Notes under the pieces: model-generated
Seen by the model: the letters and a program-made list of their open reading frames with translations, nothing else
What the model was told of the DNA's origin: nothing
Database searches by the model: none
Shown: positions 1 through 64,000 of the stretch, in pieces
How positions within the stretch are numbered: the stretch's first letter is position 1
How the letters are laid out: every line of letters starts with the position of its first letter
Position numbers and translations under genes: made by a program
DNA from: an uncultured Clostridia bacterium
GTDB lineage: Bacteria; Bacillota; Clostridia; Oscillospirales; Acutalibacteraceae
Direction: 5' to 3'
Assembly: GCA_905235625.1 (NCBI GenBank)
Contig: CAJOLX010000001.1
Location: 38,587-102,586 of the forward strand
Length of the DNA stretch: 64,000 bases

Positions 1-15
1 TGCAAAGACTTTGAA

Positions 16-402
16 ATGATAAGCGCCGAAAAGAGCTTCGGCTTTTTGATAATCGCGCTTGCGTTCGCGATAATGCTTGCGGTAAATCTCATCATTTGGA
101 TTAAAGGCATTCCCGTTGAGTATGACGAGGGCATGACCGAAAGAGTTGAAATTTATCACAAGGTCAAAAAAGGCGAAATTGACGTTGATTCTTTGCCGCA
201 GCCCGTTATTGAAACTGCCGCTACGAGAAAAATCGACGAAGAAATCGCTAAAGAAAAAGCGAACCTTCTGAAGCATAACGGCAAATCGGGCGATGAAGAG
301 CCGTTAAGCGAAGAAGAACCGGCGAGCGAAAAAAGCGACGAGGGCGACGCCGATAAATCCGGAGAGGAGGGTGACTGCGTTGGAAGAAAAGAAGAAGATT
401 GA
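16..402 (+). CDS. hypothetical small membrane protein (one N-terminal TM helix, acidic tail)
   Basis: 128-aa ORF; hydrophobic segment FGFLIIALAFAIMLAVNLIIWI followed by an E/D/S/K-rich tail; no family recognised; at the window edge, so the start is unverified. Confidence 0.45.
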   Translation: MISAEKSFGFLIIALAFAIMLAVNLIIWIKGIPVEYDEGMTERVEIYHKVKKGEIDVDSLPQPVIETAATRKIDEEIAKEKANLLKHNGKSGDEEPLSEEEPASEKSDEGDADKSGEEGDCVGRKEED

Positions 403-1858
403 CAAGGGCACTCTCATTTATCGGTCGGTAGTCATTATCCTCATTGCGATGTTTGTCGTTATCTTCGTTTACGGGCTTAACAAAGTGCTCGCGATGGAAG
501 GAACGCTGCCTCCCGTTATCAACGAAGAGGGCGTCGTCGCGGCTCCCGAAACCGCGCTGCAGGGCGCCGAGCTTTTGAACGAAACCTTCAAAAAAGCGAG
601 CGAGCTTTCGCCGAAGGTTCAGAGGAAAGATTCAATCTCCGTTGACGAGGACGAAATAGAAGTAAGCTCAACGGACGAAATGAAGCTTACTCTCGCGTTC
701 CTTGCGGACGGCTTTGAAGATAAAATCGAAGATTCCTTTGACGAGGAAGAAACCGATTACGGCGAAAAATTCAAAGCGAATATCATGGCGCCTCATCTTG
801 AAGCGGGCGACATTATCGAGCACACCTTCTATTATTGCGAAACCTGCGGCAAAACGAGCGACGAAATGAAAGAAAGCTGCGATGAATGCGGCAGCGAAGA
901 GCCCTATAAGCAAGACGCGCAGCAGGTTAAGTGCAGCTATATTTATTACACCTGCCGCAGCTGCGGCAAAAAGAGCGACGTGCCTAAAGACGAGTGCGAA
1001 ACCTGCGGCAGCGTATATCCTTATATCGAAAGATATTCCGATGAATACGAGGTTACTCTTTACGTTGACGAGAGCATTCTGGGCAAAACCTTTGACCCGA
1101 TGACAAAAGAAGAGGCGCTCGCCGTTATAGCCGACGAAATCGAAGGCAGGCTCACCGTTAAAGACTTTGATGTGAAATATGACGAGCTCAGAATTTTCTA
1201 TAAGGTAGAAAGGCTCACAAAAAGGCTCACTTATCTTGAATATTGCAGAGAAATGACTGTGACGGCAGACGTGAGCTTTGAAGGCGAGCTTGCTTCTCTC
1301 GGCGAGCAGACGTTCACGTTCCCTCTGACCGAGAAAAATAAATTCACCTTTACCTGGCCGAACGTGGAGCTTAACAAGCACGAAATGTCCGTTGAGCCCG
1401 GCAGCACCGACAATCTGCTCGCAACTCTTACCTGCGCGGACCCCGCGACGCAGAGCGTTATCTGGTCGTCGTCCGATGAAAACGTGCTGACCATTGACGA
1501 GGAAGGCTACATCAAGGCGGGCAAAGAGGCAGGCACGGCTATCGTAACCGCCGAAATGATGTTTATGGGCGAAAGATATTCCGATTGCTGCACCGTTAAC
1601 GTTAGGCATTCGGTTGAGTCCATCAGCATAAGCGACAGAAAGATTACCGTAAATCAGGGCGAAACCTTCACCCTCACCGCGACTCCCGCGCCGAAAAAAG
1701 CAACGGTAAAAACCGTTACGTGGTACACCGAAGACGAAAATATCGCCTGGGTCAACAGCGATGGCGAGGTTATCGGAGCTTCAAAGGGTGTTACTCACGT
1801 TTACGCTCTCTCGGATGACGGATATTACAAAACATCTTGTGAGGTGACTGTAATTTGA
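371..1858 (+). CDS. membrane-anchored protein with two zinc-ribbon-like CxxC..CxxC modules and two C-terminal Big_2-type Ig-like domains
   Basis: GTG start after GGAGAGGAGG; TM helix LIYRSVVIILIAMFVVIFVYGL; CETCG..CDECG and CRSCG..CETCG; two repeats resembling bacterial Ig-like group 2 (..VIWSSSDENVLTIDEEGYIKAGKEAGTAIVTA.. and ..VTWYTEDENIAWVNSDGEVIGASKGVTHVYA..). Confidence 0.65.
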   Translation: MTALEEKKKIDKGTLIYRSVVIILIAMFVVIFVYGLNKVLAMEGTLPPVINEEGVVAAPETALQGAELLNETFKKASELSPKVQRKDSISVDEDEIEVSSTDEMKLTLAFLADGFEDKIEDSFDEEETDYGEKFKANIMAPHLEAGDIIEHTFYYCETCGKTSDEMKESCDECGSEEPYKQDAQQVKCSYIYYTCRSCGKKSDVPKDECETCGSVYPYIERYSDEYEVTLYVDESILGKTFDPMTKEEALAVIADEIEGRLTVKDFDVKYDELRIFYKVERLTKRLTYLEYCREMTVTADVSFEGELASLGEQTFTFPLTEKNKFTFTWPNVELNKHEMSVEPGSTDNLLATLTCADPATQSVIWSSSDENVLTIDEEGYIKAGKEAGTAIVTAEMMFMGERYSDCCTVNVRHSVESISISDRKITVNQGETFTLTATPAPKKATVKTVTWYTEDENIAWVNSDGEVIGASKGVTHVYALSDDGYYKTSCEVTVI

Positions 1859-3462
1859 GTGAAAATCAAAACTCCGCCGAAAAAAGGACTTTGACCGATA
1901 ACATTTTCGGCGCCGAAGACAATTCGGCTGCAAGTATTAAAAAAGACAGCCTCGGCAAATACAGCAACCTCGCCGTAAAGATGTTTCACACGGGCGTTCT
2001 TTCGCCCAAAGAAATGTTTTATCCTGCGCTCGGAGAATTTGCCGCAAAGCTCGTTAAGGGCCTTTCCGTTTACAGAACGCTCTATTTTGTAAACGTGCTT
2101 AAAATAGATATGACCTACGTCACCGTTATTCTGACTCTCATATCTATTTACGATATGCTCAACAACCCCCTCATGGGCGCCGTTTACGACCGCACGAGAA
2201 CAAGGTGGGGCAAGGCAAGGCCTTACATCGTCTTTTCCGCTTTTCCCTATTTCCTGTCAACGATAGTGCTTTATTCGGGCGCAATGTTTTTGGGCGACAG
2301 AGCGGGGGACGACCCCAGAAAGATCATATTCATTTTTGTTATGCTGTTCATTCAGGAAACGTTTTCCACGATTTACAGCATTCCGAGAGATAACCTTGCA
2401 ACCCTTCAGACCGCCTGCCCGGACGACAGAATTAAGGTAGGCCTTCTCAAAAACTACATAGGCGAGCTCGGCTCACAGGCGATTTACGCCATTTTTCTCC
2501 CGCTTATGGAGCTCAACAACAAGGGCTACATCAACGTTTCTCTCCCCACTATTTTCTTCATCCTTTCGTCAATAACGGGCATTATCGGCTGCGTGAGCAA
2601 CATCGCGATGGCAATAGGCTGCAAAGAGAGAATTCTGCTTCAGCCGAAGCCGGCGCCGATAAACAAATCCATATTCTACATTCTCAAAAACAAATACGCT
2701 CTGCGCAATTTCATCGCAAACTTTGCGGTAAGCTGGTGGAGCGAGGGCGGCTATTCCTGGGACGTTGTCACTCAGCAGGAGATTTTCGGCGGCTCGATTC
2801 CGTCAATGATAGCCTATATGCCCTATAACGTTTTTGACACTCTGAGCATAACCTTTATACCGAAATTCCAAAAGATATTTAAACGCAACAACAGAAACGC
2901 CGTTATAGCTCTCAGGCTCTGGGATTTGCTCTGCAACGTCGGAATGTGCATTTTCGGCATACCGAACGTTGACAAAAAATGGACCATGGTCGGCATTTAT
3001 GCTCTGTTTTACGGCATAAACGGTCTTAATAACGGCCCCGCAAATGTGTTTGAAGCGGAGCTTTCAAGAGAAATCAACGACTACACGGAATTCGTTACGG
3101 GCGAACGGCCGGACGGCACTTTCCATATCTTAACGGATTTGATAACGAAGGTGACCTCGCCGCTGAACGCTCTGCTCACGATAAAGCTGTTTAAATGGAC
3201 CGGCTATGACTCAACTCTCGATATTCTTCCCTGGGCGCAGGGGAGCAAGGTGATTTATCAAAAGGTGTTCTTCCTGTTTATAGGCATCAACATCTTCCCC
3301 AAAATTGTGAAGATGATTCCTTATTTATTCTATGACCTCACCGGCGAAAAGCGCGAGCAGATGTATATAGCCCTTAACGAAAGGCGCGCGCTCATGGCAA
3401 AAGAGGACGATATAAACGAAGAACTCGAGCAGATAATAACAGTCCTCGACGACGCGCAGTGA
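1855..3462 (+). CDS. GPH/MFS_2-family (glycoside-pentoside-hexuronide-like) transporter
   Basis: 535 aa, polytopic; GPH-type motif YDMLNNPLMGAVYDRTRTRWGKARPY and C-terminal INDYTEFVTGERPDG; TTG start overlaps the upstream stop (TTGA). Confidence 0.75.
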   Translation: MSENQNSAEKRTLTDNIFGAEDNSAASIKKDSLGKYSNLAVKMFHTGVLSPKEMFYPALGEFAAKLVKGLSVYRTLYFVNVLKIDMTYVTVILTLISIYDMLNNPLMGAVYDRTRTRWGKARPYIVFSAFPYFLSTIVLYSGAMFLGDRAGDDPRKIIFIFVMLFIQETFSTIYSIPRDNLATLQTACPDDRIKVGLLKNYIGELGSQAIYAIFLPLMELNNKGYINVSLPTIFFILSSITGIIGCVSNIAMAIGCKERILLQPKPAPINKSIFYILKNKYALRNFIANFAVSWWSEGGYSWDVVTQQEIFGGSIPSMIAYMPYNVFDTLSITFIPKFQKIFKRNNRNAVIALRLWDLLCNVGMCIFGIPNVDKKWTMVGIYALFYGINGLNNGPANVFEAELSREINDYTEFVTGERPDGTFHILTDLITKVTSPLNALLTIKLFKWTGYDSTLDILPWAQGSKVIYQKVFFLFIGINIFPKIVKMIPYLFYDLTGEKREQMYIALNERRALMAKEDDINEELEQIITVLDDAQ

Positions 3463-3487
3463 GCGTAAAATCAAAAATTGTTATAAT

Positions 3488-3519
3488 AAAATCCTGTCGG
3501 CTTTTCCGGCAGGATTTTT
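3488..3519 (+). terminator. rho-independent terminator
   Basis: aaaatcctgtcgg / ccggcaggatttt hairpin followed by a T-run, 26 nt after the stop at 3462. Confidence 0.7.
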
Positions 3520-3681
3520 ATATGTTTGTTTTGTTTGCGCGAAAACTCACTCACTCCGCTGCTCCTCCTCTCCCCAAAAAGTCTGCGACTTTTCGGGGAC
3601 CCCGTATTTGTTGGGTCAGGGGTTCGACATTTCTACGAGAGCATAAATAAAAATCCACCCGCTTTGCGGATGGATTTTTAT

Positions 3682-3706
3682 TGGCGCGCTTGAAGGGACT
3701 CGAACC
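3682..3706 (-). pseudogene. tRNA-Arg 3'-end fragment (25 nt identical to 4161-4185, including CCA)
   Basis: tggcgcgcttgaagggactcgaacc is identical to the 3' end of the intact tRNA-Arg. Sequence beyond it cannot form a T-stem. It is preceded by its own terminator-like hairpin (3652-3679), mirroring the real gene. Confidence 0.8.
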
Positions 3707-3877
3707 TCGTCGTCGCAAGCTCCGTATCGCTCGTTTCCGCGCCTATCAAGAGTTTGTTTGCGCGAAAACTCACTCGCTCCGCTGCTCCTCCTCTCCCCAA
3801 AAAGTCTGCGACTTTTCGGGGACCCCGTAATTGTTTGGGTCAGGGGTTCGATTGCGCTGTTAATGTGTAAAAAAGAA

Positions 3878-3898
3878 GCGCTTGAAGGGACTCGAACC
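3878..3898 (-). pseudogene. tRNA-Arg 3'-end fragment (21 nt, lacks the CCA-proximal 4 nt)
   Basis: gcgcttgaagggactcgaacc is identical to 4165-4185; the flank is the same as for the 3682 copy. Confidence 0.75.
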
Positions 3899-3940
3899 TC
3901 GTCGTCGCAAGCTTCGTATCGCTCGTTTTCGGTAAAGAAA

Positions 3941-4120
3941 AAGTGATATATCTCGCTTTCGCTCGATGTTATATGTTTGCCCTGCGGCAAACGCGATATT
4001 TTTCGCTGACGCGAAAAGCGATATTATATTCGCCGTAAACTGCGCGCAGCGCAATATCACTCGCATAGCGAATATAACTGAGCAAAGCTCAATATAACTC
4101 GCCGAAGGCGAATATAACTG
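3941..4120 (-). repeat. array of short GC hairpins separated by a conserved AT-rich word (ATATAAC / GATATT)
   Basis: tttgcc-ctgc-ggcaaa, tttcgc-tgac-gcgaaa, tgcgc-gca-gcgca, tcgc-ata-gcga, tgagc-aaa-gctca and tcgcc-gaa-ggcga, each flanked by (a)atataac/gatatt; the last three units have a 21-22 nt period. Confidence 0.7.
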
Positions 4121-4157
4121 AAAGGAACCTGATTTGCTGAACAAATCAGGTTCCTTT
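4121..4157 (-). terminator. hairpin terminator of the tRNA-Gly/tRNA-Arg operon
   Basis: 15-bp perfect stem aaaggaacctgattt / aaatcaggttccttt immediately 3' of tRNA-Arg; the U-tract is weak. Confidence 0.55.
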
Positions 4158-4160
4158 CTT

Positions 4161-4237
<77 letters not shown>

Positions 4238-4244
4238 ATGTTTA

Positions 4245-4319
4245 TGGAGCGGGTGATGGGAATCGAACCCACACAGCCAGCTTGGAAGGCTGGAATTCTA
4301 ACCATTGAACTACACCCGC
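4245..4319 (-). tRNA. tRNA-Gly (anticodon UCC), CCA encoded
   Basis: Reverse complement GCGGGTGTAGTTCAATGGTTAGAATTCCAGCCTTCCAAGCTGGCTGTGTGGGTTCGATTCCCATCACCCGCTCCA; anticodon loop CTTCCAA. Confidence 0.93.
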
Positions 4320-4336
4320 ACTTTTGAATGCACTGT

Positions 4337-4365
4337 ATTTTAACACAGGCGTTTTAAAAAGTCAA
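4337..4365 (-). promoter_or_regulatory. sigma-70-type promoter of the tRNA operon
   Basis: Minus strand reads TTGACT, 17 nt, TAAAAT, about 18 nt upstream of the tRNA-Gly 5' end. Confidence 0.6.
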
Positions 4366-4456
4366 TCTTTTTACTTTTCTTTTTTTATTTTATATCTTTA
4401 ATTTTGTCACTCTTGCCGATTATGCTGCCCAAAAGTGAAAAAATAGATAAAAAAAC

Positions 4457-4485
4457 TTGAATCAGAGCCCTATTTTATGTATAAT
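4457..4485 (+). promoter_or_regulatory. sigma-70-type promoter for the 4558 transporter gene
   Basis: TTGAAT, 17 nt, TATAAT. Confidence 0.55.
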
Positions 4486-4557
4486 TTTACCGTATTGTTT
4501 GCTCAAATCCATGCCGCAACGGATTAGATCCGCAATATAATTACGGGAGGATATTTT

Positions 4558-6342
4558 ATGGCGAATATCAAGGGCAAGGTCGGCGGCGTCTACAGGGATA
4601 TACGCGATCACTGGAAAGAGCCTGCCGAAGGCAAATACGTGCCTTACAGGGAATATAAAGACATATTCCTTGCCGTAGGCTTCAACTATTCGGGCAACAA
4701 AACGCTCGAATACATAGTGTTTGCGTCATCGTGCTATCTGATGATGTATCACTATAAGCTGCCTTATCTTACTTTTTCCATTATCAACATCATAAATATG
4801 CCGCTTAACTATATCTGGACTATGATGACGTGGTATATCGCGGATAACCTCGGCTTTCTCAAGAAAAAGACCGAGCGCAAGTTTTATCTCGTCTATATGC
4901 TCCTGTTTATAATCGGGCTTTTAATGATAATTTTTGACCCGTCCGCGCTTTTAAATCAAAGCGGCAGGGTAGTCACTTACATGAATTCGCTCGAAGGCAT
5001 AACCTGCGCCTCGGCGTTTAAAATTCTCGGCACTCATCTGCTCTGGAACGGCTGGTTCGGCGCGAGAAACATTTTCTGGCGCAAAAAGCTAATCCCCAAA
5101 TTCGGCAGATATAAATACAGCCTTTATTGCAACGCCGTGCCGAAATGCATTTCCGTTATCCTTATCGGCTGGCTCCCGTTTTACAATATTCCCGACGTTG
5201 CAACGAGAGTGTGGGTGGCAAACCTTATGTTTGCGATTTTCAACCTCTTCCCGTTTGACAACTGCCTTGAGATATGCGCTCAAAACATCAGCCCTAACGT
5301 TAGAGAAAGAATTTGGGTGCGCACGTTCCCCATAAAGCTTTCGCATTTTCTTAATTCAATCGTCGCAATTCTGCTGCCCGTGTTTATCGGTATGCTCCGT
5401 TACGAATGGGCGGATATAAACCTCTATAAATATATCATCCCCGGTTTCTTCACCTTCTGCGTTGTGATAACGATGCTGTTTTCGGGCAGAATTAAAGAGA
5501 GAATTCCTCAGCCGCCGCTCGAAAAGAAGGTTTCCATAAGCTTCTGGGACGGTATGTTCGGCGTTATGCGCAACAAATACAAGTGGATAAACACAATAGT
5601 CGGTCTGCTTGACTCTCTCGGAAACGGCATGCTTCCGTTTGCGACCATACTTTATCTTTACACGTTCAGGCTCAGCGGCCTCATATATTCGCTGCTCGTT
5701 GCGCTTGTTTCGTTTGCCGGCACTCCTCCGGATTTCTTCTCGCCTTATTTCCTCAAACGCTTCTCTTACAAGCAGCTAATGATATTCTATCAGCTCTCGA
5801 GGGCGATAGGCAATTCGGCGATAGTTCTTGCGCTCGTCTTCCTCGGCGGCAAAGTCAATCTCTGCGGCACGGTCTGCGTTATAGTACTCATCTTTATGGA
5901 GATGACAAAGACCATTCCCGTAACGGCAGGCCACGATATGGATATACGTATCAACGACTATCAGATGTATCTTTCGGGCGAACGCCTTGAAAGCTTTTCC
6001 GGCATATTCGGCTGGTTCACGGGCCCCATCACTTCATTCGTTGGCCTTATTATCCCCATTATGCTTCTCAAATACGGCTTTAACAGCAACTGGGACGTGC
6101 TTTTCCTCGATGCGTCGAGAATTCACATAGTCGTAATTCCCATAATAATCGACATTGTCGGCTACCTTCTTATGACAATTCCTTATCTTTTCTGGGATTA
6201 TGACGATTATAAGCAGTCAATGGTTATGGAAGTGCTCAAGGCGCGCGAAAGAGTGACAAACGGCAGCCTTGACGGTTCCGAGGGCGAAAAGGAGCCGGAG
6301 CTCACCGAAGCGCAGGCTCAGGAAAGCGGGGTGAGCGTGTGA
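4558..6342 (+). CDS. divergent GPH/MFS-like polytopic membrane transporter
   Basis: 594 aa with about 12 hydrophobic segments; C-terminal INDYQMYLSGERLESFSG resembles the GPH motif of the 1855 gene, but the N-terminal D..NP..G...DR motif is not evident; RBS GGGAGGA. Confidence 0.6.
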   Translation: MANIKGKVGGVYRDIRDHWKEPAEGKYVPYREYKDIFLAVGFNYSGNKTLEYIVFASSCYLMMYHYKLPYLTFSIINIINMPLNYIWTMMTWYIADNLGFLKKKTERKFYLVYMLLFIIGLLMIIFDPSALLNQSGRVVTYMNSLEGITCASAFKILGTHLLWNGWFGARNIFWRKKLIPKFGRYKYSLYCNAVPKCISVILIGWLPFYNIPDVATRVWVANLMFAIFNLFPFDNCLEICAQNISPNVRERIWVRTFPIKLSHFLNSIVAILLPVFIGMLRYEWADINLYKYIIPGFFTFCVVITMLFSGRIKERIPQPPLEKKVSISFWDGMFGVMRNKYKWINTIVGLLDSLGNGMLPFATILYLYTFRLSGLIYSLLVALVSFAGTPPDFFSPYFLKRFSYKQLMIFYQLSRAIGNSAIVLALVFLGGKVNLCGTVCVIVLIFMEMTKTIPVTAGHDMDIRINDYQMYLSGERLESFSGIFGWFTGPITSFVGLIIPIMLLKYGFNSNWDVLFLDASRIHIVVIPIIIDIVGYLLMTIPYLFWDYDDYKQSMVMEVLKARERVTNGSLDGSEGEKEPELTEAQAQESGVSV

Positions 6343-7445
6343 GCAAAAAGAATAAAGAGGCTGATTCCGCCGCGAAAATCGAGCGCGAAATCACCGCCGT
6401 GCCCGACAGCGAAGCGTGGACTTACCACGTGGACGGCCTTAAAGCTCCCGTAATCGGCGTGCCCGTTAAAAACGCCAAAATCAAAAAGGTTACAGTCGTT
6501 ATCGTTTTGCTCGTCGCCATAAGCCTGTCAATGCTCTTTTCCATAAGGGCCATACACAGCGACATTTACAATTACGAAGAGCTTGAAAACGGCTGGGAGT
6601 TTGTAAAATTCAGCAACCCCGGCACCGTTACGGAGCTGAGCATTGATTACGCTTTCGGCGAGAAAGACAAGCCGATAACCGAGGTTCACGAATACGCTCT
6701 CAACTGCGACGACAAAATAGTAACGATAAACATCGGCAAGGACGTTGAGAAAATTGACGGCAAGTCGTTTTACAGCGTGTGGAACCTTCAAAATATCTTC
6801 GTTGATGAAGAAAACGAATATTACCGCGACCTTGACGGCGTGCTTTATAACAAAGACTTAACCGAGGTCATCTGCTATCCGATAGACCACGACGCTTATC
6901 TCAGAAGCAAAGCGGGCTACGAGGAAGAGCTTTGGCCCGATAACGATAAATATGACGAGGCTTACGAGCAGGCGGTAAGGACCTACAAGCTGCCCGAAAC
7001 AGTAACAAAAGTGGGCGACCTTGCGTTTAACTACGCAAACCTTGTCACGGTTTACCTGCCCGAAGGCTTAAAGAGCATAGGCACTCTCTCGTTTTTTAAA
7101 GCTACGAGCCTTGAAAACGTAATCTCTTACAAGGGCGAAGAAACTTACGTTTCGCTGCCCGAAGGGCTTGAAACTATCGGCTCCGACGCTTTCAGCTACA
7201 ATCAGGCAATGGAATATATGTTCATTCCGTCAAGCGTTAAGGAAATAGGCCACCATGCTTTCTGGGACACGGTCTATAAAAAGAGCGGCGAGCTCAAAGG
7301 CATTTCCGTTATGAACGTTGCCGTTTCCGAAGAAGAATTCAATTCCTCCGTTAAAGCCGGCGACCACTGGATTCCCAATTACGACTATAATCTCTTCAAG
7401 AAAAACATCGAAATAAATTATTCGTGCGAAAGAGAAGCAGGATAA
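6339..7445 (+). CDS. membrane-anchored leucine-rich-repeat (BspA/LRR_5-type) surface protein
   Basis: GTG start overlaps the upstream stop (GTGA); TM helix VTVVIVLLVAISLSMLFSI; repeated ..IP.SV..IG..AF.. units typical of BspA-like LRRs. Confidence 0.65.
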   Translation: MSKKNKEADSAAKIEREITAVPDSEAWTYHVDGLKAPVIGVPVKNAKIKKVTVVIVLLVAISLSMLFSIRAIHSDIYNYEELENGWEFVKFSNPGTVTELSIDYAFGEKDKPITEVHEYALNCDDKIVTINIGKDVEKIDGKSFYSVWNLQNIFVDEENEYYRDLDGVLYNKDLTEVICYPIDHDAYLRSKAGYEEELWPDNDKYDEAYEQAVRTYKLPETVTKVGDLAFNYANLVTVYLPEGLKSIGTLSFFKATSLENVISYKGEETYVSLPEGLETIGSDAFSYNQAMEYMFIPSSVKEIGHHAFWDTVYKKSGELKGISVMNVAVSEEEFNSSVKAGDHWIPNYDYNLFKKNIEINYSCEREAG

Positions 7446-7458
7446 AACACTTAAAAAC

Positions 7459-7496
7459 GCAGGGCGCGGGCATAAAAACTTGCGCCCTGCGCTTTT
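7459..7496 (+). terminator. rho-independent terminator
   Basis: gcagggcgc / gcgccctgc stem followed by gctttt. Confidence 0.65.
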
Positions 7497-7711
7497 AGCG
7501 AAGAGAGAAAGGAGAAGAGTCTTCGACGAGAACAATTTTTATATAAATATTCGGCGATAGCCCCTTACAAAATCGGTTCAGCACCCATAAGGGCTTTCGT
7601 ATTAAGATGAAGACGGCGTTTTCTTTGCCCGAAGACAGTATCGAGATACGGCGAGGGCAAAAAAACGTCGAAAAACGAAAATATGAACATGGAATTGCAA
7701 AATATGTAAAA

Positions 7712-7751
7712 GAAAAAAAGAAGAGCGCAGATTTCAAAATCCACGCTCTTC
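7712..7751 (-). terminator. rho-independent terminator for the 7788-9251 gene
   Basis: gaagagcg / cgctcttc stem with a T-run on the minus strand. Confidence 0.6.
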
Positions 7752-7787
7752 TATATTTATCCATATCTTTTTCGTTTTGTTCTTCGC

Positions 7788-9251
7788 TTAAGACGGAAGT
7801 CCTGTTTCGAGCAGTTCTTCTTTTTGTTCGAGAGCCTCGTGCCTTCGCTTCAGCTCAGCTTCTATCATAAGCTTGGTATCTTTATCGTCCTTCACAAACG
7901 AGATTATTATCAGATACAGCGCCTGACCGATAACGGGGCCGAGCATGAATATCGGCCACACCCATTTGTTGTAAAGCTCGCCCTGCATATAATTCTTTTT
8001 GGAGGGGTCGTATTTGAGTGCGTTTAATATAATTCCGCTGAAGAAGAGGGTCACGGCGGAAGCAATTTTCGTGATGAAATTCTGCACGGAGAACGATATT
8101 CCTTCCGTCCTCTGACCTGTCTTGTATTCCACCTCATCGATTGAGTCGCTTGTAAGCGAGCGGTGAGCAATATCCATCATATTTGTCGGTATGTAAACTA
8201 TCGCCATGAGCGCCATAACGGCATACATCTGACCCATCGTGTTAAAGCCGATGAAGAATGAGACCGTGCGCAGCACGATATTGAGCACCTGAGCGAGCAC
8301 GAGAATTCTCTTCATGCCGCCGAGCTTTTCAGCCGCTTTTGTGGCAAAGAGCATTGCCGCCGCGCTGACCGCTCCGGTGATTATGCCGTAAACGACCTGC
8401 ATCGTGCCGCCGTCAAACGTTGCGAAGCCGAGGTTGTAGCTTTCGCGAGCTTCAAAGAAATATGCCCAGGGCAAAAGCGCCTGAGTCGCGTCTTTGCAAA
8501 ATCTTGCGAGTGAAATGAGAAGCAGTGTGCGGTTGTGCCTTAAAACGAATATTGCCTGCCAAAGGCTTTCTTTTGATTTAGGCACGTCAACGGCTTCCTT
8601 CATCCTGCCGGCGGACATTGAGATGAGCTCTCCGCCGAGGCCGAGTATCAAGCCGAAAAGAGCAAAAATCGCAACGTCGCTCATGCCGAGCGTTCCGGAG
8701 CAGAAGGATCTGTAAATCTGAAAACCGCCTGCGATCGTGGAGCCCGCTCCGGCGCCGATCGAAACCCACTGAGACACTCTGCCGCGTTCCGTGGAATGCG
8801 GCGAGGACACGGCGACCATGCCCCAAAGGGCGGTGTCCTGGAACGAATAGAAAAGGTCCCACAAAAGATATTCGGCAAAGATTATCACAACGGCTGCCAT
8901 GCCGGATGCTATGGGCAAAAACATCATGGCGCCGAGTATGCCGATAATCGGGGGAGTATAAACGAGAATGGGCCTCAGCTTTTCGCCGTTTTTAAATCTG
9001 TGCTTGTCAATCAAAGCGCCGACAAGCAGGTCGTTTACCGAATCCCACGCTCTTGATATGCTGGTAATCGTGCCCACGAGCACCGAATTTATGCCGAGAA
9101 TGCTCGTCATGTAGTAAAAGAGCCATCCGGAAATCATGCCGTAGGACATATTCTGCCCCGCAAGACCTACCGAATAAGAAAACAGCCTGCCCGTAGGAAC
9201 ATACCGTTTCGGCTCTTCGCCCGTTTTGACAGCGAGATCGCCGTCTGCCAT
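7788..9251 (-). CDS. GPH-family glycoside/cation symporter
   Basis: 487 aa; ..ISRAWDSVNDLLVGALIDKHRFKNGEKLRP.. GPH signature; RBS GGAGGG. Confidence 0.8.
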   Translation of the reverse strand: MADGDLAVKTGEEPKRYVPTGRLFSYSVGLAGQNMSYGMISGWLFYYMTSILGINSVLVGTITSISRAWDSVNDLLVGALIDKHRFKNGEKLRPILVYTPPIIGILGAMMFLPIASGMAAVVIIFAEYLLWDLFYSFQDTALWGMVAVSSPHSTERGRVSQWVSIGAGAGSTIAGGFQIYRSFCSGTLGMSDVAIFALFGLILGLGGELISMSAGRMKEAVDVPKSKESLWQAIFVLRHNRTLLLISLARFCKDATQALLPWAYFFEARESYNLGFATFDGGTMQVVYGIITGAVSAAAMLFATKAAEKLGGMKRILVLAQVLNIVLRTVSFFIGFNTMGQMYAVMALMAIVYIPTNMMDIAHRSLTSDSIDEVEYKTGQRTEGISFSVQNFITKIASAVTLFFSGIILNALKYDPSKKNYMQGELYNKWVWPIFMLGPVIGQALYLIIISFVKDDKDTKLMIEAELKRRHEALEQKEELLETGLPS

Positions 9252-9272
9252 AATTATCCCTCCGATTTCATT

Positions 9273-10736
9273 TTATTTTTCTTTTTCCTCGTTATTCAGC
9301 TCATTGCTGAGATTTGTTTGCCTAACGTATTCATAAACCGGCTCAAGCCTCTTTTTGGTGAGCGGGTATGCAAACTGATACAAAACGAAAATAAGAGTGT
9401 AGGTAACCGCGGGAATTGCGGTGCACACCTTGAGTATGCCCTCGCTCACTCCGGTTACAAAGCCTGCGTTTGCCATTGCGTCTGTGTAGCCGACAGCGGA
9501 GAGGAGCTTGAGTCCGCCGTAATCCGCGGCAGTCTGACCGAGCTTGCGGCAGAAGGTGTAAACGGCGTAAATCGCGCTCTCGCTCTTTATGTGAGTCGTA
9601 TATTCCTGATAGTCAATAACGTCCGCAACCACAGCCCAGTTTGTTATTGAAACGAACGAATAGCCAAAGCCGATAACAAAGAGAAGGGCAATGTAAATAA
9701 AGCTCTGGTCGGGCGAGGGTTTTATTAAGAAGGTGGCAACGGCGGCGGCTGCCGAGAAGAACGAGCCGAAACCGCTGAGCTCCTTTTTGCCGAATTTTTT
9801 AACGAGCTTCGGCACGAAGGGAATCATAAGCGCCATGGGCAGATATTGAGCTATCGTGCCCACGACCGACAGATTTGTGTTGCAGAAATAGTTTTTGTAG
9901 AGGTACTGATTAAGCGAAGCGAACTGAAGCTGACCGCTTATGAGTATGCCCGTAACGGCGAGCACTCTGAACGGCTTGCTTTTCAGCATGCCGAGGTAAG
10001 TGTCTTTCATGCTAACCTTCGGCGACGGGTCGGACGGCACTCTCTCTTTGGTTGTTTTGTAGCACGAAAGATAGAATATGACCGCCAGAGCCGCCATCGC
10101 AGCGGCGAAAAAGAACATCGCGGAGCCGTTTGCTTCATTATGGGTGAGTCCGTTTCCGTCGTCAACCTTCGTATATATAAGGAAAGGAGCAACAAGCAGG
10201 GGAGCGGCGCCGCCTATTCCTCCGCCGATCGTTCTGAACGTGGAAAGCAGCGTTCTGCCGTCCGGGTCGTCGGTTATGACCGAGGCGAGCGAGCCGAAGG
10301 GAACGTTCATGCCCGTGTAAAGCATGCCGAACGCTATGTAAGTGACGTAAGCGAAAGCAAGCATAACGCCCGTGCTTTGAGTAAACGCTCCTACGTTAAA
10401 GAAGCAGAGCAGCTCCGAAACGGCGAGCGGAATTGCGACCCACTTCACGTAAGGTCTGAATTTGCCGCCTGCGGAGGGCTTTCTTTTTGCCACTATCGCG
10501 CCCCACATCGGGTCGTTTACGGCGTCCCAAAGCCTTGTGAAAAGGAAAAGGTTTGCCACTTTGCCCGCGTTGATTTTAAGCACGTCGGTATAAAATACCT
10601 TGAGAAATGAAGAAACGTAAGTGAGCACAAAGAGGTTGCCGGCGTCGCCGAGCATGTAGCCTATTCCTTCCTTAATGCCTATTTTGTTTGGATTTGCCGA
10701 TTCGGGAAGCGTTCTTGCTTCTTTTTCATTTGACAC
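9273..10736 (-). CDS. GPH-family glycoside/cation symporter (MelB/YicJ-like)
   Basis: 487 aa; ..FTRLWDAVNDPMWGAIVAKRKPSAGGKFRPY.. GPH signature; GTG start 9 nt after AGGAG. Confidence 0.8.
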   Translation of the reverse strand: MSNEKEARTLPESANPNKIGIKEGIGYMLGDAGNLFVLTYVSSFLKVFYTDVLKINAGKVANLFLFTRLWDAVNDPMWGAIVAKRKPSAGGKFRPYVKWVAIPLAVSELLCFFNVGAFTQSTGVMLAFAYVTYIAFGMLYTGMNVPFGSLASVITDDPDGRTLLSTFRTIGGGIGGAAPLLVAPFLIYTKVDDGNGLTHNEANGSAMFFFAAAMAALAVIFYLSCYKTTKERVPSDPSPKVSMKDTYLGMLKSKPFRVLAVTGILISGQLQFASLNQYLYKNYFCNTNLSVVGTIAQYLPMALMIPFVPKLVKKFGKKELSGFGSFFSAAAAVATFLIKPSPDQSFIYIALLFVIGFGYSFVSITNWAVVADVIDYQEYTTHIKSESAIYAVYTFCRKLGQTAADYGGLKLLSAVGYTDAMANAGFVTGVSEGILKVCTAIPAVTYTLIFVLYQFAYPLTKKRLEPVYEYVRQTNLSNELNNEEKEK

Positions 10737-10816
10737 AGAGTATCACTCCTAACGCAAGAATTATAACATAAGGAAAATAATATTTCAAACATTATAAAAT
10801 TTTTATGCGTAAGATG

Positions 10817-10845
10817 TTGACATACACTATATGTTGTGGTATCAT
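10817..10845 (+). promoter_or_regulatory. nrdG promoter with an embedded NrdR box
   Basis: TTGACA (10817-10822), 17 nt, TATCAT (10840-10845). The spacer contains ACACTATATGTTGTGG (10824-10839), 14/16 to the NrdR consensus acaCwAtATaTwGtgt. A weak second box at 10856-10871 sits 32 bp away centre to centre. Confidence 0.7.
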
Positions 10846-10883
10846 AAATCGGCAACAACAAATTATTGTATTGAGGCGTTTAT

Positions 10884-11576
10884 ATGAACATTCAGGGTCT
10901 ACAAAAGCTGACTCTTTTGGATTTTCCCGGCAAAATGGCATGCACGGTGTTCACCGCAGGGTGCAATCTGCGCTGCCCGTTTTGCCACAATTCACCTCTG
11001 GTGATAAACCCTCCGAAAGAGAGCGCTTATTCCGTTGAGGATATAATTGATTTTATCGAAAGCAGGCGCGGCAGGCTTGACGGCGTTGCGATAACGGGCG
11101 GCGAGCCGCTCATGCAGCCGGATATCGAAGATTTTATCGCCGAGATAAAGGGCAGAGGCTTTGCCGTGAAGCTCGACACAAACGGAACCTATCCCGACAA
11201 GCTCAAAAGTCTGGTTGAAAAAGGGCTTCTCGATTACGTCGCAATGGACGTGAAATCCGGCGAAAAAGGCTATCCGCAGTGCGTCGGAATAGGCAATTAC
11301 GATTTGACGAAGGTAAACGAGAGCATAGATTACCTTATGCAGGGCAAGGTCGATTACGAATTCAGAACCACCGTCGCAAAAGGTCTTCACACCCCCGAGG
11401 ATATTGAGCAGCTCGGTCAGAGGCTCAAGGGAGCCCGCCGCCACTATCTGCAGGCTTTCAAGGATTCGGGCGAGCTCATAGGCTTCGGCATGGAAGCGTT
11501 TTCCAAAGAAGAAATGTATGAGCTGCTCAATATAATGAAAAAATACGTGCCCGAGTGCGGCGTGAGGGGAGTATAA
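10884..11576 (+). CDS. nrdG: anaerobic ribonucleoside-triphosphate reductase activating protein (radical SAM)
   Basis: 230 aa; CNLRCPFCHN CxxxCxxC cluster motif near the N-terminus; adjacent to nrdD. Confidence 0.9.
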   Translation: MNIQGLQKLTLLDFPGKMACTVFTAGCNLRCPFCHNSPLVINPPKESAYSVEDIIDFIESRRGRLDGVAITGGEPLMQPDIEDFIAEIKGRGFAVKLDTNGTYPDKLKSLVEKGLLDYVAMDVKSGEKGYPQCVGIGNYDLTKVNESIDYLMQGKVDYEFRTTVAKGLHTPEDIEQLGQRLKGARRHYLQAFKDSGELIGFGMEAFSKEEMYELLNIMKKYVPECGVRGV

Positions 11577-11585
11577 TTCCTTCAA

Positions 11586-11601
11586 TCACCACATATTGTG
11601 C
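11586..11601 (+). promoter_or_regulatory. NrdR box (distal) upstream of nrdD
   Basis: TCACCACATATTGTGC, about 12/16 to the NrdR consensus. Confidence 0.5.
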
Positions 11602-11636
11602 CTAAAAGGGCAAATTTCAAGAAATTTGATAAAAAA

Positions 11637-11688
11637 TCACAATATCTTGTGATTTGCTATTGACAGTGCCACCACATTTTGATATTAT
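11637..11688 (+). promoter_or_regulatory. nrdD promoter region with NrdR boxes
   Basis: TCACAATATCTTGTGA (11637-11652, 13/16). TTGACA (11660-11665), 17 nt, TATTAT (11683-11688). A weak box CCACCACATTTTGATA (11669-11684) sits 32 bp from the strong box, inside the promoter spacer. Confidence 0.65.
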
Positions 11689-11724
11689 TAATAAGCTGTA
11701 TTAAATGAAAGGAATGAGAACCGC

Positions 11725-14100
11725 ATGTATCAAGTAAAAAAGAGAGACGGAAGCATAGCCGAATTTAACGTTTCCAAAATTTCACAGGCCATCACCAAGG
11801 CTTTTGACGCTCAGGAAAAGCAGTACGTTCCCTCCACCATTGACTTTCTCGCTCTCAAAGTAACCGCAGATTTCGAGCCCAAAATCAAAGACGGATATAT
11901 TTCCGTTGAGGATATTCAGGACAGTGTTGAGGAAGTGCTCAGCCAGGCGGGCTACGCCGACGTCGCAAAGTGCTACATCCTTTACAGACGCCAGAGAGAG
12001 AAGCTGCGCAATCTTAAATCCACCATTCTCGACTATAAAGAGCTCGTTAACAGCTACGTTAACGTTACCGACTGGAGAGTTAAAGAAAACTCCACGGTCA
12101 CTTATTCCGTCGGCGGTCTTATTCTTTCAAACTCCGGCGCAATTACCGCTAACTACTGGCTCAGCGAGATTTATGACGATGAGATAGCAAACGCTCATAA
12201 AAACGCCGATATCCACCTGCACGACCTTTCAATGCTCACCGGCTACTGCGCCGGCTGGTCGCTCAAGCAGCTTATCCAGGAAGGCCTCGGCGGAGTTACG
12301 GGCAAAATCACTTCCGCTCCGGCGAAGCATCTTGCCACTCTCTGCAACCAGATGGTCAACTTCCTCGGCATTATGCAAAATGAGTGGGCGGGCGCTCAGG
12401 CGTTTTCATCCTTCGACACCTATCTTGCTCCTTTCGTAAAGTCCGACAATCTCAACTACGACGAGGTTAAAAAGTGCATCGAGTCCTTTATTTACGGCGT
12501 AAACACTCCGTCAAGATGGGGCACTCAGGCTCCGTTCTCAAACATCACCCTTGACTGGACCGTTCCCGCCGACCTTGCCGAGCAGAACTGCATAGTGGGC
12601 GGCAAGGAAATGCCCTTTAAATATAAGGACTGCAAAAAAGAGATGGATATGATAAACAAGGCGTTTATCGAGATTATGATTGAAGGCGACGCCAACGGCA
12701 GAGGCTTCCAGTATCCCATCCCCACATACTCAATCACCAAGGATTTTGACTGGTCCGAAACGGAAAACAACCGTTTGCTGTTTGAAATGACCTCAAAATA
12801 CGGCACTCCCTACTTCTCAAACTACGTTAACAGCGATATGGAGCCCAGCGACATTCGTTCAATGTGCTGCCGCCTTCGTCTTGACCTGAGAGAGCTGCGC
12901 AAAAAGAGCGGCGGCTTCTTCGGCTCCGGCGAAAGCACCGGCTCCGTGGGCGTTGTTACGATAAATATGCCCAGAATAGCTTATCTTGCCGAGGACGAGG
13001 CGGATTTCTACAAGAGACTCGACAAGATGATGGATATTTCCGCGCGTTCTCTTTCGGTTAAGAGAAAGATAATCACCAAGCTCCTTGACGAAGGTCTTTA
13101 TCCCTACACGAAGCGTTATCTCGGCACGTTTGAAAATCACTTCTCAACCATCGGCCTTGTCGGCATGAACGAAGTGGGTCTCAACGCGAAGTGGATCAGA
13201 GCCGATATGACGAGCAAGAAGTGCCAGGATTTCACCAAGGACGTGCTCAACCACATGAGAGAGCGTCTGAGCGACTATCAGGAGCAGTACGGCGACCTTT
13301 ACAACCTTGAGGCAACTCCCGCGGAGTCCTCCTCTTACAGGCTCGCGAAGCACGACGTGAAGAGGTATCCCGGCATAATCACCGCCTCCAAAGAGACTCC
13401 CTACTACACCAATTCCTCTCATCTGCCCGTCGGCTACACCGACGACGTTTTCTCGGCGCTCGACATTCAGGATGAGCTTCAAACTCTTTATACCTCCGGC
13501 ACCGTCTTCCACGCCTTCCTCGGCGAGAAGCTCCCCGATTGGAGAGCCGCAGCCGACCTCGTCAGAAAGATTGCCGAGAATTATCGCCTGCCTTACTACA
13601 CTCTTTCTCCCACTTATTCCGTTTGCCGCAATCACGGCTACATCCAGGGTGAGGAATACGTTTGCCCCGACTGCCACGAAGCGACAGAGGTTTATTCGAG
13701 AATAACCGGTTACTACCGTCCCGTTCAAAACTGGAACGAAGGCAAAACGCAGGAATACAAAGACCGCAAGGTTTATGACATCGCTCATTCCGAGCTTCAC
13801 GCTCACGCGCCCTCCTGCGGCTGCTGCTGCGAGGACCACACCGCGAACGCCGCCGTTCTGCCCGACGGAGCTTACCTCTTCAAAACTCCCACTTGCCCCA
13901 AGTGCAAGGTAGCCATACCCAAGCTCAGGGAAGCGGGAATAGAATTCAACGAGATCAACGCTTATGAAAACGAGGCTCTCGCAATAGCTCTCAACATAAG
14001 AACCGCTCCCACGCTTGTAATTGTGGACGACGGCAATATCGAGATTTATTCCGACCTCGCCGCCATTCTCGAATTCATCGAAACCGTAAAGAAGGCATAA
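11725..14100 (+). CDS. nrdD: anaerobic (class III) ribonucleoside-triphosphate reductase with N-terminal ATP-cone and an extra C-terminal CxxC redoxin-like domain
   Basis: 791 aa; ATP-cone start MYQVKKRDGSIAEFNVSKI; ..SMCCRLRLD..GSVGVVTINMPRIAY..; Zn site CPDC; glycyl-radical motif SRITGYYRPV (13699-13725); then about 105 extra aa with CGCCC and TCPKC (13894-13905). Confidence 0.92.
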   Translation: MYQVKKRDGSIAEFNVSKISQAITKAFDAQEKQYVPSTIDFLALKVTADFEPKIKDGYISVEDIQDSVEEVLSQAGYADVAKCYILYRRQREKLRNLKSTILDYKELVNSYVNVTDWRVKENSTVTYSVGGLILSNSGAITANYWLSEIYDDEIANAHKNADIHLHDLSMLTGYCAGWSLKQLIQEGLGGVTGKITSAPAKHLATLCNQMVNFLGIMQNEWAGAQAFSSFDTYLAPFVKSDNLNYDEVKKCIESFIYGVNTPSRWGTQAPFSNITLDWTVPADLAEQNCIVGGKEMPFKYKDCKKEMDMINKAFIEIMIEGDANGRGFQYPIPTYSITKDFDWSETENNRLLFEMTSKYGTPYFSNYVNSDMEPSDIRSMCCRLRLDLRELRKKSGGFFGSGESTGSVGVVTINMPRIAYLAEDEADFYKRLDKMMDISARSLSVKRKIITKLLDEGLYPYTKRYLGTFENHFSTIGLVGMNEVGLNAKWIRADMTSKKCQDFTKDVLNHMRERLSDYQEQYGDLYNLEATPAESSSYRLAKHDVKRYPGIITASKETPYYTNSSHLPVGYTDDVFSALDIQDELQTLYTSGTVFHAFLGEKLPDWRAAADLVRKIAENYRLPYYTLSPTYSVCRNHGYIQGEEYVCPDCHEATEVYSRITGYYRPVQNWNEGKTQEYKDRKVYDIAHSELHAHAPSCGCCCEDHTANAAVLPDGAYLFKTPTCPKCKVAIPKLREAGIEFNEINAYENEALAIALNIRTAPTLVIVDDGNIEIYSDLAAILEFIETVKKA

Positions 14101-14101
14101 A

Positions 14102-15004
14102 ATGTACGACATTATAATCGTGGGCTCGGGCCCCGCAGGGCTTACCGCGGCGCTTTATGCCCGCAGAGCCGATAAATCCGTGCTCGTGCTTGAGCAAAGC
14201 ACTCTGGGCGGTCAGGTCACCTTTTCTCCCCGCATCGAAAACTACCCCGGCTTTGTTTCAATGAGCGGCAATGAATTCATTGACAAGCTCGTAGACCAGG
14301 TTATCGAGCAGGGAGCGGATATAGACCTTAAAAAGGTTATCGGCATAAGGGATAACGGCGAAACCAAAACCGTTATCACCGAAAAGGGCGAGCTTGAAGC
14401 AAAGGCTGTCATAATTGCCACCGGCGTTAAGCACAGGCAGACGGGTCTTGAGCGTGAAAACGAGCTTGTAGGCCACGGCATTTCATACTGCGCCGTTTGC
14501 GACGGAGCTTTTTATAAGGGCAGAAAGGTTGCCGTGCTCGGCGGAGGCAACTCCGCTTTGCAGGAGGCCGTTTTGCTCAGCGACCTTGCGCAGGAAGTTT
14601 ACGTGCTTCAGGACCTTGATTTTCTCACGGGCGAGGCAAAGCTTGTTGAGAGCATATCCGAAAAAGCAAACGTTAAGGTTGTCACCGGCTGCAGGCTCAC
14701 GGGCCTTATCGGCGAAAACGCTCTCGAAGGCATAGAAATTGAGCGCGTTTCATCGGGCGAAAAGCAGAATATTGCCGTTGACGGTCTCTTCGTTGCCATC
14801 GGCCTTATTCCGGATAACGACAGCTTCAAAGCCGTTGCGGCGCTTGACGAATTCGGATATTTTGACAGCGACGAGAGCTGCCTTACCGACACTCCGGGCG
14901 TGTTTGTCGCAGGCGACTGCCGCAGCAAAAAAATAAGGCAGATAACTACAGCCTCGGCGGACGGAGCCGTAGCAGCCCTTGCGGCGTGCCGGTATACGGA
15001 TTGA
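14102..15004 (+). CDS. thioredoxin-disulfide reductase homologue (low-Mr TrxR fold) lacking the NADPH HRRxxxR motif
   Basis: 300 aa; GSGPAGLTAA FAD motif, redox CAVC (14489-14500), GGGNSALQEA; reads VLQDLDFLTGE where TrxB has IHRRDxFRA; starts 1 nt after the nrdD stop. Confidence 0.85.
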   Translation: MYDIIIVGSGPAGLTAALYARRADKSVLVLEQSTLGGQVTFSPRIENYPGFVSMSGNEFIDKLVDQVIEQGADIDLKKVIGIRDNGETKTVITEKGELEAKAVIIATGVKHRQTGLERENELVGHGISYCAVCDGAFYKGRKVAVLGGGNSALQEAVLLSDLAQEVYVLQDLDFLTGEAKLVESISEKANVKVVTGCRLTGLIGENALEGIEIERVSSGEKQNIAVDGLFVAIGLIPDNDSFKAVAALDEFGYFDSDESCLTDTPGVFVAGDCRSKKIRQITTASADGAVAALAACRYTD

Positions 15005-15009
15005 TTTTC

Positions 15010-15055
15010 AGCGGAAGCTGCGGATATTTTGATTTCCCGGCTTCCGCTTATTTTG
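15010..15055 (+). terminator. rho-independent terminator
   Basis: agcggaagc / gcttccgct stem followed by tatttt. Confidence 0.6.
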
Positions 15056-15079
15056 CATTAAACTAAAAGAAGTGATGAT

Positions 15080-16477
15080 ATGAATTATTACGTGGGCATT
15101 GACCTCGGCACATCGGCGGTCAAGCTGATTCTCGCGGATGAAAACGGCAAAACGGTAAATTCCGTTTCAAAGGAATATCCCATTTTTTTCCCTCAGCCCG
15201 GTTACAGCGAGCAAAACCCCGAGGATTGGTGGAGCGCCGTTTCGGAGGGGCTCGAAGAATTAACTTCGGGCGTTGACAAATCCCTCGTTAAGGGCGTAGG
15301 CTGCGCGGGCCAGATGCACGGGCTCGTGATGCTGGACGAAAATATGAACGTATTAAGACCCGCGCTTTTGTGGAATGACGTGAGAGCGGGCAAACAGACC
15401 GATTATCTCAATAAAGTCATATCGGAAGAAAGGCTTCGCGAATATACGGGCAATATTGCTTTTGCCGGTTTTACCGCACCGAAGCTCATGTGGGTCAAGG
15501 AAAACGAGCCCGAACTTTTTGGAAAATGCCGCAAAATATGCCTTCCGAAGGACTATATAAACTATAAGCTCACCGGGAACCTCGCAACGGACGTCAGCGA
15601 CGCTTCGGGCACGCTTTATTTTGACGTTGAAAACAGGCGCTGGTCAAAAGAAATGCTTGATATTCTCGGCATTGACGAAAGCTATTTGCCGGCGGTTTAC
15701 GAAAGCGCCGAAACGATAGGCGAAACGAACGCTGCGGGATTATCGGCAAAAGTGATTGCCGGCGCGGGCGACAACGCAGGCGCCGCGGCGGGCACGAACA
15801 CTCTCACTCCCGGCAGGTGCAACATTTCTCTCGGCACGAGCGGCACGGTTTTCATCCCGTCCGATAAATTTATTCTGCCCCAAAATTCCGCGCTTCATTC
15901 TTTTTGCCACGTAAACGGCAAATATCACTTAATGGGCTGTATTCTTTCGGCGGCAAGCTGCAACAAGTGGCTTAACGAAACCGTGTTTGACAGCGGATAC
16001 GACGTTTCAGTTTCTGCTCCGAAAAAAGAAGACACTCTGTATTTTATGCCCTATATGTCGGGCGAAAGATGCCCGCATAACGACACCTCAGTTAAAGGCG
16101 CTTTTATAGGGCTCACTCACGCGACCTCACGCTCCGATATGCAGAGGGCGGTGTTTGAGGGCGTGTCTTTCGCAATTAAAGACTGCATTGAGCTTTATCC
16201 CGATAAAATTGATTTTGCCACCGTTTGCGGCGGAGGCACAAAGAGCAGGGAATGGATGCAGATTTTAGCCGACGTGCTCGGCATTGAGCTCGGAATAATC
16301 GACAATGAGGGCCCGTCTTACGGAGCGGCTCTGCTCGCCGCGGGCGTTGCAATAGAGCCGGGCATCAAATATACCGTTAAACCGAATTTGAATTTTTCGG
16401 AAATTTATGATATAAAATACAGTAAGTTCAAACAGCTTTATCCCATAATGCAAGATTTTTACAAGGAGTGTTTATGA
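15080..16477 (+). CDS. xylB: FGGY-family carbohydrate kinase, xylulokinase-like
   Basis: 465 aa; YVGIDLGTSAVK.., ..GQMHGLVMLDENMNVLRPALLWNDVR.. typical of XylB-type kinases; the substrate is not certain. Confidence 0.75.
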   Translation: MNYYVGIDLGTSAVKLILADENGKTVNSVSKEYPIFFPQPGYSEQNPEDWWSAVSEGLEELTSGVDKSLVKGVGCAGQMHGLVMLDENMNVLRPALLWNDVRAGKQTDYLNKVISEERLREYTGNIAFAGFTAPKLMWVKENEPELFGKCRKICLPKDYINYKLTGNLATDVSDASGTLYFDVENRRWSKEMLDILGIDESYLPAVYESAETIGETNAAGLSAKVIAGAGDNAGAAAGTNTLTPGRCNISLGTSGTVFIPSDKFILPQNSALHSFCHVNGKYHLMGCILSAASCNKWLNETVFDSGYDVSVSAPKKEDTLYFMPYMSGERCPHNDTSVKGAFIGLTHATSRSDMQRAVFEGVSFAIKDCIELYPDKIDFATVCGGGTKSREWMQILADVLGIELGIIDNEGPSYGAALLAAGVAIEPGIKYTVKPNLNFSEIYDIKYSKFKQLYPIMQDFYKECL

Positions 16478-17955
16478 TGAAAAATATTCCCGAAGTAAAG
16501 CTCGGAATTATTTCCGTGAGCCGTGACTGTTTCCCGATAGCGCTTTCAAATGAAAGAAGAAAAGCCATTGTCGGCGCTTACGGCGGAGAAATTTACGAAT
16601 ACGCAAAGTCGGTTGAAAACGAGCTTGACGCAGTTGCGGCTGTGAAGGACGTTACCGCCGCCGGCTGCAACGCTCTCGTGGTTTTCCTCGGCAATTTCGG
16701 CCCCGAAACTCCGGAAACGCTCATCGCTCAAAAATTTGACGGCCCCTGCATGTACGTTGCGGCGGCTGAGGGCGACGGAGATTTGATAAACGGCAGGGGA
16801 GACGCTTATTGCGGAATGCTCAACTGCTCGTATAACCTCGGCATGCGCCATATAGCCGCGTATATACCGTCCTATCCCGTCGGCACCGCTTCCGACATAG
16901 CTTCAATGATAGAGGAATTCATCCCCATAGCGAGAGCTTACATAGGCGTTAAAAACCTTAAGATTATCACGTTCGGACCCCGCCCGCAGGATTTCTTTGC
17001 CTGCAACGCTCCCATAAAAGGGCTCTATGAGCTCGGCGTTGAGGTTGAGGAAAACAGCGAGCTCGACCTGCTTGTATCATACAAAGAGCACGCAAATGAC
17101 GACAGAATTGACGCCGTCTGCGCCGATATGGCAAACGAGCTGGGCGTGAGCGGCAACAATTACCCCGAGCTTCTGCCCCGTATGGCTCAGTTTGAGCTCA
17201 CCCTGCTCGATTGGGCCGAGAGCCACAAGGGCGCGAGAGAATACGTTTGCTTTGCGAATAAATGCTGGCCCGCTTTCCCCGAACAGTTCGGCTTTGAGCC
17301 CTGCTACGTCAATTCAAGGCTTGCCTCAAGAGGCATTCCCGTTGCGTGCGAGGTTGATATTTACGGCGCTCTTTCGGAGTATATCGGCGCCTGCGTTTCA
17401 AACGACGCCGTCACGCTGCTTGACATTAACAATTCCGTGCCCGCTTCTCTCTATGAAAAAGAAATCAAGGGCAAAACGGATTACAGCCTCACCGATACGT
17501 TTATGGGCTTCCACTGCGGCAACACTCCGTCATGCAAAATGTGCGGCGACAGAGCGGTCAAATATCAGCTCATTCAGCACAGACTTCTTGAGCCGGAAGG
17601 CTCCGAGCCCGATTTCACGAGAGGCACTTTGGAGGGCGACATCGCCGCGAGCGACATCACGTTTTATCGCCTTCAGTGCGACAGCGAGGGCAACCTCAGA
17701 AGCTATATCGCGCAGGGCGAAGTGCTCGACACGCCTACGGGCTCTTTCGGCGGCATAGGAGTTTTTGCCATTAAAGAAATGGGCAGATTTTACCGCCACG
17801 TGCTTATCGAAAAGCGTTTTCCGCATCACGGCGCCGTCGCTTTCGGCCACTACGGCAAAGCTCTTTACGAGGTGTTCAGGCTTCTCGGAGTTAAAGACAT
17901 CAGCTTCAACAAGCCCGCCTCTGAGCGTTATTCAACCGAAAACCCGTTTGATTGA
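16474..17955 (+). CDS. L-fucose/L-arabinose isomerase-family protein
   Basis: About 493 aa; overall resemblance to FucI/AraA-like sugar isomerases common next to FGGY kinases in Clostridia; ATG 16474 overlaps the xylB stop (ATGA) 5 nt after AAGGAG; the ORF track start at 16468 is GTG. Confidence 0.6.
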   Translation: MMKNIPEVKLGIISVSRDCFPIALSNERRKAIVGAYGGEIYEYAKSVENELDAVAAVKDVTAAGCNALVVFLGNFGPETPETLIAQKFDGPCMYVAAAEGDGDLINGRGDAYCGMLNCSYNLGMRHIAAYIPSYPVGTASDIASMIEEFIPIARAYIGVKNLKIITFGPRPQDFFACNAPIKGLYELGVEVEENSELDLLVSYKEHANDDRIDAVCADMANELGVSGNNYPELLPRMAQFELTLLDWAESHKGAREYVCFANKCWPAFPEQFGFEPCYVNSRLASRGIPVACEVDIYGALSEYIGACVSNDAVTLLDINNSVPASLYEKEIKGKTDYSLTDTFMGFHCGNTPSCKMCGDRAVKYQLIQHRLLEPEGSEPDFTRGTLEGDIAASDITFYRLQCDSEGNLRSYIAQGEVLDTPTGSFGGIGVFAIKEMGRFYRHVLIEKRFPHHGAVAFGHYGKALYEVFRLLGVKDISFNKPASERYSTENPFD

Positions 17956-17977
17956 TAATATATCTTTGCATAAAGAG

Positions 17978-18006
17978 CGGAGCCTTCCGAAAATCGGAAG
18001 GCTCCG
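17978..18006. terminator. bidirectional hairpin terminator between convergent genes
   Basis: 13-bp stem cggagccttccga / tcggaaggctccg. Confidence 0.65.
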
Positions 18007-18017
18007 TGTGATTATTT

Positions 18018-19931
18018 TCAATTATGTATCGTTCTTTGTGAAATACCTTCTATGGAAGTTATAGCCCAGTCGGTACCCTTTGATTCGATTATCGAGCCGC
18101 AATATTCGCACCTGCCTGCGGTGTTTATTTCGAGCGGTGCGCCGCAGTTCGGGCAAACCTCGGTGTGAAGGCCGCTGTCCGCTGTTTTAACGCCTCTCGG
18201 CCTTACGAGAGTCCATCTGTATTCCATCATCTTGATGTCTTTGGGATTTCCTCTTACAACCTCATCCGTTTTGTCGTCTATAACGTAATCTCTTATCGAG
18301 GCGGAAATGAGGACTTCTATAACGTCGTTTTCTCCGTTTACGTACCAGCCCGACGGAATAACGGAATTTACGTTAATATCCGTAACGATATTCGTCTGAC
18401 CGTCCGAGCGAAGGTGAGAGAGCTGGCGGTCGATCTGAGCGTAAAACGTGTCGGTCATATATCCTCTCAGAGGAGTGAGGTCTTTGTTTTGCCAGCCGTT
18501 TTGAAGCTCAACGTACATCTTCGCTATTCTTTCGGTGAATTCGTAAACGCTGAAGGTGTCGTCAACGCTCTGATATTCCGAAACGGGCACGAGATTTTGC
18601 TTTTGAGTTTTGGTAACCTGCACCGGTCTCGCAGCTGCCGACGGCCTGTCTTTCTTTATAAGAACCTTTCTGACAATGAGCAAAATGACGTCGAATATAA
18701 CTATGAGCGCGAGTATTCCCATCGCGATGCTGCCGTCTTCATTTTCAATGTCGGCATCCGTTAAAAGCAGCACCGCGTTAACCGCAGCTCCGGCAGGCGA
18801 ATAATACAGCGCTTTTCCGAGATAAGGCTCATCCGTCGGGTAGTCTTCGTAGCTGTATCTCTTCGGCTCCTCGGTCGTTACGTAATCGTCATCGTTACCG
18901 CTGTCGTAGCCGCCGTAGTCATATCCGCCGGAGTCGTAGCCGCCGCCGTAATCATATCCGCCGCCGTAGTCATAATCTCCGCCGTAATCGCCGAAATCCG
19001 CTTTTGAAATTATGCCGAGAGAGTTTACCGAAACAGCCAGAGCAAAGATAACGGCAAATGCTCTCAGGGCGCTCTTATTAAGCTTTTTCTTTTTAACGAG
19101 AATGACGATTGCAGTCGCCGCCGCCAAAACTATGCCGAGAAATATGCAGGCATTAAAAACGGAGTCAGGGTAGCCCATGAGCATATCGTAAAAATCGTTT
19201 ACGGTATTTTCTCCCTGCAAAACGTAAGCGTCTTCCGACTTTTCCGCTTTGCAGAAGGTCATATTTTCCTGCTCGCCGATGAACGTGTATTTCGCTCCGC
19301 TTTCGGGGTTTACCGCTTTGTAGGTTATTCTTACGTCGCCTATAGCGGGGTTTGCGGGGTCATCCGCAAAATACAGCCTTCCTTCATAAAGACGGGCGCC
19401 GATTGAGTCCGCCTGTTCCTTTGCGGCATTTATAATTTCGCTTTCGGATTCGCCGAATTTCGCAACGGTCAAAAGGCCGCTTTCGCCGATTTTCAGATTT
19501 CCGCCGTCCAAAACGGCGTCGTTAAAGAAGTAAGCGTTTTGATACTCTTTTGTAAACTCGGGGTTGGTGTATTCTTTTTCGCCGCCGATGTTCATTACCT
19601 GACTTGATCTGAATTCTTTATATACGGAGTAGCCGTCGGTAGTGTACTGATACACTTCAACTTCTCTTTTGAGCGCCATTGCGTTTGTCGAAATTCCCGT
19701 GAGCGGGTCGGTAACGGTGCCGAGCGCTTTCGGCGTGCCCACGGCAAAAACGGTTTTTCCGTCATTTTCGGCGCTCGTATTGCCGCCGATTATTTCGGTT
19801 ACTTCGGGCAGCTCGAAATTATCCGGATTGCCGCTTACCTTCGCGTTAAGCGCAACCAAAAAGAAAAACAGCGAGATTGAACAAAGTATTATGACCGATA
19901 CGGAAGATTTTTTGAGCAGCTTTTTCATCAT
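18018..19931 (-). CDS. membrane protein fusing a TMEM43/DUF1625-like N-terminal region, a Gly/Tyr/Asp repeat linker and a C-terminal Tim44-like domain with zinc ribbon
   Basis: 637 aa; EVEVYQY and GDVRITY motifs reminiscent of TMEM43 family; GDYGGDYDYGGGYDYGGGYDSGGYDYGGYDSG; Tim44-like ..FTERIAKMYVELQNGWQNKDLTPLRGYMTD..; CPNCG..CEYCG. Confidence 0.55.
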   Translation of the reverse strand: MMKKLLKKSSVSVIILCSISLFFFLVALNAKVSGNPDNFELPEVTEIIGGNTSAENDGKTVFAVGTPKALGTVTDPLTGISTNAMALKREVEVYQYTTDGYSVYKEFRSSQVMNIGGEKEYTNPEFTKEYQNAYFFNDAVLDGGNLKIGESGLLTVAKFGESESEIINAAKEQADSIGARLYEGRLYFADDPANPAIGDVRITYKAVNPESGAKYTFIGEQENMTFCKAEKSEDAYVLQGENTVNDFYDMLMGYPDSVFNACIFLGIVLAAATAIVILVKKKKLNKSALRAFAVIFALAVSVNSLGIISKADFGDYGGDYDYGGGYDYGGGYDSGGYDYGGYDSGNDDDYVTTEEPKRYSYEDYPTDEPYLGKALYYSPAGAAVNAVLLLTDADIENEDGSIAMGILALIVIFDVILLIVRKVLIKKDRPSAAARPVQVTKTQKQNLVPVSEYQSVDDTFSVYEFTERIAKMYVELQNGWQNKDLTPLRGYMTDTFYAQIDRQLSHLRSDGQTNIVTDINVNSVIPSGWYVNGENDVIEVLISASIRDYVIDDKTDEVVRGNPKDIKMMEYRWTLVRPRGVKTADSGLHTEVCPNCGAPLEINTAGRCEYCGSIIESKGTDWAITSIEGISQRTIHN

Positions 19932-20045
19932 TTAACCTCTTTGATTTTGCTTTTGTCCGCGCCGCCGCAATTTGACGCATACGACATTAAATTACTTTCC
20001 GTAAATATAATATCACCCGTAAGCCTCTCTGTAAATAAAAAAATG

Positions 20046-20074
20046 TTGACTAATCATTGTTTTTGGGGTAAAAT
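20046..20074 (+). promoter_or_regulatory. sigma-70-type promoter
   Basis: TTGACT, 17 nt, TAAAAT. Confidence 0.6.
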
Positions 20075-20092
20075 ATACGGGAAATAGAATTT

Positions 20093-20218
20093 GAACCTCG
20101 TTAGAGGGGAGTAGCTTTAAATCTATAGTTCAACAACCGCCTTAACGGCTGGCTATAGGTGCATTTTTATGTTAGCGAGACCTTTAACATAGCTTTCGGG
20201 CTGTGTTGAAGGTTTTTA
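20093..20218 (+). promoter_or_regulatory. yybP-ykoY (Mn2+) riboswitch with expression-platform terminator
   Basis: Conserved AGAGGGGAGUAG (20103-20114) and GCGAGACCUUU (20175-20185). The terminator acctttaacatagc / gctgtgttgaaggt plus T-run (20182-20217) shares its 5' strand with the 3' side of P1. Confidence 0.8.
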
Positions 20219-20246
20219 TTATAACCGTAAAGAGAGTGTGAAGTTG

Positions 20247-22982
20247 ATGAAGCATTATCTTGAAGAGTCCGAGGCTGTTCTCAAAGAGCTTGATACAAGC
20301 GAAAACGGTCTGACCTCACAGGAAGCTGAGAGCAGACTTGCCCGAGACGGCAAGAATAAGCTCAAGGAGCAGGAAAAAGAAACTTTGTTTAAGAAGTTTC
20401 TTCGCTCAATCGCCGACCCGATGATAATCATGCTTATCGTGGCGGCGTTCATTCAGGCGGTCGTTACCGTTATTGAAAGCCACGGCAAGCCTTCACTGAT
20501 GGATTTTGCCGACGTGCTCGTAATCCTCGTGGTCGTCATTATCAACACGATAATGAGCCTCATTCAGGAGAGCAAGGCAGAGGCGGCTATGGAAGCGCTC
20601 ATGCAAATGACCGCCGCAACGTCGAAGGTGCTCAGAGACGGCGAAGTTACCGTTATCAAGAGCGAAGACATCTGCGTAGGCGACGTTGTGGTGTTTGAAG
20701 CGGGCGACGCCGTTCCGGCGGACTGCCGCGTGCTGGAGTCCCACTCCATTAAATCCGAAGAAGCCGCTCTCACAGGCGAATCCGTGCCCGTTACCAAAAT
20801 CACGGATATGCTTAACTGCGCCGATTCAAACAGCGACGTTGCTCTGGGCGACAGAAAGAATATGCTTTATTCGGGCTCTACCATAGTTTACGGCAGAGGC
20901 AAAGCCGTTGTCACCGCCGTCGGTATGGACACCGAAATGGGCAAAATAGCCGACGCCCTGTCACAGGCGGAAGACGACCAGACTCCTCTTCAAAAGAAGA
21001 TGGCGGAGCTGTCAACGTTCCTTACGAAGCTCGTTGTCGGCATCTGCGTGCTCGTTTTCGTCGTTGGAGTCGGCAGAGAGCTTATTTCCGAAGGAATTGC
21101 GAATTTCTCGATTTCCGATTTCGGCGAAACCGCGCTTAACACCTTCATTGCCGCTATTGCGCTTGCCGTTGCGGCTATCCCCGAAGGTCTGCCCGCGGTT
21201 GTTACCATAATCCTATCAATAGGCGTTACCGCCATGTCAAAGAGGCAGGCGCTTATCCGCAGGCTCACAGCCGTTGAAACTCTCGGCTGCACTCAGATAA
21301 TCTGCTCCGATAAGACCGGCACTCTCACTCAGAATAAGATGACGGTCGTGGATGAATTCACCGCCGATAAAAATCTGCTTGCCCGCGCTATGGCTCTCTG
21401 CTCCGACGCTGAGATAAAGCCGGGTGAAGATAAATCCTCGGGCGAGCCCACCGAATGCGCTCTCGTAAATTACGCAAACACTCTCGGTATGCCGAAATAC
21501 GAGCTTAAAGAGAGCGAGCCCAGAATAGGCGAAGCTCCGTTTGACTCCGGGCGCAAGATGATGTCCACCGTTCATGAGTCAAACGGCAAATATATTCAGT
21601 ACACCAAGGGCGCCTGCGACGTTATGCTCTCTCACTGCACCCGTTATCTTGCCGAAAACGGCGAGGAAGTGCCGATGACCGAGGAGCTTAAAAACACGGT
21701 TGCCGCAAAGAATAAAGAATTTGCCGACCGCGCTCTCAGAGTGCTTTGCGCCGCTTACAGAAGCTATGACTCAAAGCCCGAGTCGTTTGAAGCGGCAGAC
21801 CTCGAAGACGACCTTGTGTTTATCGGCCTTACCGGCATGATAGACCCCTGCAGGCCCGAGGTTTACGACGCTATCAAAGAGTGCCGCGTAGCGGGCATCA
21901 GACCCATAATGATAACCGGCGACCATAAGGACACCGCCGTTGCGATAGGCAAAGACCTCGGCATAATCACCGATGACGCCGAAGCCGTTGTAGGCGCGGA
22001 GCTTGATAAATACACCGACGAAGAGCTTATCGACATAGTGCCCAAATATTCCGTTTACGCGAGAGTTCAGCCCGAGCATAAGTCGAGAATAGTGAGAGCC
22101 TGGAAGGCGAGAGGCATGGTCACCGCCATGACGGGCGACGGCGTTAACGACGCTCCTTCAATCAAAGCCGCCGATATAGGCATCGGCATGGGCATCACCG
22201 GCACGGACGTTACAAAGGGCGTTTCCGACATGGTGCTTGCCGACGATAACTTCGCCACTATCGTAAACGCCGTTGAAGAAGGCAGAAAGATTTACGATAA
22301 CGTGTGCAAGGTGCTTCAGTTCCAGCTTTCGACAAACCTTTCGGAAGTTATCATTATGTTTGTCGCGTCGCTTCTTAACTTCAACATTCTCGGCCCCGTT
22401 CATCTGCTTTGGATAAACATGGTTACCGACTCTGCTCCCGGCCTTGCTCTCGGCATGGAAAAAGCCGAAGGCGACCTTATGGAGAGAAAGCCGAGAAGCA
22501 GCTCCGACGGCATATTCTCACACGGAGCGGGCGCGGATATGGTGTGGCAGGGCGTATATCTTGCCATTATCGAAATCGGTGCGTATCTCATAGGATTTTT
22601 CCTTGAAAACGGCAGCCTCAGCGGTATGCTTAAGGGAATCGAATGCGCAAACGCCATGGCTATGGCGTTCCTCACGGTCAACTTTGCAGAGATGATGTGC
22701 GCTATCAATATGCGCTCGAGAGTAGGCTCTCTTTTCTCAAAGCATATGTTAAAGAACGTCAACTGGTGGCTGGTAGGCGCTTTCTTCCTCACAACGGCTC
22801 TTACCCTTGCGGCAATTTACGTGCCCGGTCTCAGAGACGTTTTCGACATGAGCGACCCCGTAACGGGCAAAGCGCTTTTCCAGACCAAAGAGCTTGTAAT
22901 TTCCGCTTTGCTTTCGCTTTCAACCGTGCCCGTGTTTGAAGTGGGCAAGGCAATTCACAGAGCGGTTGCCAAAGAAGACTGA
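20247..22982 (+). CDS. P-type (P2-like) cation-transporting ATPase, Ca2+/Mn2+ type
   Basis: About 911 aa; DKTGTLT phosphorylation site, TGDHKDTA, MTGDGVNDAP; ATG 20247 sits 10 nt after AAAGAGAG (the ORF track start 20238 is GTG). Confidence 0.9.
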   Translation: MKHYLEESEAVLKELDTSENGLTSQEAESRLARDGKNKLKEQEKETLFKKFLRSIADPMIIMLIVAAFIQAVVTVIESHGKPSLMDFADVLVILVVVIINTIMSLIQESKAEAAMEALMQMTAATSKVLRDGEVTVIKSEDICVGDVVVFEAGDAVPADCRVLESHSIKSEEAALTGESVPVTKITDMLNCADSNSDVALGDRKNMLYSGSTIVYGRGKAVVTAVGMDTEMGKIADALSQAEDDQTPLQKKMAELSTFLTKLVVGICVLVFVVGVGRELISEGIANFSISDFGETALNTFIAAIALAVAAIPEGLPAVVTIILSIGVTAMSKRQALIRRLTAVETLGCTQIICSDKTGTLTQNKMTVVDEFTADKNLLARAMALCSDAEIKPGEDKSSGEPTECALVNYANTLGMPKYELKESEPRIGEAPFDSGRKMMSTVHESNGKYIQYTKGACDVMLSHCTRYLAENGEEVPMTEELKNTVAAKNKEFADRALRVLCAAYRSYDSKPESFEAADLEDDLVFIGLTGMIDPCRPEVYDAIKECRVAGIRPIMITGDHKDTAVAIGKDLGIITDDAEAVVGAELDKYTDEELIDIVPKYSVYARVQPEHKSRIVRAWKARGMVTAMTGDGVNDAPSIKAADIGIGMGITGTDVTKGVSDMVLADDNFATIVNAVEEGRKIYDNVCKVLQFQLSTNLSEVIIMFVASLLNFNILGPVHLLWINMVTDSAPGLALGMEKAEGDLMERKPRSSSDGIFSHGAGADMVWQGVYLAIIEIGAYLIGFFLENGSLSGMLKGIECANAMAMAFLTVNFAEMMCAINMRSRVGSLFSKHMLKNVNWWLVGAFFLTTALTLAAIYVPGLRDVFDMSDPVTGKALFQTKELVISALLSLSTVPVFEVGKAIHRAVAKED

Positions 22983-23010
22983 TTGTCTTAAATATTATCA
23001 AATCGGCATC

Positions 23011-23039
23011 GGGGCGCGGAAAATTCCGCGCTCCGTTTT
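23011..23039 (+). terminator. rho-independent terminator
   Basis: ggggcgcgga / tccgcgctcc stem followed by gtttt. Confidence 0.7.
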
Positions 23040-23076
23040 GCTTTGCAAAATTATTGATTTTATCTTAAAAATTCGG

Positions 23077-23106
23077 TTGACAAACACGGCGTGTAAATGA
23101 TAGAAT
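23077..23106 (+). promoter_or_regulatory. pyr operon promoter
   Basis: TTGACA, 18 nt, TAGAAT. Confidence 0.6.
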
Positions 23107-23118
23107 AATCAAGAAGAA

Positions 23119-23153
23119 AATCTTTAAGGCGATACAGAGAGATCGGCAAGATT
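23119..23153 (+). promoter_or_regulatory. candidate PyrR-binding stem-loop in the pyr leader
   Basis: AAUCUUUAAGGCGAUACAGAGAGAUCGGCAAGAUU: outer stem AAUCUU/AAGAUU, UUUAAGG element and a CAGAGAG loop resembling the PyrR binding loop (..UCCAGAGAGG..). A weak hairpin plus T7 follows at 23212-23239. Confidence 0.5.
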
Positions 23154-23253
23154 TGCACATTTTAATATTATCCGGTCGTGATTTTCAGCGCCGGTGCTTT
23201 TGTGTGTTGCTTTGCCGATATCGACAAGGCAATTTTTTTCGGGGGCTGAATTT

Positions 23254-24468
23254 ATGACTGCAATTCGGGCAAATGTTCATAAAAACGAATTTTCGGGGAT
23301 CGCGACTCAGGCATTTTCAAAATGCCTTGCTATCGACCCCTCATTTTTTGCCTACAATTCCGAAGAATATACCGTTTTTCCCGGCTTTTGTGACGTTCAT
23401 GTTCATTTCAGAGAGCCGGGGTTTTATTATAAAGAGACCATCCGCACCGGTTCTCTTGCCGCCGCTCACGGCGGATACACCGCGGTTTGCACAATGCCCA
23501 ATTTAAACCCCGTGCCCGATTGCCGCTCAAATCTTTCTCTTCAGCTTTCAATTATAAACATCGACTCGGTAATAAATATTTACCCCTACGGCGCCGTTAC
23601 CGTCGGCGAAAAGGGCGAGAAGCTCTCCGATATGGAGTCAATGGCGGGCAAGGTTGCCGCTTTTTCGGATGACGGCAGGGGAGTGCAAAGCGCAGAAATA
23701 ATGAATGAGGCCATGCTCAAGGCGAAGTCTTTAGGCAAGATTATCGCCGCCCACTGCGAGGATAACAGCCTGCTTTTCGGCGGATATATTCACGACGGAG
23801 CTTATTGCCGCTCTCACGGCCACAAGGGCATCTCTTCCGAGAGCGAATGGAAGCAGGTCGAGAGAGACCTTGACCTCGTTGCTCAGACGGGCTGCGCCTA
23901 TCACGTTTGCCACGTTTCGTGCAAAGAAAGCGTTGAGCTCGTAAGGCAGGCAAAAAAAGCGGGCTTAAACGTTTCTTGCGAAACGGCTCCGCATTATCTG
24001 CTGCTTGACGAAAACGATATTTCGGAAGACGGCAGGTTCAAAATGAATCCGCCCCTCAGAGCCGAGAGCGACAGGCTCGCTCTTATTGAGGGCGTTTGCG
24101 ACGGCACTATTGAAATAGTTGCTACCGACCACGCTCCGCATTCGGCAAAAGAAAAATCCAAGGGCCTTGCCGACAGCGCTTTCGGCGTTGTGGGGCTTGA
24201 AACGGCGTTCCCCTCGCTCTATACGGGGCTTGTCAAAACGGGCGTTATTTCGCTCGATAGACTGATTGATTTGATTTGCGTAAATCCCCGCAAGCGTTTC
24301 GGCTTAAAGCCCGAAAAGGGATTTACCGTTTGGAATTTAAACGAAGAATATACGGTTGACCCCGGCGAATTTCTTTCAAAGGGCAGAGCCACTCCGTTTG
24401 AGGGCAAAAAGCTTTACGGCAAATGCCACGCGACCGTCTTAAACGGCGAAACGGCTTATAAGGGCTGA
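23254..24468 (+). CDS. pyrC: dihydroorotase
   Basis: ..FCDVHVHFREPG.., ..DHAPH..; start chosen at ATG 23254, 8 nt after GGGGG (the ORF track begins at 23194, inside the leader). Confidence 0.88.
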   Translation: MTAIRANVHKNEFSGIATQAFSKCLAIDPSFFAYNSEEYTVFPGFCDVHVHFREPGFYYKETIRTGSLAAAHGGYTAVCTMPNLNPVPDCRSNLSLQLSIINIDSVINIYPYGAVTVGEKGEKLSDMESMAGKVAAFSDDGRGVQSAEIMNEAMLKAKSLGKIIAAHCEDNSLLFGGYIHDGAYCRSHGHKGISSESEWKQVERDLDLVAQTGCAYHVCHVSCKESVELVRQAKKAGLNVSCETAPHYLLLDENDISEDGRFKMNPPLRAESDRLALIEGVCDGTIEIVATDHAPHSAKEKSKGLADSAFGVVGLETAFPSLYTGLVKTGVISLDRLIDLICVNPRKRFGLKPEKGFTVWNLNEEYTVDPGEFLSKGRATPFEGKKLYGKCHATVLNGETAYKG

Positions 24469-24480
24469 GAAAGGCAAAAA

Positions 24481-25215
24481 ATGAAACAAGGTTTATTTGA
24501 AGTATTAAAAAATAAGCGGCTGACCGACAGCGTTTATGAAATGACGCTTGCAGGCGACACGTCCGCGATAACCGCCCCCGGTCAGTTTGTAAATATCCGC
24601 CTTGACGGCTTTTATCTGCGCAGGCCAATTTCCGTTTGCGACTGTGAAGAAGGAAAGCTGACGATAGTTTACAAAACCGTGGGAAAAGGCACGGAATATC
24701 TCGCCGCTGCGAAAACGGGCGACAAATTCGACGTTCTGACGGGCCTCGGCAACGGATACGACCTTGCTTTGTCGGGCTCGAGCGCTCTGCTTATCGGAGG
24801 GGGCGTCGGAGTTCCTCCGCTTTACCTGCTCGCGAAGCGGCTTATATCGGAGGGCAAAAGCGTTAAAGTGATACTCGGTTTTAACACCGCTTCCGAAGTT
24901 TTTTATGAAGAAGAATTCAAAGCGCTCGGCGCTTCGGTAACGGTCACCACCGCCGACGGCACGAAGGGAGTTAAAGGCTTCGTCACCGCCGCCATGGACT
25001 GCGGCTGTTCTTATTTTTACACCTGCGGCCCCGAGCCGATGCTCAAAGCCGTTTACGCCGCCTCAAAAACCTCGGGGCAGTTCAGCTTTGAAGAGAGAAT
25101 GGGCTGCGGCTTCGGCGCCTGCATGGGCTGCTCATGCAAAACCGTCACGGGCTATAAGCGAATATGCAAAGACGGCCCCGTGCTCCGAAAGGAGGAAATT
25201 TTATGGCAGGAATGA
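24481..25215 (+). CDS. pyrK: dihydroorotate dehydrogenase electron-transfer subunit
   Basis: 244 aa; FAD/NAD-binding fold and C-terminal 2Fe-2S motif CGFGACMGCSC. Confidence 0.88.
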   Translation: MKQGLFEVLKNKRLTDSVYEMTLAGDTSAITAPGQFVNIRLDGFYLRRPISVCDCEEGKLTIVYKTVGKGTEYLAAAKTGDKFDVLTGLGNGYDLALSGSSALLIGGGVGVPPLYLLAKRLISEGKSVKVILGFNTASEVFYEEEFKALGASVTVTTADGTKGVKGFVTAAMDCGCSYFYTCGPEPMLKAVYAASKTSGQFSFEERMGCGFGACMGCSCKTVTGYKRICKDGPVLRKEEILWQE

Positions 25216-26120
25216 AAGTGAATTTATGCTCTCTTGAGCTTGACAATCCCGTTATACCTGCGTCCGGCACCTTCGGTTTCGGCTATGAATTTGCCGAGCT
25301 TTATGACATAAATATTCTCGGCACGTTCTCTTTTAAAGGCACGACGAGAGAGCCCCGTTTCGGCAACCCCACGCCCCGCATAGCCGAATGCACGGCGGGT
25401 ATGATAAATTCCGTTGGGCTTCAAAATCCGGGCGTTGATAAGGTTATAAGCGAAGAGCTGCCGAAGCTTCAAAAAGTCTTTTCAAAAAAGGTGATGGCAA
25501 ACGTCAGCGGCTTTTCGGTCGAGGATTACGCCTACACCTGCGAAAAGCTCGATAAATGCCCTCAGGTCGGCTGGCTTGAGGTAAACGTGAGCTGCCCCAA
25601 CGTTCACGGCGGAGGAATGAGCTTCGGCACTTCACCCGAATCCGCCGCAGAGGTAACGAAAGCCGTAAAGCAGATAACGACAAAGCCCGTTATAATCAAG
25701 CTTTCGCCGAACGTTACCGACATTGTTTCCATAGCGAAGGCGTGCGAAGAAGCGGGAGCGGACGGCATAAGCCTCATAAACACCCTGCTCGGCATGAGAA
25801 TAGACCTGAAGACCAAAAAGCCCGTTATCGCAATCGTCATGGGCGGTTTTTCGGGCCCCGCCGTTTTCCCGGTGGCTCTGAGAATGGTCTATCAGGTGTC
25901 TTCCGCCGTTAATGTGCCGGTAATCGGCATGGGCGGCGTTTCGAGCGCCGAGGACGTTATCGAAATGATGCTTGCAGGAGCGAGCGCGGTAGAGGTGGGC
26001 GCGGCAAATCTCGTTGACCCCTACGCCTGCAAAAACATAATCGAAGCTTTGCCGGAGGCTATGAAAAAATACGGCATAGATAATCTTGAAGACATAATAG
26101 GAGGAGCGCGCAATGGGTAA
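25203..26120 (+). CDS. pyrD: dihydroorotate dehydrogenase (class 1B) catalytic subunit
   Basis: ..NPVIPASGTFGFG.., ..NVSCPN..; ATG 25203 sits 6 nt after AAAGGAGGA (the ORF track start 25164 is upstream and overlaps pyrK). Confidence 0.88.
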   Translation: MAGMKVNLCSLELDNPVIPASGTFGFGYEFAELYDINILGTFSFKGTTREPRFGNPTPRIAECTAGMINSVGLQNPGVDKVISEELPKLQKVFSKKVMANVSGFSVEDYAYTCEKLDKCPQVGWLEVNVSCPNVHGGGMSFGTSPESAAEVTKAVKQITTKPVIIKLSPNVTDIVSIAKACEEAGADGISLINTLLGMRIDLKTKKPVIAIVMGGFSGPAVFPVALRMVYQVSSAVNVPVIGMGGVSSAEDVIEMMLAGASAVEVGAANLVDPYACKNIIEALPEAMKKYGIDNLEDIIGGARNG

Positions 26121-26811
26121 AGACGTAATTATAGCGTGTGATTTTCCGTCCGCGGAGCAGACGCTTGAATTTCTCGATAAATTTGAAGGCAATAAGCCGT
26201 TTGTTAAAATCGGCATGGAGCTTTTTTATGCCGAAGGGCCCGAAATAGTCCGTCAGATTAAGAGCCGCGGCCATAAAATTTTTCTTGACCTCAAGCTCCA
26301 CGATATTCCCAACACCGTTAAAAAATCTATGGCGGTGCTCTCATCTCTCGACGTTGATATTTGCAATCTTCACGCCGCGGGCACCTGCAATATGATGAAA
26401 GCGGCGCTCGAAGGTTTGACCCGTGAAGACGGCACGAGGCCCCTGCTCATAGCGGTGACTCAGCTCACCTCAACCGACTCCGAGTCGCTCAAAAACGACC
26501 TGCTCATAGACGAGCCAATGGATAAGGTGGTTATGCACTATGCGCTCAACGCCAAAAATTCGGGGCTTGACGGCGTTGTATGCTCGCCGCTTGAAGCAAA
26601 GAAAGTGCATGAAACCTGCGGCAAAGAATTTTTGACCGTTACGCCCGGCGTAAGATTTGCAGACGGCGAAATCGGCGACCAGAAGCGTGTTATGACCCCT
26701 GCTCAGGCAAAAGAGGAGGGTTCCGATTATATCGTGGTCGGCAGACCCATCACGGCGGCTCCCGACCCCGTTGCGGCATACGAAAGATGCGTAAGAGAAT
26801 TTGTTGACTGA
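26113..26811 (+). CDS. pyrF: orotidine-5'-phosphate decarboxylase
   Basis: 232 aa; ..FLDLKLHDIPNTV.., ..IVVGRPI.. Confidence 0.9.
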   Translation: MGKDVIIACDFPSAEQTLEFLDKFEGNKPFVKIGMELFYAEGPEIVRQIKSRGHKIFLDLKLHDIPNTVKKSMAVLSSLDVDICNLHAAGTCNMMKAALEGLTREDGTRPLLIAVTQLTSTDSESLKNDLLIDEPMDKVVMHYALNAKNSGLDGVVCSPLEAKKVHETCGKEFLTVTPGVRFADGEIGDQKRVMTPAQAKEEGSDYIVVGRPITAAPDPVAAYERCVREFVD

Positions 26812-26831
26812 AAGGAAAGGAGAAATTTAAA

Positions 26832-27476
26832 TTGGACACTCAGAAGCTTATAGCAAAGGATTTGCTCAAAATCAAAGCGGTGTTTTTCAGCCCCGACGAG
26901 CCCTTTACGTGGGCGAGCGGCATTAAAAGCCCCGTTTATTGCGACAACAGGCTCACCCTCACCGACGTTGAGGTGAGGAACGACGTTGAAAACGCCATTG
27001 CTCAGACCGTTAAAGAGAATTACCCCGATTGCGAGGTGCTTATGGGCACTTCGACCGCAGGTATCGCCCACGCCGCCATTGCGGGCCACATTCTCGGCAT
27101 GCCCATGGGTTACGTGCGCTCGGGCGCAAAAGACCACGGCAGGCAAAATCAAATTGAAGGCAGGCTCGAAAAAGGGCAGAAGGTCGTCGTTGTTGAAGAC
27201 CTCATCTCAACGGGCGGCAGCGTTATAGAGGTTGTCAATACTCTGCGCGAATACGGCGCCGAGGTGCTCGGCATCGTTTCGATTTTTACCTACGGCATGA
27301 AGAAAGGGCTTGACCGCCTTGAGGAAGCGAAAGTTAAAAATATTTCGCTCACGAATTTTGACGTTATTGCCGAGGTTGCCGCCGAAGAAAACTATATTCA
27401 GCCCGAAGACATAGCGAGGCTCATCGCTTTCAGAAACAATCCATCTGACGAAAGCTGGATCGGAGGCAGGGCATGA
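26832..27476 (+). CDS. pyrE: orotate phosphoribosyltransferase
   Basis: 214 aa; PRPP motif [13 protein letters not shown]; TTG start 9 nt after AAAGGAG. Confidence 0.88.
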
Positions 27477-28390
27477 AAAATCTGATAAACATTCTCGATT
27501 TATCTGTTGAAGAGATTGACGAGCTCATCCGCCTTGCGGACGATATCATAGCGGACCCCGATAAATACAGCGAGGCTTGCAGGCATAAGATACTTGCCAC
27601 ACTTTTCTTTGAGCCCTCCACAAGAACGAGGCTCAGCTTTGAATCCGCCATGCTGTCGCTCGGCGGTCAGGTGCTCGGCTTTTCGGAGGCGAGCTCAAGC
27701 TCCGCTGCGAAGGGCGAGAGCGTTGCCGACACCATAGCGGTTGTGAGCGGATACGCCGATATTATCGCGATGCGCCACCCCAAAGAGGGCGCTCCCCACG
27801 TTGCGCTCACAAGGTCAACCGTGCCCATTATCAACGCGGGCGACGGCGGTCATTTCCACCCCACGCAGACTCTTACCGACCTGCTGACCATAAGCCACGA
27901 AATGGGCAGGCTCGACAATCTTAAAATAGGCGTTTGCGGCGACCTTAAATTCGGCAGAACGGTTCATTCCCTCATAGCCGCCATGTCAAGATATTCGGGC
28001 GTTGAATTTGTGCTCGTCTCTCCCGTAGAGCTCAAGCTCCCCAGCTTCGTAAAGAACGACTACATCAAAGAAAAAGGCATTCCCTACACTCAAAGCACCT
28101 CTCTTGACGACGTTATCGGCGACCTCGACATTCTCTACATGACGAGAGTTCAGCGAGAAAGATTTTTTAACGAAGAGGATTATTTAAGGCTCAAAGACAG
28201 CTACATTCTCACCGAGGAAAAGATGAAAAAAGCGAAGGCTGACCTTCGCGTTATGCATCCTCTGCCGAGAGTTAATGAAATTTCTACTGCCGTTGACAGC
28301 GACCCGAGAGCCTGCTACTTCAAGCAGGCGCGCTACGGCAAATTCATAAGAATGGCGCTCATAATGGATATGTTGGGGGTAAGCGTATGA
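27473..28390 (+). CDS. pyrB: aspartate carbamoyltransferase catalytic subunit
   Basis: 305 aa; [22 protein letters not shown]. Confidence 0.92.
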
Positions 28391-28809
28391 ATATAGACAG
28401 CATTTACACCGGCTACGTTATCGACCATATAGAGGCGGGGAAGGGCATGGCTCTTTACAATCTGCTCGGTCTGGGCAAGCTCGAATGCCCCGTCGCCATG
28501 ATAATGAACGCCTCAAGCAGGCGAATGGGCAAAAAGGATATTATCAAAATCGACGGCGACATCGACATTGATATGGACGTTATAGGCTACGTTGACCCGA
28601 ACGCCACGGTAAACGTTATTCGCGAAGGCAAGCTCGTTGAAAAGAGAGACATTACCGTGCCGACGGAGCTTAAAAACGTTTTATTCTGCAAAAACCCGAG
28701 GTGCATAACCTCCACCGAGCAGGAGCTGCCGCACATATTCAGACTGACCGACAGCAAAAACAGAATTTACAGATGCATCTATTGCGACACGAAAGCAAAT
28801 AATCAATAA
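28387..28809 (+). CDS. pyrI: aspartate carbamoyltransferase regulatory subunit
   Basis: 140 aa; Zn-domain cysteines CKNPRC..CIYC; ATGA overlap with pyrB. Confidence 0.88.
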
Positions 28810-28860
28810 AAAATTCCCGCCCGAATTAAGGCACAAAGCCCTGTTCGAGCGGGATTTTTT
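28808..28860. terminator. bidirectional terminator between pyrI and the convergent gene
   Basis: attcccgcccgaa ... ttcgagcgggat hairpin flanked by an A-run and a T-run. Confidence 0.6.
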
Positions 28861-28863
28861 ATC

Positions 28864-29367
28864 TCATTTAACACATTTGTTGCAGGGTGTAAGCCCCAAG
28901 CTGAGAGCTTCATCAAGAGTGGCGGGATAATATGTTCCGTTTCCGCAATTTGGATCGTAATGGTAACGCTTTCCGGTTTCTGTGATATAAACTGTCATGC
29001 CCAAATTCTGCCCGCTTTGAGCGTAACCTGAATTGTTGCGAACGGGAGCGGTCGTTGTTCTTGTCGTCGCTGAAGTCGGTCTTGTAGTGGTAGTTGCAGG
29101 TTTAGTCGTAGTAGTTGTAGGTTTAGTCGTAGTGGTTGTGGCTTTTTCGGTAGTGGTTTCCGTTGTAACAGCGGAAGACTCGGTTGTTACGTATTTGTCT
29201 TCGGCTGAAGTTTCTTCTTCCGATTCGTCAAATTCGGGCATCGCTCTTTCAATTTCTGCCGTTTCAGATTCAATTTGGCTTTCAGCAGGGTCGTCGTTTG
29301 ACAGCGCAACAGCGCCGATAATCAAAACAGAGAGTACGGCGACCATGCCGATAACGACTTTTTTCAT
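28864..29367 (-). CDS. membrane-anchored/secreted Thr-rich protein with C-terminal His/Cys (YH..C...C..C) small domain
   Basis: Start moved to MKKVVIGMVAVLSVLIIGAVAL (ATG 29367, 8 nt after GGAGG); TTTTKPTTTTTKPATTTTRP linker; C-terminal ..TGKRYHYDPNCGNGTYYPATLDEALSLGLTPCNKC. Confidence 0.6.
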   Translation of the reverse strand: MKKVVIGMVAVLSVLIIGAVALSNDDPAESQIESETAEIERAMPEFDESEEETSAEDKYVTTESSAVTTETTTEKATTTTTKPTTTTTKPATTTTRPTSATTRTTTAPVRNNSGYAQSGQNLGMTVYITETGKRYHYDPNCGNGTYYPATLDEALSLGLTPCNKCVK

Positions 29368-29380
29368 GTGTTTTTCCTCC

Positions 29381-29552
29381 AAAATAAAAAGTGCGCAGCC
29401 AAGGGCTACGCACGAAAAACGCATAGCTCTGATTGCTGCCACACAACTTTTGAGTCTACATACACTGTAAGTATATCAAAATGAGCTTGCGTTTTTACCT
29501 GGATAAAAACACAAACTTACAATGCAGTAAGACTCCTGTTCAGTTATGTGGC
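29381..29552 (-). ncRNA. candidate structured 5' leader (riboswitch-like attenuator), class not recognised
   Basis: 115-nt imperfect rod (29438-29552). The three mismatches I checked in its helices are G-U pairs only in the minus-sense RNA. It is followed by an intrinsic terminator (29391-29413 plus U-run 29381-29390) abutting the RBS, with competing antiterminator and anti-antiterminator pairings. Confidence 0.4.
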
Positions 29553-29558
29553 AAAATC

Positions 29559-29587
29559 AGTATAGCATAATGAGATTTGATAATCAA
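29559..29587 (-). promoter_or_regulatory. sigma-70-type promoter driving the leader and the 28864 gene
   Basis: Minus strand reads TTGATT, 17 nt, TATACT; the predicted TSS coincides with the first helix of the leader. Confidence 0.5.
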
Positions 29588-29615
29588 TCTTTTTTGTTTC
29601 AAAACCGAAATATTT

Positions 29616-29663
29616 TAAAAAATTAAATGCAAGGCGGGAATTTTTAATTCCGCACCCTGCATT
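29616..29663 (-). terminator. rho-independent terminator of the RNase gene
   Basis: aatgcagggtgcggaat / attcccgccttgcatt stem followed by a T-run on the minus strand. Confidence 0.7.
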
Positions 29664-29670
29664 GTTTTTA

Positions 29671-30231
29671 TCAGTATAATTGAGTGAACGTTTCGTAATG
29701 GTCGCCCGTATAATAAATCGAGCCGTCATCTGAATAAACTATTCTTTTCGCTCCGCGCGATGATTTGCCGAGAGTGTCAATGTCGCATTCATAATAGGTT
29801 TTTCCTTCGGGCAGCTGCCCCTCGTAGTTGCCGAAACGGCTGCCTCCTATTGCGCCGCCGGGGAAGTACGGATCAACGCTTCCGTTTTGCCAGCCGAGCT
29901 TTTGCGCCTCTTTTTTGGTTATGTAGTTTGAGGGCAGGCGGCCGTAAGTGTGAATGTAAAGCGCAACCTCGTCTTTGCTGTAATACTTGCCGTTTTCGTC
30001 TATCGCCGCAGGCTCCGTTTTTTCGGCGGATGAAGCCTCGGCTGATTTCGTTTCACTTTGAGAGCTTGGCGGCGGTTCGGTTTCGTCCTGCGTTATCTTC
30101 TCATCGGTTTGCGAAATCGTTTCATTGCCGCCGTCGTTTATATCAGTCACGTTTCCGCCGTGAAGCACCACACCGGCGGCGATTGCAAGCGCCAAAAGCA
30201 GAGAAATCAGTATTATGCGTAATTTTTTCAT
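29671..30231 (-). CDS. secreted barnase-family (N1/T1 microbial) guanyl-specific ribonuclease
   Basis: Start at MKKLRIILISLLLALAIAAG (ATG 30231 after GGAGGG). The C-terminal domain aligns with barnase: YITKKEAQKLGW.., YECDID (Glu73 equivalent), SSRGAKRIVYS (Arg83/Arg87), TGDHYETF (His102). Confidence 0.85.
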   Translation of the reverse strand: MKKLRIILISLLLALAIAAGVVLHGGNVTDINDGGNETISQTDEKITQDETEPPPSSQSETKSAEASSAEKTEPAAIDENGKYYSKDEVALYIHTYGRLPSNYITKKEAQKLGWQNGSVDPYFPGGAIGGSRFGNYEGQLPEGKTYYECDIDTLGKSSRGAKRIVYSDDGSIYYTGDHYETFTQLY

Positions 30232-30407
30232 CGTAACCCTCCGGAATAATCTTAACACAGCTTATTCTACGAGCAGAGTATATCATATATTCTTGCGGTT
30301 ATTCAACCTTTTTGCGCCGTTATTCTCAATAATATTGAAATATTTTATTAAAAGTGTTAATATAAAAAAGTAACTATTTTTACCGAAGAAATTCGGAGGT
30401 AATTTTT

Positions 30408-31829
30408 ATGAGCAAAACGCCGGATTACGTTAAATACGCCGCCGGTATCGTGCCGAGCGAAAGGCAGATAAAGTGGCAGGAAACCGAGTTTTACGCTTTC
30501 GTCCATTTCGGTATGAACACCTTTACCGACAGCGAGTGGGGCAGCGGCAATGAAGACGTTGACCTTTTTTCTCCCGACGAGCTTGACTGCCGCCAGTGGG
30601 CGAAGCTCTGCAAGCTTGCGGGCATGAAGGGCATGATTCTCACCGCAAAGCATCACGACGGCTTTTGCCTTTGGCAAACCGAATACACCGACCACAGCGT
30701 GAAATCTTCAAAATGGAGAGACGGCAAGGGCGACGTCGTTGCCGAATGCGCCGCGGCGTGCAGAGAATTCGGGCTTAAATTCGGCATATACGTTTCTCCG
30801 TGGGACAGGCACGAGGATTCCTACGGCGAGGGCAAAAAATACGATGAATTTTTTATAAATCAGCTCAAAGAGCTTTGTTCAAATTACGGCGAGCTTTTCT
30901 GCGTTTGGTTTGACGGCGCGTGCGGAGTCGGAGCCGGCGGCAAAAAGCAGGCTTATGATTGGCAGAGCTATTATGACGTTGTAAGAGAGCTTCAGCCGGG
31001 CGCAGTTATCAGCATTTCGGGCCCCGACGTTCGCTGGTGCGGCAACGAAATGGGAGTGGGCAGAAGCAGCGAATGGAGCGTTGTGCCTTATTATCACTGC
31101 GTTCATTACGCCGAGCAGGCTGCAAATGACCCGAGCCTTACGAAGCCGCCCAAAAAAATAAATCCCACCGCCCTCGATCTCGGCAGCAGGAGTGTTATAA
31201 AAGACTGCAATAAGCTCATCTGGTATCCGGCTGAGGTGGACGTTTCTCTTCGCAAGGGCTGGTTTTATCACCCGAGCGACGAATACACCGTCAAAACGCT
31301 TCAGAAGCTTATGAATATATATTACGATTCCGTCGGCGCAAACGCAAACCTGCTGCTCAACATTTCACCTATGCCGAGCGGCAAGATGCACGAGAGGGAT
31401 ATTGACGCTCTGCTCAGCATGGGCGCTCAGCTCGAAATTGATTTTAACGAAAACCTCGCCGAGGATTCCGTTATGACCGATAACCGTCACCTTGACGAAG
31501 AGCATACGGGTCAACATATTCTCAATGACGACCCCGACAGCTATTGGCACAGCGGCGATGACCCCGAAGGCAGCGAGCTTGTGCTCGACATCGGCGACGA
31601 ATACGATATTGATAAAGTGGTGCTCGGCGAGCATATCGCCACGGGCCAGCAGATAGAGAAATACGCCCTTTACGCAATGGTTGACGGCAAATGGAAAAAG
31701 CTCGAAAAGGGCACCGTCATAGGCTACAAGAGAATTTGCAGATTTAAAGAGATAAGGGTGAGATATTTTAAGCTCGTTATCGAGCAGGCAAGATGCTTCG
31801 CGACCATAAGCAAGTTTGAGTGCTATTGA
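30408..31829 (+). CDS. alpha-L-fucosidase (GH29) with C-terminal F5/8 type C (discoidin)-like domain
   Basis: 473 aa; ..FVHFGMNTFTDSEWG.., ..GMILTAKHHDGFCLWQTEYT..; the C-terminal ~130 aa form a beta-sandwich-like region. Confidence 0.85.
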   Translation: MSKTPDYVKYAAGIVPSERQIKWQETEFYAFVHFGMNTFTDSEWGSGNEDVDLFSPDELDCRQWAKLCKLAGMKGMILTAKHHDGFCLWQTEYTDHSVKSSKWRDGKGDVVAECAAACREFGLKFGIYVSPWDRHEDSYGEGKKYDEFFINQLKELCSNYGELFCVWFDGACGVGAGGKKQAYDWQSYYDVVRELQPGAVISISGPDVRWCGNEMGVGRSSEWSVVPYYHCVHYAEQAANDPSLTKPPKKINPTALDLGSRSVIKDCNKLIWYPAEVDVSLRKGWFYHPSDEYTVKTLQKLMNIYYDSVGANANLLLNISPMPSGKMHERDIDALLSMGAQLEIDFNENLAEDSVMTDNRHLDEEHTGQHILNDDPDSYWHSGDDPEGSELVLDIGDEYDIDKVVLGEHIATGQQIEKYALYAMVDGKWKKLEKGTVIGYKRICRFKEIRVRYFKLVIEQARCFATISKFECY

Positions 31830-32174
31830 TCATTCCCAGGTTTTCCAGATTTCGGGGCAGTAGCCTATCGTCGCCTGTTTGCCGTTTCGCACTATCGGCG
31901 TTTTAAAAAGCTCGCCGTATTCGAGCAGCTTCTCGATTTTGGCTTCTTCGCCCGCGAGATATTTAACGTAGCTTTTTTCATACATCTTTGATTTCTCGTT
32001 TATAAGCTCTTCGAGAGGGCAGCCGAGGCTCGCTCTAACGCTCGCGAGCTCTCCCTTGCTCAGCGACTTCTGAGTGAGGTCTATAAACTGAAATTTGATG
32101 TTTCTTTCTTTAAAATATCTTTGCGCCTTTTTGGTGTCAAAGCATTTGTTTGTGCCGAATATCTGAACGTTCAT
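31830..32174 (-). CDS. ArsC/Spx-family (YffB-like) small redox protein
   Basis: 114 aa from MNVQIFGTNKCFDTKKAQRYFKERNIKFQFIDL (ATG 32174 after AAGGA); the longer ORF-track version (to 32435) overlaps cca and is rejected. Confidence 0.7.
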   Translation of the reverse strand: MNVQIFGTNKCFDTKKAQRYFKERNIKFQFIDLTQKSLSKGELASVRASLGCPLEELINEKSKMYEKSYVKYLAGEEAKIEKLLEYGELFKTPIVRNGKQATIGYCPEIWKTWE

Positions 32175-32195
32175 TTTGTCACATCCTTTTTGATT

Positions 32196-33542
32196 ATGAT
32201 AATTGAAATTCCTTCTCAAGTCAATACGGCGCTTCAAATTCTCTCGGCAAACGGCTATGAAGCCTACGTTGTCGGGGGAGCGGTCAGAAACTGCCTTATG
32301 AGCATAACCGCCGCCGACTGGGACGTTACCACCTCCGCTTTGCCGGAGCAAACGAAAGAAGCGTTTTCCGATTACAAGGTGATAGAAACGGGCATAAAGC
32401 ACGGCACCGTAACGGTAATTATTGACTCCTTCCACGTTGAAATCACAACTTTTCGCGTGGACGGCGAATATTCCGATAACCGAAGGCCGGATTTTGTTAA
32501 ATTCACCTCAAGCCTTACCGACGACCTGTCAAGGCGGGATTTTACCTGCAATGCGATAGCTTATTCGCCCCTCTGCGGCTTTAAAGACCCGTTCGGCGGC
32601 ATGAAAGATATAGAGAGCAAGCTTTTAAGATGCGTCGGCGAGCCCGACGAAAGATTCGGAGAGGACGCTTTGAGAATTCTCAGAGCCTTGAGATTTTCGA
32701 GAACTCTGGGCTTTGAAATCGACCCCGCTCTTTCCGAAAGCATTCACAAAAACGTTTCTCTGCTTTCAAACATCAGCTATGAGCGAATTACGGCGGAGCT
32801 TTTTAAAACTCTGCCCAATGCGAGCGCCGCTTTTCTAAATGAATATTCCGACGTGATATTTCAAATCATACCTGAGCTTAAAGCCGAAAAGGGCTGTGAG
32901 CAAAATCACGAAAGGCATATTTATGACGTTTGGCGTCACACCTGCGTATCGGTTGAAAACTGCCCGCCCGACCCCGGGATAAGGCTCGCCGCTTTGCTGC
33001 ACGACATAGGCAAGCCTTCCTGCAAAACGACGGACGAAAACGGAGTTGACCATTTTTGCGGCCACGAGCAGGCGGGCGCCGAAATTGCCCGCGCCGTTCT
33101 TAACCGCATGAAGGTTTCAAACGCCGTTAAAAACAAAACGCTCACTCTGGTTGAGCATCATTCGATGATGCCCGAAAAGATGAGCAAAAAATCCCTGAGA
33201 AAATATATAGGCTCTCTCGGCGAAGAAACGATGAGAGATATATTCGCTCTCAGAGAAGCGGATTTAAAAGCTCAAAATCCCGCTTTTATCGACCAAACTC
33301 TCAAAGAAGCGGGGGAGGGAGTTAAAAATTTTGAAGAAGCTCTCGCAGGCGTAAAATGCTTTAAAATAACCGACCTTGAGGTGAACGGCTCCGAGCTTAT
33401 ATCGGAGGGCATTGAGAGCGGGCCGGCTCTCGGCAAGATCCTCTCAAGGCTGTTTGACGAGGTCATATCCGACGGGCTCGAAAATAAAAAAGATGTGCTC
33501 ATAAAGAGAGCTAAGGAGATATACGAAGATGGAAACAGTTAA
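32196..33542 (+). CDS. cca: CCA-adding tRNA nucleotidyltransferase with HD domain
   Basis: Start MIIEIPSQVNTALQILSANGYEAYVVGGAVRNCLM; DWDVTT; HD region ..LLHDIGKP.. Confidence 0.85.
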   Translation: MIIEIPSQVNTALQILSANGYEAYVVGGAVRNCLMSITAADWDVTTSALPEQTKEAFSDYKVIETGIKHGTVTVIIDSFHVEITTFRVDGEYSDNRRPDFVKFTSSLTDDLSRRDFTCNAIAYSPLCGFKDPFGGMKDIESKLLRCVGEPDERFGEDALRILRALRFSRTLGFEIDPALSESIHKNVSLLSNISYERITAELFKTLPNASAAFLNEYSDVIFQIIPELKAEKGCEQNHERHIYDVWRHTCVSVENCPPDPGIRLAALLHDIGKPSCKTTDENGVDHFCGHEQAGAEIARAVLNRMKVSNAVKNKTLTLVEHHSMMPEKMSKKSLRKYIGSLGEETMRDIFALREADLKAQNPAFIDQTLKEAGEGVKNFEEALAGVKCFKITDLEVNGSELISEGIESGPALGKILSRLFDEVISDGLENKKDVLIKRAKEIYEDGNS

Positions 33543-34572
33543 AATCAACGAAGCCGCCGAGTTTGACAAGTTTGTTTATTCTCACCCCAAGGGGCACATG
33601 ATGCAGACCTCGGCGTGGGGCAAGGTCAAAAAAGAATGGGACTGGACGGGATTTATTCTCAGAGACGATTCGGGCGAAATCAAGGGCGTTTGCGCCGTGC
33701 TCATTCGTCAGATACCGATGACTCCGTTTAAGATGATGTACGCCCCGAGAGGGCCCGTATGCGACCTTGACGATAAAGAAACCGTTAAGGAGCTTTTGCT
33801 CGCCGCCGCGGAATACGGCAAAAAGAACAAGGCCTATACCTTCAAAATAGACACCGACACGCCCTATTCCAACAAAGAATACATAGAGCTTTTAAAGTCA
33901 ATCGGCTTTTCATTTAAGGAGCACGGCGCGGGCTTTGACACCGTGCAGGCAAGATATATCTTCCGCCTCAATATCGAGGGCAAAACCGAAGAAGAGGTCA
34001 TGGCGGGTTTCCATTCAAAAACCCGCTATAACACCCGCCTTGCTCAGAGAAAAGGCATAAGAATAGAAGTTAAAGGCAAAGAGGCTTGCGAAGATTTTCA
34101 TAAGCTTATGCTCATTACCGGCGAGAGAGATAATTTCGCCACCAGAGACACCTCTTATTTTGAGAGGATCATGGACGCTTTCGGCGAAGACGCGAGAATT
34201 TATTTTGCCTATTACGAAGACGAGCTTTTAGCCGGAGCGCTCGACGTTCACGTCGGCGACAAGGTATGGTACGTTTACGGAGCGTCTTCCAATTCTCACA
34301 GAAACCTTATGCCGACCTATCTCGTGCAGTGGTCAATGATTCAGTGGGCGATTGAAGAGGGCTGCAGCTGGTATGATTTCAGAGGCGGCTATCCGGATGA
34401 AAACAATCCTCTTCACGGCATTTTTAAATTCAAGCAGGGCTTTTGCCCCGAATACACCGAGTTTATGGGCGAAGCGGATTTGATAATGAATAAAGCAGGC
34501 TATGCGTTTGTTGAAAAGGCGACAGAGGCAAGAAAGTCCCTGCGCAAAGTGAGAGCCAAGCTCAAGGGGTAA
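33529..34572 (+). CDS. FemAB-family peptidoglycan interpeptide-bridge aminoacyltransferase
   Basis: 347 aa; ..HMMQTSAWGKVKKEWDW.. N-terminus and overall FemX/FemA-like layout. Confidence 0.75.
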   Translation: METVKINEAAEFDKFVYSHPKGHMMQTSAWGKVKKEWDWTGFILRDDSGEIKGVCAVLIRQIPMTPFKMMYAPRGPVCDLDDKETVKELLLAAAEYGKKNKAYTFKIDTDTPYSNKEYIELLKSIGFSFKEHGAGFDTVQARYIFRLNIEGKTEEEVMAGFHSKTRYNTRLAQRKGIRIEVKGKEACEDFHKLMLITGERDNFATRDTSYFERIMDAFGEDARIYFAYYEDELLAGALDVHVGDKVWYVYGASSNSHRNLMPTYLVQWSMIQWAIEEGCSWYDFRGGYPDENNPLHGIFKFKQGFCPEYTEFMGEADLIMNKAGYAFVEKATEARKSLRKVRAKLKG

Positions 34573-34574
34573 AA

Positions 34575-35186
34575 ATGGATTTTGAATTTCTCGATAACGA
34601 CAGGCTCAGAAAGCAGCTTCTTTTTCTCGTTGAAATTGATAAAATGAAAACCGTTTTGAGAAGAACGGTTATCACCGACGGCTCAAACAGGCGTGAAAAC
34701 GACGCCGAGCATTCCTGGCATTTTGCGATGTACGCCCTTATTCTGAGCGAATATTGCAAAGAGGATATTGACGTTAATAAGGTCATAAAAATCGCTCTCG
34801 TTCACGATTTGGTTGAGGTTTACGCAGGCGACACCTTCGCTTATGACGAAAAGGGCTATGAAACTAAAGCCAATCGTGAGAAGGAAGCCGCCGACAGGCT
34901 TTTCGGCATGCTCGAGGGCGAGCAGGGCGAAGAAATAAGAGCGCTGTGGGAAGAGTTTGAAGCAAAGCAAACTCCCGAGGCAAAGTTTGCAAACGTTTGC
35001 GACAGAGTGCAACCGCTCATTCACAATTACTTTACCGACGGGCACACCTGGAAGGAAGGAAACGTCGTTTCTTCACAGGTGCTCAAAAGGAACGAGATAG
35101 TTAAAGAAGAGTCGCCCGAGCTTTGGCAGCTCGTTTGCGGAATAGTCGATTCTTCCGTCAAAAGGGGTATTCTTAAAGAAGGCTGA
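34575..35186 (+). CDS. HD-domain phosphohydrolase (YfbR-like)
   Basis: 203 aa; ..ENDAEHSWH.., ..LVHDLVEVYAGD.. Confidence 0.75.
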   Translation: MDFEFLDNDRLRKQLLFLVEIDKMKTVLRRTVITDGSNRRENDAEHSWHFAMYALILSEYCKEDIDVNKVIKIALVHDLVEVYAGDTFAYDEKGYETKANREKEAADRLFGMLEGEQGEEIRALWEEFEAKQTPEAKFANVCDRVQPLIHNYFTDGHTWKEGNVVSSQVLKRNEIVKEESPELWQLVCGIVDSSVKRGILKEG

Positions 35187-35199
35187 TTTTATTTTATGG

Positions 35200-35225
35200 G
35201 GGATCGTGATTACGGTCCCTTTTTC
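35200..35225 (+). terminator. rho-independent terminator
   Basis: gggatcgt / acggtccc stem followed by ttttt. Confidence 0.55.
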
Positions 35226-35306
35226 CTTAAGAAAATTGTAATAATTTTGCGCCTTTTATCTTTGAAATGTTTTGATATAGTAGAATCGGTCAGAAGGAGG
35301 ATCTCT

Positions 35307-35999
35307 ATGTACAACGTTCTTATTTGCGACGACGACAAAGCGATACTTAACTCAATAGAGATTTATTTAAAGCACGAGGGCTACAACGTGCTCAAAGCCG
35401 AAAACGGTCGGCAGGCGGTTGAGATTGCGGACGGTAACGAAATCCACTGCTGCATTATGGATATAATGATGCCCGTTATGGACGGAATATCCGCAACGCT
35501 CAAAATTCGCGAAAAATACAGGTTCCCGATAATTTTTCTCTCAGCGAAAAGCGAGGATACCGAAAAGATAGCAGGGCTGTCATTCGGCGGGGACGATTAC
35601 GTTACGAAGCCCTTTAATCCGCTTGAATTGCTGGCAAGAGTTAAGTCGCAGATTCGCCGATACACCTCTCTGGGTTCGCTCGAGCACAAAGAAGGTGTTA
35701 TAACAACGGGCGGCCTTTCGCTCGACACCGTCGCCAAAACCGTAACCGTTGACGGCGAGAGCGTAAAGCTCACGGCAACGGAGCTCGGCATTTTGCAAAC
35801 GCTCATGGAAAACCTCGGCAGAGTGCTCTCCGCTTCTCAGATTTATGAGAAGGTTTGGCGCGAGCCTGCGATGTATTCCGACGAAAAAACCGTCACCGTG
35901 CATATAAGAAGAATAAGAGAAAAAATAGAGATAAATCCTAAAGAACCCAAATATTTACAGGTGGTGTGGGGCATTGGCTACAAAATCGATAAACTATAA
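35307..35999 (+). CDS. OmpR-family response regulator
   Basis: Start MYNVLICDDD (ATG 35307 after GAAGGAGG); receiver domain plus winged-helix ..VTVHIRRIREKIE..GIGYK. Confidence 0.9.
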   Translation: MYNVLICDDDKAILNSIEIYLKHEGYNVLKAENGRQAVEIADGNEIHCCIMDIMMPVMDGISATLKIREKYRFPIIFLSAKSEDTEKIAGLSFGGDDYVTKPFNPLELLARVKSQIRRYTSLGSLEHKEGVITTGGLSLDTVAKTVTVDGESVKLTATELGILQTLMENLGRVLSASQIYEKVWREPAMYSDEKTVTVHIRRIREKIEINPKEPKYLQVVWGIGYKIDKL

Positions 36000-38646
36000 G
36001 CTCATACGTTTTATTGCTTTCATTCTCGCTGCGCTGTCTCTCTTTACGGTGGGAATCAACGTTTGCGCGGCTGTAAAAAGCGAATATTATTATCGCAATT
36101 ATAAAAATCGGGCGCAGACAGATACTGAGCCTTTCAGAAGAAGCATGAATTTGCTCGAAATGTCGATACTCGATGCAGGCGAACAAGCGAGCTGTGAAAA
36201 CGAAGAAGACTATTTAAAAACTTCCTATGCCGTAAAGGGAGAAAAGAATAAAAACGAAACGGTAAATTCTCTGACCGAGGCGTTCGATTTTCTTGAAAAA
36301 TCCGGCGTTGAGGTTTACGTTACGCCCGAAAACTTTTTCAGATATTCTTACGTTGCCCAAAACGGCGTAACTTATTATTTCACCTATAACGGCGACCGGA
36401 TTGACGAAGACGAGTTTTACGACTACGAATTTGCAAATTATCCGGAAGAGGATTATGAAGAATATACGCGAGTCAGAGAAGACGTGACTAAAGCGGAAAC
36501 GGCAACTTTGCCTGCCGAAAACGGTCCGGAGCCTGCATCGGCTGAAATTGAAACCGATGCCGAGACAACGGCGGTTACCTCTGCGGCGGTTCCCTCCACG
36601 GAAGCTCCGTATTTCTATTCCGAAGGTTCCGACGTTTACGCCGTCTCGAAAGCACTTTGCGAGGTTTACAATGCGACCGGCGGCCTTAATTACGGTGAAG
36701 CTCCGTTAAGCGGGCTGATTGCCGCTGTCGAAAGAAATTACGTTGCCGATTATACTCCGTTTGAAAACAGCTATGAAATTGACAGAATAAGTGAGTTCGC
36801 GTCCGGTTTTCATTACGCCGTTTTCTATAACACTACCGGCAAGGTGTTTTCCGATTGCAAAGTTTTGCCCGGCGACAGTGATGAGCAAATTGCGAAAAAG
36901 CTCGGCGAAGGATATAAAGAGTCTGTCATAAATAATACTTTTTACGTAAACGGAGAGGAATATAAAGCAAAAAACGGCAGCAGCACACGCCCGGCGCTTT
37001 TAAATAAGTATGAGCAGGTTGAGAAGGCTTATTTCGTTTATGATTTAACCAAAACCGACGACGTTATGGCAGTGGGCAGATACGCATTTTCCGATTTTGC
37101 CGATATTATGAAGTTTGACTCGCCGAATACGATATTTACCCTTCTTATAATCTTCTCGGTTATTGCCGTTTTATCATGCGCCGTTCTCGTGATTTTCGCG
37201 GGCAAAGAGAAAAACGGCGAAGTGAAAATTCTGTTTTCCGATAAAACTCCTTTTGCAATCAACTTAGCTTTGAGCGTCGCTTTAATAATAGGATTCGGCG
37301 GCCTCGTTTACGGCATAAGCTATTACGAGCGGAATACCGCGGAGCTGTTTTTATACAATGATTTTCCTGTCTATTTAGCTTTATTTACGGCGCGCAATTC
37401 AAACGTGATTACCGCTCTTCTCTTTACTCTTTCGGCGCTCATTCTCACAGGACTTATCGCAAGCGTTGTGAGGAATATAAGAAATCACACCTTCTTTAAG
37501 CACACGCTTATTCATTTGGTTTTAACGCCGTTAAAATCAGTCTGCCGCAAAATAAAAGCGCTCTTTCACAAAATCTCCGAAAGCTCAAGGCAGGCATATA
37601 ACGACGATTATTTAAACGGCAAGGGCAAAAGGCTGATAATTACCGCGTCAATCGCTTTGGCTGCGGCTGAAATTCTTGCTCTTATCATGCTCGTTCTCTG
37701 CAACGGCTTCGGCATAATGATTTTGTTCGGCTTTATTATGGCTCTCTGCCTCGGCGCTTACCTTCTGTTCCTCGTGATTTCGTTTAACAAGCTCGCCCGG
37801 GGCATCAGCAAAATAAAGAGCGGCGACCTTAACGTAAACATAAACACAGACTTAATGCCGCCTTATATGAAGAGCGTTGCCGACGATATTTCGGGCGTTC
37901 GCGACGGCGTTCAGCAGGCTGTAAATCAGGCGCTCAGAGACCAGTCTATGAAATCGGAGCTTTTAACAAACGTTACTCACGACCTTAAAACTCCGCTCAC
38001 GTCCGTAATATCCTATGTGGATTTGCTTAAAAAAGAAGGGCTCGACAGCGAAAACGCGCCCGAATATCTTGCCGTTATAGACGAAAAATCGCAGAAGCTC
38101 AAAACGCTTATCGACGACCTCGTGCAGGCGTCAAAGGCTTCAAGCGGAGCGATTGAAGTGAATTATCAAACGCTTGACCTTTGCGAATTTGCCGCCCAGA
38201 TAGCGGGCGAATACAAAGAGGAATTTCAAAAATCGGGGCTCGATCTCGTGGCGAGCATACCGGAAGTGCCGGTTTACGTTTCGGCAGACCCCGCGCTTGT
38301 GAGCAGAGTTATTGAGAACCTTATCGGCAACATCAAAAAATACTCGCTCAAAAACACGAGAGCGTTCATGGTAGTTTCCGGCAACGAGCAATACGGCACG
38401 ATAGTGTTTAAAAACGTTTCGTCCGAGCCTCTTAACCTTGATTTAACCAAGCTCACGGAAAGATTTTATCGGGGCGACTCGGCAAGAGGCGGCGAGGGGA
38501 GCGGACTCGGGCTGTCTATTGCGAAAGACCTTTGCACCCTCCAGGGCGGCGCGTTCCGCATTGAGCTTGACGGCGATATGTTTAAAACTTACGTCAGCTT
38601 AAGAAGCGCTTCGGCTCAGCTCCCTGCCGAAAACAAGACGGAATAA
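35974..38646 (+). CDS. sensor histidine kinase with a large (~350 aa) extracytoplasmic domain and multi-TM region
   Basis: 890 aa; HisKA H-box THDLKTPLTSVISYVDLL; HATPase ..GSGLGLSIAKDL..; overlaps the regulator gene by 26 nt. Confidence 0.88.
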   Translation: MATKSINYKLIRFIAFILAALSLFTVGINVCAAVKSEYYYRNYKNRAQTDTEPFRRSMNLLEMSILDAGEQASCENEEDYLKTSYAVKGEKNKNETVNSLTEAFDFLEKSGVEVYVTPENFFRYSYVAQNGVTYYFTYNGDRIDEDEFYDYEFANYPEEDYEEYTRVREDVTKAETATLPAENGPEPASAEIETDAETTAVTSAAVPSTEAPYFYSEGSDVYAVSKALCEVYNATGGLNYGEAPLSGLIAAVERNYVADYTPFENSYEIDRISEFASGFHYAVFYNTTGKVFSDCKVLPGDSDEQIAKKLGEGYKESVINNTFYVNGEEYKAKNGSSTRPALLNKYEQVEKAYFVYDLTKTDDVMAVGRYAFSDFADIMKFDSPNTIFTLLIIFSVIAVLSCAVLVIFAGKEKNGEVKILFSDKTPFAINLALSVALIIGFGGLVYGISYYERNTAELFLYNDFPVYLALFTARNSNVITALLFTLSALILTGLIASVVRNIRNHTFFKHTLIHLVLTPLKSVCRKIKALFHKISESSRQAYNDDYLNGKGKRLIITASIALAAAEILALIMLVLCNGFGIMILFGFIMALCLGAYLLFLVISFNKLARGISKIKSGDLNVNINTDLMPPYMKSVADDISGVRDGVQQAVNQALRDQSMKSELLTNVTHDLKTPLTSVISYVDLLKKEGLDSENAPEYLAVIDEKSQKLKTLIDDLVQASKASSGAIEVNYQTLDLCEFAAQIAGEYKEEFQKSGLDLVASIPEVPVYVSADPALVSRVIENLIGNIKKYSLKNTRAFMVVSGNEQYGTIVFKNVSSEPLNLDLTKLTERFYRGDSARGGEGSGLGLSIAKDLCTLQGGAFRIELDGDMFKTYVSLRSASAQLPAENKTE

Positions 38647-38653
38647 ATCGGCA

Positions 38654-38688
38654 AAATACCGCATGCCCGTTAGGCTTGCGGTATTTTT
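38654..38688 (+). terminator. rho-independent terminator
   Basis: aaataccgca / tgcggtattt stem plus T-run. Confidence 0.7.
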
Positions 38689-38881
38689 CGGCTCAAAGCA
38701 GTAAAATTACCAATTTTTACGCTGATTTTGTAACTATTTTGTAATGATTTTATCATTGCAAAAAAGAAACTTTTGTTGTAAAGTTATTAAAAGAAGAAAT
38801 GGCGGCGGCCTTTTGGCTTTTCAGGCTGCGTTAACGCTGATTTTTCGATAGTTTCCCGGCACTTGTGCCTTTAAATAGAGG

Positions 38882-39934
38882 ATGGTTAAATTGAAATTGA
38901 ATAGATCCCGCGTCAGGGCAACGATAGTGCTGATAATAGTGATTATCGGTGCAGTTTTCTTATCTTCGTGCCTTATGGATAAAAATGACGCTTCTGCGCT
39001 TTCCGCCGATAAATCTTCCGTGAAGACTTCCCTTTCCGTTTCCGAAAGCTCGTCTTCTTCCGCAAGTGAAACCTCATCGGCAGAAACTTCGGGTTCAACG
39101 GCGCTTTCCACCACCGCTTCGCCCGATACCGAGCTTGCAACCGTTTCCACCACGCGCAGAGCGACAACCACCGCCGGCACCACCAAAGCGCGCCAATCGT
39201 CGTCTTCATCGAAATCCGAATCTTCTGCTCAGGAAAGCAGCGAGAACACCACCGATAAAATCGGCAGCTTCCTCTCTCGCATAAATTCCGATGAGCAAAA
39301 GCCTGTCGCAATTCCGTTTGAAGTTACTTTTTCGGGCGAGAGGACTACCGCTTCCACAACTGAAAAAACTACCAAAGCAAACGAGCTTGATTTTTCAAAC
39401 AGCGCCTTTCTCGGCAACTCCAGAGTGCTTTCCGTTCAGAATTACGGCTTTGCGAAAAACGTTTACGGCAAAGTAGGCCTTAACGTTAAAACCGTATTCA
39501 CCGAAAAGTGTGAGGGCGGCTCCGTTGCCGTGATAGACGAGCTCAAGGGCAAGAGCTTTGATAACGTGTTCATTATGTTCGGCGACAATGAGTGCGGCTG
39601 GAGCAACATGAACGTCTTTGAAAAAGACTATGTCAAGGTTATAAACGCTGTGAGAGAAAGAGTGCCCAAAGCGAATATTTACGTTATTTCCGTGCTCCCG
39701 ATTTCAGAGAAAAAAAGCGCAGAAAACGAATACGGCTATAACATTAACTCCATTAAAGCCGTTAATGAGCATATCAAAAAGATAGCCGAAAGCGAAGGAA
39801 TAACTTATATCGACGCTGCCTCTTCAATCAAAAACAGCAAGGGCTATCTGCCTGACGAAGCGTCAACGGACGGCTGCCATCTCGGCAAAGAATACACCAG
39901 GAAATGGCTCACCTACGTTGCAAAGTATCTTTGA
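38882..39934 (+). CDS. SGNH/GDSL-like hydrolase lipoprotein with Ser/Thr-rich linker
   Basis: Signal peptide/lipobox ..AVFLSSC; S/T-rich low-complexity region; blocks FLGNS, FIMFGDNE and DGCHL are consistent with the SGNH fold; start uncertain (ATG 38882 or TTG 38891). Confidence 0.6.
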   Translation: MVKLKLNRSRVRATIVLIIVIIGAVFLSSCLMDKNDASALSADKSSVKTSLSVSESSSSSASETSSAETSGSTALSTTASPDTELATVSTTRRATTTAGTTKARQSSSSSKSESSAQESSENTTDKIGSFLSRINSDEQKPVAIPFEVTFSGERTTASTTEKTTKANELDFSNSAFLGNSRVLSVQNYGFAKNVYGKVGLNVKTVFTEKCEGGSVAVIDELKGKSFDNVFIMFGDNECGWSNMNVFEKDYVKVINAVRERVPKANIYVISVLPISEKKSAENEYGYNINSIKAVNEHIKKIAESEGITYIDAASSIKNSKGYLPDEASTDGCHLGKEYTRKWLTYVAKYL

Positions 39935-39952
39935 TTTTAACGGTGATTATAT

Positions 39953-40462
39953 ATGAAAAAAATATTCAGCCTGCTTTTAATCGCGGCTTTGACTTTTACA
40001 CTTTGCTCCTGCGGGGGTAAAGAAGAAACGCCGTCCTCGTCCGCCGATACATCGGCCTCCGCCGAGGCCGTTTCACTCTCCGCCGAAGAGAGCGCGGAGC
40101 AGCTGCTCTCTCAGGTTGAGGCTAACGCAGACCTTGAAAAATCGGAGTTTCCTCTCATCACTCTTGAGAAATATGACGTTGACACTTCGGGCGTCAGCGA
40201 CATCTGCTGGTATGTCGGCTCGGGCGCTTCCGCCGACGAGCTTGCCGTTATAGTCTGCGCCGACAGCGAAACCCTTGCGAGCGTTAAAGCGGCGATAAAC
40301 TCGAGAATTGAATATCTCAGAGACGGATATTCCGATTACGGCCCCGACCAGGTGCCGAAGATTGACTCGGCTCTTGTAGCGGAATACGGCAACACGGTTG
40401 TTTACTGTATCTGTGAAGATTCCGCTGCCGCAAAAGCTGCTGCCGACTCTATTTTTGCATAA
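39953..40462 (+). CDS. small lipoprotein, DUF4358-like
   Basis: 169 aa; signal peptide with LCSC lipobox; ..ELAVIVCADSETLASVKAAINSRIEYL.. resembles DUF4358 lipoproteins of Clostridia. Confidence 0.5.
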   Translation: MKKIFSLLLIAALTFTLCSCGGKEETPSSSADTSASAEAVSLSAEESAEQLLSQVEANADLEKSEFPLITLEKYDVDTSGVSDICWYVGSGASADELAVIVCADSETLASVKAAINSRIEYLRDGYSDYGPDQVPKIDSALVAEYGNTVVYCICEDSAAAKAAADSIFA

Positions 40463-40479
40463 GTTTAGTTATAAAAGAT

Positions 40480-40511
40480 CCCGACTGATTTTTCGTCAGT
40501 CGGGTTTTTTT
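40480..40511. terminator. bidirectional terminator
   Basis: cccgactga / tcagtcggg stem followed by T7. Confidence 0.7.
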
Positions 40512-40531
40512 GTCTGTTTTAAATTCTCTTC

Positions 40532-41935
40532 TTAAAAGTCAAAATACTTTTCTCTGTGCTTCTGCACTCTGTCGCCAATGAGCGAAAGAACTTTAAGCGC
40601 TTCTTCTTTTTCTTCAGGCGTGCCGGTCGCGACCTGCTTCATAAGCCTGCCTTCTTCCTTGCAAAGCTCGTCGTGAAGCGGGAAGTATTCCTTGAGCAGG
40701 AAGGTCGAATATTTCGCGAGCCTCAAGTGACCCACAAGGCGGAAGTTTTCATCAATGGTGTCGATGGCTACGGAATAGCGCTCTTTTATTGCTTCTATAA
40801 GCGCTTTTCTTTCGTTCTCTGCGGAGAAAACGAGAGTGGAGCAGATGAAAGCGTTTCTGTTTGACGGATTTGACGAGTGGCTGTCAGTGCTGCCTACAAC
40901 GGGGTAATCGTAGCCGAGCGCCCTGTCTTCATAGTATTTGAGAGCCTGGAAACCGTTTTGCTCATAGTAGTTTTCGCCGCCGAGCACCTCAAAAGCGTCA
41001 AAGTATTTGTTTTCAACAACGTAGTTCCAAAAAGCGAACGGAACGTGATAAACGTCGCTTATCCACGTCGGGTGAGGGAATATCGCAAGGCCGCCGGATT
41101 TGCGAATTTCGCCGTAGAGCCATTTGAAAACGGCTGCGGGAATTCTGTCCACTCCGTCGGGCGCGTTCTCTTTTTCGGCAAGCTCAAGCATCTTGTTTTG
41201 CCACTCTTCAAGCGGCATATAATCGGGGCATTCGCCGTTTAAGCTGCGGTATTTTTTGTCCGTTCCTTTTTCGTTCACGGCTGGGCCGTCCGTCAGAGCG
41301 TTTATGGAGTATTCACCGCCGAAATTAACGGTGTGAAAATCGCATTCAACGCCCTTTACGTCGGGCATATGCACCTCTTCGCCCGGCACTATCGTAAGCC
41401 CGCAGGGAACGTCTTTGTAAAAATCAATCGCTTCGAGCGAGGGGTAATATCTGTTGTGGTCGGAAACGACCATAAAGTCAAGGCCGTGCTTTCTGTAATT
41501 TGCGCAAACCACCTCGGGAGTCTGGCTGCCGTCGGAGCGGATGGTGTGCATGTGAAGGTCGCCCCTCAAAGGGTATCTTCCGGCAAGGTCTTCGTCAACG
41601 CAGTAAACGGGAAAGTCGATTTTCTTTTTGCCGTTGTCGTCAAGAAAACGGATGAAATACATCTGCTCTTTTGTGAAGGTGTGTTCAACGGTGAAGCCGC
41701 CCTCGTCGTCGCAGGTGAGCTTTATCTCTTTAAAATCGCCGGAAGCGGGGTAATCATAAGGTTTTCCGCCTTCAAGAGCGCAGATGAGCGCGTCATAAGT
41801 TTTTCCGCTTTCAAAAATCGGCCTTGCGCCGAGCGACCTTATGCGAATGCGGGCGGGCTTGTTTTTTACGAGCACTTTCGGAAAAATGTCGTAGTTTAAA
41901 AGTCTGTCATCGGTTTTAAATTCTGTAAACGGCAT
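40532..41935 (-). CDS. PHP-domain (polymerase/histidinol-phosphatase-type) metal-dependent phosphoesterase
   Basis: Start MPFTEFKTDD (ATG 41935 after GGGAGGAAA); ..GDLHMHTIRSDGS.., ..VVSDHN.. Confidence 0.7.
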   Translation of the reverse strand: MPFTEFKTDDRLLNYDIFPKVLVKNKPARIRIRSLGARPIFESGKTYDALICALEGGKPYDYPASGDFKEIKLTCDDEGGFTVEHTFTKEQMYFIRFLDDNGKKKIDFPVYCVDEDLAGRYPLRGDLHMHTIRSDGSQTPEVVCANYRKHGLDFMVVSDHNRYYPSLEAIDFYKDVPCGLTIVPGEEVHMPDVKGVECDFHTVNFGGEYSINALTDGPAVNEKGTDKKYRSLNGECPDYMPLEEWQNKMLELAEKENAPDGVDRIPAAVFKWLYGEIRKSGGLAIFPHPTWISDVYHVPFAFWNYVVENKYFDAFEVLGGENYYEQNGFQALKYYEDRALGYDYPVVGSTDSHSSNPSNRNAFICSTLVFSAENERKALIEAIKERYSVAIDTIDENFRLVGHLRLAKYSTFLLKEYFPLHDELCKEEGRLMKQVATGTPEEKEEALKVLSLIGDRVQKHREKYFDF

Positions 41936-42125
41936 TGTTGTTTCCTCCCTGTCGGAGCGCTTTACACAAACGACTCCGTGATTTAGTTCTATTATATAGC
42001 CGCCGATTGTTCGGGTCAAGTGCGGCGGCGATAAAATCGGGCTTATTTTAAAAAAATGTGTATTGAAGATATCGCGGGCGCTGTGTTATAATAAACAAGA
42101 TATATTGCCGAAAGGATGTTTTCTG

Positions 42126-43082
42126 ATGGAAAGATACGCCGTTAAGCTTTCTCCCTACGTTTCCGAAACGATTTGGGGCGGCAGAAGGCTCATTGAAGAA
42201 TATAACGTAGTCACCGAAAAATCAAACGCCGCCGAGGGCTGGATGCTGTCGTGCCTTGAAAACGGGCCGAGCGTTGCCGCAAACGGAGCTTATGAGGGCG
42301 AAACCTTGAGGGATATACTTAAAAAAGAGCCCGATTGGAGCGGCAAAAACTGCTCGAGGTTCGGCGATTTCCCCATTCTCATTAAGTTTATCGACGCCAT
42401 GGACGACCTTTCCGTTCAGGTGCATCCTACTGACGAATATTGCAAAAAGACCGGCAGAGGCAGAAGCAAAACCGAGTGCTGGTATATAATCGACTGCGCC
42501 GAGGGCGCCTCTCTGCTTTTGGGATTTAAAGACGAGATAACTCCCGATGAGTTTAAAGCCGCCATTGAAAACGGCACTCTCACCGATAAAGTCAAAAGAG
42601 TCAGCGTAAAGCCCGGCGATTTCTTCTTTATCGAGGCGGGCACTCTGCACGCTATCTGCAAAGGGGTGCTTTTAGCCGAGGTGCAGGAAAGCAGCGACAC
42701 AACTTACAGGATTTTTGATTACAACAGAAAGGGCAAAGACGGAAAGCCCAGAGAGCTTCACGTTGCCGACGCGCTCGAAGTGACAAAACTCACAGAATAT
42801 TCTCAGCCCGATTTTTCGCCCTTCAAAAACGAAGACGATAAAAAAGAGCTTCTTGCCGCTTGCCCTCTGTTTAAGGTTTGGCATCTCAAAACGCAGGGCG
42901 AATTTAACGACACGGCTTCCGGTGACAGCTTCGTTTCTCTGCTCGTTATGAGCGGAAACGGCGCGCTTAACGCGTGCGGCTCGGAAACAGAGCTTAAAAA
43001 GGGCGACAGCGTGTTTATTCCCGCCGGCAGCGGAAGCTACACGATAAGCGGAGAGCTTGATATAATTGAAACGAGAATTTGA
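42126..43082 (+). CDS. manA: class I mannose-6-phosphate isomerase
   Basis: Start MERYAVKL..ETIWGGRRL; ..LSVQVHPTDEY.., ..ECWYII.., ..AGTLHAI.. Confidence 0.85.
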   Translation: MERYAVKLSPYVSETIWGGRRLIEEYNVVTEKSNAAEGWMLSCLENGPSVAANGAYEGETLRDILKKEPDWSGKNCSRFGDFPILIKFIDAMDDLSVQVHPTDEYCKKTGRGRSKTECWYIIDCAEGASLLLGFKDEITPDEFKAAIENGTLTDKVKRVSVKPGDFFFIEAGTLHAICKGVLLAEVQESSDTTYRIFDYNRKGKDGKPRELHVADALEVTKLTEYSQPDFSPFKNEDDKKELLAACPLFKVWHLKTQGEFNDTASGDSFVSLLVMSGNGALNACGSETELKKGDSVFIPAGSGSYTISGELDIIETRI

Positions 43083-43085
43083 TAA

Positions 43086-45011
43086 ATGATAATTGCGGGC
43101 ATTCAAAAACTTTCTGCCGAGTTTTCGGGCAAAACCCTGTTTAAAGACGTTACGTTTGACGTTAACGAAGGCGACAAGGTTGCGCTTATAGGAGCTAACG
43201 GCACGGGCAAAACAACTTTATTCAAAATGATTACCGGAGAGCTGCAGCCGGCTTCGGGCGGCGTGTTTATCTCCGGCAATACTAGGTTGGGCTACCTTGA
43301 GCAGCACGCCTGCAGCGGCTCGGTAAGAACGGTTTATGACGAAGCGCTCACCGTTTTCAAAAATCTAATCGACACGGAAGCAGAGCTTGAAAATATTGCT
43401 TCTCTGCTTGAAGAAAAGCCCGATAATTCAGCGGAGCTCATTGACAGGCAGGCTTATCTTAACGAATTTTTCACCGATAACGGTGGGCTTACCTACCGCA
43501 GCAGAGCCCGCTCCGCTCTTTTGGGGCTCGGCTTTTCCGATGAGGATTTGTCGCTCGGCTGCAATCTTTTAAGCGGAGGTCAGCGCTCAAAGCTCAGCAT
43601 GTGCAAGCTGCTTCTGAGCAACGCCGACCTTATTTTGCTCGACGAGCCCACAAACCACCTTGACATTTCCGCCTGCGAGTGGCTCGAAAATTATCTGCTT
43701 TCTTACAAGGGCAGCGCGATAATCATTTCGCACGACAGATACTTTATTGACAAAATCTGCAATAAAACTGCGGAGCTCGCGAACGGCAGGGGATATTTTG
43801 CCGCCGGCAATTATTCGGCTTATAAGAAGCTCAGAAAAGAAAGGCTTGAGAGCGAAAGAAAACGTTACGAAAATCAGCTTGAAGAAATCAAAAGAATTGA
43901 AGGCATAATAGAGCAGCAGCGTTCTTTCGCGAGAGAAAGGAATTTCATAACCGCCGAGAGCAAGCGAAAAATGCTCGAAAAAAAGAAAGCCGAGCTCGTT
44001 AAACCCGATTCGGACCCCGACGAAATCAGAATTAAGTTCACCCCCGAGTGCGAGAGCGGCAACGACGTTTTGTTTGCGAGAGGGCTCAAAAAAAGCTTCG
44101 GAGATAAAACGCTGTTTTCGGGCGCGGATTTTGAAGTTTTCAAGGGCGAAAGAGCGTTTATAATCGGCGCGAACGGCTGCGGCAAAACGACTCTTCTTAA
44201 AATTCTCAAAGGCTATTTGAAAGCCGACGAAGGCGTTTATAAATTCGGCGCCAACGTAAAGATAGGTTATTTCGACCAGAATCTTGAAAGCCTTAAAGGA
44301 TCAAAGACCGTGCTTGACGAAATATGGGACGAGCACCGCCTTATGAAAGAAACCGAGGTGCGAAACTGCCTCGCTTCATTCCTCTTTAAAGGCGACGACG
44401 TTTTCAAAAACGTTGATTCTTTAAGCGGCGGCGAAAAGGCAAAGCTGTGCCTTTTAAAGCTCATGCTCTCGGGCGCAAACGTTTTGCTTCTCGACGAGCC
44501 TACAAACCACCTTGACATCGTTTCAAGAGAAGCGCTCGAAAACGCCTTGTGCGAGTTTGAAGGCACGATAATCGCCGTTTCTCACGACAGATACCTTATC
44601 AACAGGTTATCCACTTCAATTTATACCTTGAGCGAAAACGGAATGGAACGTTTTGAGGGAACGTATGACGACTATTGCGAAAAAGCTCTCGAAAAGCGGG
44701 AGAAGGTTAAAGAAGCAAAGCCCGTAAAGGTTAATTCCTATAAACTGCGCAAAGAGCGTGAGAGCGAAATAAACAGGCTCAAGGGCAAAATCAAACGTGA
44801 GCAGGAAAGTATTGACCGCCTTGACCGCGAGCTTAACGAACTGAACGAAAGCCTGAAAAATCCCGACGTTTCTTCCGATTACGAAAAGATAATCGCGATC
44901 ACCGAAGAGATAGACGGCAAAAACCGCGAACAAACTGAACTTATGGAGAGCTGGGAGTCCGATTTAACGAGGCTTTCCGTTTTGGAGGATGAATTTAATG
45001 AATCAGTCTGA
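43086..45011 (+). CDS. ABC-F family ATPase (two ABC domains, no TM domain)
   Basis: 641 aa; two Walker A motifs (GANGTGKTT, GANGCGKTT), two LSGG signatures and a C-terminal coiled coil. Confidence 0.88.
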   Translation: MIIAGIQKLSAEFSGKTLFKDVTFDVNEGDKVALIGANGTGKTTLFKMITGELQPASGGVFISGNTRLGYLEQHACSGSVRTVYDEALTVFKNLIDTEAELENIASLLEEKPDNSAELIDRQAYLNEFFTDNGGLTYRSRARSALLGLGFSDEDLSLGCNLLSGGQRSKLSMCKLLLSNADLILLDEPTNHLDISACEWLENYLLSYKGSAIIISHDRYFIDKICNKTAELANGRGYFAAGNYSAYKKLRKERLESERKRYENQLEEIKRIEGIIEQQRSFARERNFITAESKRKMLEKKKAELVKPDSDPDEIRIKFTPECESGNDVLFARGLKKSFGDKTLFSGADFEVFKGERAFIIGANGCGKTTLLKILKGYLKADEGVYKFGANVKIGYFDQNLESLKGSKTVLDEIWDEHRLMKETEVRNCLASFLFKGDDVFKNVDSLSGGEKAKLCLLKLMLSGANVLLLDEPTNHLDIVSREALENALCEFEGTIIAVSHDRYLINRLSTSIYTLSENGMERFEGTYDDYCEKALEKREKVKEAKPVKVNSYKLRKERESEINRLKGKIKREQESIDRLDRELNELNESLKNPDVSSDYEKIIAITEEIDGKNREQTELMESWESDLTRLSVLEDEFNESV

Positions 45012-47160
45012 AGCTTTCGGGTCCGCCCTCTGGGTCGATTGCCCCGGCGGAGATATTGCTCCGATATTTATAAAAAAATTCTCAGCCGTCAAGGGCGAAA
45101 AAGCCGTTATCACGATCTGCGGTCTCGGCTTTTTTGAGCTTAAAATAAACGGCAGAAGAGTGAGCGGCGATCTTCTCGTTCCCGCCGCGTCAAATTATTC
45201 AAAAAGAGATTTGTCTCTGCTTTCCTATCCTATTTTTGACGAGCTCTCTTACAGAACCTATTTTATGCGCTACGACGTTGCCGATTATCTTAAAGACGGC
45301 GAAAACACTTTGGCCGTTATGCTCGGCACGGGCTATTATCATCAAACGATGAGGCTTGCCGAAGGCAAGGTCGATTACGGCGCGCCGAAGCTTTGCTTTA
45401 ACCTTGAGAAAGAGAGCGGAAACGTTGTTTCGGACGGCTCAGTCCTTTGCAATGAAGGCTATTTCAAGCGCTCCAATCTTTATTACGGCGAGTTTCAGGA
45501 TTTGACCGCCGTGCCGCCCGAGGAAGAGTTCTTCCCCTGCAGGGTGATAGATACTCCCGAAACGGAGTTTGAGCCGAATATCGCTCCGCCCGATAAAGTT
45601 ATCGAAACCATTGACAATATTAAATTTATGGGCTCGCGCGACGGTTTTGATTTTTACGACATAGGTGTAAATACCGTGGGCAGAGCGGTGCTTTCCTGCA
45701 AAAACAAGGGCGAGCATATAAGCGTTTCTTATGCCGAAGAAATCGGCGGTGACGAGGATTACGGAGTCCATTTCAGCGACGAGGGCAGATACATCGATGA
45801 GTTTATTGCCGACGGCAGTGAGAGAGAATATCACTCGCTGTTTTCGTGGCAGGCGTTCAGATATTTAAAGATAAAGGGCGACGCAAAGCCCGTTAGAATT
45901 GAAGTTATTCATTCCGATTGCCCTGTTACGTCCGAATTTGAGTGCAGCAATAAAAATCTCAACGATTTATATAATCTTTTCGTGCACACCCAGCTTTGCA
46001 ATATGCATTCCGGCGTGCCGTCCGATTGCCCTCACAGAGAGCGCCTCGGCTATACGGGCGACGGTCAGCTTTGCTGTGAGAGCGCAATGCTGATGCTCGA
46101 CTGCCGTGATTTTTACCGCAAATGGCTCAATGACATTGCCGATTGCCAGGCGAAAAACAGCGGCCACGTTCAGCACACCGCGCCCCTTATGGGCGGCGGC
46201 GGCGGGCCCTGCGGCTGGGGCGGCGCAATAGTTGAAGTGCCTTACAGATATTATAAAGCATACGGCGATAAAAGTGTTCTTGAGGAGTTCTTCCCCAAAA
46301 TGCTCTTCTATTTTGACTATCTCGAGTCAAGGTCGGATTTCGGGCTCGTTGCGAGAGAGGAGCCGGACGGCTGGTGCCTCGGCGACTGGCTGCCGCCTAA
46401 ACCCATTCAGGTGCCCGAAGCGTTCGTTAATTCCTGCCTTTACGTCGGCTTTATTGACAGAGTTATTGAGATAGCCGGCATAATCGGCAAAGAGGATGAG
46501 GTAAAAGACCTTCCCGAACGCAGAGACAGAATAAAAGCGGCGGTAAACGCTGCTTATTACAGCTTTCAGCAGAGAAGCTACTGCGGCGACATTGACGGAG
46601 CGTCTTCAATAGCCCTCGCAAACGGTTTTGACGACAGCGACGTTAAAGATAAGCTCGTCAAAAAATATAAAGAGCTCGGCACCTTTGACACCGGCATAAT
46701 CGCAACGCCCGCTTTAATTGATTATCTTTTCTCTGCCGGGGAAGACGAGCTTGCCGTTTCTCTGCTCGCGAATGACGGCGACGCATCTTTTGCCCGAATG
46801 GTGAGAGGCGGCGCAACGACCCTTTGGGAAAACTGGAACGGCAGGTCATCGAGAAATCATCCGATGTTCGGCGCGGTTTCAAAATATCTGTTTACAAAGA
46901 TTTTAGGCATCGGCCAATCGGAGAAAAGCGCGGGATATGAAGAAATCGTCATTTCGCCGAGAATTGTTTCGTCGATCGACTTCGCAAAGGGCAAAATCAG
47001 CGCTCCAAAAGGCGACGTTGCCGTTTCTTATGAGAAAAAAGACGGCTTTATCGAGTTTGATTTAAGCGTTCCGAGCGGCGTAAACGCAAAATTTAAATGC
47101 GCCGATACGGATGAAATTTTCACCGGCAAAAAAACTTTCAGAGTGAAGGATAAAGTATGA
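44998..47160 (+). CDS. GH78-family alpha-L-rhamnosidase-like glycoside hydrolase
   Basis: ..GVPSDCPHRERLGYTGDGQ.. signature; start taken at the second ATG (44998), 9 nt after GGAGG. Confidence 0.75.
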   Translation: MNQSEAFGSALWVDCPGGDIAPIFIKKFSAVKGEKAVITICGLGFFELKINGRRVSGDLLVPAASNYSKRDLSLLSYPIFDELSYRTYFMRYDVADYLKDGENTLAVMLGTGYYHQTMRLAEGKVDYGAPKLCFNLEKESGNVVSDGSVLCNEGYFKRSNLYYGEFQDLTAVPPEEEFFPCRVIDTPETEFEPNIAPPDKVIETIDNIKFMGSRDGFDFYDIGVNTVGRAVLSCKNKGEHISVSYAEEIGGDEDYGVHFSDEGRYIDEFIADGSEREYHSLFSWQAFRYLKIKGDAKPVRIEVIHSDCPVTSEFECSNKNLNDLYNLFVHTQLCNMHSGVPSDCPHRERLGYTGDGQLCCESAMLMLDCRDFYRKWLNDIADCQAKNSGHVQHTAPLMGGGGGPCGWGGAIVEVPYRYYKAYGDKSVLEEFFPKMLFYFDYLESRSDFGLVAREEPDGWCLGDWLPPKPIQVPEAFVNSCLYVGFIDRVIEIAGIIGKEDEVKDLPERRDRIKAAVNAAYYSFQQRSYCGDIDGASSIALANGFDDSDVKDKLVKKYKELGTFDTGIIATPALIDYLFSAGEDELAVSLLANDGDASFARMVRGGATTLWENWNGRSSRNHPMFGAVSKYLFTKILGIGQSEKSAGYEEIVISPRIVSSIDFAKGKISAPKGDVAVSYEKKDGFIEFDLSVPSGVNAKFKCADTDEIFTGKKTFRVKDKV

Positions 47161-48134
47161 AATACGGAATTATCGGCACAAGCTGGATATCGTCTTCTTT
47201 CATAGAGGGCGCAAAAAAACTGTGCGGCGCGGAAATTGCGGCTGTTTATTCGAGAACGAAAGAGAGCGGCGGCGCCTTTGCCCAAAAGCATTCTATCCCT
47301 CTTGTTTATACGGACCTCGACGAGTTCGCGAAGGGCGATTTTGAGGCGGTTTATATCGCGAGCCCGAATCTCCTTCACTGCGAGCATTCTCTCAAAATGC
47401 TCTCGGCGGGCAAGCACGTTATCTGCGAAAAGCCTCTCGCGGCGTCGCCCGAAGAGATTATACTTTGCCAAAATAAGGCGAAAGAGCTCGGTCTCATTTA
47501 TACCGAGGCCATAATGTATATGCACTCGCCTCAAAGAGATGTTCTCAGAAACGCTCTGCCCATGCTCGGCAACATTTCGAGCGCCCACTTTGATTTTTCA
47601 CAGCTTTCGTCAAAATACGAGGCTTACAAGAGGGGAGAAACGCCCAATATTTTTAACCCCGCTCTGGCTACGGGCTGCCTTAACGACCTCGGTGTTTACT
47701 GCGTTTACCCCGCCGTTGACCTTTTCGGCATGCCAAAGAGCATTAAAGCCGACGCCGTGTTTTTGAGAACGGGCGCTGACGGCAGCGGAAACGCTTCTCT
47801 CAATTACGGCGATAAGCTCGTTACTTTAACTTACTCCAAAACCGGGCAGGATCACGCAGGCTCGTTCATTTACGGTGACGAAGGCACGATAGTAATCGAA
47901 TCCGTTTCGAAGCTGATAAACGCTGATTTCATCGCGAAAGACGGCTCAAAAACCGAACTTTGCCCCTATATTGAAAAGGATGAAATAATGGGCTATGAAG
48001 CCCGGGAATTTGAAGAATTCATTTCTTCTCAGGGCGGCGAAAAATATTCTCTTTGCTCCGAAATGTCGCTTGCGGTCGGCAAGGTGATGGAAACAATAAG
48101 AAACATATCTAAAACGGAGGGCTCGTATGCTTAA
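47157..48134 (+). CDS. Gfo/Idh/MocA-family oxidoreductase
   Basis: 325 aa; N-terminal Rossmann MKYGIIGTSWIS..; ..EKPLA.. motif; ATGA overlap with the upstream gene. Confidence 0.8.
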   Translation: MKYGIIGTSWISSSFIEGAKKLCGAEIAAVYSRTKESGGAFAQKHSIPLVYTDLDEFAKGDFEAVYIASPNLLHCEHSLKMLSAGKHVICEKPLAASPEEIILCQNKAKELGLIYTEAIMYMHSPQRDVLRNALPMLGNISSAHFDFSQLSSKYEAYKRGETPNIFNPALATGCLNDLGVYCVYPAVDLFGMPKSIKADAVFLRTGADGSGNASLNYGDKLVTLTYSKTGQDHAGSFIYGDEGTIVIESVSKLINADFIAKDGSKTELCPYIEKDEIMGYEAREFEEFISSQGGEKYSLCSEMSLAVGKVMETIRNISKTEGSYA

Positions 48135-48738
48135 CTATTATATGTCGCATCCTCTTTACGCGGTAATAATCATCGCTTTGCTGCTTCTGTCTTTGTTCGT
48201 GCTTTTCAAAGCCGTTAAATCCGGCTCCGAAAGAAGCCGCAAAGTAAATGAGCTTATGGAAAAGATGAAGAAGGATAACGAGCTGCTCAATAAATACGCC
48301 ATTCTCACCGAAGACGTTATTTCGGAGTCGGAGCCCGAAGAGCTTTTTCACGGCGTAGGCTTGAATCTTCAAAAAAAGGTTTCGGATAATCCGGATATGC
48401 TCTCGGAATTCAATTTGTTTAACGACAGCCGCAAATATATTTATTCCCTCTTCACCTTCTTTGAAGACGCCGGGGAGGGCATGAGCGCGTTCTTTTCGGC
48501 AAACACGAAGCCTTTGACGCATTACGCCGCCGAAGCGGTTCGCCTTATTTTCCCCGATGACGTCAAAGAGGCTTTTCTTAACGAATATGACGCAACGGAC
48601 GAAGACAACGAGCAGGTTTCATACGACAAAGAAAAAATGGAAGAATGGGATAAAAAAGCAGCGCCGTCCATTGAGGACGGCACTCTGAAAAAGCTTTGCG
48701 GCGAGTATATAAAATCTCACCCGGACTGCTTTATTTGA
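48127..48738 (+). CDS. hypothetical protein with N-terminal TM helix
   Basis: 203 aa; LYAVIIIALLLLSLFVLF helix; RBS GGAGGG; no family recognised. Confidence 0.5.
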   Translation: MLNYYMSHPLYAVIIIALLLLSLFVLFKAVKSGSERSRKVNELMEKMKKDNELLNKYAILTEDVISESEPEELFHGVGLNLQKKVSDNPDMLSEFNLFNDSRKYIYSLFTFFEDAGEGMSAFFSANTKPLTHYAAEAVRLIFPDDVKEAFLNEYDATDEDNEQVSYDKEKMEEWDKKAAPSIEDGTLKKLCGEYIKSHPDCFI

Positions 48739-49555
48739 TAAGCTCTTTGTAAATATCTCCCTTTTTAAATCCGCTTTCCTTTGCCGCTTTTTTGGCGGCG
48801 TCGGATCTGCTTTCACCGCCCTTGACAAGCTCGAGGGCGTATTTTATTGCCTGCTCGTAAGTCATGGCGTCTTCTTCGCCTTTTTCCCTGCCTTTAATGA
48901 TGATAACGTATTCGCCCTTTGGCTCGCTTTCGCCGAATACAGAGGCGGCGTTTTCAAGGCTTGTGAGAATTACCTGCTCGTGAATTTTTGTAAGCTCCTT
49001 AACGAGGGCTATCTCACGGTTTCCTATTTCATCGTAAAGCTCCGAGAGAGTTTTGAGCAGCCTGTGAGGCGCTTCGTAAAAAATTACCGTTCTTTCTTCT
49101 TCGGCAACCGATTCAAAAACTTCTTTTCGCTCGGCTTTGTCACGGGGAGGGAAGCCCTCAAATATAAACCTTCTTGACGGCATGCCCGAAACGGCAAGAG
49201 CGGTTGTGAATGCGCACGGGCCCGGCACCGCTTCAACCTCGATCCCTTTTTCGCGGCAAAGTCTGACAAGATCTTCGCCGGGGTCGGATATCGCCGGCAT
49301 ACCGGCGTCCGTAACGAGCGCGCAGGTTTCGCCTGAAGAGAGCCTTGCGGCTATAGCTTCTCCGCTTTCCGCTTTGTTGTGCTCGTGGTAGCTGACAAGC
49401 GGCTTTTTTATTTCAAATCTGTTGAGCAGTTTCAGAGTCACTCTCGTGTCTTCCGCGGCTATGAAATCGCAATCGCTCAAGGTTTGCAGCGCTCGCTCCG
49501 ATATGTCGCCGAGGTTGCCTATGGGAGTGCCCACAACGTAAAGCTTGCCGCTCAT
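48731..49555 (-). CDS. rsmI: 16S rRNA (cytidine1402-2'-O)-methyltransferase
   Basis: ..GKLYVVGTPIGNLGDISERAL..LSDCDFIAAEDTR..; ATG 49555 preferred over the TTG at 49561. Confidence 0.88.
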   Translation of the reverse strand: MSGKLYVVGTPIGNLGDISERALQTLSDCDFIAAEDTRVTLKLLNRFEIKKPLVSYHEHNKAESGEAIAARLSSGETCALVTDAGMPAISDPGEDLVRLCREKGIEVEAVPGPCAFTTALAVSGMPSRRFIFEGFPPRDKAERKEVFESVAEEERTVIFYEAPHRLLKTLSELYDEIGNREIALVKELTKIHEQVILTSLENAASVFGESEPKGEYVIIIKGREKGEEDAMTYEQAIKYALELVKGGESRSDAAKKAAKESGFKKGDIYKELIK

Positions 49556-49557
49556 AA

Positions 49558-50295
49558 TCAATCACCCCTGTTTTCCAAAAGATAATCGCCGTAAATCATT
49601 TTCATTTCGTCGGAATATTCTCCGCCGGGGCCGTAAACGTAAAGCTCGTTTTCAACCTTTAGAGAGCTTTTTGCCCCTCTTTTGCCCTCAACGAGAGCAA
49701 GCCACGGGGCTTTGCCCGGATATTTTGACACGAGCCTCAGCCTTTTGGGCTCAATGCCGTTTTTGCTCATGGTTACAAAAAGCTCGCTGAGCCTTTCGGG
49801 CCTTATGCAGGCGCAAAATCTGCCGCCGAAATTTAAGAGATGCGCAGCGCATTCGCACATGTCGTTAAGAGTGCACATCGTGTCGTGCCTCGCGATTTTA
49901 TCAGCGTCCGATTTGCTTATAATTCCCGCTCCGCTCGCTTTGTATGGCGGATTCATCGTCACAAGGTCAAAATGGCCGAACGGCACTGCGCCTTTCAAAT
50001 TTCTTAAATCGGCGCAAACCGCGGTGAGCCTATCCTCAAGCGAATTAAATTCTATCGCCTCGTCTATCTGCCTTGCCGCCTGCTCCTGTATTTCAACCGC
50101 GGTTATATGCCCCGTTTCTCCCTTGCACCAGAGCAGGGGAATAATTCCGCAGCCCGAGCCCAAGTCACAGCAAACGGTTTTTGATTTCGGAGCCGCAAAA
50201 TGAGCGAGAAGCACGGCGTCCGTGCCGAAGGTGTGGTCATCGGACACAAAGCAGGTAATTCCCGCGCCGAGATATTCTTTTTTGAATTCGCTCAT
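49558..50295 (-). CDS. SAM-dependent N6-adenine methyltransferase, tRNA1(Val) m6A37 (YfiC/TrmN6)-like
   Basis: 245 aa; ..DLGSGCGI.. SAM motif and ..MNPPY.. catalytic motif. Confidence 0.75.
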   Translation of the reverse strand: MSEFKKEYLGAGITCFVSDDHTFGTDAVLLAHFAAPKSKTVCCDLGSGCGIIPLLWCKGETGHITAVEIQEQAARQIDEAIEFNSLEDRLTAVCADLRNLKGAVPFGHFDLVTMNPPYKASGAGIISKSDADKIARHDTMCTLNDMCECAAHLLNFGGRFCACIRPERLSELFVTMSKNGIEPKRLRLVSKYPGKAPWLALVEGKRGAKSSLKVENELYVYGPGGEYSDEMKMIYGDYLLENRGD

Positions 50296-50467
50296 TTCAT
50301 CATCTCCTTTTATGAAATGATACCATTAAAGGGCGCAAAAGTAAAGCGCGTGAGCTTTTTAAATGCTTCTTTAAATAAAATTTGCCTTAAATGAGTCAAT
50401 CTCTATTGCTTTTTTACCTGTAATAATATAGAATAAAAAGAAATACGGCTGATAAGCGGGTGATTAA

Positions 50468-51931
50468 ATGAGCGCATCCAATAAACTCGGCAAAGGTATG
50501 AAATTTTTAAGCGTCATTCTCGGAGCTTTGCTCATGGGATTTTTGTGGCGCGCAAGAGGCACTCACGGCTTCGGCTCATTTTGGGGAGTAGCCATAGTCG
50601 GCAGTGTTTTCACTCTGTTGATTTTTGCTGTTTACGGCAACAGGAGCAAAATGAAGTTTGAGCTCATGCCGATGGGCGCTCTGCTTTGCGGAATTACCGT
50701 GCCCGCCTGGGGCTGCGTTATTTCCATGCCGGGCTCGGTCATAAGAAGCGTAGTTCCGTTTTCGGGCGAAGCGGAAGAAACTTTTTCGTCCGTAGGCGGC
50801 GGCAGAGGCACCGTTATGATGCTGCTTCTCGGCTTTTCTCTCCTGTGCGTTTATTCCGTGTATATCGGCACTCTCTTTTCAAGGAGAGAATATAAATTTT
50901 GGCACTACGCCGTTTTTTGCGCCGTTTTTTTGGCGGCGGGAGCCATAGCGAAAGCGACCTTCTCCCATTCTCTTATGAATTTGCTCGCTCCCGAGGTTAC
51001 GGACGGCTTCAAAAAAGGTCTTGCCGATATCGGCTTTGAAGGCGGCGCGAGGCAGGCTTATTTAGAGCATATGGGCTCTATGTCCTGGGGCAAAAAAGTG
51101 CCCTTCGGCAGATATTATTTTGAATGCGTTGAGCATATCTCCTTCGCTTTTTCGGCGCTCGTGCTTATTCTTACGGCGCTCATCGCTTTCAGAGATAAAA
51201 TCACGGCGTGCGTTGCTCTGCTCATTAACCTTGTGTGCGCCGTTTCGATAACTCTTGCCGATTATTTTCAGATTTGCAATTACAAAACGGGATTTATTTC
51301 TTCGCTTAACGTTCCGTCATATCTTCGCATAACCTCCTGGTCGCTCTGGGAGTTTACCACCGGATTTTTAATGGGCTTCGGCATTATGCTGATTATCGCC
51401 CTTTTGCCCAATGAGCTCACAGCCGGCAAAAAATACAGAAGCGAGCCTTTCATCAACAACAAGGCGCTGAGATACGTTATAAACCTTTTGCTCATAACGT
51501 TCGCCTACGTTCTTCTTCCCGTAAGGGCTCTTTGCATGAGAGTTTTCAGAACGCTCGAAGACAGGCAGATTCTTTCCGACATCGACCTTATTGAAATTGT
51601 TTGCATCGCGGTCATTACCGCCGCCGTTTTCGTCGTTCTTGCCGTTAAGCTCAAAAAGAATATTCTCGACAAAAACCTGCCCGTACCCTTCAAAATGAAG
51701 CCCTGCGATTTCGCGGCTAAAGCGCTTCTTTGGTTCTCGATTTACTATATCGTCCTTTATTTCTTCACTCTCGAAGCTTCAATTCCCACGTTTATCTACA
51801 GAATAGTCAAATCCCCGTCGAACGTGGTGGATATGACAGGGATTGAGTATTTTTACGTTTATTTAATTGACGCTCTGCTCTTTGAAATTATCTATATTCC
51901 TTCAAAAAGACGGCTTTCCTCACGTCGCTGA
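50468..51931 (+). CDS. hypothetical polytopic membrane protein
   Basis: 487 aa with about 12 hydrophobic segments; no family recognised. Confidence 0.5.
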   Translation: MSASNKLGKGMKFLSVILGALLMGFLWRARGTHGFGSFWGVAIVGSVFTLLIFAVYGNRSKMKFELMPMGALLCGITVPAWGCVISMPGSVIRSVVPFSGEAEETFSSVGGGRGTVMMLLLGFSLLCVYSVYIGTLFSRREYKFWHYAVFCAVFLAAGAIAKATFSHSLMNLLAPEVTDGFKKGLADIGFEGGARQAYLEHMGSMSWGKKVPFGRYYFECVEHISFAFSALVLILTALIAFRDKITACVALLINLVCAVSITLADYFQICNYKTGFISSLNVPSYLRITSWSLWEFTTGFLMGFGIMLIIALLPNELTAGKKYRSEPFINNKALRYVINLLLITFAYVLLPVRALCMRVFRTLEDRQILSDIDLIEIVCIAVITAAVFVVLAVKLKKNILDKNLPVPFKMKPCDFAAKALLWFSIYYIVLYFFTLEASIPTFIYRIVKSPSNVVDMTGIEYFYVYLIDALLFEIIYIPSKRRLSSRR

Positions 51932-52556
51932 CGCTGAAGGCTATAAAATCCGCTCCGCTTTCGAGCAGCTCTTCCGCAGTGCCGTAACCGTAGGCGGCGC
52001 CTATGCTTTTTATTCCGGCCTGCGACGCGCCCTCGATATCGAGGTATCTGTCGCCTACCATTATTGCCTTGTCCTTGTTGACGTTCAGCTTTTTAAGCGC
52101 GGACGATATCAGCTCGTATTTGCTTCTTTTTATATTATCGTCCGTAGGGCAGGAGAGCAGGGTGAAATATTCGCTTAAACCGAGCTTTTCGATAATTTGT
52201 TTAACGAATTTTTCGGGCTTTGAAGACGCTATCACGGTTTTAATTCCGCTTTCGTGAATTTCACGCAGCAGTTCTTCCATTCCGTCATAGAGCTTTAAGT
52301 CAAACATTGCCCCGGCAACGTAGCATTCCCTATATTTTGCTATTGCCGTTTTAATGTCTTCATCGCTTGTAAGACCCAGCAGCATTCTGAAAGAGTCATA
52401 AAGCGGAGGGCCCACGAACGCCTTGCGCTGCTCATCGTTTAAACGGGGCTTTTTAAAATATTCGCACGCGTAATCCGCGCATTTTCCTATTCCTTCCCCC
52501 GTGTCGGCGAGAGTGCCGTCAAAATCAAAAAGCACTGCTTCAAAATCAGATTTCAT
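51888..52556 (-). CDS. HAD-superfamily hydrolase (phosphoglycolate phosphatase/PpaX-like)
   Basis: Start MKSDFEAVLFDFDGTLADT (ATG 52556); ..VGDRYLDIEGA.. Confidence 0.8.
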   Translation of the reverse strand: MKSDFEAVLFDFDGTLADTGEGIGKCADYACEYFKKPRLNDEQRKAFVGPPLYDSFRMLLGLTSDEDIKTAIAKYRECYVAGAMFDLKLYDGMEELLREIHESGIKTVIASSKPEKFVKQIIEKLGLSEYFTLLSCPTDDNIKRSKYELISSALKKLNVNKDKAIMVGDRYLDIEGASQAGIKSIGAAYGYGTAEELLESGADFIAFSVSDVRKAVFLKEYR

Positions 52557-52628
52557 TGTCGTTACCTCAAAGGTTATTTTTAAGCAGTATAACATAATTT
52601 ACATTCTTATTCAAGAAAGGTGTTTCAC

Positions 52629-53810
52629 ATGGATTATCAATTTTCATCGGGAATTTCATCTCTCAGGCCCTCGGCTATCAGAGAGATTTTGAAAAATTCG
52701 GGCGATTCTATTCCTCTTTCCGCAGGCAATCCCGCTCCCGACGCTTTCCCCGTAAGCGACGTTCAGCGCATTGCAAATCAGGTGCTCGAAGAGGAGCCCA
52801 TTCTTGCTCTTCAATACGGCATAACCGAAGGTTACGCGCCTCTTATAAATGAAATAACGAATATAGCTCACAGCCGTTACGGCGTAGGCTCCGATAACGA
52901 CGGCGTAATAGTCGTGAGCGGCGCTCAGCAGGTAATGAGCCTTCTCAGCCACGTTTTTGTCAACAACGGCGACACGATAATCTGCGAGGAGCCCGCGTTT
53001 ATCGGCGCTCTCAACTGTTTCAGAGCGTTCGGAGCAAAGCTCGTCGGCGTGCCGGTAGAGGGCGACGGAATGAACGTTGACGTTCTCGAGGAAAAGCTCA
53101 AATCCGAAAAGAACGTTAGATTTATTTACACCATTCCCAATTTTCAAAATCCCGCAGGCGCCACCATGAGCCTTGAAAAGAGAAAAAGAGTTTACGAGCT
53201 CGCGAAGAAATACGGCGTGCTCGTGCTTGAGGATAACCCCTACGGCGACCTGAGAGTTTCGGGCGAAGACCTCCCCGCGATAAAGAGCTTTGACACCGAG
53301 GGCCTCGTCGTTTACTCCGGCTCTTTCTCAAAGATTATCGCTCCCGGCATAAGAATAGGCTTCACCGTTGCGCCAAAAGAAATAATCGCCAAGATGACTG
53401 TCGCGAAGCAGACTCAAGACGTTCACACGCCCATGCTCACTCAGCTCATCGTTTACAGATGGCTCAAGGAAGGCAACCTTGACCCTCACATCGAAAAAAT
53501 CAGAGGGATTTACCGCAGAAAGCTCAATCTTATGTGCGACACGATGGATGAGTATCTCACCGATTATTTAACGTTTTTAAGGCCCGAGGGCGGACTCTTT
53601 GTGTGGGCAGAGATGAACGAAGGCATAGATATGCTTTCATTCGTGAAGAATGCCTCCGCAAACGGCGTTTCGGTTGTGCCCGGCAACGCTTTTCTGACCG
53701 ACGGCAGCGCTCCCTGCGATTATATCCGTCTTAACTTCTCAACGCCTTCCGACGAAGATATAGTCAAAGGCATTAAGCTGCTCGCTCAAACGGCAAAGGA
53801 AATGAGGTAA
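52629..53810 (+). CDS. PLP-dependent class I/II aminotransferase
   Basis: ..NPAGATMS.., ..SGSFSKIIAPGIRIGF.. (PLP lysine); ATG 52629 sits 8 nt after AGAAAGG. Confidence 0.8.
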   Translation: MDYQFSSGISSLRPSAIREILKNSGDSIPLSAGNPAPDAFPVSDVQRIANQVLEEEPILALQYGITEGYAPLINEITNIAHSRYGVGSDNDGVIVVSGAQQVMSLLSHVFVNNGDTIICEEPAFIGALNCFRAFGAKLVGVPVEGDGMNVDVLEEKLKSEKNVRFIYTIPNFQNPAGATMSLEKRKRVYELAKKYGVLVLEDNPYGDLRVSGEDLPAIKSFDTEGLVVYSGSFSKIIAPGIRIGFTVAPKEIIAKMTVAKQTQDVHTPMLTQLIVYRWLKEGNLDPHIEKIRGIYRRKLNLMCDTMDEYLTDYLTFLRPEGGLFVWAEMNEGIDMLSFVKNASANGVSVVPGNAFLTDGSAPCDYIRLNFSTPSDEDIVKGIKLLAQTAKEMR

Positions 53811-53814
53811 AATA

Positions 53815-54822
53815 ATGGAAAATAATGAACGCAGACCCGTGGTGCTCAGCTGCATCCAGCCCACTTCAATACCCACTTTAGGCAATTATCTCGGGGCTTT
53901 AAAAAATTGGAAAGCCATGAGCGACGATAACGACTGCATTTTTGCCGTCGCCGACCTTCACGCTCTCACCATTCATCCCGAGCCCGCGAAGCTCAGGCAG
54001 CAGAGCCTTGAAATGTACGCTATTCTGCTCGCTATGGGCCTTGACCCCGAGAAGAATATAATGTTTATTCAGAGCCACGTTCCCGCTCACACCCAGCTTG
54101 CGTGGATTCTTAACTGCTACACGCAGTTCGGCGAAGCGTCAAGAATGACTCAGTTCAAAGAGAAATCTTTAAAGCATTCCGATAACGTTAACGTGGGCCT
54201 TTTCGACTATCCCGTTTTAATGGCAGCCGACATTCTGCTTTATCAGGCGAATTTCGTGCCCGTAGGCGCTGACCAGAAGCAGCATCTCGAAATATGCAGG
54301 GATATTGCCGACAGATTTAATAATTTAAGAGGGGAGACCTTCACTTTGCCCGAGCCTTATATCGGCAAAACGGGCGCCAAGGTAATGAGCCTTCAGGACC
54401 CCACTCAGAAGATGTCCAAGAGCGACGTTAACCCCAAAGCGACCGTTTCCATTCTTGACACTCCCGACGTGATTATGAAGAAATTCAAATCCGCCGTTAC
54501 GGATTCCGAATCCTGCGTGAGATACGCCGAGGGCAAAGACGGCATAAACAACCTCATGACCATTTATTCCTGCTGCACCGGTCTCGATTACGACAAGATC
54601 GAGAGCGAATTTGCAGGCAAGGGCTACGGCGATTTCAAAGCCGCCGTCGCTGAGGCTGTTATTGAGGAGCTCAGACCCGTAAGAGAAAATTTCGATAAAT
54701 ATATCTCCGACAAGGCTTCTCTTATGAGCGCCGCGGCGGACGGCGCAGAGAGAGCGGGCAGAATTGCAAACCGCACTCTCAGAAAGGTTATGAAAAAAAC
54801 GGGGCTTGTAATGCCCGAATAA
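53815..54822 (+). CDS. trpS: tryptophan--tRNA ligase
   Basis: 335 aa; ..IQPTSIPTLGNYLGA.. (HIGH-like region), ..KMSKS.. Confidence 0.92.
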   Translation: MENNERRPVVLSCIQPTSIPTLGNYLGALKNWKAMSDDNDCIFAVADLHALTIHPEPAKLRQQSLEMYAILLAMGLDPEKNIMFIQSHVPAHTQLAWILNCYTQFGEASRMTQFKEKSLKHSDNVNVGLFDYPVLMAADILLYQANFVPVGADQKQHLEICRDIADRFNNLRGETFTLPEPYIGKTGAKVMSLQDPTQKMSKSDVNPKATVSILDTPDVIMKKFKSAVTDSESCVRYAEGKDGINNLMTIYSCCTGLDYDKIESEFAGKGYGDFKAAVAEAVIEELRPVRENFDKYISDKASLMSAAADGAERAGRIANRTLRKVMKKTGLVMPE

Positions 54823-54850
54823 TGCATTTTGCGTATAATTTGCAATAAAT

Positions 54851-54921
54851 TATGAATAAAATACATAAATTGCTTGACAAATACGCATAAACAATGTATA
54901 ATCACTGCATAAATTATCATT
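54851..54921 (+). promoter_or_regulatory. argG promoter flanked by ARG-box-like operators
   Basis: TATGAATAAAATACATAA (54851-54868) and ACTGCATAAATTATCATT (54904-54921) resemble the ARG box TNTGAATWWWWATTCANW. Promoter: TTGACA (54874-54879), 17 nt, TATAAT (54897-54902). Confidence 0.55.
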
Positions 54922-54940
54922 TTGAAAGAAGGACTCTCCG

Positions 54941-56164
54941 ATGAAAGAGATTAAAAAAGTTGTTTTGGCATATTCCGGCGGTCTTGACACCTCGATAATT
55001 ATTCCCTGGCTTAAGGAAAACTACAATAACTGCGAGGTTATCGCCGTTTCGGGCGACGTAGGTCAGGGCACCGAGCTTGACGGCCTTGAAGAGAAAGCTA
55101 TCAAGACCGGCGCTTCCAAGCTCTATATTGAAGACCTTAAGGATGAATTTGTTAACGATTACATTTTCCCGACCCTTAAAGCCGGCGCGAAATATGAAAA
55201 GAATTACCTTCTCGGCACCGCTTTTGCCCGTCCTCTCATAGCTAAGAGACTCGTTGAAATCGCTAAAGCGGAAGGCGCCGACGCTATCTGCCACGGCTGC
55301 ACCGGCAAGGGCAACGACCAGGTAAGATTTGAGCTTGCCATCAAAGCGTTCGCTCCCGATATGCAGATTATAGCTCCCTGGAGAATTTGGGACCTTAAAT
55401 CAAGGGAGGAAGAAATCGACTACGCCGAGGCTCACAATATTCCTCTTAAAATAAACCGCGAAACAAACTATTCCAAAGATAAAAACCTTTGGCATCTCAG
55501 CCATGAGGGGCTTGACCTTGAAGACCCCGCAAATGAGCCTCAGTATCTTAAGCCCGGTTTCCTTGAAATAGGCGTAGCTCCCGAGCAGGCTCCCGACAAG
55601 CCCGAATACGTTACCATTCATTTTGAAAAGGGCGTTCCCACAGCCGTTAACGGCAAAGAAATGGGCGGCGTTGAGCTTATCGAATACCTTAACGACGTCG
55701 GCGGCAAAAACGGCGTAGGCCTCGACGATATAGTCGAAAACCGTCTTGTCGGCATGAAGTCCAGAGGCGTTTACGAAAATCCCGCAGGTTCAATCCTTTA
55801 CAAGGCTCACGACGTGCTCGAAACCCTCACTCTTGACAGAGACACCATGCATTATAAAGAGATAGTTTCTCATCAGTTTGCCGAGCTTGTTTATTTCGGC
55901 AAGTGGTACACTCCTCTCAGAGAGGCACTTTCCGCTTTTGTTGACAGCACTCAGCAGACTGTTACCGGCGACGTTAAGTTAAAGCTCTACAAGGGCAATA
56001 TCATCAACGCCGGCGTAACTTCACCCTACACCCTTTACAGCGAAGATTTCGCAACCTTTGACGCCGATGACGTTTACGACCAGAAGGATTCCGCAGGATT
56101 TATAAACCTCTTCGGTCTTCCTCTTAAGGTCAAAGCGATACTTGACGAGCAGAGAAACAGCTGA
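54941..56164 (+). CDS. argG: argininosuccinate synthase
   Basis: 407 aa; ..[11 protein letters not shown].., ..[15 protein letters not shown].. Confidence 0.95.
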
Positions 56165-56182
56165 TTATACGGAGCTTTTATT

Positions 56183-57490
56183 ATGAAACTTTGGGCAGGA
56201 CGTTTTTCAAAAGAAGTCGATAAAAGAACCAACGATTTCAATTCCTCGATATCAACCGATTCAAGAATGTATCGTTATGATATTACGGGGAGTATGGCGC
56301 ACGCCTCGATGCTTGCCGCCAAAGGCATAATTTCCGCCGAAGACGGCAAAAAGATAACCGACGCTCTTGCCGATATCATGGCGGATATAGACGAGGGCAG
56401 GCTGCTCATTGACCCCAACGCGGAGGATATTCACACCTTTATCGAGCAGACCCTTACCGAAAGAATAGGCGACGCGGGCAAACGCCTTCACACGGGCAGA
56501 AGCAGAAACGACCAGGTCGCTCTCGATATTAGGCTCTATCTCAGAGACGAGTGCGGCGAGGTCATAAAAGAGCTGAATGAGCTCATAGATACGCTCAGCG
56601 CGAAAGGCGACGCTTACGGCGATGCGATAATGCCCGGTTATACCCACCTTCAAAAAGCTCAGCCCATAACGTTTAAAGCTCATCTGACGGCTTATACCGA
56701 GATGCTCAAGAGAGACGTCGGCAGGGTAGAGGACGCCGCAAAGAGGATGAATTATTCTCCTCTGGGCTCGGGCGCTCTCGCAGGCACCACTTACCCCATT
56801 GACAGGGCAATGACCGCAGAGGCTCTCGGCTTTGACGGATACACGCTCAGCACTCTTGACGGCGTTTCCGACAGGGATTTTTGCATTGAGCTTGCCTCCG
56901 CTTTGTCGCTTATTATGGTTCACCTTTCAAGGCTCAGCGAAGAAATAGTGCTCTGGAGCTCATGGGAATTTAAATTCATCGAGCTTGACGATGCTTTTTC
57001 AACCGGCTCAAGCATTATGCCGCAAAAAAAGAACCCCGATATTCCTGAGCTCGTAAGAGGCAAAAGCGGCAGAGTTTTCGGCGACCTAATGACCCTTCTC
57101 ACCGTTATGAAAGGCTTGCCGCTTGCGTATAATAAAGATATGCAGGAAGATAAAGACGCGATTTTTGACGCTTTCGATACCGTTAAAATCTGCCTTACAA
57201 CGCTGATACCAATGATAGATACCATGAAGGTGCTGCCCGAGAATATGAGAAAGGCAGCCGCGGGCGGATTTATAAACGCCACCGATTGCGCCGATTATCT
57301 CGTTTCAAAAGGTCTGCCCTTCAGAGACGCCTATAAAGCTACCGGCGAAGTCGTCGCAGCCTGCATTAAAGCCGGCAAAACCCTCGAAACGTTTTCAATA
57401 GACGAATATAAACAGATATGCGATAAATTCGACGAAGGCGTCTACGAAGCGATCAAACTCGAAAACTGCGTCAAACGTCGCGGAATGTAA
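56183..57490 (+). CDS. argH: argininosuccinate lyase
   Basis: 435 aa; ..KLWAGRF.., ..TGRSRNDQVA.., ..GSSIMPQKKNPD.. Confidence 0.95.
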   Translation: MKLWAGRFSKEVDKRTNDFNSSISTDSRMYRYDITGSMAHASMLAAKGIISAEDGKKITDALADIMADIDEGRLLIDPNAEDIHTFIEQTLTERIGDAGKRLHTGRSRNDQVALDIRLYLRDECGEVIKELNELIDTLSAKGDAYGDAIMPGYTHLQKAQPITFKAHLTAYTEMLKRDVGRVEDAAKRMNYSPLGSGALAGTTYPIDRAMTAEALGFDGYTLSTLDGVSDRDFCIELASALSLIMVHLSRLSEEIVLWSSWEFKFIELDDAFSTGSSIMPQKKNPDIPELVRGKSGRVFGDLMTLLTVMKGLPLAYNKDMQEDKDAIFDAFDTVKICLTTLIPMIDTMKVLPENMRKAAAGGFINATDCADYLVSKGLPFRDAYKATGEVVAACIKAGKTLETFSIDEYKQICDKFDEGVYEAIKLENCVKRRGM

Positions 57491-57504
57491 TTTACAAATA
57501 ATAA

Positions 57505-57540
57505 TAAAAAAATCCTGCCGATGCCGTCGGCAGGATTTTT
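57505..57540 (+). terminator. rho-independent terminator
   Basis: aaaaaaatcctgccg / cggcaggattttt. Confidence 0.75.
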
Positions 57541-57620
57541 AACTTTGCATATTTGTGAATAAAGGCAAATTGTAAAATGTAGTTAGATTGTAAAACGTAT
57601 TATCTCATTGCTTTTCGTGA

Positions 57621-59096
57621 TTAACCTATCTCCATTTTAAAGCAAATGGGTAAGTCGTTATCAAAGTCACCCTTTGTATTTATTTCAAGATATTCGTCGG
57701 TTCTTATGAAATCAAGCTTTTCGTCACTGCCGAGAAGCTTTATGCTTTCAATGAGATAATCGTGAGGATTGTGCTTGCGGAGTGTTTTTATTCTTACCGT
57801 TTTTGACGGACGCATCTGAAAAACGTAAAGATATCCGTCTTTGTATGTAAATCTGAAATCTTCATTCGTAAACTGCTTTTCATCATTGTCTTTGAAAAAG
57901 CCGTCTTCGGCATTGACATTGCCTTCACCGAACTGTTTCCAGAAGGTTGTGCCGTAGATACCTTCACCGTTAATCTCAAGCCATTTACCCATCGTGAGAA
58001 GAACCTCGGTTTCTTCATCGGTAATTGTGCCGTCGGGCTTGGGGCCGATATTGATAAGCAGGTTACCGTTCTTTGATACTATGTCAACAAGGTCGCAGAT
58101 TACCTGTCTTGCGCTTTTAAATTCGTTATCTGTTACGTAACCCCAAGATTTCTTGCCGATAGCTGTATCCGTTTGCCAATAGACGGGTGAAATTCCCGAG
58201 AGAGCGCCGCGCTCAACATCAAAAGTTGCAACGTTAGGAGGGAAAGCCTCGTGCTTATAGTTTATAGTTACTTCTTTACCCCATTCTTCGGCTCGGTTGT
58301 AATAGTAAGCGGCTAACTTTTTAAGATACGGTTTGAAGCTGTGATTATGAATCCACCAGTCAAAATAAAGCACTGACGGCTGATATTTATCAACGATTTC
58401 ACAAGTGCGTACAAGCCAATCCTCAAGCCATTCACGGCTTGCGCCTGTTGAATACGTATCGGCAGTTGTGATATGAATGACTTTTGGGTCGAATTCTTCA
58501 CAATATACTGCAGGACCGTAAAAATCACGGTAATTGTCATCGTTTACGTCGCTGTCGCAAAGTCTGCCGGGATTCATAAAGAAGTAGTGCTCGGCTCTGT
58601 GAGTTGATGCGCAGAGGGTAAGCCCCTGCTTTTCACATTCAGCCTTTAACTCACCCACAACATCGCGACAAGGTCCCATGTTTTTTGAATTCCAACGGTT
58701 AAATTCCGTTTCATACATAGCGAAGCCGTCATGATGCTCCGCAACGGGCATAACGTATTTTATACCCGCTTTTTTGAAGAGGGAAACCCATTCGTAGGCA
58801 TCAAACTTTTCTGCCTTGAACATAGGTATAAAATCTTTATAACCGAAATCCTTCTGCTCGCCCCAAGTCATTCTGTGATGCTCAAATTCACGCGCGTTTT
58901 TGTCGTACATGCTTCTTGAATACCACTCGTTGCCGAAAGCGGGCACAGAGTATACGCCCCAATGGATGAACACTCCGAGCTTATCATTCATATACCATTC
59001 GGGAACCTTATGATGAGAAAGTGACGCCCAATTTGCTCTGTATTTACCGTTTTCGTTTACTTCATCAATGAGCTTTAAATATTCTTTTGTTGTCAT
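57621..59096 (-). CDS. alpha-L-fucosidase (GH29)
   Basis: Start MTTKEYLKL (ATG 59096 after AGGGAG); ..GVFIHWGVYSVPAFGNEWY.., ..VAEHHDGFAMYET.. Confidence 0.88.
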   Translation of the reverse strand: MTTKEYLKLIDEVNENGKYRANWASLSHHKVPEWYMNDKLGVFIHWGVYSVPAFGNEWYSRSMYDKNAREFEHHRMTWGEQKDFGYKDFIPMFKAEKFDAYEWVSLFKKAGIKYVMPVAEHHDGFAMYETEFNRWNSKNMGPCRDVVGELKAECEKQGLTLCASTHRAEHYFFMNPGRLCDSDVNDDNYRDFYGPAVYCEEFDPKVIHITTADTYSTGASREWLEDWLVRTCEIVDKYQPSVLYFDWWIHNHSFKPYLKKLAAYYYNRAEEWGKEVTINYKHEAFPPNVATFDVERGALSGISPVYWQTDTAIGKKSWGYVTDNEFKSARQVICDLVDIVSKNGNLLINIGPKPDGTITDEETEVLLTMGKWLEINGEGIYGTTFWKQFGEGNVNAEDGFFKDNDEKQFTNEDFRFTYKDGYLYVFQMRPSKTVRIKTLRKHNPHDYLIESIKLLGSDEKLDFIRTDEYLEINTKGDFDNDLPICFKMEIG

Positions 59097-59310
59097 AATT
59101 ATTGCTCCCTTTAACGCTTGCTGCAAGGCAAATATTTCATATCAAAGATATTTCAACGAAGTATTGCCTGAAAACCTACAAAATTTTATTTGCGCTTGTT
59201 ATATTATATAACATATGTTTTAATATCACAATACGTTTATGTTATGTGATGTGTTCCGATTTCACGCGCAAAGCGCACATCATGTTCCGCTTGTGCGGAA
59301 CACATCATTC

Positions 59311-59350
59311 AAAAAAGCGCCTTTTGTCGGAAGACAAAAGACGCTTTTTT
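59311..59350 (-). terminator. terminator hairpin 3' of tRNA-Ser
   Basis: aaaaaagcgccttttgtc / gacaaaagacgctttttt, symmetric with A/T runs on both sides. Confidence 0.7.
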
Positions 59351-59352
59351 CT

Positions 59353-59445
59353 TGGCGGAGAGTAAGAGATTCGAACTCTTGATACCGTGTTTGCAGTATA
59401 CACGATTTCCAATCGTGCTCCTTCGACCAGCTCGGACAACTCTCC
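59353..59445 (-). tRNA. tRNA-Ser (anticodon GGA), long variable arm, CCA encoded
   Basis: Reverse complement GGAGAGTTGTCCGAGCTGGTCGAAGGAGCACGATTGGAAATCGTG...AAGAGTTCGAATCTCTTACTCTCCGCCA; anticodon loop TTGGAAA. Confidence 0.9.
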
Positions 59446-59469
59446 GTATCTGTCAAATAATGCTTTGTT

Positions 59470-59498
59470 ATTATAATCGAGAAGAGCGAAAAAATCAA
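59470..59498 (-). promoter_or_regulatory. sigma-70-type promoter of tRNA-Ser
   Basis: Minus strand reads TTGATT, 17 nt, TATAAT, about 24 nt upstream of the tRNA 5' end. Confidence 0.6.
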
Positions 59499-59543
59499 GA
59501 GTTTTTTTAAATTAAAATAAAATTATTTCGGCGCGGCGGCGAA

Positions 59544-60833
59544 TTACTGCCCGTCGCCTATGAGAACGTCGATATTCTTTTCCATAAGGTCAAAGAATTT
59601 TGAAACCGTCTTTTTATCCTCGTCGTTGCCGCGAACGCACATTGAGAGAGTGAGCTCGTTTCTCATTGACGTTGCGGAAAGCAGCACGTAAGGCTTGTAT
59701 TTCACGGCGCCGCTCATAAATCCGCCGACAGGCTCGTGGCCCTCGAGCGCAAGCTTATCGACCTCAAGAATGCCTATATTGCTCATGGCGATATAAGGGT
59801 TGGAATAGCCGATTTTGATTATTTCTTCGCTTGCTGCGTGGGGCATTATTTTGTAGCCGAGCGAGAGCAGGGGAAGGCCGTAAAGCCCGAGATATTTATC
59901 CTGCTTAAACTGATTGGCGCTCCTTATGGAATATTGCAGGGTTTCAAATATATCCCTGCCGAGCTCCGGTATTTTGCACTGCATCCAGGCGGTGTGATTG
60001 GTAACGCCCATATTTTCGGTGTCTTTCACATGGCGGCGAAGGTCAACGGCGCACGAGATGCTCACGCTTTCGCTCCTGTCAAAGCCGGCAAGCTCATAAA
60101 GGCTGTAAAAATAAGCAGCCATCAGCATATCGTTTATAGTGGCGCCGTATTTTTTGCCCTCCGTTCTGATTTTAACAAACTTCTCGGCGGGTATTACCTT
60201 GCGCGCTATGAAAGAGCTGTCTTCCTTTGAGCTCTCGGAAAGAGGGAAGCGGTGATCGTCTTTTTTGTTTATGTTTCTGTAAAGGCTTTCGGCTGCCTTT
60301 TTATCGTTGGCGGAAAGGTCTTTATATATTGTTTTATATGACCTTGAGCCCTGCCTTAAATCGAGAGGGCTTGTGCCGTTTGCGATATAATCATTGTAGT
60401 TTTTGCAAAGCGCTTTCAAAAAATATTTGAAATCTCCGCCGTCCATGCACATGTGGTTTTCAATTATGCAAAGCGTTGATTTGCCGTTATATCTGAATAC
60501 GCAGGCTTTCATCTGCAGCTCGCCGTCGGTGGGCAGGCACTGAGTGAGGAATGCGTCAACCTCTTCGCGCTTATCCTTTTCGTCAATATCCTTAACGGTC
60601 AGCACTTCGTCGATGTTATATCTGTTTACCGTCCAGTAAGGTCTCACGTGATTGTCGGTAAAGGATGAGTGAAACACGGGGCATTTTTCAAAAAAGCAGA
60701 TGAGCACCGTTTTGAGAGCGCGGATATTTATGTCATAGTCATATTCAAGCTCAACGTGCACCATCCTGTCGTTGAAATCACGGAAGAGATAGTGCATTTT
60801 ATCCCAAAGCTCGGCGTTTAATTTTCTTTCCAT
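59544..60833 (-). CDS. stand-alone condensation-domain/WS-DGAT/PapA5-like acyltransferase (CAT superfamily)
   Basis: 429 aa; catalytic-type motif NHMCMDGG (HxxxDG, 60438-60455) at the position expected for C-domain-like enzymes; RBS GGAGGA. Confidence 0.6.
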   Translation of the reverse strand: MERKLNAELWDKMHYLFRDFNDRMVHVELEYDYDINIRALKTVLICFFEKCPVFHSSFTDNHVRPYWTVNRYNIDEVLTVKDIDEKDKREEVDAFLTQCLPTDGELQMKACVFRYNGKSTLCIIENHMCMDGGDFKYFLKALCKNYNDYIANGTSPLDLRQGSRSYKTIYKDLSANDKKAAESLYRNINKKDDHRFPLSESSKEDSSFIARKVIPAEKFVKIRTEGKKYGATINDMLMAAYFYSLYELAGFDRSESVSISCAVDLRRHVKDTENMGVTNHTAWMQCKIPELGRDIFETLQYSIRSANQFKQDKYLGLYGLPLLSLGYKIMPHAASEEIIKIGYSNPYIAMSNIGILEVDKLALEGHEPVGGFMSGAVKYKPYVLLSATSMRNELTLSMCVRGNDEDKKTVSKFFDLMEKNIDVLIGDGQ

Positions 60834-61636
60834 TCGCTGTCGTCCTCCGTTTCCTCAAGCTCTTTGTCTTTGTTGTGAATGCTTATCCTAATCATAATTA
60901 CCGCGAGCACTATGATGAGAGAAGCGGGTATCATTATCCAGCCGGGATGCCAGGGGATAATGTTAAGAGCGGAAAGTATGATATAAAACATCGCCGCTGC
61001 CGGCACGATATACGCGATGTGGAAAAATATGGCAAATCTCTCGGCGGCTTTCTCGGCGTAAATGCCGTCCGCCGTCATCATTGCGAGCACGGCAAAAATG
61101 TAAACGAGCCATGCGCCCTTAACTGAAAAGATGACGGTAAGCACGAGGAATATTATCGTTGCGTAAATGAAAATATTTAAAGCAAGCAAAATTCTCGAGA
61201 GGGGATGAAACACGCTGCGCCTTTTTGTGAGAGCGCCTATCGAGAGGAACATTAGATAGGTTACGTAAACGAGAACCGCGCCGGTGATAAACACCCAGGT
61301 TCTGTTCCACGCGTCGGTCAAAAAGCTTATGCCGAGGTAGATTACTGCGGCGGCAATGAAATAGAGAACGGAGCCTATCACTCTCAAAACGGCGGTGTGG
61401 CTCTTTCTCTTTTTTGCTTTAAGCTCTCTTTGCTCTTCTTTATATTCTTCTTTTATATCGGGGTGCTCGCTTACGATAAGGTCATAAATAACGTTTTCGT
61501 CATCAAGGCCCGAATGAGTCAGTTCATTCGCTCTGTCGGTCAGCTCGGCAACAAGATTTTGTTTGAATTTGTAAATGCTTTCTCTTTCCTGCTCTGAGTC
61601 AAAAGCGGCGTCGATGTAATCGATGATATTTTTCAT
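60818..61636 (-). CDS. polytopic membrane protein with a soluble helical N-terminal 'permease-prefix'-like segment
   Basis: 272 aa; the N-terminal ~90 aa are charged/helical (..ELTDRANELTHSGLDDENVIYDLIVSEHPD..), followed by about 6 TM helices; overlaps the downstream acyltransferase gene by 16 nt. Confidence 0.5.
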   Translation of the reverse strand: MKNIIDYIDAAFDSEQERESIYKFKQNLVAELTDRANELTHSGLDDENVIYDLIVSEHPDIKEEYKEEQRELKAKKRKSHTAVLRVIGSVLYFIAAAVIYLGISFLTDAWNRTWVFITGAVLVYVTYLMFLSIGALTKRRSVFHPLSRILLALNIFIYATIIFLVLTVIFSVKGAWLVYIFAVLAMMTADGIYAEKAAERFAIFFHIAYIVPAAAMFYIILSALNIIPWHPGWIMIPASLIIVLAVIMIRISIHNKDKELEETEDDSEWKEN

Positions 61637-61768
61637 TTTGTCGCCTCCTTACCTTTCATATTACCATTTTTTTCTGTTTTTGTAAATATTCAACATAACA
61701 GTTAATGATTTTTTTACATAATCACAGATAAGGAGAGCTTTTTTACGGTAATGTTCGTTCTTGTTTTG

Positions 61769-61795
61769 TTAGCACTTAAACGCAAAGAGTGCTAA
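61769..61795 (+). promoter_or_regulatory. CIRCE element (HrcA operator)
   Basis: TTAGCACTT-N9-GAGTGCTAA against consensus TTAGCACTC-N9-GAGTGCTAA; about 96 nt upstream of htpG. Confidence 0.85.
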
Positions 61796-61890
61796 AATTC
61801 ACAATCTGTTCATATTCAATACATAAAAAGCAGCAAATAAAGACTTATAATGTCCACATTGAAAATCTCAATGAGGAAAGGTGATTTCTA

Positions 61891-63780
61891 ATGAAAAAGA
61901 AGCATTTTAAGTCGGAATCAAAGAGATTGATGGATTTAATGATAAACTCCATCTACACCCATAAGGAAATATTTTTGAGAGAAATAATTTCCAACTCTTC
62001 CGACGCGCTTGATAAGCTCTATTTCAAATCTCTTACGGACACTTCCGTCGGTCTTTCCGCCGATGAATTCGTAATTGATATTGACCTTGACAAAGATAAC
62101 AGAACCATTACCGTTTCCGATAACGGCATCGGCATGACCGAAGAGGAGCTTGACTCCAACCTCGGCACTATTGCAAAAAGCGGCTCTTTCGCATTCAAGG
62201 ACGAAAACGAAAAAACCGACGATATTGACATTATCGGTCAGTTCGGCGTAGGCTTTTATTCGGCGTTTATGGTGAGCGATAAGGTCACCGTTATATCCAA
62301 GGCTTACGGCAGCGATAAAGCTTATAAGTGGGAGTCCGAAGGCGTTGACGGCTACAGGATAGGGGAGTGCGAAAAGGATTCTTTCGGCACTTCGGTTATC
62401 ATGCACCTTAAGCCCGACACCGAAGACGATGATTATTGCAAATATCTTGACGAATACAGCGTTCAGTCGCTCGTTAAGAAATATTCCGATTATATCCGCC
62501 ATCCCATCCGCATGGAAATGACGAGAACCGTGCTTAAAGAAGGCACCGAAGACGAATATGAAGACGTTGCGGAGCTCACCGTGCTTAACAGCCGCATACC
62601 CATTTGGAAAAAGAGCAAGAGCGAAGTTACAGATGAGGAATATAACGAATTTTATAAAGAGAAGTTTTATGATTTTGAAGACCCCATAAAGGTTATCCGC
62701 TCAAGCGTTGAGGGCAGCGCAACCTATACCTCGCTTTTGTTTATTCCCACTCACGCGCCTTACAATTACTACAGCAAGGATTATGAAAAGGGACTTTCTC
62801 TCTATTCAAAGGGCGTTTTGATAATGGATAAATGCCCCGATTTGCTGCCCGATTACTTCAGCTTCGTTAAGGGCCTTGTTGATTCGGAAGACCTCTCGCT
62901 CAACATCAGCAGAGAGATGCTGCAGCACGACAGCCAGCTCAGGCTCATTTCAAAAACGGTTGAGAAGAAAATCAGAACCGAGCTTGAAAAAATGCTGCGC
63001 GACGAGCGTGAGAATTACGAGAAATTCTTTGAATCCTTCGGCGTTCAGCTCAAATTCGGCGTTTACAATGATTTCGGAATGCATAAAGACGACCTGAAAG
63101 ATTTGCTTCTGTTTAAGTCTTCTTACGAAAAGAAGCCCGTTACCCTCAAGGAATATGTTGAAAGGCTCAAAGAGGACGATAAGTTCATTTATTACGCAAC
63201 CGGAGAAACCGTCGAAAAAATCGAAATGCTGCCTCAATATGATTCCGCTGTAAGCAAAGGTCTCGAGGTGCTGATGCTCACGGAGTACGTTGACGAATTT
63301 GTCATTAAGACTCTTATGGAGTATGAGGGCAAAACTTTTGTTAACGTTTGCGACGAAAACTTTGATTTAAGCACAGACGAAGAAAAGAAAGCCATTGAAA
63401 AAGAGAATAAGGATAATTCCGAGCTTCTCGGCAAAATAAAGGATTCTCTCGGCGGCAAGGTGAATGACGTCAGATTTACCAACAAGCTCAGCGGGCATCC
63501 GGTTTGCCTCACCAGCGAGGGCGAAATTTCACTCGATATGGAAAAAACCATCAACTCTTTGCCCGGCGCTCAGGGCAATCAGGTCAAAGCGACCGTTGCG
63601 CTTGACATAAACGTTGAGCATCCCGTAGCTCAAAAGCTCAAGGATATTTACGCCGAGGCTCCCGACGAGCTCGAAAAATACGCAAAGCTGCTTTACGGCG
63701 AGGCTTGCCTCATTGCCGGCAGGTCGATTGACGACCCGGTTGAGCACAGCAAGCTTGTTTGCGAATTTATGAGCAAATAA
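61891..63780 (+). CDS. htpG: molecular chaperone HtpG (Hsp90)
   Basis: 629 aa; ..LMINSIYTHKEIFLREIISNSSDALDK.., ..GQFGVGFYSAFMV.. Confidence 0.95.
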   Translation: MKKKHFKSESKRLMDLMINSIYTHKEIFLREIISNSSDALDKLYFKSLTDTSVGLSADEFVIDIDLDKDNRTITVSDNGIGMTEEELDSNLGTIAKSGSFAFKDENEKTDDIDIIGQFGVGFYSAFMVSDKVTVISKAYGSDKAYKWESEGVDGYRIGECEKDSFGTSVIMHLKPDTEDDDYCKYLDEYSVQSLVKKYSDYIRHPIRMEMTRTVLKEGTEDEYEDVAELTVLNSRIPIWKKSKSEVTDEEYNEFYKEKFYDFEDPIKVIRSSVEGSATYTSLLFIPTHAPYNYYSKDYEKGLSLYSKGVLIMDKCPDLLPDYFSFVKGLVDSEDLSLNISREMLQHDSQLRLISKTVEKKIRTELEKMLRDERENYEKFFESFGVQLKFGVYNDFGMHKDDLKDLLLFKSSYEKKPVTLKEYVERLKEDDKFIYYATGETVEKIEMLPQYDSAVSKGLEVLMLTEYVDEFVIKTLMEYEGKTFVNVCDENFDLSTDEEKKAIEKENKDNSELLGKIKDSLGGKVNDVRFTNKLSGHPVCLTSEGEISLDMEKTINSLPGAQGNQVKATVALDINVEHPVAQKLKDIYAEAPDELEKYAKLLYGEACLIAGRSIDDPVEHSKLVCEFMSK

Positions 63781-63826
63781 ACCTTGTTTGCGTTAAAGCC
63801 GAAAACTTAATATTCCGTTGTAACAG

Positions 63827-63857
63827 ACAGGGCGCGAGTGTAAAACTCACGCCCTGT
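63827..63857 (+). terminator. terminator hairpin after htpG
   Basis: acagggcgcgagt / actcacgccctgt stem; T-run about 8 nt downstream. Confidence 0.55.
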
Positions 63858-64000
63858 TGCCGATTTTTTAACGGTTGATTTTTAATAAGTTAATCGCGGT
63901 AAGTCACTTGCTGTTTTCGGTTTTAATCAGAAAACAATGTCTTGATTCATCGCAAATGAGTAATTCATATCCAATGTGGCTGAAAAGATTTCTGCTTCTG

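Follow-up and report, generated by a model that had tools for sequence, protein, structure and literature searches.

Class III ribonucleotide reductases (RNRs) of the NrdD2 type are defined by an extra Cys beside the thiyl Cys and by an active-site Glu (PMC4493059), and the NrdD of N. bacilliformis is thioredoxin-dependent (PMC4493059, PMC9669993). In T. maritima, NrdD2 occurs alongside a thioredoxin reductase (TR) preferring NADH (PMC5627308, PMC4493059; Yang and Ma, 2010, as cited in PMC5627308). Fusions of an RNR with a redoxin are represented by the Grx-ATP-cone-NrdB of Facklamia ignava, in which the fused redoxin is the RNR reductant, and by one Grx:NrdD catalogued in Lachnospiraceae bacterium TWA4 (PMC6187632). 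NrdH redoxins act with TrxR on class Ib RNRs and with a ferredoxin:disulfide reductase on methanogen NrdD3, the reductant of NrdD3 being a glutaredoxin-like NrdH (PMC9176816, Table 1, for NrdD3). Low-Mr TRs without the HRR motif include the NADH-preferring TmTR and DvTR3, the ferredoxin-dependent FFTR/DTR group, the F420-dependent DFTR, and TRi and TaTrxR, whose donors are unknown (PMC5627308, PMC10880999, PMC8154056).

The locus described here, from gut Clostridia, lies in a window of 64,000 nt (the whole stretch of DNA analysed) and is predicted to encode an O2-sensitive RNR with a thioredoxin-like domain fused to its C-terminus, followed by the gene of a dedicated TrxR-like flavoprotein. 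Hundreds of species carry this arrangement. The initial annotation, made from the letters of the DNA, did not know of its being characterized, and no characterizing paper was found in the literature that could be searched.

Layout and distribution of the locus

The ORFs stand in the order nrdG, nrdD, TrxR-like gene, with the following features.

10817-10845, + strand: promoter-like site of nrdG (TTGACA-17-TATCAT with TG)
10825-10838, + strand: NrdR-box-like palindrome CACTATATGTTGTG, overlapping the nrdG promoter-like site
10884-11576, + strand: nrdG, radical-SAM activase for class III RNR, 230 aa
11587-11688, + strand: nrdD control region (palindromes and promoter-like site)
11587-11600, 11638-11651 and 11670-11683, + strand: three NrdR-box-like palindromes of this region
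11660-11688, + strand: promoter-like site of nrdD (TTGACA-17-TATTAT with TG)
11725-14100, + strand: nrdD-redoxin fusion gene, 791 aa (PF03477, PF13597 and PF00462 matches)
14102-15004, + strand: low-molecular-weight TrxR-like flavoprotein, 300 aa (TIGR01292, PDB alignments, motifs)
15010-15055, + strand: intrinsic-terminator-like hairpin, then UUAUUUU, ending the nrdD-trxR transcription unit

NrdG is matched by TIGR02495 (NrdG2) with 204.5 bits (cut-off 131) and by Pfam Radical_SAM and Fer4_12. The palindromes upstream of nrdG and nrdD are taken by us to be NrdR boxes from their likeness to the known consensus, and the unit is apparently under NrdR control. As the initial annotation had stated, a single nucleotide separates the nrdD stop (TAA, 14098-14100) from the ATG of the TrxR-like gene (14102); the GAAGG Shine-Dalgarno of the latter is within the 3' end of nrdD, and translation of the two genes is probably coupled. 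The terminator-like hairpin (fold energy -23.5 kcal/mol, z = -3.4) was missed by a simple terminator scan because its loop exceeds 8 nt. No ferredoxin or flavodoxin gene was found within the operon.

At least 588 species-representative genomes contained the redoxin domain, and in all of the 80 best loci among them, each from a different species, it was located at the C-terminus of NrdD. A TrxR gene followed directly downstream in 75 of these 80 loci (gap 1-271 nt), while five loci, and in addition four IMG/VR contigs, showed the fusion without an adjacent TrxR. The hosts belong to the orders Oscillospirales and Lachnospirales. The presence of the architecture and its motifs in 80/80 related loci indicates more than chance, and the linkage in 75 of them makes a dedicated in-operon relay, from the TrxR-like protein through the redoxin to NrdD, the natural reading.

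The NrdD core and its fused redoxin domain

In order, the fusion protein has an ATP-cone (11731-12000), an NRDD core spanning residues 121-684, then the linker and, last, the domain with the thioredoxin fold.

12247-12249, + strand: Cys175, bottom-face active-site Cys, aligning with C125 of T. maritima NrdD
12862-12873, + strand: finger-loop MCCR (M380, C381, C382, R383), aligning with T. maritima SCCR (C329/C330)
13309-13311, + strand: Glu529, aligning with T. maritima E495, the NrdD2-defining active-site Glu
13624-13677, + strand: Zn-ribbon-like CxxH...CxxC of the glycyl-radical domain, CRNHGYIQGEEYVCPDCH (sequence reading)
13699-13725, + strand: glycyl-radical motif RITGYYRPV, with G662 at 13708-13710
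13777-13866, + strand: linker, residues 685-714, ~30 aa (AF2 low confidence)
13867-14097, + strand: C-terminal thioredoxin-fold redoxin domain, ~77 aa (beta-alpha-beta-alpha-beta-beta-alpha)
13894-13905, + strand: CPKC of the redoxin domain, preceded by AYLFKTPT
14005-14013, + strand: cis-Pro element APT of the redoxin domain (translation)

The best NCBIfam model was NF006126 (1133 bits, residues 1-686), and the protein is predicted to be a complete class III RNR, distant in sequence from T. maritima NrdD (139 bits). The CxxH...CxxC segment matches the C..H...CPVC segment of the latter in the alignment. Among the 79 relatives used for NrdD motifs, GYCAG at the Cys175 site was found in 63/63 that cover the position (the rest end at contig ends), SMCCRL in all 68 that span the finger loop, NLEAT at Glu529 in 71 of 72, and SRITGYYRP in 79/79. 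The finger loop of the window protein is a double-Cys motif with Met. The active-site subtype, which the initial annotation had left to be classified, reads as redoxin-dependent NrdD2 (C175, MCCR and E529, with the extra Cys and the Glu, and the finger-loop Met retained) and not as formate-only NrdD1.

The Pfam NRDD match stops at residue 684, which leaves a C-terminal extension of 107 aa. A thioredoxin fold had been suggested for it, and this was borne out: Pfam Glutaredoxin (PF00462) matches residues 718-766 with 27.9 bits (gathering cut-off 22.9), the AF2 model of the domain has a pLDDT of 85.3, and all 50 Foldseek matches listed against the PDB have the thioredoxin fold (mostly thioredoxins and PDI domains, probability 1.00), the top one being Trx as a chain in an RNR complex from B. 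subtilis. Profile matches are to PDO/'glutaredoxin-like' proteins (1j08, 1a8l), thioredoxins and NrdH, and the CxxC and APT are invariant among the relatives. By profile and model, therefore, NrdD ends in a true CxxC redoxin of the thioredoxin fold.

AF2 pLDDT is below 50 over residues 563-710. The linker holds a His/Cys-rich stretch, HAHAPSCGCCCEDH, and the CGCCC pointed out in the initial annotation is indeed present (13816-13830); however, the linkers of the relatives are 28 to 72 aa long with 0 to 4 Cys, and 19 of the 79 have no linker Cys, so that the cluster is no conserved part of the system. The full-length AF2 model of NrdD (pLDDT 52) is too low in confidence to judge whether the redoxin domain reaches the active site.

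The TrxR-like flavoprotein and its electron donor

14123-14140, + strand: GSGPAG (translation)
14489-14500, + strand: CAVC (translation)
14540-14557, + strand: GGGNSA (translation)
14609-14629, + strand: QDLDFLT, replacing HRRDxxR of NADPH-dependent TrxRs (translation)

The positions that the initial annotation had given for the NrdD and TrxR-like motifs all proved right on translation. So did its reading of QDLDFLT in place of HRRxxxR: in phmmer alignments with solved TrxRs, QDLDFLTG pairs exactly with HRRDHLKA (4zn0) and HRRDTLRA (7aaw). In the HRR-less proteins, Q, N/D, L and T stand at the sites of all four basic 2'-phosphate ligands; the residue after the Q is Asp in the window protein (Asp171, at the Arg176 position) and Asn in the majority of the homologues. 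The survey of co-occurrence that had been proposed agreed for the fusion with TrxR and, in 70 of the linked genes, for Q[ND]L..[FL]T at the HRR position, but a sister clade (n = 5) with the same synteny keeps HRRDSFR. Across ~45% sequence divergence, all NrdD-linked homologues in the tabulation have the GGGN[ST]A core intact; most read GGGNSALQEA, and GGGNSAL is nearly invariant. CA[VT]C occurs throughout, with CSVC at one locus. The Trx-binding sites read GxG and AF, against the canonical G[R/K]G and FF, so that docking would not be canonical.

The explanation that we prefer, and that we rate in its entirety as about an even call, is an NrdD2-type class III RNR carrying its own reductant in cis and served by a TrxR-like relay with NADH as the donor. 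Electrons would pass from the reduced pyridine nucleotide to the FAD of the TrxR-like protein, on to its CAVC disulfide, and then to the CPKC disulfide of the redoxin domain, tethered via the ~30-aa linker. The tethered redoxin would re-reduce the disulfide between C175 and the finger-loop Cys (C381/C382) once per turnover, with E529 as the proton source; the glycyl radical on NrdD would be generated by the nrdG product. From the observed domain identities, motifs, fold and synteny, and from their conservation, we infer which way the electrons run, that the tethered redoxin acts directly on the active site, and which donor is used.

As regards the donor, NADPH- and NADH-TRs both conserve the pyrophosphate (PP) motif, which is degenerate in TRs outside the NAD(P)H group (CpFTR, MjDFTR and TRi among them), and HRR is missing from NADH-TRs also (PMC5627308). 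The nearly invariant GGGNSAL, the lack of FFTR-like degeneration or tail, and a similarity to NTRs greater than that to FFTRs favour, without proving it, a change from NADPH to NADH as the most likely effect of losing the His/Arg/Arg/Arg of the 2'-phosphate site while the pyrophosphate loop is retained. Of the electron chain put forward in the initial annotation, the self-contained character is well supported by the 75/80 linkage and the NrdD2 site, while independence from pyridine nucleotides is disfavoured by the PP motif, the NTR-like scores and the missing tail; its NADH-specific alternative fares better, although the donor is beyond what sequence alone settles.

It should be noted that NADH Rossmann folds classically have a conserved Asp/Glu after beta-2, where the TrxR-like proteins have Q-N/D, which speaks against an NADH reading. 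Against the relay count the finger-loop Met, the non-canonical Trx-binding sites and the five loci whose fusion has no TrxR gene beside it.

The same relay might instead draw on ferredoxin or flavodoxin, as in clostridial FFTRs, through a pyridine-nucleotide-independent flavoprotein evolved independently from an NTR ancestor; we consider this reading, the one preferred in the initial annotation, unlikely. TRs that depend on ferredoxin or F420, or whose donor is unknown, are also marked by HRR loss (PMC5627308, PMC10880999), and non-NTR TrxBs, presumed FFTRs, are common in Clostridia (PMC10880999). The loss of all four 2'-phosphate ligands with conservation of the substitute motif, the NCBI name of the relatives ('FAD-dependent oxidoreductase' only) and the TIGR01292 score, which at 309 bits falls short of the 343 cut-off, are consistent with such a donor. 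The hosts are strict anaerobes of Oscillospirales and Lachnospirales, and in strict anaerobes low-potential ferredoxin is abundant. However, clostridial FFTRs are described as having neither GxGxxA nor HRRxxxR (PMC10880999), whereas here the GGGN[ST]A core is kept intact; phmmer scores were 132-118 bits with FFTRs (6gna, 6gnd, 6gnc) against 235-150 bits with NTR structures; the C-terminal aromatic tail, essential in cyanobacterial FFTR/DTR (PMC8154056), was looked for in the TrxR-like protein and not found; and the operon is devoid of a ferredoxin or flavodoxin gene. Together with HRRD in the sister clade, these points count against the FFTR-like reductase envisaged initially.

It is distinctly improbable that NrdD depends in practice on formate via the finger-loop Met, with the redoxin and the TrxR-like protein in another role, e.g. 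repair or protection of oxidized active-site, Zn-ribbon or linker Cys after O2, or redox regulation. MCCR does keep the Met tied to the thiosulfuranyl/formate mechanism, Met is found in 83% of double-Cys class III RNRs, where either reductant may serve (PMC9669993), and the five loci and four contigs with no neighbouring TrxR would fit. Nevertheless, the third Cys and the Glu, essential to formate-independent reduction (PMC9669993), are present in every relative covering them; the 75/80 linkage and translational coupling are expected of a stoichiometric catalytic partner; and operon-encoded or fused redoxins are known as RNR reductants (PMC6187632; PMC9176816, Table 1). Finally, it is very unlikely that the TrxR-like protein still works with NADPH, as a normal NADPH-thioredoxin reductase whose phosphate site is atypical, because, even if its best matches overall are NADPH-dependent TrxRs and its GGGNSA loop is intact, all four basic residues are gone, Asp171 is expected to repel the 2'-phosphate, and a substitution fixed in 70 species, with HRRD kept in the sister clade, points to a selected change of specificity and not to drift.

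Comparison with known systems

With the NrdD2 systems of N. bacilliformis and T. maritima, the locus shares a glycyl-radical NrdD together with an NrdG activase, the finger-loop extra Cys beside the thiyl Cys, the bottom-face Cys and the Glu (PMC4493059, PMC9669993), and a reduction that is expected to run over disulfides, with a protein of the thioredoxin family and a TrxR as partners. It differs in the redoxin being covalently attached to the NrdD C-terminus, in the dedicated TrxR-like gene next in the operon, in the reductase lacking HRRxxxR, and, from T. maritima, in the finger loop (MCCR, not SCCR).

The Grx-RNR fusions likewise have a CxxC redoxin domain on the RNR polypeptide, Grx-NrdB being its own reductant, and the TWA4 Grx:NrdD, catalogued without characterization, may be a comparable case (PMC6187632). 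However, the F. ignava fusion concerns a class I RNR, has its redoxin at the NrdB N-terminus and depends on glutathione, whereas that of the window is C-terminal on NrdD with a TrxR-like partner; and Grx:NrdD is one RefSeq entry, compared with at least 588 species-representative genomes for the window fusion. To our knowledge, Clostridia generally lack glutathione.

As in NrdH systems, the redoxin is small, Grx-like, RNR-dedicated and co-encoded, and would receive its electrons from a reductase, not from glutathione. Unlike the free NrdH, it is fused, and TIGR02194 (NrdH) gives only 12.6-15.8 bits (cut-off 85.75). The NrdH motifs CVQC and WSGFRP are absent, the active site of the fused domain being C-P-[KN]-C. 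In contrast to the NrdD3 system, the Glu missing from NrdD3 is present in the window NrdD, and a flavoprotein takes the place of the [4Fe-4S] FDR as reductase.

The TrxR-like protein has in common with HRR-less TRs the TrxR fold, the FAD motif, the CxxC and the loss of the HRRDxxR 2'-phosphate motif, and like NADH-TRs it keeps the pyrophosphate motif. Its Q[ND]L..[FL]TGE, however, matches none described in PMC5627308, PMC10880999 and PMC8154056 (e.g. TRi TQ/NGK). It differs from TR3 in having neither CxQ nor the His-for-Ser ahead of CxxC, from DTR in having no C-terminal tail, and from FFTRs in keeping GGGxxA; the family is a separate clade linked to NrdD, and its sister clade bears HRR.

Among the PDB entries closest in sequence to the redoxin domain is the C-terminal unit of Pyrococcus PDO (1j08, 1a8l), with TPTCPYC. 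The PDO proteins of Thermotoga and archaea are TrxR substrates; they are free two-unit proteins of ~226 aa, whereas the window has a single 77-aa unit carried on NrdD.

Gene organization and the class III reductase

The genes nrdG, nrdD-redoxin and trxR-like form one functional unit, in which a class III ribonucleotide reductase (NrdD) carries a redoxin domain at its C-terminus and is followed almost without a gap by the gene of a TrxR-like flavoprotein. This arrangement is real, its conservation is strong, and its mechanistic reading is coherent.

Features of the nrd locus (positions in the window)
10817-10845, plus strand: near-consensus promoter with extended -10, nrdG (promoter scan)
10825-10838, 11587-11600, 11638-11651 and 11670-11683: NrdR-box-like 14-nt palindromes of the form CAC(A/T)AT(A/C)T..T(T/G)GTG
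10884-11576, plus strand: nrdG, open reading frame
11660-11688, plus strand: near-consensus promoter with extended -10, nrdD (promoter scan)
11725-14100, plus strand: nrdD-redoxin fusion gene, open reading frame of 791 aa
14102-15004, plus strand: TrxR-like flavoprotein gene, open reading frame of 300 aa
15010-15055: terminator-like hairpin with UUAUUUU, 3' of the TrxR-like gene (-23.5 kcal/mol, z = -3.4)

The three open reading frames, together with all eight motifs that the initial annotation had read in them (RITGYYRPV, CGCCC, CPKC, APT, GSGPAG, CAVC, GGGNSA and QDLDFLT), translate exactly where it had placed them. Between the nrdD stop codon (TAA, 14098-14100) and the next ATG there is a single A, and the GAAGG ribosome-binding site of the flavoprotein gene falls within the 3' end of nrdD. 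The NrdR-box-like palindromes (CAC-A-TAT-T-GTG type), which resemble NrdR operator boxes, overlap or flank the promoters of both nrdG and nrdD, so that the two genes are probably each repressed by NrdR from separate promoters. With a loop of more than 8 nt, the hairpin escaped a simple terminator scan.

The surrounding genes bear no relation to the finding: upstream, on the minus strand, lie two MFS_2 sugar transporters, and downstream come genes for an FGGY kinase and a fucose-isomerase-like protein. No further TrxR or redoxin paralogue is present within the 64-kb window. Also unrelated is a 637-aa membrane protein encoded at 18018-19931 (minus strand), which is TMEM43-like in its N-terminal part, continues with a Gly/Tyr/Asp-rich repeat (GGDYDYGGGYDYGGGYDSGGYDYGG) and a Tim44-like domain, and has a zinc-ribbon-like C-terminal end (CxxC...CxxC).

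The nrdG product scores 204.5 bits against TIGR02495 (NrdG2, cut-off 131) and qualifies as the cognate radical-SAM activase. NrdD contains an ATP-cone (residues 3-92) and a complete NRDD core (PF13597, 629.8 bits over residues 121-684), and belongs to class III by its scores against TIGR02487 (501 bits, cut-off 326) and NF006126 (1133 bits, cut-off 548) and by its glycyl-radical motif RITGYYRPV (13699-13725). When it is aligned to T. maritima NrdD (4coi/4u3e), C175 corresponds to C125, the finger loop S-M-C381-C382-R to S-C329-C330-R, with the third Cys beside the thiyl-radical Cys present, and E529 to the active-site Glu E495.

According to the scheme of Wei et al., as summarized in PMC4493059, NrdD2 has the third Cys and the Glu, and in some members also a Met, NrdD3 lacks the Glu, and NrdD1 lacks both the third Cys and the Glu. 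Having the third Cys, the Glu and a finger-loop Met, the window NrdD is, as judged from its active-site residues, a member of the redoxin-dependent subtype NrdD2 that has retained the Met. Assignment to the formate-only subtype NrdD1 is ruled out by the double Cys (C381/C382, besides C175) and by E529; the Met common to NrdD1 is kept, and the formate-type NrdD of Prevotella copri (8p23) shows MGCR where the window NrdD has MCCR. The methanogen subtype NrdD3, which uses NrdH/FDR, has the third Cys but neither Glu nor Met and carries a QCCR/A motif (PMC4493059, PMC9669993); it is ruled out by the MCCR motif and, again, by E529.

The redoxin domain and its distribution

Residues 685-791 of NrdD comprise a linker of ~30 aa and a domain of ~77 aa. 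The domain matches the Pfam family Glutaredoxin (PF00462, gathering cut-off 22.9) with 27.9 bits within the whole protein and 29.6 bits when taken alone; in many relatives it lies below threshold in the precomputed Pfam annotation. The AF2 model of full-length NrdD had a mean pLDDT of 52 because the alignment was limited to 19 close homologues; its core is unusable, the linker has pLDDT <50, and only the C-terminal domain was confident. Re-predicted alone after this poor model, the domain reached a pLDDT of 85.3 and showed a beta-alpha-beta-alpha-beta-beta-alpha fold, with CPKC just ahead of helix 1 and APT just ahead of strand 3. In a Foldseek search of the PDB, all 50 matches listed had the thioredoxin fold (probability 1.00, TM 0.55-0.74), most of them being thioredoxins or PDI domains and the first the thioredoxin chain of a B. 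subtilis RNR complex. Profile match, predicted fold and structural matches thus agree on the thioredoxin fold that had been proposed for the NrdD extension.

Among solved structures, the domain profile matched the C-terminal unit of the Pyrococcus 'glutaredoxin-like' protein disulphide oxidoreductases (TPTCPYC), many thioredoxins, MJ0307 and NrdH. The cis-Pro loop reads T/Q-A-P-T, not TVP, no GG-x-dD motif could be seen by eye after the loop, and no NCBIfam equivalog, including those for Grx, came near its cut-off. An NrdH-redoxin was considered and rejected: TIGR02194 gave only 12.6-15.8 bits against a cut-off of 85.75, the active site is CPKC, not CVQC, and the WSGFRP-type motif of NrdH is absent. 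The domain is therefore a CxxC redoxin with a minimal thioredoxin fold; it is not a true NrdH, nor can it be shown to be a glutathione-dependent Grx. In role it is presumably NrdH-like, that is, dedicated to the RNR and reduced by a TrxR, yet it is no member of the NrdH family. The domain profile also matched four long proteins (P0256, P0315, P0333 and P0373, 671-1379 aa), in which this small CxxC domain is repeated 5-9 times in tandem.

The linker contains one conspicuous element:
13795-13836, plus strand: His/Cys-rich stretch HAHAPSCGCCCEDH, with the look of a metal site or thiol relay

Similar HxH...CxCC-like stretches occur in the closest relatives of the window NrdD. In 79 relatives the linker is 28-72 aa long and has no Cys (19 loci), one (20), two (20), three (17) or four (3), which indicates that CGCCC is a clade-specific and not a system-wide element. 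The 19 linkers devoid of Cys exclude an obligatory electron relay or metal site, but the His/Cys-rich linker may still count in the window's own clade.

As regards the size of the family, a word-indexed search with the 106-aa extension returned 11 matches, mostly fragments, and under-represents it, while a HMMER search of 50% representatives with the domain profile returned 2452, of which the best 150 were short proteins or fragments devoid of context. A full-length search showed that 789-792-aa NrdDs with the redoxin extension are very common in metagenomes, one NrdD with 86% identity being found on 561 contigs; a source was named in three rows among the matches listed, as a 'Clostridium sp.' or 'Clostridia bacterium' MAG. 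By domain alignment against one genome per GTDB species, the redoxin domain was confirmed in at least 588 species-representative genomes, mostly of uncultured Oscillospirales and Lachnospirales of animal guts. The locus counts that follow were obtained by ORF/BLAST analysis and rest on the best 80 of these at least 588 loci. They come from Acutalibacteraceae, Oscillospiraceae, Ruminococcaceae, Lachnospiraceae and Erysipelotrichaceae, mostly as gut or rumen MAGs, the cultured members being Copranaerobaculum intestinale and Lachnospiraceae bacterium FE2018.

The redoxin domain forms the C-terminus of the NrdD ORF in all 80 loci, two of which (L028 and L064) lie so close to a contig end that the redoxin part alone was matched. 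Where the upstream flank was sufficient, nrdG was found upstream in 55 of 57 loci; tblastn detected no nrdG in loci L063 and L066. A TrxR-like gene follows directly, after a gap of 1-271 nt, in 75 of the 80 loci, and 70 of these 75 homologues read Q-[ND]-L-x-x-[FL]-T-G-E at the HRR position. In locus L045 the TrxR-like gene is 2.4 kb away, and none was present within 6 kb in L046, L059, L066 and L074. Both cultured isolates belong to this last group (C. intestinale is L059, strain FE2018 is L066), and in C. intestinale a gene for a WCGPC thioredoxin lies ~5 kb downstream of the fusion.

The motifs GYCAG, SMCCRL and SRITGYYRP are present in every related NrdD that covers those positions, and NLEAT in all but one, which reads NPEAT, so that none of them lacks the Glu. 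Without exception, the redoxin motif is C-[PG]-[NK]-C and the cis-Pro element is A-P-T.

Related sequences were also found on IMG/VR contigs. Four of them (L084-L087) carry the NrdD-redoxin fusion with a core 77-79% identical, and no TrxR gene within their 4-kb flanks. At least two others (L089 and L090) encode the redoxin as a stand-alone protein, whose gene precedes a highly diverged nrdD (~25% identity) by ~0.7 kb; the same stand-alone redoxin is present in L088, where nothing matched nrdD. Such contigs may represent the pairing as carried by phages or prophages, or else host sequence wrongly binned as viral.

The flavoprotein and its putative electron donor

The flavoprotein is a low-Mr TrxR homologue, and its relatives bear the NCBI name 'FAD-dependent oxidoreductase'. 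It has the FAD motif GSGPAG, the redox motif CAVC and the pyrophosphate (PP) motif GGGNSA. Neither the FAD motif nor the GGGN[ST]A core changes among the linked homologues, most of which read GGGNSALQEA across ~45% sequence divergence, and the CxxC is CAVC or CATC (CSVC in one locus). When the protein is aligned by phmmer to thioredoxin reductases of solved structure, QDLDFLTG stands column for column opposite HRRDHLKA (4zn0) and HRRDTLRA (7aaw), confirming the replacement of HRRxxxR by QDLDFLT noted in the initial annotation: all four basic residues are lost, and the window protein has an Asp at the position of E. coli Arg176.

Five Oscillospiraceae loci (L056, L068, L070, L071 and L073) have instead HRRDSFRGE, in one case HRRAEFRGE. 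In a neighbour-joining tree, in which E. coli TrxB serves only as outgroup, these HRR proteins are the sister group of a single Q[ND]L clade. The NrdD-redoxin/TrxR module is therefore older than the change in the 2'-phosphate site, which was fixed once, and the two sister clades, in identical synteny, represent a natural experiment on the switching of TrxR coenzyme specificity.

The best PDB matches of the flavoprotein in phmmer are NADPH-TrxRs (235-150 bits); 158 bits were obtained for the Gloeobacter DTR 5j60, and 132-118 bits for the clostridial FFTRs 6gna, 6gnd and 6gnc. Among the weakest TrxR-type matches (112 bits) is 5nii, labelled 'Thioredoxin reductase', which we take to be DvTRi.

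NADPH-TRs (TR1) and NADH-TRs (TR3) share a highly conserved PP motif, GGGxxAxE, which is less conserved in ferredoxin- and F420-dependent enzymes and highly degenerate in TRi; HRR occurs in none of the enzymes with a donor other than NADPH, among them T. maritima TR and DvTR3, which prefer NADH (PMC5627308). The pattern of an NADH-preferring TR, i.e. PP motif kept and HRR absent (PMC5627308), is the one found in the sequence of the flavoprotein. An intact PP loop, the loss of the basic residues, the absence of a DTR tail and the similarity to NTRs best fit a dinucleotide site that refuses the 2'-phosphate, and NADH may thus be the donor, a reading to which we give roughly even confidence. Against it, the residues after strand beta-2 are Q-N in most members and not the textbook Asp/Glu, and several HRR-less TRs proved to be nucleotide-independent. 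It should be noted that the TR3-specific signatures, CxQ in place of GR/KG and His in place of Ser before CxxC (PMC5627308), are absent from the window flavoprotein, which reads GHG and ISY; its likeness to TR3/TmTR is therefore one of function, not of membership.

Reduction by ferredoxin/flavodoxin, or by another donor, appears rather unlikely, as FFTR, DTR and TRi are each set apart by their published defining motif. Clostridial FFTRs are defined by the lack of both GxGxxA and HRRxxxR (PMC10880999); the flavoprotein shares the absence of HRRxxxR, but the core GGGN[ST]A is intact in all the relatives tabulated, and its similarity to FFTRs is lower than to NTRs. In the cyanobacterial FFTR/DTR type, an aromatic residue of the C-terminal tail stacks on the FAD (PMC8154056); our protein has no such tail and stops 4-13 residues past its final core helix (...AACRYTD). 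In TRi, the NAD(P)H-independent enzyme of Desulfovibrio and Clostridia, TQ/NGK replaces HRRD and the PP motif is degenerate (PMC5627308), while the flavoprotein reads Q[ND]LD and its PP motif is intact.

A more far-reaching reading, doubtful when taken as a whole, is that the Q[ND]L flavoprotein would be an unrecognized, independently evolved TrxR-like class with the tethered redoxin as its sole client, that its donor would not be NADPH and possibly no pyridine nucleotide at all, e.g. reduced ferredoxin or flavodoxin, and that in some lineages the His/Cys-rich linker would provide a further relay or a metal site, by analogy with the C-terminal Cys tails and Zn finger of class I/II RNRs. If this were true, many Clostridia of gut and rumen would have their dNTP synthesis wired directly to the low-potential fermentative electron pool. 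Finally, NADPH is a most improbable donor on the evidence of the motifs: FAD, CxxC and GGGxxA motifs agree with the TrxB equivalog TIGR01292 (NADPH-TrxR), but the score of 309.1 bits is below the cut-off of 343.45, and the HRRDxxR motif for the 2'-phosphate is missing.

Whatever the donor, with NADH as the preferred candidate, electrons would pass from it to the FAD and the CAVC of the flavoprotein, then to the CPKC of the tethered redoxin and finally to the C175/C381-382 disulphide of NrdD, with E529 as the proton source, following the proposal for N. bacilliformis NrdD (PMC9669993). We consider such a dedicated disulphide relay likely, given the domain identity, the active-site type, and a very strong signal from gene fusion and gene neighbourhood. 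Of the self-contained electron chain originally proposed, pyridine-nucleotide-independent or NADH-specific, the path from flavoprotein through fused redoxin to NrdD is thus well supported by domain identity, active-site type and gene linkage, while a ferredoxin-type donor became the less likely on motif evidence.

At the docking positions of the flavoprotein (residues 122-126 and 134-138, 14465-14479 and 14501-14515), the NrdD-linked family has throughout G-x-G (x = E, A, S, N, H or K) and A-F, where the canonical Trx-docking residues of low-Mr TrxRs are G[R/K]G and FF. Speculatively, the tethered redoxin may dock on a surface that departs from the canonical one, in keeping with a specialized partner.

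Comparison with known systems

The recognized reductants of class III RNRs are formate, free thioredoxin with TrxR, and NrdH with FDR. A redoxin carried on NrdD, with a clade-specific reductase of rewired cofactor site in the same operon, represents a fourth packaging, for which the current annotation of the two genes reads only 'ribonucleoside triphosphate reductase' and 'FAD-dependent oxidoreductase'. Should the donor be NADH or ferredoxin and not NADPH, the system would show how NADPH-limited strict anaerobes pay for DNA precursors; in addition, the tethered redoxin would be useful for structural trapping of the NrdD-redoxin encounter complex.

The full-text literature searched yielded no account of an NrdD that bears a redoxin at its C-terminus and has an HRR-less TrxR as neighbour, although a passing mention in the primary NrdD2/NrdD3 papers is possible. 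MAGs are largely outside RefSeq, and most of the redoxin domains are under the Pfam threshold; this would explain why the size of the family went unnoticed in the available catalogue of fusions, which is based on RefSeq and Pfam gathering thresholds (PMC6187632). In that work, Grx-NrdB was characterized and a single Grx:NrdD fusion was listed only (WP_082039398.1 of Lachnospiraceae bacterium TWA4, RNRdb subclass NrdDd) (PMC6187632). Burnim et al., in treating RNR C-terminal extensions, give for class III only the glycyl-radical domain (PMC9669993).

Fusions of Grx to NrdB, operons with nrdH and the varied donors of TrxRs are precedents that lessen the surprise. The system is alike in function to the thioredoxin-type NrdD2 systems of N. 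bacilliformis and T. maritima, and alike in packaging to the RNR-redoxin fusions of Rozman Grinberg et al. (PMC6187632). It is not a categorically new system but a variant form of the redoxin-dependent class III RNR, in which fusion of the redoxin in cis is combined with a dedicated reductase whose cofactor site is altered.

Follow-up and report, generated by a model that had tools for sequence, protein, structure and literature searches.

A probable transcription attenuator cassette with competing, covarying helices in gut and rumen Clostridia and phages

Introduction

Several described leader systems come close to the element reported here. In the expression platforms of the S-box (SAM-I) and other OFF riboswitches of Firmicutes, an anti-antiterminator, an antiterminator and a terminator share strands within a promoter-proximal leader, whose terminator abuts the ribosome binding site (RBS); in the S-box, the anti-antiterminator is the closing helix of the aptamer. 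The same logic would result from an anti-antiterminator stabilised by a protein, as in the PyrR-controlled pyr attenuators of Bacillus subtilis, which have a sequence-conserved apical hairpin region. In countertranscript attenuation, e.g., of pT181 repC, pIP501/pAMbeta1 repR or pCF10 Anti-Q, a long RNA-RNA duplex formed on the nascent leader removes the antiterminator strand and thereby leads to the terminator, with the antisense RNA coming from the opposite DNA strand. T-box leaders (RF00230), likewise of Firmicutes, place a long 5' stem domain before competing antiterminator and terminator hairpins and precede genes of amino acid metabolism. Partial likenesses also exist to lambda nut and rrn boxA, promoter-proximal elements before a terminator, known in phages and with a GCUCU-U-rich single-stranded motif, to transcribed palindromes of the Correia or MITE type, which are imperfect palindromes with terminal inverted repeats at many loci, and to 5' stem-loop stabilisers (aprE, ermC), in which the stem starts at +1.

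The locus described here lies on the minus strand of a 64-kb stretch of Clostridia DNA ("the window", i.e., the whole stretch analysed). In contrast to the S-box and other OFF platforms, it has no multi-helix aptamer junction, no Rfam match and, across its family, unrelated downstream genes (cargo), and its anti-antiterminator is a long-range pairing of 14–15 bp between an apical bulge and a linker. The PyrR binding loop is missing, RF00515 gives no match and the apical loop AUCCAGGUAA is a partial look-alike. Whereas countertranscripts are made from the opposite DNA strand, the "antisense" strand (seg2) is part of the same transcript. The specifier loop, the T-box sequence and the UGGN antiterminator bulge are all missing, RF00230 gives no match and the cargo is not related to amino acids. 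The match to boxA is partial, a boxB or N-like partner was not identified, and the element includes its own terminator. Unlike Correia/MITE palindromes and the aprE and ermC stabilisers, copies of the element are strictly oriented, strand-specific and joined to covarying non-palindromic parts.

Results

A minus-strand promoter of the form TTGATT-17-TATACT had been proposed in a preliminary description made from the sequence alone, and the promoter scan recovered it together with a TG upstream of the -10 hexamer (Table 1). The G of P1 follows 6 nt after the end of the resulting TGcTATACT, and transcription is predicted to start at about 29552, the first base of P1 and of the rod. The register is fixed throughout the family described below, in which the promoter reads TTGaca-17-TGnTAnAAT, P1 with its first G comes ~6 nt after the -10 and the TG of the extended -10 is present in 90% (family profile). 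All elements of the preliminary description were found where it had placed them, with one correction to the extent of a bulge.

Table 1. Features of the promoter, leader and downstream gene; positions are those of the window.
Feature	Position	Strand	Sequence or role	Basis
-35 hexamer	29587-29582	minus	TTGATT; sigma-70-type	promoter scan
Extended -10	29564-29559 (hexamer)	minus	TGcTATACT; 17-nt spacer from -35	
Whole sigma-70-type promoter	29559..29587	minus		promoter scan and family register
Rod, ~115 nt	29552-29438	minus	helices P1 to P4	MFE fold
P1	29552-29542 with 29448-29438	minus		MFE fold
P1 5' strand	29542..29552	minus	GCCACAUAACU; extreme 5' end of predicted transcript	MFE fold
5'-side internal loop	29536..29541	minus	GAACAG; family consensus nnAUAn	MFE fold
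P2	29535-29527 with 29459-29452	minus		MFE fold
P3	29526-29515 with 29472-29461	minus		MFE fold
P4	29514-29503 with 29498-29487	minus		MFE fold
seg1 (P4 5' strand)	29503..29514	minus	UUGUGUUUUUAU	MFE fold
P4 apical loop	29499..29502	minus	CCAG	MFE fold
seg2 (P4 3' strand and start of bulge)	29483..29498	minus	GUAAAAACGCAAGCUC; putative anti-antiterminator strand	complementary to seg3
Rest of 3' bulge	29473..29482	minus	AUUUUGAUAU; family consensus nUUUUcgcAU	MFE fold
3' strands of P3, P2 and P1	29438..29472	minus		MFE fold, family changes
Linker between P1 and seg3	29430..29437	minus	AGCAAUCA	sequence
seg3 (switch strand)	29415..29429	minus	GAGCUAUGCGUUUUU; pairs with seg2 or, via GCUAUGC, with the terminator 5' strand	
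Intrinsic terminator hairpin, 10 bp	29391..29413	minus		terminator scan and family changes
seg4 (terminator 5' strand)	29413-29404	minus	GUGCGUAGCC	terminator scan
Terminator loop and seg5	29400-29391 (seg5)	minus	CUU (loop); GGCUGCGCAC (seg5)	terminator scan
U-tract	29381..29390	minus	UUUUUAUUUU; abuts GGAGG at 29380-29376	terminator scan
RBS and 167-aa protein gene	28864..29380	minus	GGAGG 29380-29376, ATG 29367; putative regulated gene	

The minus-strand RNA of 29560-29365 folds with a minimum free energy (MFE) of -83 kcal/mol, compared with -45.9 +/- 4.0 kcal/mol for shuffled sequences (z = -9.4; native value equalled by 0 of 200), and the plus strand of the same stretch reaches just -60.5 kcal/mol. 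The earlier argument that G-U pairs, read as mismatches on the other strand, mark a functional minus-sense RNA thus holds, and the family displays the same asymmetry: 113 of 118 members have a sense rod of greater stability than its antisense counterpart, and G-U pairs number 460 in sense vs. 117 in antisense. In the MFE fold the rod helices occupy the positions proposed for them, whereas the bulge comprises 14 nt (29486-29473) and not 18, because P4 had been ended sooner in the preliminary description. Across the family, P2 is variable in length and sequence, the sequence of the apical domain (~55 nt) is conserved more strongly than pairing by itself would demand (family profile) and few unpaired positions are conserved in the alignment. 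A K-turn at the P1/P2 internal loop was not supported, as the members inspected do not have a consistent tandem G-A signature, and a leader peptide was rejected, as the short ORFs within the rod vary in frame and start codon among members.

At the other end of the leader, the terminator scan confirmed the proposed 10-bp hairpin and the U-tract ending directly at the GGAGG. The switch strand between rod and terminator can pair in two further ways in the window. As antiterminator, its GCUAUGC (29427-29421) pairs with GCGUAGC (29411-29405) of the terminator 5' strand in a plain hairpin with a 9-nt loop. Towards the bulge, GAGCUAUGC pairs with GCAAGCUC (29490-29483), and this pairing continues over 14 bp, interrupted by a single bulged base, between AAAAACGCAAGCUC and GAGCUAUGCGUUUUU, corresponding to a duplex of -17.9 kcal/mol. 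For comparison, the other helices in isolation amount to -10.4 (P4), -12.3 (seg3:seg4) and -18.3 kcal/mol (terminator). In MFE snapshots of the growing chain, the antiterminator is the MFE structure at 150-156 nt and the terminator is not ahead before 162 nt, where it leads by ~3.5 kcal/mol. Formation of seg2:seg3 within one molecule is demanding: with the rod intact, a linker of ~7 nt is too short for seg3 to reach the bulge, a nested alternative costs ~14 kcal/mol, and across the family the length of the linker is not coupled to that of the rod (rho ~0). Together these observations suggest that the helix needs opening of P1, a helper or intermolecular pairing. A search of the 64-kb window for a second seg2- or seg3-like site as a trans partner gave none beyond chance. 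Together with AGC, the P1 3' strand can also form a stable duplex (-11.6 kcal/mol) with the 3' strand of the terminator; as cognate and non-cognate combinations are equal here (rank 41 of 100, with positive controls at ranks 0 and 3), this pairing was rejected.

The element belongs to a leader RNA family that is large, occurs in Clostridia of gut and rumen and in their phages, and has no entry in Rfam 15. A pattern scan yielded full-length relatives in at least 120 metagenome contigs, as well as in 18 IMG/VR viral contigs, two Clostridia MAGs and two faecal phage records; an exact 20-21-mer and a first gapped pattern had matched in just two genomes and in no viral contig. Many different rumen-metagenome contigs keep just 29382-29453 with differing flanks, several of them leading directly into GGAGG and ATG, and the switch strand lies within a 43-nt run (29408-29450) that is identical in other rumen contigs with different flanks. 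The family was collected with a pattern derived from conserved blocks, which fixes GTAAAA, TTGTGTSGYAGCAA and TTTTT, so that the conservation of these blocks is overstated, including the GUAAAA that follows the final G of the apical loop (95% conserved); the conservation of AGCAA in the linker likewise results partly from the search pattern, and three copies found without it are more divergent in the fixed blocks. With nhmmer, the window matches the family at E = 6e-31, and a covariance model (R1), built on 22 other members with the window left out, aligns its positions 1-162 to 29381-29552 of the minus strand with 116.7 bits (E 1.3e-24). By both methods the 64-kb window contains one copy only, which exhibits the promoter register, the dual-complementary switch strand and the U-tract leading into RBS and start codon. 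Assemblies often break at the element. Searches of sequencing runs for RNA evidence gave DNA-like contigs and runs of unspecified type only.

Covariation was assessed in about 100 independent relatives on a covariance-model alignment, with the seg2:seg3 and antiterminator helices left out of the model behind it. In this sequence alignment, the rod, the terminator, the antiterminator and seg2:seg3 all covary. In P1, 32-33 of 93 members have GC and CG swapped, and the closing pairs occur as AU, UA, CG and GC; changes on both sides were found in seven of seven pairs of P3 and in all nine pairs of the terminator, where 99.5% of cells are paired. The helix seg2:seg3, i.e., the bulge/apical strand with the linker, is 92% paired over 14 pairs, eight of them changed on both sides, as opposed to just 38-54% in slid registers; the antiterminator, i.e., the linker with the terminator 5' strand, reaches 88% over 10 pairs, again with eight changed on both sides. 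Consistently, strands of one member pair more stably than strands mixed between members, with cognate vs. non-cognate values of -10.7 vs. -7.5 kcal/mol (means) for seg1:seg2 and -16.3 vs. -11.9 kcal/mol for seg2:seg3 (median rank 10 of 107). RNAalifold on a plain MAFFT alignment recovered P1 and the terminator alone, because rod lengths vary, which the covariance-model alignment solved. The compensatory changes in each helix set support the three-state logic of terminator, antiterminator and bulge-linker pairing that had been put forward for the single sequence.

Regarding the genes served by the leader, the 167-aa protein in the window carries a signal or anchor helix at its N-terminus and a Cys/His module of ~45 aa (TVYITETGKRYHYDPNCGNG...LTPCNKC) at its C-terminus, with an acidic, Thr-rich linker in between. 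The gap between U-tract and RBS is too small for another promoter, and in the family the median distance from U-tract to start codon is 19 nt, with 89 of 108 cases at no more than 40 nt. The suggested tie of the leader to a secreted Thr-rich protein was not borne out, since very varied genes follow it, encoding BspA-type LRR and SLH surface proteins, secreted proteins, lipoproteins, XRE regulators, AMP-ligases and phage (early) proteins, mutually unrelated and with no shared pathway. Homologues of the 167-aa protein have just the ~45-aa C-terminal module in common with it, and the sole full-length relative, P0010, has AT-rich surroundings unrelated to this locus and no leader. L001 and L002, whose leaders do not differ, represent one strain; RNase homologues, followed by the orthologue route, were very numerous and not syntenic.

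The assignment to no known riboswitch class, as made in the preliminary description, agrees with the comparison to Rfam 15. At the gathering score, nothing was found at the leader across the whole window, which gave two tRNAs and Gut-1 elsewhere, and at E<=10 the best hits in 29300-29720 were miRNA models with 14-17 bits against thresholds of 50-106. As a candidate PyrR site, the apical AUCCAGG was rejected, as it resembles such a site in part only and RF00515 gave no match. The papers searched do not contain the leader, and no named class was found for it; the leader could be one of the candidates, numbering thousands, that are left without a name in PMC8040213.

Discussion

Taken together, the stretch 29587-29381 of the minus strand is probably a self-contained promoter-leader-terminator cassette acting as transcription attenuator for the adjoining gene. 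During transcription, the rod would fold first, with seg2 largely concealed in it. A seg3 that has stayed unpaired until seg4 is synthesised could form the local antiterminator hairpin with it and allow read-through into the 167-aa gene; if seg3 is captured by seg2, seg4 would remain free, the terminator could form and a stable RNA of ~170 nt would be released. Such a capture might start from the GCUC that is unpaired in the bulge, with seg1 being displaced. As an anti-antiterminator appears to be present, the architecture points to the group of leaders that are on by default and switched off by an effector, like the S-box and PyrR leaders. Our best guess for this effector is a cell-wide macromolecular factor, protein or RNA, acting on the conserved apical domain. 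We favour a macromolecule over a metabolite because the rod is two-way and few of its unpaired bases are conserved, the helix in competition measures 14-15 bp and the cargo genes lack a common pathway. In addition, the 5'-terminal P1 probably also shields the read-through mRNA from 5' exonucleolytic decay.

A metabolite- or ion-sensing riboswitch of a new class, in which a ligand on the apical domain or on the seg2:seg3 pseudoknot sets the availability of seg3, seems unlikely, even though the logic of the expression platform equals that of the S-box and other OFF riboswitches and an apical domain of ~55 nt conserved beyond pairing needs could house a binding site made up of P3/P4, the U-rich bulge and the 5' internal loop. 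Signalling-molecule riboswitches, e.g., those for c-di-GMP, are also located ahead of surface-protein and phage genes, as is this leader. Against a ligand of this kind, the rod is two-way, lacks a multi-helix junction and has few conserved unpaired positions, its competing helix of 14-15 bp is far longer than ligand-stabilised pseudoknots, the cargo has no common pathway and no Rfam class matches.

The U-rich bulge could alternatively be part of a nut-like site for Nus-dependent antitermination, with UGCUCUnUUU as boxA-like NusB/S10 site, whose binding would keep seg2 off seg3 and/or render the polymerase resistant to the terminator. The bulge consensus GCUCUnUUUU shares GCUCU..U with the gamma-proteobacterial boxA consensus GYUCUUUAANA (PMC5725501), a phage subgroup has CUCUCUUUAC, and in phage contigs the leader is placed at an operon boundary within a co-directional gene array, where lambdoid phages put nut sites and terminators. 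The agreement, for GCUCAUUUUGA in the window and GCUCUnUUUUCG in the family, amounts to 5-7 of 11 positions of a gamma-proteobacterial consensus that may not be that of the host. We regard this explanation as very improbable: position 6 of boxA is not conserved, UU replaces AA at positions 8-9, the GCUCU is already accounted for by the covarying pairing with seg3, and so short a similarity is possibly due to chance.

A similarly slight chance is given to a static cassette free of any signal, whose rod stabilises the mRNA while a leaky terminator insulates the gene and sets a low expression. In its favour, the start of P1 coincides with the predicted +1, a trait of known 5' stem-loop stabilisers, the strong terminator is conserved, and an effector was not found; such a cassette would, however, leave two extra, mutually exclusive helices maintained by compensatory changes without a reason. 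Highly doubtful, too, is a stand-alone sRNA gene, the ~170-nt product of which would act in trans, e.g., on sibling leaders, with read-through being secondary. The element does have its own promoter and terminator, seg2:seg3 is hard to form within a single rod-shaped molecule, and a genome or contig can carry several copies with compatible seg2 and seg3, but in 89 of 108 cases RBS and start codon lie so close to the U-tract (within 40 nt) that there is no room for a promoter, so that cis control is built in, and the window has no second seg2- or seg3-like site beyond chance.

A DNA-level repeat (MITE, REP, Correia) or an invertible segment bounded by P1, with no function as RNA, is scarcely credible. 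The imperfect palindrome with its 11-bp terminal inverted repeats does occur at many unrelated loci and often breaks assemblies, but its copies are oriented between an upstream promoter and a downstream gene, fold better in sense (113 of 118; G-U pairs 460 vs. 117) and include covarying long-range helices beyond the palindrome, and just one of them lies in these 64 kb. Occurrence at unrelated loci had been named beforehand as an argument against a conserved regulatory RNA; the copies are indeed at such loci, but their orientation, their linkage to promoter and gene and their covariation point to a portable regulatory cassette rather than a MITE.

Within the attenuator reading, the apparent inability of seg2:seg3 to form in one intact rod and the indifference of linker length to rod length would suit an intermolecular pairing. 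Each copy would then carry its own "countertranscript", in a new kind of genome-wide control: stable leaders released by termination would anneal to seg3 of sibling transcripts still being made and thereby cause these to terminate; alternatively, the leaders could be orphan riboswitches for a global signal. We put this forward tentatively, as a rather unlikely option. If true, a single RNA-titrated regulon, fed by chromosomal and prophage copies alike, would comprise dozens of accessory, surface and phage genes with no relation to one another.

A leader present in well over 100 contigs, with its own promoter and three covarying, mutually exclusive helices and absent from Rfam 15, points to a common signal or factor governing accessory and surface genes in uncultured gut and rumen Clostridia, a major and poorly tractable part of the microbiome. 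Being compact (~170 nt) and portable, it could also serve as a candidate regulatory part for Clostridia, and for genome annotation it accounts for many intergenic regions of the type "orphan promoter plus hairpin plus terminator".

In a search for a dedicated regulator gene close to the leader, clustering of 1784 neighbouring ORFs gave no family at more than 10 of 118 loci. The recurrent neighbours are an integrase, phage nucleases, MazG and an ABC protein, and a subset of the copies has a phage context. In the window, the adjoining pyr genes are convergent and not under the control of this leader.

A strand-specific leader in the intergenic gap

The intergenic gap lies on the minus strand, between the gene for a secreted barnase-family RNase (29671-30231) upstream and that for a secreted, Thr-rich 167-aa protein (28864-29367) downstream, and contains a promoter, a long rod, a terminator and a ribosome-binding site. 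The minus-strand RNA from 29560 to 29365 folds at -83 kcal/mol, compared to -45.9 ± 4.0 kcal/mol for shuffles (z = -9.4), while the plus strand reaches only -60.5 kcal/mol. The structured leader of the preliminary description is thus confirmed, including the argument that mismatches of the rod become G-U pairs in the minus sense. All helices proposed there are present in the MFE structure; P4 is, however, slightly longer, which reduces the bulge from 18 to 14 nt. No second copy was detected in the 64-kb window by repeat search, nhmmer or covariance model. The RNase gene immediately upstream (barnase/RNase Sa family; PF00545, E 8e-22) is served by a separate promoter and terminator, and no barstar-like ORF adjoins it.

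Features of the leader locus and of the tRNA region
Feature	Position	Strand	Basis or remark
Terminator of barnase-family RNase gene	first element in gap	minus	
Promoter TTGATT-17-TGcTATACT	29587-29559	minus	promoter scan (predicted)
Long imperfect hairpin, then linker	between promoter and terminator	minus	
Rod helix P1	29552-29542/29448-29438	minus	
Rod helix P2	29535-29527/29459-29452	minus	
Rod helix P3	29526-29515/29472-29461	minus	
Rod helix P4	29514-29503/29498-29487	minus	
seg1	29514-29503	minus	P4 5' strand
seg2	29498-29483	minus	apical 3' strand and bulge start
seg3	29429-29415	minus	switch strand in linker
seg4/seg5	29413-29404/29400-29391	minus	terminator strands
10-bp G+C-rich terminator with UUUUUAUUUU	29413-29381	minus	terminator scan
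GGAGG, ATG 8 nt beyond	3' of terminator, start of 167-aa protein gene	minus	
Gut-1 RNA (RF01706)	4049-4120	minus	53.7 bits; adjoins two tRNA genes at 4164-4319
Direct repeats, 86 nt, 97% identical	3530-3615 and 3753-3838		tRNA region
Direct repeats, 54 nt, 96% identical	3686-3739 and 3878-3931		tRNA region

Recurrence of the leader

As true orthologues of the 167-aa protein are on record only in the same strain, comparison of upstream regions was unproductive. Rumen metagenome contigs aligned to the leader keep only 29382-29453, i.e., the P1 3' strand, linker, switch strand and terminator; this block recurs in many distinct contigs between differing flanks, and in several of them the U-tract passes into GGAGG and ATG without a gap. 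Within it, a run of 43 nt (29408-29450) is identical across rumen contigs that are unrelated and diverge in both flanks, and this identity suggests that the 3' module was recently exchanged between loci or genomes, beyond constraint alone.

Two Clostridia MAGs matched by a 21-mer from the 29382-29453 core and two faecal 'Bacteriophage sp.' records matched by blastn all (4/4) carry a complete look-alike, which runs from promoter and P1 through a variable rod with the same apical hairpin and bulge to linker, terminator and RBS. A gapped pattern derived from the shared blocks hit 18 IMG/VR contigs and at least 120 metagenome contigs; after removal of duplicates, 118 distinct elements among the matches listed (median length 167 nt) formed the family sample, which is skewed to the blocks that the pattern fixes. 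In three copies obtained independently of the pattern, the architecture is retained, and P1 and linker are more divergent. Two contigs harbor two copies each, every one ahead of its own ORF, either within 1.5 kb (L090, 740-896 and 2263-2423) or almost back to back (L101, 1507-1683 and 1739-1902). The family consensus reads GCgACACAAnunnAUA ... anGnnugnnUUUUUanUUuGGUAAAAAuGCAngCUCunuUUUcgcAU ... aaanUUGUGUcGCAGCAAucGGAGcUnUGCgUUUUUCGGUGCGugGCUUCGGcUGCGCACUUUUUU. Family-wide, an extended -10 promoter (TG in 90%) occupies a fixed register, with ~6 nt between the end of the -10 and the initial G of P1.

Covariation of alternative helices

A covariance model built from 22 members of similar length, with the window excluded, matched the window at full length (116.7 bits). 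It hit 101 elements from 100 sources, almost always over the full length. On the resulting alignment, the rod and terminator pairs were 94% paired, with changes on both sides in 24 of 34. Covariation of the long-range seg2:seg3 pairing and of the antiterminator is more telling, since neither helix was part of the model: seg2:seg3 comprises 14 pairs (92% paired, eight with both-side changes, e.g., CG/UG/UA at one position), compared to 38-54% paired in slid registers, and the antiterminator of seg3 with seg4 (terminator 5' strand plus loop) comprises 10 pairs (88% paired, eight with both-side changes). An anchored, alignment-free count gave 88% paired versus 73% with permuted partners, where the maximum over 500 permutations was 77.6%. 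Cognate duplexes exceeded non-cognate ones in stability for seg2:seg3 (-16.3 vs. -11.9), seg1:seg2 (-10.7 vs. -7.5) and seg3:seg4 (-12.9 vs. -10.4), and the sense rod was more stable than the antisense rod in 113/118 elements, with 460 G-U pairs compared to 117. It follows from covariation, duplex stability and strand asymmetry that the element is under selection as an RNA, in this orientation, for at least two conformations. The three-state attenuator put forward in the preliminary description is supported by both-side changes in rod/terminator, seg2:seg3 and antiterminator alike.

Proposed switch mechanism

The switch strand seg3 has two covarying partners, one of which, seg4, has seg5 as a third option. 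In chain-growth snapshots of the window's leader RNA, no fold is more stable than the antiterminator at 150-156 nt, and the terminator moves ahead only after its 3' strand has emerged, by only ~3.5 kcal/mol. The choice between termination and read-through would be kinetic. The rod would fold first, masking seg2 behind seg1. If seg3 were free when seg4 emerges, the antiterminator would form and polymerase read through; if seg3 were captured by seg2, for which the bulge GCUC could offer a single-stranded toehold, the terminator would form. By computed energy, seg2:seg3 (-17.9 kcal/mol) is more stable than P4 (-10.4 kcal/mol). Anti-antiterminators are a hallmark of default-on leaders shut off by an effector, e.g., S-box or PyrR, and the leader may likewise be on by default and switched off by an effector. 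The weak point of this model is topology, as the ~7-nt linker could not span to the bulge while P1 to P3 are intact. A nested alternative costs ~14 kcal/mol and, family-wide, linker length is independent of rod length; seg2:seg3 would therefore need P1 opening, a helper or intermolecular pairing.

As effector, we rank first a cell-wide factor, either protein or RNA, that would act on the conserved apical domain; no gene family was frequent enough among leader neighbors to mark a dedicated partner gene. A metabolite ranks second. Nus factors acting at the boxA-like bulge come third, although the bulge matches GYUCUUUAANA only partially and this gamma-proteobacterial consensus may not be the host's. 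A purely kinetic or static device is placed last.

Genes behind the leader

A same-strand ORF with RBS follows in 108/118 elements, its start codon lying a median 19 nt past the U-tract (40 nt or less in 89 cases), which leaves no space for a second promoter. These cargo genes are very mixed, so that the tie to the Thr-rich protein, suggested earlier, proves incidental. About half encode a signal peptide, lipobox or membrane helix; among 100 cargo proteins, most lack a Pfam domain, the others including BspA-type LRR (8), SLH (4), XRE HTH (4), zinc ribbons (4), AMP-binding enzymes (3) and PASTA (3).

A subset of the elements is located in phage DNA; seven loci have an integrase upstream, and phage exonuclease, endonuclease and MazG are encoded close by. 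In the viral contig IMGVR_UViG_3300045988_111473, the leader (4252-4417) marks a boundary within a co-directional array, which runs on into nuclease genes and, ~2.3 kb downstream, a gene for a 930-aa protein (6758-9550, plus strand). The latter matches phrog_4291 (1320 bits), annotated 'RNA-dependent RNA polymerase', and we take it to be probably a YonO-like single-subunit RNA polymerase.

The 167-aa protein (module at 28864-29010, minus strand) and proteins P0002-P0034 share a C-terminal module of ~45 aa, TVYxTxTGKRYHYxxxCGNGTY...A...GLTPCxKC. It is terminal in many secreted Clostridia proteins, after Thr- or Pro-rich linkers, and also ends an MBL-fold protein in L083. No match was found in Pfam, NCBIfam or PDB for this module, possibly a small domain that binds metal.

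Relation to known elements

The leader shares its working principle with the three-helix attenuators of Firmicutes and long RNA-RNA pairing with countertranscript-driven plasmid attenuation, but belongs to none of these families. Signatures of T-box, PyrR and c-di-GMP are absent and no Rfam 15 model matches, consistent with the earlier reading as no known class; a name for the family was not found in the literature searched. Terminal inverted repeats and multi-locus spread are common to MITEs; however, their defining symmetry and orientation-independence are lacking, and strand asymmetry, fixed promoter register and oriented placement before genes argue against this identity. The leader adds a further member to a widespread family that Rfam 15 lacks; the family is new, its kind of mechanism already known, and its interest lies in the nature of the signal or factor that throws the switch.

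Other features of the window

In the tRNA region, the copies of the 86-nt and 54-nt repeats are spaced by 192-223 nt and have the appearance of a duplicated unit of tRNA plus spacer. At 18894-18993, a series of GCCGCCGTAGTCATATCC-like repeats with a 15/18-nt period probably encodes, on the minus strand, a repeat rich in Gly, Tyr and Asp.
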